Source of the DNA: Candidatus Asgardarchaeum abyssi
GTDB lineage: Archaea > Asgardarchaeota > Asgardarchaeia > Asgardarchaeales > Asgardarchaeaceae
Assembly (NCBI GenBank): GCA_040225955.1
Contig: JBECUL010000045.1
Location: forward strand, 1-17,358
Reading direction: 5' to 3'
Length of the DNA: 17,358 nucleotides
Part shown: piece by piece, positions 1 through 17,358 of the stretch
Layout: each line of letters opens with the position of its first letter
Position numbering within the stretch: position 1 is the stretch's first letter
The notes under the pieces: generated by a model
Told to the model about the DNA's origin: nothing
Database searches by the model: none
What the model saw: only the letters and a program-made list of their open reading frames with translations
Program-made: the position numbers and the translations under genes

Positions 1-625
1 CACTAATTAGTTTATTTGTTGCTCTCGAAATAGCTTCAAGCGAGCTTTGACCAGTACCATATCTATTATCAAAAAAATGCTTCATTTTCGCATCATTAAC
101 AGCGATTACAGGAAACGCCAGCACACCATCTCGTTCCATATTTCTTAATCTGATAACACCTGTTGTTGTTTCTTCACAGCCTCCAATAACATGTTCAGCC
201 TCTTTTTTCCTTTTAGTATGAAGGAGGAACATTAAATCTGCACCATCATCTATAATTATATTTGGTTTGGTATCAATAACTCTATTGAGATTCTCGTAGT
301 ATTCTTCTGTTGTTTCTCCAGCCCAGGCATATACAGTAGCAAAATCAGTAACAGCAGCAGCAACATCATCATCCGTAGTTAAAGGATTACAGCTGGTTAT
401 CGTGACTTCTGCGCCTCCTTTAACAAGAGTTTCAACCAAGACTGCTGTTTTTTTCTCTAAATGAAGTGCCATTCCGATTTTTAGACCTTCAAATGGTTTC
501 TCTTTTTCAAACCGTTCTCCAATTTTTCGAAGGACAACCATCCATCGCTTAGCCCATTCAATTTTTTCTCTTCCCTTATCTGCAAGAGATATATCTTTCA
601 CTTTGCTTTTATTTTTAAAAGACAT
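1..625 (-). CDS. ahcY: S-adenosylhomocysteine hydrolase (5' part; runs off the window start)
   Basis: Not in the ORF track. Manual translation from ATG 625: MSFKNKSKVKDISLADKGREKIEWAKRWM...GMALHLEKKTAVL...SCNPLTTDDDVAAA...IIDDGADL...GGCEETTTGVIRL...PVIAVNDAKMKHFFDNRYGTGQS, all hallmark AhcY motifs. GGGTGGT SD-like motif upstream. Confidence 0.97.
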   Translation of the reverse strand, partial: MSFKNKSKVKDISLADKGREKIEWAKRWMVVLRKIGERFEKEKPFEGLKIGMALHLEKKTAVLVETLVKGGAEVTITSCNPLTTDDDVAAAVTDFATVYAWAGETTEEYYENLNRVIDTKPNIIIDDGADLMFLLHTKRKKEAEHVIGGCEETTTGVIRLRNMERDGVLAFPVIAVNDAKMKHFFDNRYGTGQSSLEAISRATNKLIS

Positions 626-785
626 AAAATACCACCCTATATTTTGAATAAACAATTAGCGATAATTATATTAAAGTTATGAAAAATAATAGCACTGCTG
701 AATACTTTTCTCGAATAAGTCTTATAAGGAAGATACGTTAACTATTTTTACTATTAAAGCACATGGTATATAGTGAGGTGGTGAA

Positions 786-1061
786 ATGAAAGTCAGGGCA
801 CATGTATTCATTTCAGGAAGAGTCCAAGGTGTATTCTTCAGAGCACATACGCAAATGATGGCCATGAAACACAATGTAACCGGTTGGGTTAGAAATCTCA
901 GAGATGGCCGAGTTGAAGCTGTTTTTGAAGGAGAATTAAAAGATGTTGAAAAAGTAATAGAATGGTGTCATAAAGGGCCTCCACTAGCAAAAGTTGATAA
1001 AGTTGAAGTTATTTGGGAAGATTACAAAGGAGAGTTTTCTTCATTTGAGATTCGCTATTAA
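786..1061 (+). CDS. acyP: Acylphosphatase
   Basis: [11 protein letters not shown] and [13 protein letters not shown] signatures, C-terminal FEIRY. SD GAGGTG at 775-780. Confidence 0.97.
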
Positions 1062-1161
1062 TTATCTTACTGTTTTTATATTCATTCTTGATGTATTTAT
1101 TTAGAAATTAAAATATATATTATGTCCTAAGATAATATAACAAAGAAATTGAGGGTTTATA

Positions 1162-1914
1162 ATGAGTGATGAAGTTCTGGATGCTCTTCGACATCCTAAA
1201 CGTAGGTTAATATTGGAATTACTTGCACAAAAAGGGCCTCTAACATTTACAGATCTCCTAGAGCTAAGCGGTATTCGTCGAACAAGCGCCCTAGCATTTC
1301 ATTTAAAAAAGCTACGAGGTCTTATAAGTAAGAAGGGAAATGTTTATGTTATAACAGAGGCGGGGATTGAGGCTTTAATGCTAGTAAAAAGTACTAAAAG
1401 ATTAGTTTTTAGACAAACGGCATTTTGGACGATTACTGGCACGCCAATAAATACGATTTCAATGATAACCCAGATAATTATGTTTTTGTATTTCCTTTAT
1501 ATTTCTCTCTTATTGTATGAAAGTATTCGATATTTTAGTTTTTCATCGTTTTTGGCTTTACGTTATATGTACGAAATTGCTGGGATAATTATAGCTGTTA
1601 TTTGGGCTCAGATTCTTTCAATAATACTATTTAAGAAAATAGGCATAATGGAAAAATTGGAAATTAACTTTATTAATTTGCTTAAAGCCTTTATGACAAC
1701 ACCCTATTTTTATGCAGCAGTTTATTATATCTTCATATATATAGGGCTATTGCTTTTTAAGATTGAAGCATATCATTTTCTGAGAGGGCTAATAATATCT
1801 TTCTCCTTGGTTTTACCAACAACTCTTAATTTTGAGGAGGTCAAATCACAAAGTAAGTTATCTATAAAGTTTATAAAAAAGAAACTTGTCTGCTATTTAT
1901 CACCAATAGTGTGA
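1162..1914 (+). CDS. ArsR-like winged-helix DNA-binding domain fused to a multi-pass membrane domain
   Basis: N-terminal DALRHPKRRLILELL...TFTDLL...SALAFHLKKL...YVITEAG is typical of archaeal ArsR/HTH_20 domains. It is followed by about 4 hydrophobic segments. Confidence 0.8.
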   Translation: MSDEVLDALRHPKRRLILELLAQKGPLTFTDLLELSGIRRTSALAFHLKKLRGLISKKGNVYVITEAGIEALMLVKSTKRLVFRQTAFWTITGTPINTISMITQIIMFLYFLYISLLLYESIRYFSFSSFLALRYMYEIAGIIIAVIWAQILSIILFKKIGIMEKLEINFINLLKAFMTTPYFYAAVYYIFIYIGLLLFKIEAYHFLRGLIISFSLVLPTTLNFEEVKSQSKLSIKFIKKKLVCYLSPIV

Positions 1915-2040
1915 AAGTAAAAACTAAATGTTAACTTTTATCATGACTATTTTTATAATTTGCATATGGATGCATCTGAATCGCAACTTTTTTAAAGAGA
2001 ACAATATCCTAAATATTACCAATAAGCAAAGGTGTGTATA

Positions 2041-2322
2041 ATGAAAGTATTCAAAAATGTCTTAATAGATGTTGAAAACGATGACGGGCCAACTACATAC
2101 AGTCTTACAAAATTATATGTCGCTGAAAATAAGAGAGAGCTAAACCAAATTACAGAGTGGCATCAAAGAAACGGGTTTGAAAAAGACTTTGAAGGTATAA
2201 TTTCTAATTCTGATGTTCTTGAGTTAATAAGTAAATTTTTAGTCTCCTTGATTAATAGGAAAATTATTATTTTTAAAAAGAAAAATAACTTTGGCATTGT
2301 TCAGAATTTCGATGAAAAGTAA
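2041..2322 (+). CDS. Small hypothetical protein (93 aa)
   Basis: Open frame with protein-like composition. ATG 2041 is preceded by SD-like AGGTGTG, so it is preferred over GTG 2032. No recognisable family. Confidence 0.5.
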   Translation: MKVFKNVLIDVENDDGPTTYSLTKLYVAENKRELNQITEWHQRNGFEKDFEGIISNSDVLELISKFLVSLINRKIIIFKKKNNFGIVQNFDEK

Positions 2323-2355
2323 AAAATAATAAACCCAGAAAGTCTTATTTTTATT

Positions 2356-2410
2356 GAAGATGATGAAAGCTCCAATACTGAACTATGATGAAGCGATGGT
2401 GTCCTGATTC
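2356..2410 (+). ncRNA. Archaeal dual-guide C/D box sRNA (2'-O-methylation guide)
   Basis: Box C ATGATGA 2360-2366, 11-nt guide, box D' CTGA 2378-2381, box C' ATGATGA 2385-2391, 12-nt guide, box D CTGA 2404-2407. Terminal stem GAA(2356-2358)/TTC(2408-2410) with a 3-nt bulge fits K-turn geometry. Located in an intergenic gap. Confidence 0.93.
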
Positions 2411-2411
2411 C

Positions 2412-2879
2412 TTATCCTTTTAATCTCTTTCTAAGGTCATTAATCTTGAGATTTATTGCAGATAGCTCTGTGTTGTACTTTTTCTCAATAATAGGTCCAT
2501 AAAATTTGAGCAACCTATTTAGCTTTTTTAAAGCAAAATCAAGTTGAGAGTATGACTTAACATTTTTCAACTCATCAATTAGTTCATTCATCTTTATACT
2601 TAGAAAACTATTAATGATTGCCGTGTAAAGTGTCTTTGCGGCCGTGCCTATATTATTTTTAGAGATAGCAAATTTATTATCTTTTGTTCTTTCAACTATT
2701 CCAAAGTCCATTAGATATGCGATAATCCTTACTAAAATCTCTAAGTTAATCCCTAATTTTGATTTTAAAGTTTCAATATCGGTATCTCCATATACTGATA
2801 AATAGGCTATAATTTTATGTAAAATGGGGTCTCCAAGTACTTCGTCAACAGTATCAAATATCTTAAAATCTTCTATCAT
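2412..2879 (-). CDS. Winged-helix (ArsR/MarR/TrmB-like) domain protein with helical C-terminus
   Basis: DPILHKIIAYLSVYGDTDIETLKSKLGINLEILVRIIAYLMDFGIVER...KFAI has the wHTH pattern. GGTGC SD-like motif upstream. Confidence 0.65.
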   Translation of the reverse strand: MIEDFKIFDTVDEVLGDPILHKIIAYLSVYGDTDIETLKSKLGINLEILVRIIAYLMDFGIVERTKDNKFAISKNNIGTAAKTLYTAIINSFLSIKMNELIDELKNVKSYSQLDFALKKLNRLLKFYGPIIEKKYNTELSAINLKINDLRKRLKG

Positions 2880-3056
2880 AGAAAAGCACCATTTTAAATG
2901 TTTTTATTTAATTAATAACTCACACATTTTAAAATCTTCAGTGTCAGATTTTCAAAAAGATTAGGAATAAGTTAATAAGAGTCAAAGGAATAGTGAATCA
3001 ATAAAAAATTCTTATCTTATTATATCTAATGAATCAATAACCAAGGGAGTGATCTC

Positions 3057-4328
3057 ATGTCTCATAGCGAAATGACAGTAATAAGAGGATGGGTTTATAA
3101 AAAGAGGGAGCATAAAAGTATAATATTCATCGATTTAAGAACCGAGAAGGGTATACTTCAGTGTGTAATTAATAAGAATAAAGTCTCACCTGATGTTTGG
3201 AATATAGCTACCAAATTGACTCAAGAATCTTGTATTGAAGTAAATGGTTCCATGGTAGATCAACCTAGAGCACCAGGAGGTAGGGAGCTTCAAGTTTCTG
3301 CCATAAAGGTATACCAAATAGCTGAGTCACCTTACCCTCTTGGTAAGAAAGAACATTCTCCAGATGTACTTATGAGATATCGCCATTTAACTATGAGATC
3401 GCCAAGATACCAAGCCATAATGAAAATAAGAGCTATTGTAATGGAAGCTGCTCGTGAATTTTTCATTAAGAATGGTTGGTATGAGATATCCCCCCCAATC
3501 TTAACATTTACTGCTGTGGAAGGCGGTGCAACATTATTTAAGGTTGATTACTTTGGTTCTGAAGCTTACTTATCTCAGAGCGCCCAACTCTATCTTGAAG
3601 TTATGATATTCTCATTAGAAAAGGTTTGGAGCTTAACTCCTTCATTTAGAGCTGAAAAGTCCAGAACACCGAGACATTTAACTGAATATTGGCATCTAGA
3701 AGCAGAGGCTGCCTGGATGGATATGAATCAATTGATGGAGCTTGAAGAAAATCTTATAACCTATATGACACAAAAAACAATCGAACGGGGTGCTGACTTA
3801 TTAGAATTTCTTGGTGTGAATATCGACGACTTAAAGAAAGTCAGACCACCATTTAAACGAATGTCATATGATAAGGCAATCGAGATTCTCCAGGATATGG
3901 GATTCGATATAACATGGGGCGAAGATTTAGGTGCCGATGAAGAAAGAGCTTTAACCCAGAACTCTAAAGTTCCTCTCTTTGTCTATGGATATCCTCTTGA
4001 GATTAAGGCATTTTACGTTCAAGCAGATCCTAAAAATCCAAAGATTGGACTAACTGCAGATCTCTTAGCTCCAGATGGATATGGCGAAATTACAACCGGT
4101 GGTCAGAGAGAAGTTGATATAGACAGATTAGTTGAAAGAATTAGAAAAGAAGGATTTGATCCCGAATCATATTGGTGGTATCTTGACCTACGAAGATACG
4201 GTTCGGTTTACCATTCTGGGTTTGGATTAGGTATCGAAAGATATTTGCGTTGGCTTTTAAAATTGGATCACATCCGTGAGACAATTCCGTTTCCAAGAAT
4301 GGCTCGCAGAGAAGAATACACTCTATAA
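3057..4328 (+). CDS. asnS: Asparagine--tRNA ligase
   Basis: N-terminal OB-fold (IRGWVYKKR...FIDLR), LSQSAQLYLE, motif 2 FRAEKSRTPRHLTEY, motif 3 HSGFGLGIER. GGQRE (Glu) favours AsnRS over AspRS. SD GGGAGTGA upstream. Confidence 0.92.
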   Translation: MSHSEMTVIRGWVYKKREHKSIIFIDLRTEKGILQCVINKNKVSPDVWNIATKLTQESCIEVNGSMVDQPRAPGGRELQVSAIKVYQIAESPYPLGKKEHSPDVLMRYRHLTMRSPRYQAIMKIRAIVMEAAREFFIKNGWYEISPPILTFTAVEGGATLFKVDYFGSEAYLSQSAQLYLEVMIFSLEKVWSLTPSFRAEKSRTPRHLTEYWHLEAEAAWMDMNQLMELEENLITYMTQKTIERGADLLEFLGVNIDDLKKVRPPFKRMSYDKAIEILQDMGFDITWGEDLGADEERALTQNSKVPLFVYGYPLEIKAFYVQADPKNPKIGLTADLLAPDGYGEITTGGQREVDIDRLVERIRKEGFDPESYWWYLDLRRYGSVYHSGFGLGIERYLRWLLKLDHIRETIPFPRMARREEYTL

Positions 4329-4399
4329 TGTTAAAGCTATTTGTGTTTGAAATAATTAAAAGATATTTTTTATCAGTAGACTCTAACTTAAATTGAATG

Positions 4400-5815
4400 T
4401 TATACATTCTTAGAAATTTCAATTTCTCTACTAACTTTAATTTTCTCCTTTAGTAATATATCTCTCGCTGCAATGACGCCTGAAATGCTTGCTTGCATAA
4501 GGCCTCTTGTTATACCAGCACCATCTCCAATAGTGTATAGATTCTTAATGTATGGACTCTCCATATTGCTTTTTACATCAATGTGTGCTGTATAAAATTT
4601 TGCTTCAACGCCATATAATAAAGTATGTTCACTATATACACCTGGTGCAACCTTGTCTATTGCCTTTAACATCTCTATAATATCAGAAAGATGTCTGTAT
4701 GGAATAACGAAGCTAAGATCACCTGGTACAGCAAGTTTTAAAGTAGGTTCTACAATAGATTTTTTTATCCTTTCTGGTGTGCTTCGTCTACCCATGATTA
4801 AATCTCCAAGCCTTTGAACTATGACAGAACCACCTGATAACATATTTGCAAGCCTTGCAACATGTTTTGCATATTCTATTGGTGATTTAAAGGGCTCTGT
4901 AAAACTACTACTTACCAGTATTGCAAAATTTGTATTGTTGCTCTTTTTATCCCTGTAACTTTGACCATTAACTAAAACAGTATCACTATATACCTCTAAT
5001 GTAACAAAACCATATGGGTTCACACAAAATGTTCTAACTCTATCATCAAATCTTTTTGTAAAGTACTCAAATTTTGGTTCATATAAGACGTTAGTCAGAG
5101 GTTCCATAACCTCTGCTGGGACTTCAACTCTAACTCCTATATCAACTAGGCTCAATTTTAATTTAATACCTAATCGTTTCGCTTCCTCTTTAAACCAATC
5201 AGCCCCTTCACGGCCAGGAGCAACAATTACATACTTTGCGTATACTTTTTCACCATTTTTTAGTTCTATGCCGATGACTTTTTTGTCTTCTGTTAAAATA
5301 CGTTTAACTGGTTTTCTAAAGAAAATATCAATACTTTTGCTTATATGATCATACATATTTCTTAATGCTCTTTGAGCTACTTCGGTACCTAAATGGTTTA
5401 CAGTATATGGTATCAATCTTAAGTCGGCTAAAATCGCCTTTTTTCTTATTTTTTCTACTTCATCCATATCTATTGGATTAGGTGGCTTTATTTTCCCAAA
5501 TCTAGAAAACATTAGGTTAACGTAATTAATTAAATCATCCAAAACTTTATCATCAACATATTCGCTTAACCATCCACCTACTTCCTTACTCAATGTAAGT
5601 TTACCATCACTAAAAGCTCCAGCTCCTCCCCATCCACATAAAAGATGACATGGAACACAACGAATGCATGGTTTTCCCTGAAGAACTTGACAGTGTCTTT
5701 GATCGAGAGGGTTTCCTTTTTCAAAAATTGCTATTTTCAGTCCAGAATTTACAAGTTCTAGAGCTGAGAATATACCCGCAGGTCCAGCTCCAATGATAAC
5801 AACATCATAATTCAC
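4400..5815 (-). CDS. FAD-dependent oxidoreductase/dehydrogenase (COG2509-like)
   Basis: DVVIIGAGPAG Rossmann motif, GWGGAGAFSDGKL, VRTFCVNPYG and IGDGAGITRGL. Cys-rich insert C-x7-C-x2-C-x2-C. GTG start with GGGTGA SD. Confidence 0.88.
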   Translation of the reverse strand: MNYDVVIIGAGPAGIFSALELVNSGLKIAIFEKGNPLDQRHCQVLQGKPCIRCVPCHLLCGWGGAGAFSDGKLTLSKEVGGWLSEYVDDKVLDDLINYVNLMFSRFGKIKPPNPIDMDEVEKIRKKAILADLRLIPYTVNHLGTEVAQRALRNMYDHISKSIDIFFRKPVKRILTEDKKVIGIELKNGEKVYAKYVIVAPGREGADWFKEEAKRLGIKLKLSLVDIGVRVEVPAEVMEPLTNVLYEPKFEYFTKRFDDRVRTFCVNPYGFVTLEVYSDTVLVNGQSYRDKKSNNTNFAILVSSSFTEPFKSPIEYAKHVARLANMLSGGSVIVQRLGDLIMGRRSTPERIKKSIVEPTLKLAVPGDLSFVIPYRHLSDIIEMLKAIDKVAPGVYSEHTLLYGVEAKFYTAHIDVKSNMESPYIKNLYTIGDGAGITRGLMQASISGVIAARDILLKEKIKVSREIEISKNV

Positions 5816-5938
5816 TAAGGTTCACCCAAAAAAGGTAGTTTTTTTATAATTTAAAATTTTTGAAAGAATCGGAGTTTAACGTGCAATTATCTAATTGTAT
5901 GTGCAAAATTACCAAAAAATGTAATAGAAAAATTTTTA

Positions 5939-5974
5939 TTTCTTATATTCAAGTTTTAACTTGAATATAAGAAA
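5939..5974. promoter_or_regulatory. Perfect 17-bp inverted repeat (2-nt spacer), candidate operator
   Basis: TTTCTTATATTCAAGTT-TT-AACTTGAATATAAGAAA, ending immediately before the SD GAGGTGA (5975-5981) of the ECF S-component gene, in a divergent intergenic region. Confidence 0.7.
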
Positions 5975-5986
5975 GAGGTGACTTTT

Positions 5987-6682
5987 ATGTTTGTACCCAA
6001 AAATAAGACTCTAGAGGTTGCATTTCTAGCCGTTATGACCCCATTCGTAACAGTATTAACATATATGTTTATATTTCCAATACCAGAAACTCATGGATAC
6101 TTTAACTTTGGAGAAGTAGGTATCTATATAGCTGCTGCTCTCTTTGGTCCAATTGTTGGTGCATTTGCTGGTGGAGTTGGATCGATGATAGCAGATATTA
6201 TTTCTGGTTATATCATCTATGCTCCTGCAACCCTAATAATAAAAGGAACTGAAGGACTGATTGTAGGATATTTAGTGAGAAAACTAAGAACAATTAATGT
6301 AACTCAACAGCAAATAGCATCTGGGGCTGGCGCTGTCTTGCTTAGCGGGATGGTAATTTCGGTATGGTATTGGACTATTTTACCACTATGGATATGGATA
6401 ATATACGGATTGTTGATAATTACTCTTGTAATATTCTCGCTCATGAAAATAGAAAGGGAAGAGCTACCATTAGTAATTTCAATGGTACTTGGTGGCATGG
6501 TAATGATTTCAGGTTACTTTATATATGAGCAGTTCTACTTAGGCTATCCCGCTATATTTGAATTGCCCTTTAACATAATGCAAATGGTAGGCGGAATAAT
6601 TATCAGCATACCAGTGATAAAAATAGTAAAATTTGCAATTACCAGCATGGGAATATCATTTGAGGTTATAGGAGAAGAGTGA
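5987..6682 (+). CDS. ECF transporter substrate-specific S component (HmpT/PdxU2-like, COG4720-type)
   Basis: GYFNFGEVGIYIAAALFGPIVGAFAGGVGSMIADII.GY..YAPATLIIKG.EG and C-terminal ELPFNIMQMVGG motifs; highly hydrophobic. Start moved to ATG 5987 because GTG 5978 lies inside the SD. Confidence 0.88.
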   Translation: MFVPKNKTLEVAFLAVMTPFVTVLTYMFIFPIPETHGYFNFGEVGIYIAAALFGPIVGAFAGGVGSMIADIISGYIIYAPATLIIKGTEGLIVGYLVRKLRTINVTQQQIASGAGAVLLSGMVISVWYWTILPLWIWIIYGLLIITLVIFSLMKIEREELPLVISMVLGGMVMISGYFIYEQFYLGYPAIFELPFNIMQMVGGIIISIPVIKIVKFAITSMGISFEVIGEE

Positions 6683-8093
6683 TTTCTTCGAATGCCTCAA
6701 GAAGCCTCTTTCCTTTTTCTGTAATTTTGTAATATTTTCTTCTATCTTTTGTAGTCTCATCGACTAACCCTTTCTCTCTAAGTTCTTGCAGATGCTGGTA
6801 AATAGCTTGAAACTTTAAATCAGGCTTTACTTTCTTCCAAATCTCATAACCATATGAGGGACCAAATGTTAAAAATCTAAGAATCTCTATTTTAGTAGAA
6901 ACTTTAGGATATATAGTTTTTTGACCCCGCTTACTAACAAAGGCATCTAAAATATAAGAAGCTTTAAGCCCGCTTCCAGTTACTAAAGCAACTATTTTCT
7001 CATCACCCTCTATAATATTCATCTCTTTTAAAAGCTTTATTGAGGCTATGCCAACAGCACTTGCTGGCTCTGCAAAGATGGCTTCATGTTTTGCTAACAT
7101 TTTTTCAGCTTCAGAGATGCTCTTTTCTTCAACAGAAACAGCCAATCCTTTTGTCTCTCTTAGTATTTTAATTACTAAGTCAATAAATAAAGGCTTTTTG
7201 ACGTATAAACCTAATGCAGAAGTAGGACCCAAACTTTCCGTAGTTTCACCGCTATGGAACTTTGAAACTATAGGAGAACATTTACTAGGTTGAGCTATCA
7301 CAAACTTAGGCATATTATTAATGAGTCCTAAAATCTTTAACTCTTGAAAACCTTTCCAAAGTGATACCAGAGAGCTCCCACTTCCTGTAGGTACTATCAT
7401 TATATCTGGAATCGAACCCAATTGCATGTATATTTCATAAGATATTGTTTTTTGTCCCTCTATTGCTAGTGCATTAAATTCTGGAGTTGCATTATAAGCT
7501 TTTCTTTCAATTGCTATTTTTCTGGAAAAATCAAAAGTATCATCAACAGAATCGCCATGAGTTATTACATTCCCTCCAAATGCAATGATCTGAGCTAGTT
7601 TCCCATAATCAACATTTCTAGGAACCACTATAATGCTTTCAAGTCTAGCTTTTGAAGCATAAGCAGCGATAGAGGCTCCCATATTGCCATTTGTTGAGCA
7701 AACAATTTTAGAATATTTTAATTTCTTCGCAATGGAGACAATTAATGAGGCAGCTCTGTCACGAAAACTATTTGTTGGATTTTTTGTTTCATCCTTTAGA
7801 AATAGGTGAGTAACATTTAATTGCTTTTTTAAATTATTTGCATGAATAAAAGGTGTATTTCCTTCTCCCAAGCTAATACTGCTAATGCTTTGAATTGGGA
7901 AAAAATCCCTAAATGACCATATGGATGAAATTTTCTGATTTGATATTAAATTTAACATTTTTTCCCTTAAATAAGCTAAATCTTTCTTTTCTAAAGAATA
8001 AAACATCAATTTTCCGCATTTCGGACAAATGAAATTTTCGTAATTAATTTCAGAGTCCTCATACCCACAGTTGTAGCATTTCATATAAAACAT
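6666..8093 (-). CDS. Threonine-synthase-like (fold-type II PLP) protein with N-terminal Zn ribbon and C-terminal PadR-type wHTH; Schiff-base Lys replaced by Arg
   Basis: CYNC...CPKC; SLGEGNTP; KDETKNPTNSFRDR (canonical NPTGSFKDR); EGQKTISYEI; VPTGSG; EPASA; VTGSGLK. Then EILRFLTFGPSYGYEIWKK...AIYQHLQELREKGLV...RRKYYKITEKG, a PadR signature. Start may be 8084. Confidence 0.9.
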   Translation of the reverse strand: MFYMKCYNCGYEDSEINYENFICPKCGKLMFYSLEKKDLAYLREKMLNLISNQKISSIWSFRDFFPIQSISSISLGEGNTPFIHANNLKKQLNVTHLFLKDETKNPTNSFRDRAASLIVSIAKKLKYSKIVCSTNGNMGASIAAYASKARLESIIVVPRNVDYGKLAQIIAFGGNVITHGDSVDDTFDFSRKIAIERKAYNATPEFNALAIEGQKTISYEIYMQLGSIPDIMIVPTGSGSSLVSLWKGFQELKILGLINNMPKFVIAQPSKCSPIVSKFHSGETTESLGPTSALGLYVKKPLFIDLVIKILRETKGLAVSVEEKSISEAEKMLAKHEAIFAEPASAVGIASIKLLKEMNIIEGDEKIVALVTGSGLKASYILDAFVSKRGQKTIYPKVSTKIEILRFLTFGPSYGYEIWKKVKPDLKFQAIYQHLQELREKGLVDETTKDRRKYYKITEKGKRLLEAFEEITLLL

Positions 8094-8161
8094 TTGAAGT
8101 CACTAGGCATTTCTTTTTTAAATAATAAAGCAAGTTATCTTATATTTTTTGTTACGAGAGC

Positions 8162-8179
8162 TTGTTTTGTGCAAAACAA
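8162..8179. promoter_or_regulatory. 8-bp perfect inverted repeat between the nrdG stop and the thrC-like promoter (operator or terminator)
   Basis: TTGTTTTG-TG-CAAAACAA. Confidence 0.4.
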
Positions 8180-8188
8180 AATAATTAA

Positions 8189-8893
8189 TCAAACAAAACC
8201 TCTAATAAAAACTGATTTTACATAAGGTTTTACAATTTCTTTAATCTTAAGAGCATCCCTATATGTAAATGGGTTTTGATTCCTAAGTTTCAAATCAAGA
8301 ACATTTTCATTCTCATATTTTTGCAAGTAATATACTTTCGCTCCTTTAATCATTTGGGCTATTTTCTTGAAGTCGTTAATTGAAAGAAGAGGATGTAGTG
8401 TAGTTCGAAATTCATATTCTACACCACTATTCATAACTATTGATATTGATTCACTAATGAGACTTATATCTAAATTTGATACTCCTGTGACAATTGGATA
8501 TTTCTCAAACGGCGCTTTGATGTCCATTGCTAGATAATCTACCAGCTTTTCATTAATTACTTTCTTTAAGAATTTAGGATTAGATCCGTTTGTTTCAAGT
8601 TGAACAAGATAGCCAAGATTTTTCACTTTTCTCATGAACTCTAATAATTGTTCGCCATGAATTGTTGGTTCTCCTCCAGTTATACTTAATGCATCCAGCA
8701 GCCCCTTTCTCTTCTTGAGATATTCCAAGATCTCTTTCTCATCATAAAGCTTCTTGGGGAAATGCTCTGGGATAACTAACTGATAGTTCTGGCAAAATGG
8801 GCACCTAAAGTTACAACCAAGGGTAAATACAACAGCGCTTACTTTGTCTGGATATTCTATTAAGCTGCTACGCTGAAAACCCCCAAATTTCAT
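8189..8893 (-). CDS. nrdG: Anaerobic ribonucleoside-triphosphate reductase activating protein (radical SAM)
   Basis: GCNFRCPFCQN (CxxxCxxC), ITGGEPT, LETNGS, AMDIKAP, YEFRTT. Directly downstream of nrdD. Confidence 0.95.
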   Translation of the reverse strand: MKFGGFQRSSLIEYPDKVSAVVFTLGCNFRCPFCQNYQLVIPEHFPKKLYDEKEILEYLKKRKGLLDALSITGGEPTIHGEQLLEFMRKVKNLGYLVQLETNGSNPKFLKKVINEKLVDYLAMDIKAPFEKYPIVTGVSNLDISLISESISIVMNSGVEYEFRTTLHPLLSINDFKKIAQMIKGAKVYYLQKYENENVLDLKLRNQNPFTYRDALKIKEIVKPYVKSVFIRGFV

Positions 8894-8942
8894 CTTATAC
8901 TTCTCCTATCTTATTTCAAACAAATGAAAAATAGTAAAATGT

Positions 8943-10847
8943 TTACACATATTTCTGAGATGTCTCTGATGGTCTGAGAAGTGTAAATAATTTGTCATAT
9001 GTAACTCTATCTTTGAATTCTTCTTGTTTACCGTCATTCCATTGTTGCACAGGTCTTAAATAGCCTACTACTCTACTATAGACTTCACATTCAACTTTTA
9101 TTCCTAATTCTTCTTCACATTTTGGACAGTAGTAATGCTTGCCCGATAGATATCCGTGTACTGAGCATACACTGAATGTTGGAGTTATTGTAAAGTATGG
9201 TAACCTATAATTATGAGTGATTTTCTTAACTAGATCACGAACAGCCTTCCACGACGGGGCTCTCTCACCTAGATATATGTGTAAAACAGTTCCACCAGTA
9301 TATTTTGTTTGTAATTCATCTTGTAAATCTAAAACTTCAAATATGTCATCCGTGTAGTTAACAGGAAGCCATGTCGAGTTTGTATAGTATGGAGCAGCTC
9401 CTTTTTCTCGTACAGCTTTTTCATTAGCTACAATTATATCTGGATATTTCTTTTTATCTATTTTCGCTAAGCGATAAGACGTACCCTCTGCAGGAGTAGC
9501 TTCTAAATTATAAAGATTATTTGTTTCTATTTGAAATTCTCTTATTCTTTCAAGCATATGATCCATAACTTTTAATGCAAATTTTAAACCTTCTTTGTCT
9601 CCAATAGTGACTCCCATAAAGTTTAATAAAGCCTCATTCATACCTATTAAACCTATTGTTGAGAAATGATTAGCCCAATATTTTCCATACATTTGTTTGA
9701 CTGATCTTAAATAGTACTTTGAATATGGATAGAGTCCCATTTCGGTATACTTTTCAATAACTTTTCTCTTTAATTCAAGACTATCTCTTGCCAATTCCAT
9801 TAAATGATCCAACCTCTCAAAGAAATCATCATCATCTTTCGCCAAATATCCTATTCTCGGCATATTAATCGTAACAACACCAACACTTCCCGTTAATGGA
9901 TTGGCTCCAAATAACCCCCCACCTCTACGGTAAAGTTCTCTGTTATCTAAACGTAAATGGCAACACATAGACCTAACATCTTCAGGATTCATATCAGAAT
10001 TTATAAAGTTAGCAAAATATGGAATTCCGTATTTTGCAGTCATTTCCCATATAGGTCTGAATTTCTCACTCTCCCAGTCAAAGTCCTTAGTTATATTTAT
10101 TGTCGGAATTGGAAATGTGAAAACTCTTCCCTTTGCATCTCCTTCCATCATTACTTCAGCAAATGCTCTATTTATGATCTCCATTTCTTCAATGAAATCA
10201 GAGTATGTTTCATTCATTTCCATTCCGCCGATAATTACTGGCTCATTTGCCATGAACCTTGGAGGTTGTAAATCTATTGTTATATTTGTAAATGGTGTTT
10301 GCCCACCAACTCTTGTTGGTACATTCATATTGTATAGAAATTCTTGCATAGCTTGTTTTACTTCGTTGTATGATAGATTGTCGTATCTTATGAATGGAGC
10401 TAAATATGTATCAAAGTTTGATATCGCTTGAGCTCCGGCAGCTTCACCTTGTAGTGTATAAAATAAATTAACAAGCTGACCTAATGCAACTCTGAAATGT
10501 TTTGGTGGTCTAGATTCAATTTTTCCCCTTGCCCCTCTAAATCCAACTTTAAGGAAATCACGTAAATCCCAGCCTACGCAATATGCAGAAAGCATGCCTA
10601 AATCATGAATATGAAAGTCACCGTCTATATGTGCATGTGCAACGTCTTCTGGATAGATTTCTGTTAGCCAGAATCTAGCAATTATTGAGGAAGAAATATG
10701 GAAATTTAATCCCTGAAGAGAGTAACCCATGTTAGAGTTTTCTCTAACACGCCAATCTAACCGATTAAGGTAAGAGTTAACAAGCTTTGTGACGTCAACA
10801 TTTTTAGTATTATTTATTTTTTCTTTTTTTTCAGTAAGAGTTTCCAT
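8943..10847 (-). CDS. nrdD: Class III (anaerobic) ribonucleotide reductase, without N-terminal ATP-cone
   Basis: DWRVRENSN, HIDGDFHIHDL, FTFPIPT, finger-loop SMCCHL, LEATPAEG, YTGGTVLH, Zn site CSVH...CPKC, glycyl-radical YSRVVGYL. SD AGGTGA at 10854-10859. Confidence 0.97.
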   Translation of the reverse strand: METLTEKKEKINNTKNVDVTKLVNSYLNRLDWRVRENSNMGYSLQGLNFHISSSIIARFWLTEIYPEDVAHAHIDGDFHIHDLGMLSAYCVGWDLRDFLKVGFRGARGKIESRPPKHFRVALGQLVNLFYTLQGEAAGAQAISNFDTYLAPFIRYDNLSYNEVKQAMQEFLYNMNVPTRVGGQTPFTNITIDLQPPRFMANEPVIIGGMEMNETYSDFIEEMEIINRAFAEVMMEGDAKGRVFTFPIPTINITKDFDWESEKFRPIWEMTAKYGIPYFANFINSDMNPEDVRSMCCHLRLDNRELYRRGGGLFGANPLTGSVGVVTINMPRIGYLAKDDDDFFERLDHLMELARDSLELKRKVIEKYTEMGLYPYSKYYLRSVKQMYGKYWANHFSTIGLIGMNEALLNFMGVTIGDKEGLKFALKVMDHMLERIREFQIETNNLYNLEATPAEGTSYRLAKIDKKKYPDIIVANEKAVREKGAAPYYTNSTWLPVNYTDDIFEVLDLQDELQTKYTGGTVLHIYLGERAPSWKAVRDLVKKITHNYRLPYFTITPTFSVCSVHGYLSGKHYYCPKCEEELGIKVECEVYSRVVGYLRPVQQWNDGKQEEFKDRVTYDKLFTLLRPSETSQKYV

Positions 10848-11015
10848 AAATGTTCACCTTAGTGAGAGGATATAGTATAGCAAAATACTTATCGCTCTCC
10901 TAATACAATTATCAGAAGTGGTAAGTAATCAACTTTTGCCATTGCTCTCACCATATGAGAATCAAAGATAATGTAACTATACAATATCCTTCAAAACGAG
11001 AGCGTTAGGTATCAT
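10848..11015 (-). promoter_or_regulatory. Putative structured 5' leader (cis-regulatory RNA) of nrdD
   Basis: Several long complementary segments: 11012-10998 with 10899-10885, 10990-10977 with 10880-10867, 10975-10967 with 10913-10904, plus hairpins at 10946-10960 and 10917-10943. They end just upstream of the SD. Confidence 0.5.
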
Positions 11016-11182
11016 CGCTTTATTAATAAGTTACAAAAGGCTTAAAATGAAGGTATATGTTTATTAAACCGACAAAAATCAGATCTATAATAATAACTTT
11101 AACTTTAATTTTATATCATACCCAAGCACTAAAATTTTATAATAGAATTTTATATTCTTCCCTCATCAGGAGGTTAATGATA

Positions 11183-11920
11183 ATGCCAATAAAATGCGTA
11201 CTGCTTGATCTTGATCAGACATTAGCCTCTCCCTCTCAAGGTTATAAGTTTCAGGATCTTATACTGGAAGGATATTCTAAAACACTATCTCGAAGGTTTA
11301 ATGTACCAGTAGAGAAAGTTGTTAATGTAGTAGTAAGCGTTGTTATGGAGGCAAAGGCAAGCCCTACAATAAATACAACTTTGGCGGAAAAAATGTTTTA
11401 TGGATTTGCGAAGGGCCTAGGTGTAACAATAATTGATATTTTAGATGCAACTGATGAATATTATTTTAATGAATTTCCTAAATTAAAAGAAGGATATAGG
11501 CGGACTCCTGGAGCTTATGAAACAGTAAATGCGCTTTTTGAAAAAGATTATCGGGTTGCTATAGCAACAGACCCGCTAATTCGGCTTTTTGGAGTAATTT
11601 TAAGATTAAAATGGATAGGTCTTGATGAGTTTCCATACTGTCACCTGTCCAGCGCTGATACAAGTCATGCAGCAAAACCTCATCCGTATTTCTTTAAAGA
11701 GATTGTTGAGAAATGTGGATGTAAGGTTGAAGAAAGTGTTATGGTTGGTGATTTAATAGATAATGATATAGTAGGAGCTAAAAAGGCAGGGTTAAAAACT
11801 ATATTATTTGTTCATGATGTCAATAAGGATATTATTCACAAGAGGTTATCATCCGAGGAAAAACCAGATTTTACAATTCACAAGCTTCCTGAATTACTTG
11901 AAATATTAGAAAAAATATAG
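11183..11920 (+). CDS. HAD-superfamily hydrolase (subfamily IA)
   Basis: Motif I LLDLDQTL, motif II IATD, motif III AKPHP, motif IV MVGDLIDNDIVGAKKAG. SD AGGAGGT 11168-11174 places the start at 11183 (or 11177), not 11057. Confidence 0.9.
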   Translation: MPIKCVLLDLDQTLASPSQGYKFQDLILEGYSKTLSRRFNVPVEKVVNVVVSVVMEAKASPTINTTLAEKMFYGFAKGLGVTIIDILDATDEYYFNEFPKLKEGYRRTPGAYETVNALFEKDYRVAIATDPLIRLFGVILRLKWIGLDEFPYCHLSSADTSHAAKPHPYFFKEIVEKCGCKVEESVMVGDLIDNDIVGAKKAGLKTILFVHDVNKDIIHKRLSSEEKPDFTIHKLPELLEILEKI

Positions 11921-11930
11921 ATCTTTTCCA

Positions 11931-12839
11931 CTAATCTTCTACAAGCATTTTTATCAAATCTTTAATGATTTTTCTCATCTCATCTGATTGATCTTTATAC
12001 AATGTATATGTATCAAAACGTACACTGCCGTGATATTGCTTAGATAAATTAGTTTTTAATTCCAGGACATCCGAAGAGGATATAATGTCCCATGATTTTA
12101 GCCCTGGATACGGCCTATCTCGTAAACCGATTAAAATTATCCATCTACAATCACCAAAAGTAACTGCTTCACTGACATATTTTGGGACCATTTCAAAAGT
12201 TTCACGATCCGAGTGGTCGAAAAACACAAATACAAAATCAGAACCACGATACATAACTTGCCTATTAGTAGCATGGCTTTCATAACCAGAGAGAAGCCAA
12301 AATCGAACAAGTATTTCTTTAATTTCTCCTTTTAATATCATTTTTAAGGGGAACTCGTATATCTTTACACCTAACATTACTTGAGTCATTGTAGTACTGG
12401 CACGTAATCCCACAATTTTTCTCAAAAAGATTTCTATGCCTTCAAAGTCAAGACCTATAGCGGTAGCTTTTATATCGGTTAGTTCACTAATTTTTCGTCT
12501 AGGCGTTTCAAATTCTTTAAATTCCTCCTCCAACTTTCTTACAGGTCTTACTCTAGTGGGTACCTCCTTTGGCTCTTCAATTGCTGGTATTGCTTCTTCA
12601 AATTCGGGGGTAGGTGGTATCTCAATTATTTTCTCGGAGGGATAAAGTAATTCTTTTAATTCTTTTTCTTTTATATCATATTTATGGCCTATTAACCAAG
12701 CTTTAACCATAGCCAATACCATTTTTTCATTAAGTCCGATGATATTGAAGGAATGAAGTAATTTACCCTCCTCATTAAAAATCTTTAATTTACTTTCATT
12801 CCTTTCTATTATTAAATCCTTATACTGCACTCGTGACAT
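11931..12839 (-). CDS. Rab/Ras-like small-GTPase-fold protein with degenerate G-motifs and an N-terminal extension
   Basis: The C-terminal ~180 aa follow the Rab layout (KATAIG...LGVKI...VRFWLLSGYE...MYRGSDFVFVFFD.SDRETFE...IILIG). Start 12839 preferred because SD GGGGATGA overlaps ATG 12848. Confidence 0.72.
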   Translation of the reverse strand: MSRVQYKDLIIERNESKLKIFNEEGKLLHSFNIIGLNEKMVLAMVKAWLIGHKYDIKEKELKELLYPSEKIIEIPPTPEFEEAIPAIEEPKEVPTRVRPVRKLEEEFKEFETPRRKISELTDIKATAIGLDFEGIEIFLRKIVGLRASTTMTQVMLGVKIYEFPLKMILKGEIKEILVRFWLLSGYESHATNRQVMYRGSDFVFVFFDHSDRETFEMVPKYVSEAVTFGDCRWIILIGLRDRPYPGLKSWDIISSSDVLELKTNLSKQYHGSVRFDTYTLYKDQSDEMRKIIKDLIKMLVED

Positions 12840-13203
12840 TATTATCATCCCCTGGATATATGCTTATTTTATTGATAAATCATCAACATATTTGTAATTC
12901 AAGTTTAAAAAACACTCTTATTGTCGTATCATCTTTGTATTTTTATAAGCATAATGAATAAATAAATATTTACTCATTACCAGAAACTGTATTCGCAATA
13001 ACCTATGGCTTCAATACTAAGAATTTTTCTTAAGAGAATTAATTATTATTTGTAAAAATAGAATCTATTCATGAATTTGCAGAGATGATAAATTATAAAC
13101 ATTGAGTAATATTCATTAAATCGCTACTATAGGATTCTCAAATTACTTTAATAAGTTCCTAAGAAGGTTTAATAAATTGAGATTTAATAAGAGGGTTGAT
13201 GAA

Positions 13204-14379
13204 ATGTATTTAACAAAAGAAGAAGAGAAAATGCTTGATGGTGAATATGGTGAAGGCTATGAAAAGGCTATGAGGATACTCGTAGTACTTGGAGACATCT
13301 ATGGCGCAGAGAGAATGATTCCTATATCTTCTTCACAAATTTCAGGTATATCATATAAAAGTATTGGGGATGCTGGTTTGGAATTCCTTGAGGATTTTGC
13401 TAACTCAGGGGTTAAAGTAAAAGTAACAGCCACTATGAATCCCGCTGGGATGGATCTTGAAGATTGGCAAAAAATGGGCGTGTCAAAGGAATTTGCTGAA
13501 AAGCAAATAAGAATTGTAAACGCACTAAAAAGAATTGGAGTTGTGCCGATTCCCTCGTGTACGCCATATTTTCATGGTTTTTATCCAAGATTTGGTGAAC
13601 ACGTTGCTTGGGCGGAATCGTCGGCTGTTATATTTGTTAATTCAGTAATAGGTGCTCGAACAAATAGAGAAGGAGGGCCTAGCGCATTAGCTGCAGCAAT
13701 AACAGGCAGAACACCATACTACGGTCTACATATACCTGAAAATAGATATCCGAATGTTGAGTTTAAAATAAATTTTGAGCCTCGAGGAAGGTATGAATTT
13801 TCACTTATTGGATACTATATTGGTATGAAAATGAGAAAAGGCATTCCCTTCATTACTGGACTTAAAAGTGCTACGATTGAAGAGCTGAGAAGTATGGGTG
13901 CTGGAATGGCATCCTCAGGAAGTATTGCGCTCTATCACGTTGAAAAAATAACCCCTGAAGCAAATAATGTTCCAAGACCAAAGGAAAGAATAGAGATTGA
14001 AAAAAATGACTTAGAGGAAGTAATTCAGAAGCTCAATACTTCAGGTACTGATATCATAGATTTGGTGGCTTTTGGCTGTCCTCATCTAAATTTAAAAGAG
14101 GTACTGGATCTCTATGCATATTTTAAAGAAAGTCCTCCAAAAACAAAAGTGTGGATCTGTACATCATCCGTCGTGAAAAGTTATCTTAAAAGTAAAGGAA
14201 TTACAGATGAGCTCGAGAAAATGAATGTACTCGTCCTAGCCGATACATGCATGGTTGTTGCGCCATTGGAACAGGTAGGTGTTCATACGATAGGACTTGA
14301 CTCAACCAAGGCTGCTCATTACACTAATAGTTTAACAAATATAAAAGTAAAATTGGCAGAGGGAGGAAAATTAATATGA
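13204..14379 (+). CDS. Aconitase X catalytic subunit (DUF521); likely phosphomevalonate dehydratase large subunit
   Basis: MYLTKEEEKMLDGEYG, QISGISYKSIG, SCTPY, AWAESSA..FVNSVIGARTNREGGPSALAAA, GCPH, DTCMVV (Fe-S cysteines). Start at ATG 13204. Confidence 0.9.
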   Translation: MYLTKEEEKMLDGEYGEGYEKAMRILVVLGDIYGAERMIPISSSQISGISYKSIGDAGLEFLEDFANSGVKVKVTATMNPAGMDLEDWQKMGVSKEFAEKQIRIVNALKRIGVVPIPSCTPYFHGFYPRFGEHVAWAESSAVIFVNSVIGARTNREGGPSALAAAITGRTPYYGLHIPENRYPNVEFKINFEPRGRYEFSLIGYYIGMKMRKGIPFITGLKSATIEELRSMGAGMASSGSIALYHVEKITPEANNVPRPKERIEIEKNDLEEVIQKLNTSGTDIIDLVAFGCPHLNLKEVLDLYAYFKESPPKTKVWICTSSVVKSYLKSKGITDELEKMNVLVLADTCMVVAPLEQVGVHTIGLDSTKAAHYTNSLTNIKVKLAEGGKLI

Positions 14380-14771
14380 AAAAATTAAAGGGAAAAGTAA
14401 TTTATCCTGGAAATGTGAAAGGAAAAGCTCTCGTAACCTATGAACCTATTGGTCTTTATGGGGGAATAGATGCCAAAACAGGAATAATAACACAACATGA
14501 ACACCCTCTTAGAGGTCAATCAGTTGCTGGAAAAATCCTAGTCTTTCCCCATGGTATAGGGTCTACTGTAGGGTCATATATTCTATTTCAACTTAGAAAA
14601 AACAAAGTTGCACCTATAGGAATCATTGTTGAAGAGGCAGAGCCTATAATTGCTGTTGGCGCAGTAATAAGTAAAATACCAACAATTCACGAAGTTAATA
14701 TTAAAGAGATAGAAAACGGCAAAATTGTTGAAATAAAGGAAAATGGAGAAATAATTGTTTATGGCGAATAA
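14376..14771 (+). CDS. Aconitase X swivel-domain subunit (DUF126); likely phosphomevalonate dehydratase small subunit
   Basis: GGIDAKTGII..HEHPLRGQSVAGKILVFPHGIGSTVGSY motif. ATGA overlap with the large-subunit gene. Confidence 0.9.
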   Translation: MKKLKGKVIYPGNVKGKALVTYEPIGLYGGIDAKTGIITQHEHPLRGQSVAGKILVFPHGIGSTVGSYILFQLRKNKVAPIGIIVEEAEPIIAVGAVISKIPTIHEVNIKEIENGKIVEIKENGEIIVYGE

Positions 14772-14775
14772 AATT

Positions 14776-15849
14776 CTATAAGATCATTTCATCTATTTTT
14801 TTTGGGAAAGATGAAAGGATCTCCACACCATCTTTTCGGACAACCACATCATCTTCTATTCTAACACCACCGAAACCTTGAATATATATTCCTGGTTCTA
14901 CTGTGAATACTTGATTTTCTTTTAAAATCCAATCAGCTTTTTGATTTAATGAATATCCTTCATGAACATCTAATCCAATCATATGCCCCAATCCATGAAT
15001 GAACTCGCCATAATGCTTTACTATTAATTCTCTTGCTTGGGCATCAACATATTTTGCCTCAACACCATCTCGTATGACGTTAAGAGCTTTTTGTTGAGCA
15101 TCATATGCTATTTCATACATTTTCTTTAGTTTATCATCTGGTTTTCCTATGAGAAACGTACGAGTAACGTCTGAAACGTATCCCTTATATTTAACACCAA
15201 AATCGATTAAAAGTATTCTAGTGGGTTTTTTATTATTATTTCCAGTTTTATAGTGAGGATCAGCTGAGTTTTCGTCAGCAGCAACTATAGTCTCAAATGC
15301 AAACCCCTCAGCACCATTCTTTCTACATCTATATTCCAATTCAGCTGCTATTTCCAGCTCAGTCATTTTCCTTATATCAATAGTTTCAATAGTCTCTTTT
15401 AAGGCCAATTCACTAATCTCTATTGCTTTCTTAATTCTTGCAATTTCTTTATCATCTTTTATTGATCGGATATCCATTAACTCCTTAGAGACATCTACAA
15501 ATTCTGCTACGCCCTTAAGCTGATTGTAAGTTTTTACTGGTAAAATTGATAGGTTTAATCCAACTTTCTTAAATTTACTAAGCTCCTTCTTAAGCACATC
15601 AATGATTTTATTTTCAATAGTTTTTACTTCAAACTTTACTTGCTTTCTGGCTGTTTTTTCTTCAAGCTTAGAGGTGTATAAAACAATGTCGTCGCGAGTT
15701 AATATTATAAATGAGCCTTCAAAAATCCCAGACTGTAAATCAGTTAAGTAAAAAAACATTTTATCAATAAACGGATAGTTCAAAATTACAATAGCATCTA
15801 TCTTTTTACTCTCAAGAACTTCTCTGACTCTCTCAATATGGCCTCTCAT
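14776..15849 (-). CDS. pepQ: Xaa-Pro aminopeptidase/prolidase (M24B)
   Basis: IDFGVKYKGYVSDVTRT, HGLGHMIGLDVHE, FTVEPGIY, GGVRIEDDV metal-ligand motifs; creatinase-like N-domain. Confidence 0.92.
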   Translation of the reverse strand: MRGHIERVREVLESKKIDAIVILNYPFIDKMFFYLTDLQSGIFEGSFIILTRDDIVLYTSKLEEKTARKQVKFEVKTIENKIIDVLKKELSKFKKVGLNLSILPVKTYNQLKGVAEFVDVSKELMDIRSIKDDKEIARIKKAIEISELALKETIETIDIRKMTELEIAAELEYRCRKNGAEGFAFETIVAADENSADPHYKTGNNNKKPTRILLIDFGVKYKGYVSDVTRTFLIGKPDDKLKKMYEIAYDAQQKALNVIRDGVEAKYVDAQARELIVKHYGEFIHGLGHMIGLDVHEGYSLNQKADWILKENQVFTVEPGIYIQGFGGVRIEDDVVVRKDGVEILSSFPKKIDEMIL

Positions 15850-16036
15850 AGCTATCAGCTCATTAAATTGTAATTGTAAATAATAATAGATATATGTAGT
15901 ATAGTCAAGAAATGAACTCTTTAATATTTATATTTTCAGTTTTTATGCTATGAACATGAAATCTCGCTTGCATAAAAATTTAAATAATATCCCAATTTAT
16001 TTAGTAAATGTATATTACCATCATCTGGGATAGAAG

Positions 16037-16525
16037 ATGAGTTCTGATAGAATTAGAAAACGAATAAGGCAAATGTTTGACGAAATGTTCGAAGAAATAG
16101 AGAGAGAATTTAAAGAAATGTCCGAAGAGATTGATGAATTATCAAAAAGAGTATTCACTGAATACTTTATGGATGAAAAACCTATGTGGGATTATCATGA
16201 ATCATGTTTAGAGGCTACTTGTGAAGTTAATGATACAGATGATCGGGTAGTTATAATTATTGATTTACCGTATGTTGAGAAAAAAGAAGATATTGAAATA
16301 AGTATCAAAGGAGATAAGCTAGAAGTTAACGCAAGATTTAAAGAACCAGTCAAGTTTAGAGGATGGGCTGGACGTCTTGGTGATGTTAGTTTCACGCATA
16401 TAAAAAAGACAATTCCATTGCCTGAAAATATAAACCCCGAAGAAGCTAAAGCTAAATTTAGAAATGGTATGTTAATGATAGAAATTCCTAAAAAGCACAA
16501 AAAAGTTAGAATAAAAATTGAATAA
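16037..16525 (+). CDS. Small heat shock protein (Hsp20/alpha-crystallin)
   Basis: IIIDLPYVEKKEDIEI...IPLPENINPEEAKAKFRNGMLMIEIPK and C-terminal IxI motif (IKIE). Confidence 0.93.
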   Translation: MSSDRIRKRIRQMFDEMFEEIEREFKEMSEEIDELSKRVFTEYFMDEKPMWDYHESCLEATCEVNDTDDRVVIIIDLPYVEKKEDIEISIKGDKLEVNARFKEPVKFRGWAGRLGDVSFTHIKKTIPLPENINPEEAKAKFRNGMLMIEIPKKHKKVRIKIE

Positions 16526-16526
16526 C

Positions 16527-17168
16527 TCACTGAATACTCTTATATTTTATTCCAATAAATGAAATATAATCTGCTATTTCTTCTGCTTTATCAGAGATTC
16601 TGCCCAGAAATACTACTATCTCTTTAAGGATAATTTTAATTTCTGTATCTATATCCTCTGTCAGAATTTTCTTTATAACATCGAATTGAGCATCTCTAAC
16701 CTGTTCCCTTAGTATCTCCACTTCTCCACTCCTTTTAAATGCCAAGTTTATGTCTTCCCATAAAGCTTTTTCCGCGTCAAACATAGTCTTAACGGTTTCT
16801 AATGTTTTCATTGCTAATTCCTTAATAGGTTTAATTAACGAACTTGGTACTTTAATCGGATATATCATTAAGTATCTAGCAAGCAATTCTGATCTATCTG
16901 CAACATCATCAATTAAGTCGAGAAGTTTAAATCTATCTTGACCGATATATGGCGGCATTGTTTCTCGAATTAGTATACATAATCGTCTTCTGAGGCTGTC
17001 AGCCTGATTCTCAAACTCAATAACCTTTTTAGCTTTTTCATGAAGTAAGTCATATTTGTCGTCGCAGAATGAATTAACAGCATCAACCAAATGCAGTACA
17101 CTTTGGTAAGCATATTCTGTGTGTATGTCAAACATTTTCTCCAAATCTAATTTTTTCTTAGTAGACAT
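16527..17168 (-). CDS. DUF47/PhoU-like phosphate transport regulator
   Basis: FENQADSLRR, DRFKLLDLIDDVADRSE and ISDKAEEIAD helical-bundle motifs; adjacent to a PiT gene. Confidence 0.88.
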   Translation of the reverse strand: MSTKKKLDLEKMFDIHTEYAYQSVLHLVDAVNSFCDDKYDLLHEKAKKVIEFENQADSLRRRLCILIRETMPPYIGQDRFKLLDLIDDVADRSELLARYLMIYPIKVPSSLIKPIKELAMKTLETVKTMFDAEKALWEDINLAFKRSGEVEILREQVRDAQFDVIKKILTEDIDTEIKIILKEIVVFLGRISDKAEEIADYISFIGIKYKSIQ

Positions 17169-17220
17169 AACAACACCCAGAACTCTAATTTTAAATAATA
17201 AAATAGTATTTATTTTTAGT

Positions 17221-17318
17221 ATGCTTGTTTCATTAATATTAATTTTGGCATTGTCCTTTTATATAGCATGGAGTATTGGAACGAATGATGAAACCATGGC
17301 AACACCCGTTGGGTGTGG
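17221..17318 (+). CDS. N-terminus of an inorganic phosphate transporter (PiT family), cut off by the terminal duplicated sequence
   Basis: MLVSLILILALSFYIAWSIGTNDETMATPVGCG resembles the PiT GAND...VGSG signature. TATA-like TTTAAATA at 17190-17197 suggests a leaderless start at 17221. Confidence 0.75.
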
Positions 17319-17358
17319 TGACCATATGGATGAAATTTTCTGATTTGATATTAAATTT
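17319..17358 (+). repeat. 40-bp exact direct repeat of 7914-7953
   Basis: TGACCATATGGATGAAATTTTCTGATTTGATATTAAATTT occurs at 7914-7953 (inside the thrC-like gene) and at the window end. Confidence 0.97.

Follow-up and report, generated by a model that had tools for sequence, protein, structure and literature searches.

A probable dual-guide box C/D sRNA gene in Candidatus Asgardarchaeum abyssi and the search for the targets of its guides

The DNA analysed here (the window; 17,358 nucleotides of one contig, C45, of Candidatus Asgardarchaeum abyssi) contains an 89-nt gap between two convergent ORFs, whose stop codons lie at 2322 and 2412, and this gap is occupied by a 55-nt stretch that an initial annotation called a box C/D sRNA with two guides directed at a single site near the 5' end of 16S rRNA. 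Two questions are raised by this locus, namely whether the stretch is a genuine sRNA gene and which RNAs its guides would address. As argued below, it very likely encodes a canonical archaeal box C/D sRNA with two guides and looks functional. The product would be expressed, assembled with its protein partners and active, and its substrates most likely lie in the lineage-specific, variable part of the 16S or 23S rRNA, neither of which is found in the assembled contigs of the bin.

Architecture and genomic setting of the sRNA gene

As read from the sequence, positions 2356-2410 (+) hold a complete dual-guide box C/D sRNA in the order GAA-G-ATGATGA-AAGCTCCAATA-CTGA-ACT-ATGATGA-AGCGATGGTGTC-CTGA-TTC (Table 1). 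The features of the class that are present comprise the C/D boxes, the internal D'/C' K-loop, the guide spacers, the closing stem and the partner proteins in the host. Members of the class are discrete RNAs of ~50-60 nt, often circular as well, to which L7Ae binds. The spacers of 11 and 12 nt are within the class range of about 12 nt (10-13), and the terminal stem is short, like that of many archaeal sRNAs. This stem, GAA/TTC, comprises 3 bp and leaves G2359-A2360-U2361 as the three-base bulge of a K-turn, a geometry predicted from the established C/D K-turn model. By itself the RNA has no stable fold (-4.5 kcal/mol, z +1.5), which fits guides, as these need to be unstructured.

The reverse complements of the D and D' guides are GACACCATCGCT and TATTGGAGCTT, respectively. 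According to the N+5 rule as applied in PMC4644070, G2399 of the D guide would pair with a target C and C2373 of the D' guide with a target G, so that the predicted methylated bases are those bracketed in 5'-GACA[C]CATCGCT-3' and 5'-TATT[G]GAGCTT-3'. The initial annotation had described four boxes at consensus with canonical spacing and a K-turn stem, all of which the sequence bears out, and its coordinates, guide complements and N+5 positions proved correct on re-reading.

Table 1. Features of the putative sRNA gene (window positions) and its covariance-model alignments
Feature	Position	Strand	Basis or score
Whole box C/D sRNA gene	2356..2410	+	Sequence; Rfam alignment; sole strict four-box match in genome
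A/T-rich spacer upstream of the sRNA	2323..2355	+	Sequence alone
Terminal stem, 5' strand GAA	2356..2358	+	Pairs with TTC 2408-2410; snoPyro_CD closing stem has the same bases
C box ATGATGA (consensus RUGAUGA)	2360..2366	+	Sequence, strict scan, Rfam alignment; 0 mismatches
D' guide AAGCTCCAATA, 11 nt	2367..2377	+	Sequence; N+5 = C2373
D' box CTGA	2378..2381	+	Sequence, strict scan
Linker ACT, 3 nt, D' to C' (K-loop)	2382..2384	+	Sequence
C' box ATGATGA	2385..2391	+	Sequence, strict scan, Rfam alignment
D guide AGCGATGGTGTC, 12 nt	2392..2403	+	Sequence; N+5 = G2399
D box CTGA	2404..2407	+	Sequence, strict scan; 0 mismatches
Terminal stem, 3' strand TTC	2408..2410	+	Sequence, Rfam alignment
Rfam sR5 (RF01304), model 1-53	2357..2408		39.1 bits, cutoff 40, E 4e-8
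Rfam snoPyro_CD (RF00095), model 1-58	2356..2410		38.9 bits, cutoff 45, E 3.9e-7
Rfam sR3 (RF01133), full-length			30.5 bits, cutoff 41, E 2e-6

The upstream ORF (2032-2322) encodes 96 amino acids without a family match and its stop codon ends at 2322, while the downstream ORF (2412-2879, minus strand; 155 aa, stop codon 2412-14) shows weak DUF4423/HTH similarity. A single nucleotide separates the sRNA from the stop codon of the latter, so that the RNA would be antisense to the 3' UTR of this gene. Archaeal sRNA genes are commonly found near or overlapping the 3' ends of genes (PMC6009581). The asparagine-tRNA ligase (AsnRS) gene is located at 3057-4328, with the sRNA about 650 nt upstream of it, and the genome encodes a second class-II Asp/Asn-type tRNA ligase paralog (C41:2465-3715, plus strand) sharing 40% identity with this enzyme. 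In the spacer preceding the sRNA, AAAATAATAAA at ~2323-2333 may be a TATA-like element, situated about 27 nt ahead of the 5' stem, and TTATTTTTATT at 2345-2355 is an oligo-T tract following the stop codon of the upstream ORF; given the window GC of 33%, neither feature is significant. A scan for sigma-70 promoters and intrinsic terminators gave nothing useful, the models not being applicable to archaea.

The protein partners are encoded by a fibrillarin gene (C15:10578-11234, 318 bits), an adjoining Nop5 gene (C15:11397-12074, 241 bits) and an L7Ae gene (C16:22870-23142, 110 bits). With these partners, L7Ae would bind both the terminal K-turn (C/D) and the internal K-loop (C'/D'), after which a Nop5 dimer would bridge both motifs and bring two copies of fibrillarin. 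Each guide would pair with about 10-12 nt of substrate RNA. Counting upstream from box D or D', the nucleotide that fibrillarin would 2'-O-methylate is the one in the substrate that pairs with the fifth position of the guide, that is, the C of the D target and the G of the D' target bracketed above.

Among about 200,000 species genomes, no other represents the class to which this genome belongs, and the relatives compared below share only the phylum with it. The genome also contains an ESCRT-II/Vps25-like gene (C10:15756-16097), which is absent from all 14 control genomes and supports the Asgard assignment. By word matches, the organism occurs in metagenomes of marine sediment and hydrothermal vents from 17 studies. 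For window 1900-4400, about 14% of the words sampled are present in two metatranscriptome runs from marine sediment (X19 and X20) and may derive from the AsnRS mRNA or from the sRNA. An independent 14-kb JGI metagenome contig (Ga0164318_10003917, here L034) comes from the same species (about 99% identity) and carries the sRNA stretch with 0 differences; as there are just 9 differences in 2.7 kb, the lack of a SNP in the sRNA is uninformative. This contig joins the start of C45 to C114 and C74. Relative to window 721-3477, window 1-720 is inverted on this contig (L034 4417-5136), and L034 2757-4416 is absent from the bin. The discord may be due to a rearrangement or insertion that distinguishes populations, or else to a misjoin at window ~720.

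Recurrence of the motif by chance and covariance-model matches

In the bin (2.6 Mb, GC 0.34, about 93% of the genome assembled), the strict four-box pattern has a single match over both strands, which is the sRNA locus itself, and it has 0 matches in 5 block-shuffled genomes. From base composition, our own estimate is about 3e-4 such motifs per genome. Loosening the scan adds 2 further candidates, compared with 2-3 poorer matches per shuffle. These two (C13:1748-1796 and C78:8279-8328, both on the minus strand) show 1-2 deviations in the internal boxes, and the D guide of the C13 candidate pairs with conserved 16S GGCAGGUCAGUA in many relatives, but with three G-U pairs.

None of the Rfam families passes for the sRNA in gathering mode, so a standard pipeline would leave the gene unannotated. 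A covariance-model search, of the kind that the initial annotation had proposed as a check, was also run in E-value mode, where the sub-cutoff alignments of Table 1 are obtained; archaeal C/D models align over their whole span, and the scores fell just under the gathering cutoffs. That the locus is a chance motif, or a decayed and unexpressed relic, is extremely improbable in view of the expected motif frequency and the empty shuffles, the full-length covariance-model matches (E ~1e-7 to 1e-8) and the lack of deviation in any box. The putative sRNA gene is well supported, and the original box C/D call is upheld by the boxes, the uniqueness of the scan match, the covariance models, the partner protein genes and the fold.

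Candidate targets of the two guides

The guides had been proposed to tile one contiguous target, a tiling which on inspection is a concatenation of the two complements sharing one T. According to this proposal, both guides would pair with a single 22-nt stretch of the organism's own 16S rRNA (~20-41, helix 3/4), methylating C~24 and G~35 and chaperoning folding near the central pseudoknot. It was compared with 30 Asgard rRNAs from relatives (15 16S and 15 23S), which include the closest families by AsnRS identity (f16, 57%; f14, 54%; f12, 51%). Two of the 16S genes in relatives are long, that of G011 (L011, 2426 nt) exceeding the normal length by about 900 nt and that of G024 (L009, 1834 nt) by about 350 nt, and the extra length most likely represents introns or insertions.

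The best ungapped match of the joined 22-mer in this rRNA set is indeed at 16S position 20, where G022 and G011 match at 15/22. The same position is the top site in a profile test rewarding conserved columns (7.96 bits, next best 1.3), the matching positions are those most conserved among several relatives (GAC...GCTAT.GG), and the 16S of G003 carries the T variant GCTATTGG. However, 98 of 200 shuffled 22-mers (49%) score at least 15 somewhere in the same set, the profile result has P = 0.19, and the guides taken singly have P ~0.5. The likeness to the 5' region of 16S reported in the initial annotation is real as a best match, but does not rise above chance. Similarity is no higher in the closest family f16, where the G308 16S reads GACCGCGATGCTGGCGGGCTCA at position 20 (9/22), nor in f19, where that of G034 reads GATGCATCTTATATCCGATGGC (8/22), the stretch at 16S ~20-41 being hypervariable across Asgard lineages. 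When judged by the published criteria (PMC4644070), which require 9 bp or more with N+5 paired and allow no more than 1 mismatch and 2 G-U pairs, the D and D' guides reach 10 and 9 paired positions in the 30 rRNAs, below the 11 and 10 mostly reached by shuffled guides. None of the sites in any relative's rRNA beats chance, including 16S ~20-41, ~571, ~910 and helix 43 (GTCACCATCGCG).

An exact search for the D complement with the D' complement 0-30 nt after it, run over 185,579 genomes and 241 M metagenome records, returned the antisense strand of the sRNA gene itself (on L034) and unrelated sequences, mostly a Streptococcus locus, and no rRNA with the joined sequence or with both complements. 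Contigs of runs X1, X4 and X6, in which the organism is most abundant, and of run X7, aligned to the G022 16S gave hundreds of 16S fragments from many organisms; at the candidate site, the best-supported variants listed are generic archaeal alone (1537 A>G and 1544 T>C), with none assignable to this organism. As judged from C/D RNP structures, a zero-length linker would probably preclude simultaneous occupancy of both guides, which would speak against a contiguous target.

In favour of such a target, 16S helix 3 is a published hotspot of predicted methylation (PMC4644070; PMC7994747), with predicted sites at C34 (Pca sR53), C35 (Tte sR15) and G36 (Iho sR206) (PMC4644070), and double guides whose two targets lie within 100 nt of each other make up about half of archaeal sRNAs (PMC4644070; PMC7994747). 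Taken together, a contiguous target at 16S ~20-41 is very improbable; the similarity is at chance level, there is no gain in the closest family and no rRNA in the public contigs searched carries both complements within 30 nt. Just as doubtful is that the sRNA clamps, or sequentially scans, the first-transcribed 5' end of 16S (~20-41) as an early folding chaperone. If the contiguous target were true, the guide sequence could serve as a molecular tag linking an rRNA-less, class-level Asgard bin to its 16S. This use had been anticipated in the initial annotation and the idea is sensible, but it yielded no rRNA in the public contigs searched. A helix-3 target would also fall in the published hotspot C34-G36 (PMC4644070) and would not be new in kind.

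The best positionally conserved site for the D guide in relatives is the 16S helix-43 hairpin (E. coli ~1356-1371, just before CGGUGAAUACG), where the loop C of GUCA[C]CAUCGCG may be methylated through the D guide, with the D' guide directed elsewhere or orphan. In G001, G012 and G023 this site reads GTCACCATCGCG, which forms 10/12 Watson-Crick pairs with an uninterrupted run of 9 that covers N+5, while GTCATCATCGCG is present in G006, G011 and G022. The site is the top profile match for the D target alone (9.16 bits) and satisfies the published limit of one internal mismatch (PMC4644070). In most trials, however, shuffled guides equal or beat it (null mode of 11 paired positions versus 10; profile P = 0.48), and since all relatives keep the U at target position 2, a U-U mismatch at N+2 would probably persist. 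Helix 43 is accordingly an improbable target of the D guide.

The tRNA search suggested in the initial annotation gave no credible guide complement in the 31 tRNAs detected, the best pairing consisting of 8 Watson-Crick pairs and 1 G-U pair. In the genome, the D-guide complement has one exact match (C25:14085), which is in sense orientation within a 411-aa open frame. The D' complement has nine matches compared with about 1.65 expected (P 0.003), which lie in unrelated genes and mostly read ATT-GGA-GCT (Ile-Gly-Ala) in frame, and the excess is attributable to this coding bias. All exact and one-mismatch complements in the genome are in coding or AT-rich sequence and none resembles a structured RNA, and they were rejected as targets. 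Neither the 31 tRNAs nor the genomic complement matches thus provide a credible target among the assembled RNAs.

One or both guides could be orphans. In that case the RNA would be made and would bind L7Ae, Nop5 and fibrillarin, and, if active, would either chaperone folding or affect the convergent neighbours as an antisense or K-turn element. Such a role is consistent with the 28% of Pyrobaculum guides (292/1052) that have no rRNA or tRNA target (PMC6009581), with the frequent location of sRNA genes at gene 3' ends, for which regulatory roles have been proposed (PMC6009581), with the antisense position relative to the ORF at 2412-2879 (-) described above, and with the finding of no target in the assembled genome or in the rRNA of any relative. 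On the other hand, the rRNA operon, which is the usual substrate, is missing from the bin, so the failure to find a target is uninformative, and the four boxes and the lengths of both spacers are preserved without deviation, as selection for a dual guide would produce. An orphan role is considered an unlikely but realistic alternative. The canonical dual-guide sRNA is preferred, with substrates which, being absent from the assembled 93% of the genome, would most likely be found in the unassembled 16S and 23S rRNA.

Relatives and known C/D systems

An ortholog of the sRNA was found in none of the relatives, either with the D-guide half (400 phylum genomes) or with the D'-guide half (30). With the former, at most 3 mismatches being allowed, 2 hits were obtained in the 400 genomes, compared with 4 for the control pattern. 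Of these hits, that in G006 is part of a real sRNA with unrelated targets, its 3-mismatch similarity being at control level, and that in G357 has no D box; the D'-half hit in G011 is internal to an open frame exceeding 1000 aa, and an f16 sRNA sharing GCTCCAA is not a homolog. All four were rejected as orthologs. The lack of an ortholog fits the fast guide turnover reported in the literature (PMC7994747; PMC6009581).

Strict C/D counts are 9-16 per genome in family f16 (G020 and G305-G308), 2-3 in f14 and 0 in f12 and f9, with 0 in the reversed-pattern controls. The number of sRNAs in archaea is linked to growth temperature. The 16S of G308 (f16) has 65% GC, which suggests a thermophile, and the many sRNAs of f16 together with this high-GC 16S are in line with that link. 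In G020, an unrelated C/D sRNA (C3:48667-48714, minus strand) is situated about 1.3 kb downstream of the AsnRS ortholog (C3:50017-51285, minus strand); as its guides are unrelated, the occurrence of an sRNA near AsnRS in both genomes is probably a coincidence. The D' guide of the G006 sRNA (C56:27463-27484 region, L029) pairs at 12/13 positions with its own 23S (GUCGGCUCUUCC region), a predicted pairing which shows that the C/D system would guide rRNA methylation in this phylum.

As an RNA class, C/D sRNAs are abundant and have long been known. The present sRNA appears to be an ordinary member that leaves the understanding of the C/D system unchanged, while adding one well-formed putative methylation guide RNA to the small Asgard catalogue. 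Both helix-3 targets and the idea of a double-guide chaperone have already been published (PMC4644070; PMC7994747).

Among the curated families, Rfam sR5, snoPyro_CD and sR3 resemble the window sRNA in length (about 55 nt), in the four boxes, the guides of about 12 nt and the short terminal stem, and in the protein partners encoded by the host. The similarity is in the boxes and not in the guides, and all three are below the gathering cutoff, so that the window sRNA is, judging from its sequence, a member of the class and not an ortholog of any curated Rfam family. Its host also differs: instead of a hyperthermophile with dozens of sRNAs, it is an Asgard archaeon of 34% GC in which few can be recognised. 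Compared with Pca sR53, Tte sR15 and Iho sR206 (PMC4644070), the D' target G~35, if right, would lie in the same hotspot. In those sRNAs, however, the helix-3 site is a second and distant target, the main site being in helix 18 (~509/530), and none is described as tiling a contiguous 22 nt, whereas the helix-3 pairing of the window sRNA is at chance level. In the sense of Dennis et al. 2015, a double guide has both targets within 100 nt in one rRNA (PMC4644070). Within the Asgard archaea, the C/D sRNAs of other families (G006 and f16) share the architecture of the window sRNA and carry unrelated guides.

Follow-up and report, generated by a model that had tools for sequence, protein, structure and literature searches.

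Two adjoining genes in the stretch of DNA analysed here (17,358 nucleotides from Candidatus Asgardarchaeum abyssi, hereafter the window) probably encode a vitamin B6 importer and its own regulator: a protein with a threonine synthase (ThrC) fold joined to a PadR winged helix, here called the fusion, would sense B6 and repress the gene of an HmpT/PdxU2-type S component from a 36-bp palindrome next to that gene when its pocket is filled. The fusion would act as a one-component transcription factor, with the ThrC fold as sensor and the PadR winged helix as output. A dimer of it would bind the palindrome, which would overlap the S-component promoter at its TATA box and start region, and the solitary S component would dock onto a shared EcfAA'T module from another part of the genome. 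With the sensor pocket filled, most likely by PLP, the operator would be occupied and the importer switched off, whereas scarcity of B6 would release the operator; PLP is proposed to bind reversibly since its binding would be non-covalent. The location of the operator speaks for repression, and the ligand could also be another vitamer or an amino-acid-PLP adduct. The initial annotation had proposed that a PLP-fold sensor may repress a B6-vitamer importer, and this was supported by the gene linkage, the grouping of the S component and the conserved motif described below, with PLP as the presumed ligand and repression as the presumed sign. The features of the locus are listed in Table 1.

Table 1. 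Positions of the genes, domains and putative control elements in the window
Feature	Position	Strand	Description
Putative BRE/TATA of the S-component promoter	5927..5940	+	GAAAAA + TTTTTATT; block conserved relative to L096
Putative operator	5939..5974		Perfect 17+2+17 palindrome; core CAAGTT-TT-AACTTG
Shine-Dalgarno GAGGTGA	5975..5981	+	5 nt before ATG 5987; read from the sequence
S-component gene	5987..6682	+	ECF S component, HmpT/PdxU2 type, 231 aa; PF07155 3e-29
Fusion gene	6666..8093	-	ThrC-fold pseudoenzyme + PadR winged helix, 475 aa; candidate B6 sensor-regulator
PadR-type winged helix	6678..6893	-	C-terminal, aa 401-472 of the fusion
PALP (fold-type II) sensor domain	6975..7877	-	aa 73-373 of the fusion
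Zinc ribbon CxxC...CxxC	8004..8093	-	N-terminal, aa 1-30 of the fusion

The ORF coordinates bore out the earlier reading that both genes converge, with a 17-bp overlap at 6666-6682. Two starts are possible for the S-component ORF, GTG 5978 and ATG 5987; ATG is the likelier one because the Shine-Dalgarno sequence precedes it, and the 231-aa gene calls in relatives fit this start. The same GAGGTGA was present in the relatives L096, L123 and L124. An Rfam search of 5700-8300 found no riboswitch, TPP riboswitch included, and no other known RNA family.

A Pfam search of the fusion revealed a PALP domain (4.5e-69) and a PadR domain (2.4e-11), the latter with 43.9 bits against PF03551 (cut-off 27) over aa 404-466; the tail also matched the solved PadR structure 9qbc_A at 2.8e-5. 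The winged helix-turn-helix by which the PadR family is recognized is thus present. Cysteines C6, C9, C23 and C26 of the zinc ribbon were invariant in 55 family members, and a PadR-less ThrC paralog from the same genome aligned with the fusion from residue 6. The predicted structure (pLDDT 90.6) had threonine synthases as its best fold matches, a disordered linker (aa 379-397) between the PALP and PadR parts, and a modelled winged helix consisting of helices 395-408, 415-422 and 428-440, a beta wing at 444-457 and a helix at 459-474. Residues Y432, Q433 and H434 of the recognition helix were invariant. The conserved palindromic motif fits the dimeric operator binding typical of PadR regulators, which we predict for the fusion as well; the score of the predicted homodimer, 0.27 against a mark of 0.42, weighs neither for nor against a dimer.

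In the alignment with solved ThrC, the segment NPTNSFRDR of the fusion corresponded to NPTGSFKDR, with Arg111 (codon 7761-7763) at the place of the Schiff-base lysine. This lysine of the S-F-K-D-R motif, which defines the threonine synthase enzyme, is therefore absent from the fusion. Its position was occupied by arginine in 117 of 121 members of the fusion family (116 of the 120 closest homologs), as against lysine in 9 of 9 canonical ThrC proteins. The rest of the PLP pocket was kept, i.e., the G-N loop, the G-S-G-G-T phosphate loop and T372 were invariant or nearly so. Position 210, aligned with the ThrC arginine that binds the substrate phosphate, was mostly Val or Ala in the fusions, and position 138, after the invariant G-N pair, was Leu or Met. 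The fusion resembles ThrC (NF004170 / PRK05638) in its fold and N-terminal zinc ribbon, with 28-30% identity to solved ThrC, and differs from it by the lost lysine, the changed positions and the additional PadR domain. In a small FastTree phylogeny the fusions formed one clade, with weak support at its base (0.48) and with PadR-less ThrC-like genes of two archaeal MAGs as sister group; the four members that retain the lysine were not clearly basal.

The S component belongs to a family in which all 33 members match PF07155. Its best solved relative is HmpT/PdxU2 of Lactobacillus brevis (PDB 4HZU chain S), by sequence (2e-15), by family profile (3e-28) and by fold, where 4hzu_S was the top Foldseek match of the model with a TM score of 0.75 on the target. 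Profile matches to RibU (0.0055) and BioY (0.017) were far behind, and these profile and fold comparisons placed the protein with HmpT/PdxU2 and not with RibU, as had been supposed. The model presented eight helices (pLDDT 85), including a two-helix insertion (~6296-6451) between core helices 4 and 5 that is common to a subset of the relatives. With Glu41, His84, Tyr120, Asn140 and Gln143 as the reference residues of the HmpT pocket, the archaeal protein retained E/D43, Y177, N196 and Q199 (E46 and Y180 when numbered from the GTG start), whereas His84 was replaced by a lysine (K86) that hardly varies across the archaeal family. Both proteins share PF07155/COG4720 and the Glu, Tyr, Asn and Gln of the pocket; the archaeal one, whose substrate is a predicted one, differs in this lysine and in the two extra helices of the subset. 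Energising modules for an S component are encoded in the genome: EcfT (PF02361) had nine matches, and one of these sits in an A-A'-T cluster on contig C69 that lacks an adjoining S gene.

The fusion was present in 154 of the 301 Asgard genomes sampled, and its neighbourhood was compared in 58 loci from Asgard archaea and Bathyarchaeia. An HmpT/PdxU2-like S component adjoined it in 35 of them, in convergent, tandem or divergent order, and pdxS-pdxT in 10 further loci; the remaining 13 had no adjacent B6 gene. The association that had been looked for, between PALP-PadR fusions and ECF S components or pdxS/pdxT, proved to be conserved (45 of 58 loci, three gene orders, many lineages), with counts that overstate independence because the sampled genomes are kin. 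As negative controls we used the PadR-less ThrC genes returned by a related-locus search seeded with a single fusion protein; in these mostly bacterial loci no S homolog was found beside them.

Genes for B6 synthesis were scarce in the same genomes. Neither PdxS nor PdxT was found in the host genome (93.5% complete), nor was a PF08543 (PdxK/ThiD) kinase, and PdxS was likewise not found in four closed or near-complete genomes that carry the fusion-S pair (G001, G146, G203 and G170). The missing kinase weighs against the importer reading, as an unphosphorylated vitamer would need activation after uptake. PdxS appeared in only 46 of the 301 Asgard genomes, which points to widespread dependence on partner organisms for B6. 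Given the regulator and operator shared with pdxST and the absence of PdxS from carrier genomes, the S component is predicted to carry a B6 vitamer.

The palindrome upstream of the S-component gene is the longest perfect inverted repeat of the window and unique in the 2.6-Mb genome. No arms longer than 13 nt arose in 200 Markov simulations of the window, and the probability of an arm of at least 12 nt in an intergenic region of this kind was ~0.002. Relatives kept its arms: L096 differs by a symmetric pair of changes, G>A / C>T, and L123 by a spacer change from TT to AA. Comparison with L096, at 60% identity, left a visible footprint of TATA, operator and Shine-Dalgarno sequence that includes this palindrome-preserving double change; the block at 5927-5940 was kept and the remaining spacer had diverged. 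By the rules for archaeal promoters this block is the putative promoter of the S-component gene.

As a conserved element the palindrome held up well, since its core was found again before S and pdxS genes of fusion-bearing genomes. The generalised core is YARG-N6-CYTR, mostly AAGTT-N2-AACTT with TATA-like flanks, and at S and pdxS genes the motif was ~30-50 times denser than in surrounding DNA. With at most one mismatch, AAGTTNNAACTT was found in 23 of 34 regions upstream of S genes, at 4.7 per kb compared with 0.10 per kb elsewhere; the density of YARG-N6-CYTR was 4.1 per kb upstream of S genes, 2.8 per kb upstream of pdxS genes and 0.15 per kb across 1 Mb of control DNA. The motif lay ~-10 to -125 from the start codon in other genomes, often as two tandem copies. 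Some copies were in divergent spacers that also serve the regulator gene; others preceded pdxS genes not linked to the fusion (G075, G195), an unlinked S gene (G028) and the S-pdxS operon of G047. A degenerate motif only was seen in part of the S or pdxS promoters, e.g., in the Freya-type L005 and in two others, L110 and L111. Upstream of pdxS in four genomes without the fusion there was no AAGTT-N2-AACTT, and the looser YARG-N6-CYTR gave one match (L118), maybe by chance; in five relatives no motif was found before the PF08543 kinase genes. The host genome itself contained five copies of the core where ~10 were expected. None of the other four lies upstream of a gene start (three are inside ORFs, and the one on C83 is non-coding, downstream of the nearest gene), and since they lack the extended palindrome the regulon appears to be a single gene here.

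An inverted repeat had initially been described upstream of each gene, and only the one before the S component stood out from chance. The repeat at 8162-8179 on the fusion side has an 8+2+8 structure, a type for which ~4.8 occurrences per window were expected and six distinct ones seen; it begins 10 bp past the stop codon of nrdG, within T-rich tracts, and P was ~0.07 for a 95-nt AT-rich spacer. We rejected it as an autoregulatory operator: it is at chance level, unlike the motif of the palindrome, and not conserved in L096.

Other explanations of these observations have to be weighed. It is scarcely credible that the fusion is an active threonine synthase merely provided with a DNA-binding tail, and that it lies beside the S component for no regulatory reason. 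The protein does pass the 'threonine synthase' model NF004170 (425.3 bits, cut-off 421), and its relatives carry that name in their source annotations, but the match covers the full length including the PadR tail, so the model evidently describes the fusion family and its name is misleading. Moreover, nearly all of the family has arginine where the canonical enzymes have the Schiff-base lysine, a separate PadR-less paralog in the same genome retains that lysine, and enzyme activity would leave both the linkage to B6 genes and the common operator motif unexplained. A role of the palindrome as RNA, for example as a 5' leader hairpin acting on stability or translation, or as a structural or recombination element instead of a protein operator, seems very improbable. 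In RNA form its folding energy would be -18 kcal/mol (z = -4.6), and the symmetric change in L096 would preserve a hairpin too. Against this, the predicted hairpin leaves the Shine-Dalgarno sequence free, Rfam gave no match, and the variable position, tandem copies, TATA-like flanks and occurrence in divergent spacers are what a transcription-factor site would show; should the block at 5927-5940 be the promoter, transcription would start inside the palindrome and the full hairpin would never form.

The identity of the transported and sensed compounds leaves more room. HmpT/PdxU2 has been reported to bind pyridoxamine, and HmpT was first predicted as a hydroxymethylpyrimidine (HMP) carrier, with limited substrate evidence (PMC4860826). 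This history, the derivation of the sensor from an amino-acid enzyme and the replacement of His84 by lysine would suit a module for the uptake of the thiamine precursor HMP or another metabolite, in which the ThrC-like domain senses threonine, O-phosphohomoserine or another amino-acid metabolite. We regard this as quite improbable, because in other lineages the same regulator family and operator motif are found on the PLP synthase genes pdxS-pdxT, and because the fusions have altered positions 210 and 138 while the PLP loops are retained; furthermore, no TPP or other riboswitch lies upstream and no ThiD-type kinase for HMP salvage was found in the genome. B6 remains our preferred substrate class, and a bolder version of it, which we consider unlikely although less so, is that the S component imports PLP (or pyridoxal) and not pyridoxamine by means of K86, that the lysine-less ThrC pocket is a reversible gauge of free PLP, and that, with PdxS so rarely found in the sampled Asgard genomes, the pair is the main B6 supply of most Asgard archaea. 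With neither PdxS/T nor a PF08543 kinase found in the MAG, direct uptake of PLP would then be the only route to the cofactor.

If the fusion-S pair works as a B6-responsive import module, it would fill gaps both in archaeal B6 regulation and in B6 transport, whose transporters are poorly known across prokaryotes (PMC9997740). It would also correct a widespread "threonine synthase" misannotation and provide a clean example of a pseudoenzyme turned sensor, in which the cofactor comes to be bound reversibly once one lysine is lost. A widespread dependence of Asgard archaea on external B6 would bear on their cultivation and syntrophy.

The fusion is most likely analogous in function to bacterial PdxR, with a different domain make-up. 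PdxR and other MocR regulators combine a GntR wHTH with a fold-type I aminotransferase-like domain, and like the fusion they are one-component regulators whose sensor has the fold of a PLP enzyme. However, neither domain is homologous: the fusion has a fold-type II ThrC/PALP domain and a C-terminal PadR instead of an N-terminal GntR domain, and Pfam, which matched PALP and the C-terminal PadR only, found in it neither of the MocR/PdxR hallmarks, the GntR wHTH and the fold-type I domain. MocR proteins also keep the PLP lysine, whereas the fusion family mostly has arginine. Against repression stands the mainly activating role of PdxR, the nearest analogue. The proposed regulon is like that of PdxR in comprising pdxST and an ECF S component for B6, and PdxR operators are likewise repeated promoter boxes. 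Bacterial PdxR regulons include pdxST, pdxK and pdxU, whereas Archaea are reported to lack MocR regulators (PMC5320631). In the full-text literature searched, i.e., outside subscription journals, we found no description of a ThrC-PadR regulator or of any archaeal B6 regulator, in agreement with the initial annotation, which had called the archaeal regulon undescribed. Archaeal vitamin regulators derived from enzyme domains include ThiR (ThiN domain) and RbkR (riboflavin kinase). Like the fusion, they reuse a pathway-related enzyme fold as sensor together with a wHTH to control genes of vitamin synthesis and uptake, with folds, vitamin and DNA-binding family that all differ from those proposed here.

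The fusion of a threonine synthase-like protein with PadR (ThrC-PadR, hereafter the fusion) is encoded beside an ECF S component gene on contig C45 of a 2.6 Mb Asgard MAG (completeness 93.5%, contamination 7.8%); its nearest database relative is labelled Odinarchaeota. As the initial annotation had claimed, the two genes converge with a 17-bp 3' overlap (6666-6682), and the pair spans positions 5987 to 8093. The ATG is the likelier start of the S component; the 231 aa called in relatives agree with it. The gene order nrdD - nrdG - fusion - S component - FAD-dependent protein (PF21688), at 4400-10847, was conserved only in close relatives (loci L096 and L123, the 60%- and 96%-identity relatives).

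Features of the fusion-S component region
Feature	Position	Strand	Remarks
GAAAAATTTTTA, BRE/TATA-like block	5927-5938		kept in 60% relative
Inverted repeat 1 (palindrome)	5939-5974		two perfect 17-nt arms, 2-nt spacer; kept in 60% relative, with symmetric G>A and C>T in the two arms
Shine-Dalgarno GAGGTGA of S component gene	5 bases before ATG 5987	+	kept in 60% relative
ECF S component gene	5987-6682	+	likely start ATG 5987, preferred over GTG 5978
Two extra predicted helices of S component	6296-6451 (aa ~104-155)	+	between core helices 4 and 5; lower confidence, pLDDT 56-70
Fusion gene, 475 aa	6666-8093	-	zinc ribbon + PALP + PadR
Zinc ribbon of fusion	N-terminal	-	four cysteines
PALP domain of fusion	aa 73-373	-	E 4.5e-69
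PadR winged helix of fusion	aa 404-466, C-terminal	-	43.9 bits, cut-off 27
Inverted repeat 2	8162-8179		8-nt arms only

The fusion was present in 154 of the 301 sampled Asgard genomes and is common in Bathyarchaeia. Among 58 surveyed loci with the full fusion, an S-component homolog was located at most ~700 bp away in 35, pdxS-pdxT adjoined the fusion in 10 and neither did in 13, counts that are not independent given that the surveyed genomes are kin. Three of these last 13 had the operator motif (see below) upstream of an S or pdxS gene elsewhere in the genome, and two were short contig ends. In Loki-type families, as in the window, the fusion and the S component were convergent; Odin-type genomes and Bathyarchaeia had them in tandem with the fusion first, and Thor-type genomes in divergent orientation. 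Each of the seven genomes of family f27 with a fusion had pdxS divergent from it, as did G040; in G006 and G096, pdxS was downstream of the fusion in the same orientation. As a negative control, none of ~27 loci with a PadR-less ThrC had an S component beside it. The linkage is not due to chance, since it was kept through three gene orders in numerous families and also in another lineage of phylum rank, and the proposed association of PALP-PadR fusions with ECF S components or pdxS/pdxT is borne out.

An inverted repeat had been proposed upstream of each gene, and only that of the S component withstood analysis. The palindrome at 5939-5974 is the longest perfect repeat of the window and a single copy in the 2.6-Mb MAG; arms never exceeded 13 nt in 200 simulated windows, and the probability of an arm of at least 12 nt in a comparable spacer was ~0.002. 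In contrast, the repeat at 8162-8179 is at chance level (about five expected per window, P ~0.07 for its spacer), does not resemble the first in sequence, and had no counterpart in the 60%-identity relative; it was rejected as an element of the system and treated as chance, at most a piece of the T-rich end of nrdG. Alignment of the spacer upstream of the S component with those of its own lineage gave a clear footprint, only three blocks being kept in the 60% relative, i.e., the TATA-like block, the palindrome and the Shine-Dalgarno sequence. The spacer of the 96% relative (L123:7105-7278) differed solely by TT to AA at 5956-5957, both 17-nt arms being identical, which is either expected from inversion of the palindrome centre or a sign of an unconstrained spacer. 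A second conserved block in the divergent spacer of the window, L096 and L123, TAATATAAAATTTTTGAAA at ~5846-5866, is a possible promoter for the FAD-protein gene.

The usual palindrome upstream of S genes was TATA-YAAGTT-N2-AACTTR-TATA, often in two tandem copies, and that of the window is a perfect and extended copy of it (core CAAGTT-TT-AACTTG). Thor-type genomes had the variant TATAGG-N6-CCTATA, and YARG-N6-CYTR fits both. With at most one mismatch, AAGTTNNAACTT was found in 23 of 34 S-upstream regions (17 exact), or 4.7 per kb, against 0.10 per kb in the remainder of those loci, with no exact copy in ~300 kb. The density of YARG-N6-CYTR was 4.1 per kb upstream of S genes, 2.8 per kb upstream of pdxS in fusion-bearing genomes and 0.15 per kb in 1.0 Mb of control DNA. 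The motif was located in divergent pdxS-fusion spacers (L086, L087 and L089), before a fusion-pdxS-pdxT operon (L095), twice before pdxS in G096, and also upstream of fusion-unlinked genes: pdxS in G075 and G195, with a degenerate copy in G037, and an S gene in G028. In G047 (L113, contig C242) an S gene preceded by an exact motif is immediately followed by pdxS-pdxT in the same orientation, and uptake and synthesis genes there appear to form one operon. Upstream of pdxS in four genomes without the fusion, the AAGTT-N2-AACTT core was not found, and the looser YARG-N6-CYTR matched once (L118), perhaps by chance. The four other bare-core copies in the window's own genome lacked the flanks and none was upstream of a gene start; judging from these motifs, the regulon in this genome seems to be the single S component gene. 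No riboswitch was found upstream of that gene. That uptake genes alternate with synthesis genes, with a regulator and an operator common to both, points to control of the vitamin B6 pathway.

Neither HMM searches nor tblastn with Asgard queries found PdxS or PdxT in the 93.5% complete MAG, and PdxS was absent from four of five closed or near-complete relatives carrying the fusion-S pair. PdxS was found in just 46 of the 301 Asgard genomes sampled (10 of the 90 of high quality), a scarcity suggesting that auxotrophy for vitamin B6 is common across the phylum. Families with the fusion beside S had PdxS counts of 0/4 (f2), 0/76 (f5), 0/7 (f19) and 0/3 (f20); where the fusion faces pdxS (f27), PdxS was present in 9 of 11 genomes, and the sole genus of f8 with PdxS has no fusion. 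HMM and tblastn searches of the 93.5% complete MAG also revealed no PF08543 (PdxK/ThiD) kinase, and all five relatives examined had one ThiD-like PF08543 gene each, of ~450 aa; the missing kinase may reflect assembly incompleteness or import of a phosphorylated vitamer.

Alignment with solved threonine synthases placed Arg111 of the fusion at the Schiff-base lysine of S-F-K-D-R. Arginine occupied this position in 116 of the 120 nearest homologs and, in a joint alignment, in 117 of 121 fusion family members; lysine was present in 9/9 PadR-less ThrC, including the second copy of the same genome on contig C114. The remaining cofactor site was invariant or nearly so in fusions: the G-N loop, the G-S-G-G-T phosphate loop, T372 and the T-G-S-G-L-K motif. 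Directly after the invariant G-N pair, position 138 was Leu or Met, and position 210, aligned with the ThrC arginine that binds the substrate phosphate, was Val or Ala in most members. The AlphaFold model (55 sequences) was confident (pLDDT 90.6) and showed a ThrC fold, with threonine synthases ranking first in Foldseek (TM up to 0.87 on target), then a disordered linker (aa 379-397) and a winged helix of three helices; Y432, Q433 and H434 were invariant in the recognition helix. Judged by its sequence, the fusion does not count as a threonine synthase enzyme. Four homologs in a small Loki-type group (P0046, P0047, P0093 and P0107) kept the lysine and belong to the same system: at one such locus (L100) a nearby S component is preceded by two exact operator copies, so a member need not have lost the lysine. 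The 'equivalog' model NF004170 of NCBIfam (PRK05638), which bears the name threonine synthase, matched the lysine-less fusion end to end, PadR tail included (425 bits, cut-off 421); it thus describes the fusion family, and annotation pipelines therefore spread a probably wrong enzyme name across it.

The HmpT/PdxU2-like identity proposed for the S component agreed with our searches: the family profile matched HmpT/PdxU2 (4hzu_S) at 3e-28 versus 0.0055 for RibU, and 4hzu_S was the sole clear Foldseek match of the model (pLDDT 85). All 33 aligned members matched PF07155, the Pfam family containing RibU, PdxU and HmpT/PdxU2. Of the HmpT pocket residues (Glu, His84, Tyr, Asn and Gln; PMC4860826), Glu, Tyr, Asn and Gln are kept, but His84 is replaced by a nearly invariant Lys. 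The two-helix insertion was limited to a subset (the window, L096, L005, L006, L045, L053, L094, L097 and L100). The S component gene is solitary; its genome has nine EcfT homologs, one of them in an A-A'-T cluster without an S gene of its own.

From the 3' edge of the TATA-like block, which is conserved, the candidate operator extends across the expected start site, a position that in Archaea usually means repression. The sensor domain would bind PLP, or a close vitamer, reversibly, since the PLP site is kept and an internal aldimine is impossible. Given the operator position, we propose a co-repressor model in which, when B6 is replete, the operator would be occupied and the importer off. 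The fusion would bind as a dimer, as the site is palindromic and both parent families are dimeric by habit.

Bacterial PdxR regulons comprise pdxST, pdxK and pdxU, and Archaea are reported to lack MocR regulators (PMC5320631). No published description of the ThrC-PadR family was found in the full-text literature searched, which comprised non-subscription journals. The fusion would be a functional counterpart of PdxR, with which it has neither of its domains in common.

Follow-up and report, generated by a model that had tools for sequence, protein, structure and literature searches.

A 17,358-nt stretch of Candidatus Asgardarchaeum abyssi DNA (hereafter the window) encodes a protein that is classed by family models as a threonine synthase (ThrC), lacks the Schiff-base lysine of that enzyme, and ends in a winged helix-turn-helix (wHTH). 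What does such a protein do? Our analysis suggests that it is most likely a ligand-sensing repressor of genes for vitamin B6 uptake and synthesis, a reading that we consider probable, if by no means secure, as the best explanation of the whole. It has no experimental support, and neither biochemical nor expression data exist for any member of the regulator family.

A threonine synthase fold joined to a PadR-type winged helix

The gene and its parts, with the evidence for each, are as follows.

6666..8093, minus strand: ThrC-fold/PadR regulator gene (P0001), 475 aa (open reading frame; translation without internal stops)
8004..8084, minus strand: N-terminal four-cysteine zinc ribbon, residues 4-30 (invariant cysteines and weak zinc-ribbon Pfam matches)
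6975..7877, minus strand: fold-type II pyridoxal-phosphate (PLP) domain, ThrC-like, residues 73-373, the proposed sensor (PF00291, 4.5e-69)
7761..7763, minus strand: CGT codon of Arg111, at the Schiff-base lysine position (alignment to solved ThrC; metagenome contigs)
6906..6962, minus strand: flexible linker, residues 378-396 (AF2 pLDDT <50)
6696..6884, minus strand: C-terminal PadR-type winged helix, residues 404-466 (PF03551 match; alignment of wHTH tails)

The AF2 model of the regulator has a mean pLDDT of 88, and in Foldseek it matches ThrC structures best (TM by target 0.83-0.87); at the sequence level it matches ThrCs in the PDB at 4e-49 (phmmer), with about 30% identity to the solved ones, and the fold-type II PLP fold of the ThrC type, which a functional enzyme would need, is present. 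The four cysteines of the zinc ribbon (C6, C9, C23 and C26) do not vary, either among the regulators or in archaeal ThrC. At the other end of the protein, residues 404-466 score 43.9 bits against the Pfam PadR domain PF03551 (cut-off 27; 2.4e-11), and the AF2 model of this region runs helix-helix-helix-strand-strand-helix, so that the domain qualifies as PadR-type by a winged helix above the gathering score. The recognition helix AIYQHL (YQHL) is nearly invariant across the family in an alignment of the wHTH tails. An earlier reading of this DNA from its letters alone (the original prediction) had proposed both a retained N-terminal zinc ribbon and a PadR-type domain following the ThrC fold, and both are borne out.

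Loss of the Schiff-base lysine

Residues 105-113 of the regulator read NPTNSFRDR, and in alignments to the solved ThrC structures 6cgq and 2d1f Arg111 (codon cgt, 7763-7761) falls on the lysine of NPTGSFKDR; the lysine required of a functional ThrC is therefore absent. Where canonical ThrC has ASTGN the regulator has VCSTNGNMGAS, and VPTGSGSS stands in place of VGNAGN. The translation and these alignments agree with what the original prediction had read at all three motifs, namely NPTNSFRDR with a CGT arginine codon at 7763-7761, an ASTGN loop altered to STNGN, and a VPTGSG loop. That prediction had also held the arginine codon to be no single-base error; contigs from four independent public metagenome runs, at ≥99% identity, carry the identical codon, which excludes an assembly error. 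Moreover, arginine occupies this position in 117 of the 121 closest homologues, so the loss of lysine is a trait of the family and not a matter of chance.

The architecture had been thought possibly not unique, and it is in fact widespread, with the family present in at least 587 species genomes. We surveyed 150 diverse cluster representatives, 76 with the wHTH and 74 without. The motif could be read in 73 of the wHTH-bearing proteins, and 68 of these lack lysine (two keep it, and three yielded no residue between F and DR); without a wHTH, lysine is absent from only 3 of the 65 readable representatives, at least 62 of those 74 having K at the Schiff-base position. Among the 76 wHTH-bearing proteins the position is taken by leucine (19), arginine (15), isoleucine (15), valine (6), threonine (5), methionine (4) and lysine (2), with a further seven having other residues (F, S, Y, N, A or H). 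The suggested co-segregation with the fusion came out as predicted for the loss of lysine, with one correction: arginine is not special, since in the family at large leucine and isoleucine are at least as frequent. A few clades retain lysine. In a quick LG+G4 tree, with SH-aLRT support only and alternative rootings untested, a lysine-retaining clade is nested among arginine forms, which suggests a reversion to lysine, subject to the rooting.

The rest of the active site has changed unevenly. In the 76 wHTH-bearing representatives, G136 and G237 are kept in at least 95%, N137 in 91%, T372 in 97% and F110 in 88%, and D112, R113, G239 and G375 in 76/76. The positions equivalent to R210, N203/S204, T138 and N238/N241 of ThrC are replaced in the regulators and kept in adjacent canonical ThrCs. 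In ThrC, as in the Thermus structure, these residues hold the phosphate of O-phosphohomoserine (they are the Arg of NSxNPxRxEG, the preceding N-S, the Thr of STGNT and the Asn residues of GNAGN). A functional ThrC would need them as well, and the regulator lacks them. Judged from the alignments, then, the scaffold that holds PLP is kept in the family and the substrate-phosphate residues are lost.

Could the protein still be an enzyme, possibly a bifunctional one, working through another residue or a non-covalently held cofactor, so that the name 'threonine synthase' is roughly right? The cofactor pocket is conserved, lysine persists in those few clades, and the protein scores 425.3 bits against NCBIfam NF004170 (PRK05638, 'threonine synthase'), just past the curated 'equivalog' cut-off of 421. 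That match, however, covers model positions 2-442 and includes the wHTH, so the model describes the fusion family itself and no tested enzyme; membership of the sequence family holds, and its name is probably a misnomer. Further, relatives carry L, I, V, M, T, F, A and others at the lysine position, no new conserved lysine has appeared anywhere in the family alignment to compensate, and the substrate-phosphate site is lost. Finally, the regulator's own genome (93.5% complete) contains a normal ThrC with NPTGSFKDR and without a wHTH, answering the question, raised with the original prediction, of whether a separate lysine-containing enzyme exists. We regard a surviving enzymatic role as very unlikely.

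A conserved palindrome before a probable vitamin transporter gene

The convergent neighbour of the regulator and the region before it contain three further features.

5978..6682, plus strand: S component of an ECF transporter, HmpT/PdxU2-like, the proposed target (PF07155, 3e-29; convergent neighbour of the regulator)
5939..5974, no strand: proposed operator, a perfect 17+2+17 palindrome of 36 bp with core 5945-5968, ATATTCAAGTT-nn-AACTTGAATAT (no binding data)
5933..5941, plus strand: TATA-like box (TTTTTATTT), read from sequence, abutting the palindrome

The likelier start of the S gene is ATG 5987, after the GGTGA of a Shine-Dalgarno-like GAGGTGA. The sole significant solved relative of its product is 4hzu_S (HmpT; 2e-15), and four of the six HmpT pocket residues are kept (E41, Y120, N140 and Q143), with H84 changed to K and Q87 to E; the protein also has an insert of about 60 aa. 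HmpT is a pyridoxamine carrier, and HmpT-type carriers were first predicted to take hydroxymethylpyrimidine (PMC4860826). Of 80 loci from other species, about 60 have an S-component homologue beside the regulator, directly downstream in 55, and about 20 show no S gene within the fetched flanks.

The palindrome, the sole long perfect one in the window, follows the TATA-like box and comes before the S-gene start codon, so that a protein bound there would block transcription; from the usual archaeal promoter geometry we infer, without having measured it, that the S-gene transcript starts inside it. Its core arms are intact in strain variants from metagenome contigs. In other genomes a conserved palindrome, TAGTATAGTT-nn-AACTATACTA, likewise follows a TATA-like box and precedes the S gene, and in five genomes of 1-3 Mb it occurs at one locus per genome, with zero control hits. 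At about 60 of the 80 related loci the S gene is preceded by a related palindrome with an AGT-N4-ACT core, as is pdxS-pdxT at one, and these palindromes stay with the S gene when it is displaced or inverted. This core is common to the Odin (CAAGT), other Asgard (TAAGT) and Bathyarchaeia (ATAGT) sites. At none of the related loci examined did the palindrome precede the regulator or thrC; in the window, no operator copy lies in the stretch before the regulator gene (8094-8188), giving no support for autoregulation through that site.

Because binding data are absent, the palindrome need not be the regulator's site. It could belong to another factor, or could form an RNA hairpin masking the ribosome-binding region, its 3' arm ending 1 nt before the Shine-Dalgarno-like GAGGTGA, with its closeness to the regulator incidental; the lack of any such site at the regulator gene itself would fit. 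We nevertheless think this distinctly improbable, since the regulator, the palindrome and the S gene occur as a set at about 60 loci spread over several phyla, the palindrome core varies with the lineage of the regulator, and the palindrome abuts a TATA-like box as archaeal repressor sites do. An Rfam scan of 5700-8300 (E up to 1) matched no RNA family and hence no known riboswitch.

A regulator of threonine biosynthesis, whose ancestral ThrC active site senses O-phosphohomoserine or threonine, might also be expected of a sensor domain descended from ThrC, and the original prediction had offered these two compounds as ligands. At 12 of the 80 loci a canonical thrC does lie upstream of the regulator, in divergent orientation. 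Yet none of these thrC-regulator intergenic regions contains an operator copy, thrC of the regulator's own genome sits on another contig, and the substrate-phosphate residues are replaced family-wide. We consequently disfavour these ligands and give such a regulator very little credence.

Evidence for vitamin B6 and a second proposed operator

The B6 reading rests on the HmpT/PdxU2-like S gene behind a conserved palindrome and on pdxS-pdxT lying downstream of the regulator in two other lineages, G011 (L108) and L043, the operator in L043 standing in front of pdxS. The original prediction of a fold-type II regulator that senses a B6 vitamer is supported to this extent: the context (S gene, palindrome, pdxS-pdxT) points to B6, with nothing biochemical behind it.

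A second copy of the palindrome, with one mismatch, is found on another contig of the same genome (C65, 3273-3296), the next best site having four mismatches. It fronts a radical-SAM/TIM-barrel operon without visible B6 link; the radical-SAM gene has no specific NCBIfam or Pfam assignment, and its orthologues in other genomes and contigs have neither the operator nor B6 genes nearby. Also bearing on the link to B6, the genome has nine EcfT genes, and no PdxS was found in it at 93.5% completeness. On the other side, no PF08543 pyridoxal kinase was found; without the kinase, the genome as read offers no complete salvage route for imported B6. If the radical-SAM/TIM-barrel operon does answer to the same regulator, it could be an unknown route of B6 salvage or synthesis in this Odin-type genome without PdxS.

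The same observations leave room for a regulator that works as we describe with another effector and cargo, such as hydroxymethylpyrimidine or other thiamine precursors, another heteroaromatic vitamin precursor, or an adduct of PLP with an amino acid. The first assignment of the HmpT family to hydroxymethylpyrimidine (PMC4860826) and the changes at two of the six pocket residues mean that the S-component cargo could differ from B6, and the insert of about 60 aa and the unknown role of the second operon point the same way. Against this, the sensor keeps its scaffold for the PLP ring and phosphate, and pdxS-pdxT lies downstream in two lineages, in one of them behind the same operator. A different effector thus remains possible, if unlikely.

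Proposed mechanism

We propose that a non-catalytic descendant of archaeal threonine synthase acts as a one-component transcription factor. Its ThrC-fold domain would keep a pocket for the ring and phosphate of PLP and, having lost the Schiff-base lysine and the residues for the phosphate of O-phosphohomoserine, would serve as a sensor through reversible binding of a B6 vitamer (PLP, PMP or PNP); B6 as the effector is an inference. A flexible linker would connect this sensor to the C-terminal PadR-type winged helix. Both ThrC and PadR proteins are well known to form dimers, and we propose that the regulator binds the 36-bp palindrome at 5939-5974 as a dimer; the dimer stoichiometry and sequence-specific DNA binding are both inferred, the latter from the conserved palindromes next to target genes. 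Binding would block transcription of the vitamin-uptake (S) gene when B6 is plentiful, repression rather than activation being likewise inferred, and the near-identical second site would put the radical-SAM/TIM-barrel operon under the same regulator. The broader proposal, that in Asgard archaea, Bathyarchaeia and Desulfurococcales a lysine-less fold-type II PLP pseudoenzyme joined to a PadR wHTH controls B6 uptake and synthesis, and perhaps the radical-SAM operon too, by sensing the free cofactor non-covalently, is one that we would be no more surprised to see upheld than overturned.

Comparison with known systems

We found no description of a ThrC-PadR fusion or of an archaeal B6 regulator in open-access papers and preprints, and publication elsewhere is possible; as far as that literature goes, this would be a type of regulator not yet described in archaea. 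If the proposal is true, hundreds of archaeal 'threonine synthase' genes are misnamed, and metabolic reconstructions are distorted, with threonine prototrophy counted twice and B6 regulation missed. It would also be a clean case of convergent evolution, in which a second PLP fold came to be used for sensing the cofactor, and would show in nature how a PLP pocket can function without a Schiff-base lysine. The operator motif would give a direct handle on B6 regulons and auxotrophy in uncultured Asgard archaea and Bathyarchaeia.

The regulator resembles archaeal zinc-ribbon ThrC (EC 4.2.3.1) in its fold, N-terminal zinc ribbon, PLP scaffold and roughly 30% identity, and differs from it in having no Schiff-base lysine, replaced substrate-phosphate residues and an extra wHTH. 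With the PadR family (PadR, LmrR) it shares a Pfam PadR wHTH above cut-off and a palindromic operator, binding to which is inferred. Classical PadR proteins have an N-terminal wHTH followed by a short dimerisation helix, whereas here the wHTH is C-terminal to a 390-aa enzyme-derived domain. Archaeal vitamin regulators in which a DNA-binding domain is fused to a domain resembling a pathway enzyme are RbkR (riboflavin) and ThiR (thiamine). The vitamin and the folds are different in our case, and the ThrC-fold regulator appears catalytically dead, unlike RbkR, which keeps its kinase activity.

A parallel in design is with the MocR regulators (PdxR, GabR), in which the fold of a PLP enzyme is also reused as an effector sensor and a linker connects it to a winged helix. 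There is no homology between the parts: in MocR proteins a GntR wHTH at the N-terminus is combined with a fold-type I aminotransferase domain, which retains its lysine and forms a PLP aldimine, while the archaeal regulator has a fold-type II ThrC domain without the lysine and a C-terminal PadR wHTH. With PALP and PadR domains and no GntR or aminotransferase Pfam match, it does not belong to the MocR/PdxR/GabR family, which is reported to be absent from Archaea (PMC5320631). Bacterial PdxR regulons contain pdxST, pdxK and the pdxU transporter (PMC5320631), targets of the same kind as those inferred here; PdxR activates pdxST, whereas the position of the archaeal operator suggests repression. 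By analogy, therefore, the regulator may work much as bacterial PdxR does, as a functional counterpart and not as a homologue.

A threonine synthase fold lacking its lysine, fused to a winged helix

The protein under study, P0001, combines a PLP-dependent-enzyme domain with a C-terminal winged helix-turn-helix (wHTH).

Features of P0001 and its gene
6666-8093, minus strand: open ORF encoding P0001, 475 aa
7763-7761, minus strand: Arg codon cgt, in the motif NPTNSFRDR
P0001 residues 73-373: PALP (PLP-dependent-enzyme domain; Pfam, 4.5e-69)
P0001 residues 404-466: PadR winged helix (Pfam, 2.4e-11, above the gathering score)

In phmmer alignments (E ~1e-48) with the solved threonine synthases (ThrCs) of B. 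subtilis (6cgq) and M. tuberculosis (2d1f), this Arg falls on the Schiff-base Lys of NPTGSFKDR. In the confident AlphaFold model of P0001 (29 relatives in the input; mean pLDDT 88), residues 378-396 form a disordered linker between a body that resembles ThrC and the wHTH, which stands apart; Foldseek places the model closest to solved ThrCs (TM 0.83-0.87 by target). The original prediction had described an altered ThrC fold followed by a PadR domain, with NPTNSFRDR and the Arg codon CGT at 7763-7761; the translated ORF reads exactly so, and the observation stands. Moreover, the Arg codon is unchanged in contigs of four independent public metagenome runs (labelled marine, sediment and hydrothermal) that carry the locus at ≥99% identity.

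The ThrC-PadR architecture has a full-length NCBIfam model (NF004170/PRK05638), named "threonine synthase", whose cut-off P0001 barely exceeds (425 vs 421 bits) with a match that takes in the wHTH. All 120 database proteins closest to P0001, from Odin-, Loki-, Freya- and other Asgard archaea and from Bathyarchaeia, contain both PALP and PadR, and most of them carry the name threonine synthase; together with P0001, 117 of 121 have Arg at the Lys position. With each species represented by a single genome, at least 587 genomes were found to have a relative. So as not to sample near relatives alone, we also ran a family profile against 1.84 billion cluster representatives and took a closer look at the 150 best matches. 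Among the 76 that bear a wHTH, the Lys position was occupied by Leu (19), Arg (15), Ile (15), Val (6), Thr (5), Met (4), Phe (2), Lys (2) or, once each, Ser, Tyr, Asn, Ala or His, with three undetermined, whereas the 74 without a wHTH had Lys in at least 62 cases and another residue in only three. Lys loss therefore accompanies the DNA-binding domain. The proposed co-segregation of Lys-to-Arg with the fusion thus holds for the loss of Lys across these 150 representatives and not for Arg in particular, which is one of many replacements. Relatedness of the sequences inflates these counts, but the variety of residues speaks for a loss that was repeated and tolerated in the wHTH group.

Among the regulators, as we call P0001 and its wHTH-bearing relatives, 11 of 79 form a monophyletic clade of Bathyarchaeia that keeps Lys and is nested among Arg forms in a quick ThrC-rooted tree; Lys is also kept by one regulator from another genome (G012, locus L110) and by one Loki representative. 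Six ThrC-like representatives of 610-627 aa without a wHTH (P0339, P0354, P0357, P0363, P0382 and P0388) contain ~200 extra residues that remain unidentified, and in them the ThrC fold may be part of a further fusion architecture; four of them have Lys by the strict motif, P0354 and P0388 only by a looser pattern.

The cofactor site looks kept and the substrate site lost

We compared the active sites of the 79 regulators with those of 12 canonical archaeal ThrCs (encoded beside regulators or in the genome of P0001), and the wHTH half of the 150 representatives with the plain half. D112 and R113 are invariant in the wHTH group, G136, N137, G237, G239, T372 and G375 are each kept in >90%, and F110 in 88%. 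These residues belong to the N-P-T-x-S-F-x-D-R loop, the G-N motif, the glycine-rich G-x-G loop and the T-G-x-G-L-K motif, which in fold-type II enzymes hold the cofactor ring, O3' and phosphate. The positions lost in the regulators are those that we take, from the Thermus ThrC structure, to bind the phosphate of O-phosphohomoserine: the Arg of NSxNPxRxEG (Ala in P0001; Phe, Leu, Ser or Ala in relatives) and the N-S preceding it, the Thr of STGNT (now Met or Leu) and the Asn residues of GNAGN (GSGSS in P0001). No new conserved Lys was found in the 79 regulators relative to the 12 ThrCs. The pocket thus looks as if it had been maintained for binding the cofactor but taken apart as a catalytic site.

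A separate Lys-containing ThrC, the presence of which had been put forward as a check, is encoded in the same genome. Across the full 2.6-Mb assembly, which is 93.5% complete, Pfam detects two PALP genes, that of P0001 and one on contig C114, whose 388-aa product has the Zn ribbon and NPTGSFKDR, lacks a wHTH and passes the thrC models TIGR00260 and PRK06450. Twelve Bathyarchaeia loci have a canonical thrC divergent from the regulator; in one sub-clade (L007, L014, L030, L042, L046, L047, L049, L060, L070, L073 and L074), this thrC, with NPTGSFKDR and a product of 409-436 aa, is upstream of the regulator, and may be left over from the duplication by which the regulator arose.

A putative operator precedes a convergent transporter gene

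Features around the regulator gene
5933-5941: TATA-like TTTTTATTT, 5' of the palindrome
5939-5974: perfect 17+2+17 palindrome just upstream of the S gene; putative operator
5975-5989: SD-like GAGGTGA and ATG of the S gene, 3' of the palindrome
8189-10847, regulator's strand: nrdD and nrdG, anaerobic ribonucleotide reductase pair (nrdD 634 aa, PF13597; NrdG2 3e-58)

Downstream of the regulator gene, and convergent with it (3' ends overlapping by 17 nt), is a gene for the S component of an ECF transporter (234 aa, PF07155). Its sole significant solved relative is 4HZU chain S (HmpT/PdxU2; 2e-15), the substrate of which has been identified as pyridoxamine (PMC4860826). Four of six conserved HmpT pocket residues are kept (E41, Y120, N140 and Q143), while H84 is replaced by Lys and Q87 by Glu. 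For the energising module, the genome has nine EcfT genes at other sites that could serve.

No long perfect palindrome other than that at 5939-5974 occurs in the window, and transcription, at the usual archaeal spacing, would start inside it, a layout that we infer to be that of a repressor site. Contigs of the four metagenome runs have the same core arms (5945-5955 and 5958-5968); at the 2-nt centre (5956-5957) all four read AA rather than TT, the reverse complement of the centre, and at outer arm base 5943 three have T>C.

Other repeats occur nearby. The nrdD/nrdG pair lies directly upstream of the regulator gene (95-nt gap); co-transcription cannot be excluded. Between the two, just past the nrdG stop and upstream of the regulator gene, the palindrome TTGTTTTG-CA-CAAAACAA at 8162-8179 may act as a terminator-like hairpin of nrdDG or may be an operator of another kind. 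GTGCAAAA is seen again at 5900-5907, 5' of the promoter of the S gene, and an imperfect palindrome unrelated in sequence to the main operator, ACGTGCAATTA-TC-TAATTGTATGT, lies at 5879-5902, ~40 nt upstream of the S-gene TATA-like box.

Among 80 loci from other species, ~60 have an S-component homologue in the flanks, 55 of them immediately downstream in the same orientation; roughly one in four related loci shows none there. The palindrome TAGTATAGTT-nn-AACTATACTA is nearly always in the intergenic spacer, immediately past a TATA-like box. At L021, L035, L050 and L074, where the S gene has moved 0.5-3.6 kb away or lies on the opposite strand, the palindrome is still directly before it; at L024 the S gene is also displaced, and the palindrome falls inside the ORF as called, so that it would lie ahead of the gene only with a start later than the called one. 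It was never seen upstream of the regulator or of thrC in the compared loci, nor was an operator found between divergent thrC and regulator in the Bathyarchaeia loci. The 22-mer site, with up to three mismatches, occurs at a single locus, before the S gene, in each of five 1-3 Mb genomes, in which a reversed-control 22-mer gave no matches.

The operator reads CAAGT-N4-ACTTG in Odin-type relatives, as here, TAAGT-N4-ACTTA in other Asgard genomes and ATAGT-N4-ACTAT in Bathyarchaeia. Its core AGT-N4-ACT, common to the lineages, is matched by a nearly invariant recognition helix, (A/S)(I/V)YQHL; that residues just ahead of the helix vary with lineage is suggestive only.

A proposed link to vitamin B6

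In an Asgard genome (G011), the regulator (NPTGSFLDR) is followed by pdxS (8e-101) and pdxT (1.4e-58) with a 43-nt gap, and at locus L043 a Bathyarchaeia-type regulator is followed by a standard operator and pdxS-pdxT. The HmpT-type carrier, and PLP synthase genes behind the regulator in two lineages, lead us to the vitamin B6 reading. L043 (DATHCJ010000024.1) is filed under a Chloroflexota ('Limnocylindrales') MAG; in the tree its regulator is deeply nested among those of Bathyarchaeia, and the contig is probably a mis-binned archaeal one. Neither PdxS (PF01680) nor the pyridoxal/HMP kinase PF08543 was found in the 93.5%-complete genome encoding P0001. With no PdxS found, dependence on B6 uptake is probable in this organism, and since PdxS was likewise not found in 13 of 20 Asgard relatives searched, B6 auxotrophy may be widespread in these lineages. 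The missing kinase, like the loci without an S gene and the second operator described next, does not fit neatly into the B6 reading.

A second operator, ATATTCAAATTATAACTTGAATAT, lies on contig C65 of the genome encoding P0001; of the 22 specified bases one is mismatched, against four at the next best site.

Features of contig C65 (L083)
3273-3296: second operator, between a TATA-like box and the radical-SAM ATG
3301-4269: uncharacterised COG0731-like radical-SAM gene
4346-5167: xylose-isomerase-like (AP_endonuc_2) TIM barrel, next after the radical-SAM gene
5221-6762: M17 aminopeptidase, after the TIM-barrel gene

Orthologues of the radical-SAM gene elsewhere had neither the operator nor B6 neighbours; the site on C65 possibly marks an extra regulon member of unknown role.

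Every test that could be made by computation supports the idea that P0001 is a ThrC-fold enzyme repurposed as a regulator. In the most likely reading, P0001 is a ThrC-derived, cofactor-sensing repressor that would control B6 uptake here, with the same type of regulator controlling B6 synthesis in other genomes; this function is inferred, not shown. Bacterial PdxR, of a family reported absent from Archaea, has regulons of pdxST, pdxK and pdxU (PMC5320631), genes of the same classes as the targets inferred here. The likeness that we propose between PdxR and P0001 is one of working and not of relatedness.
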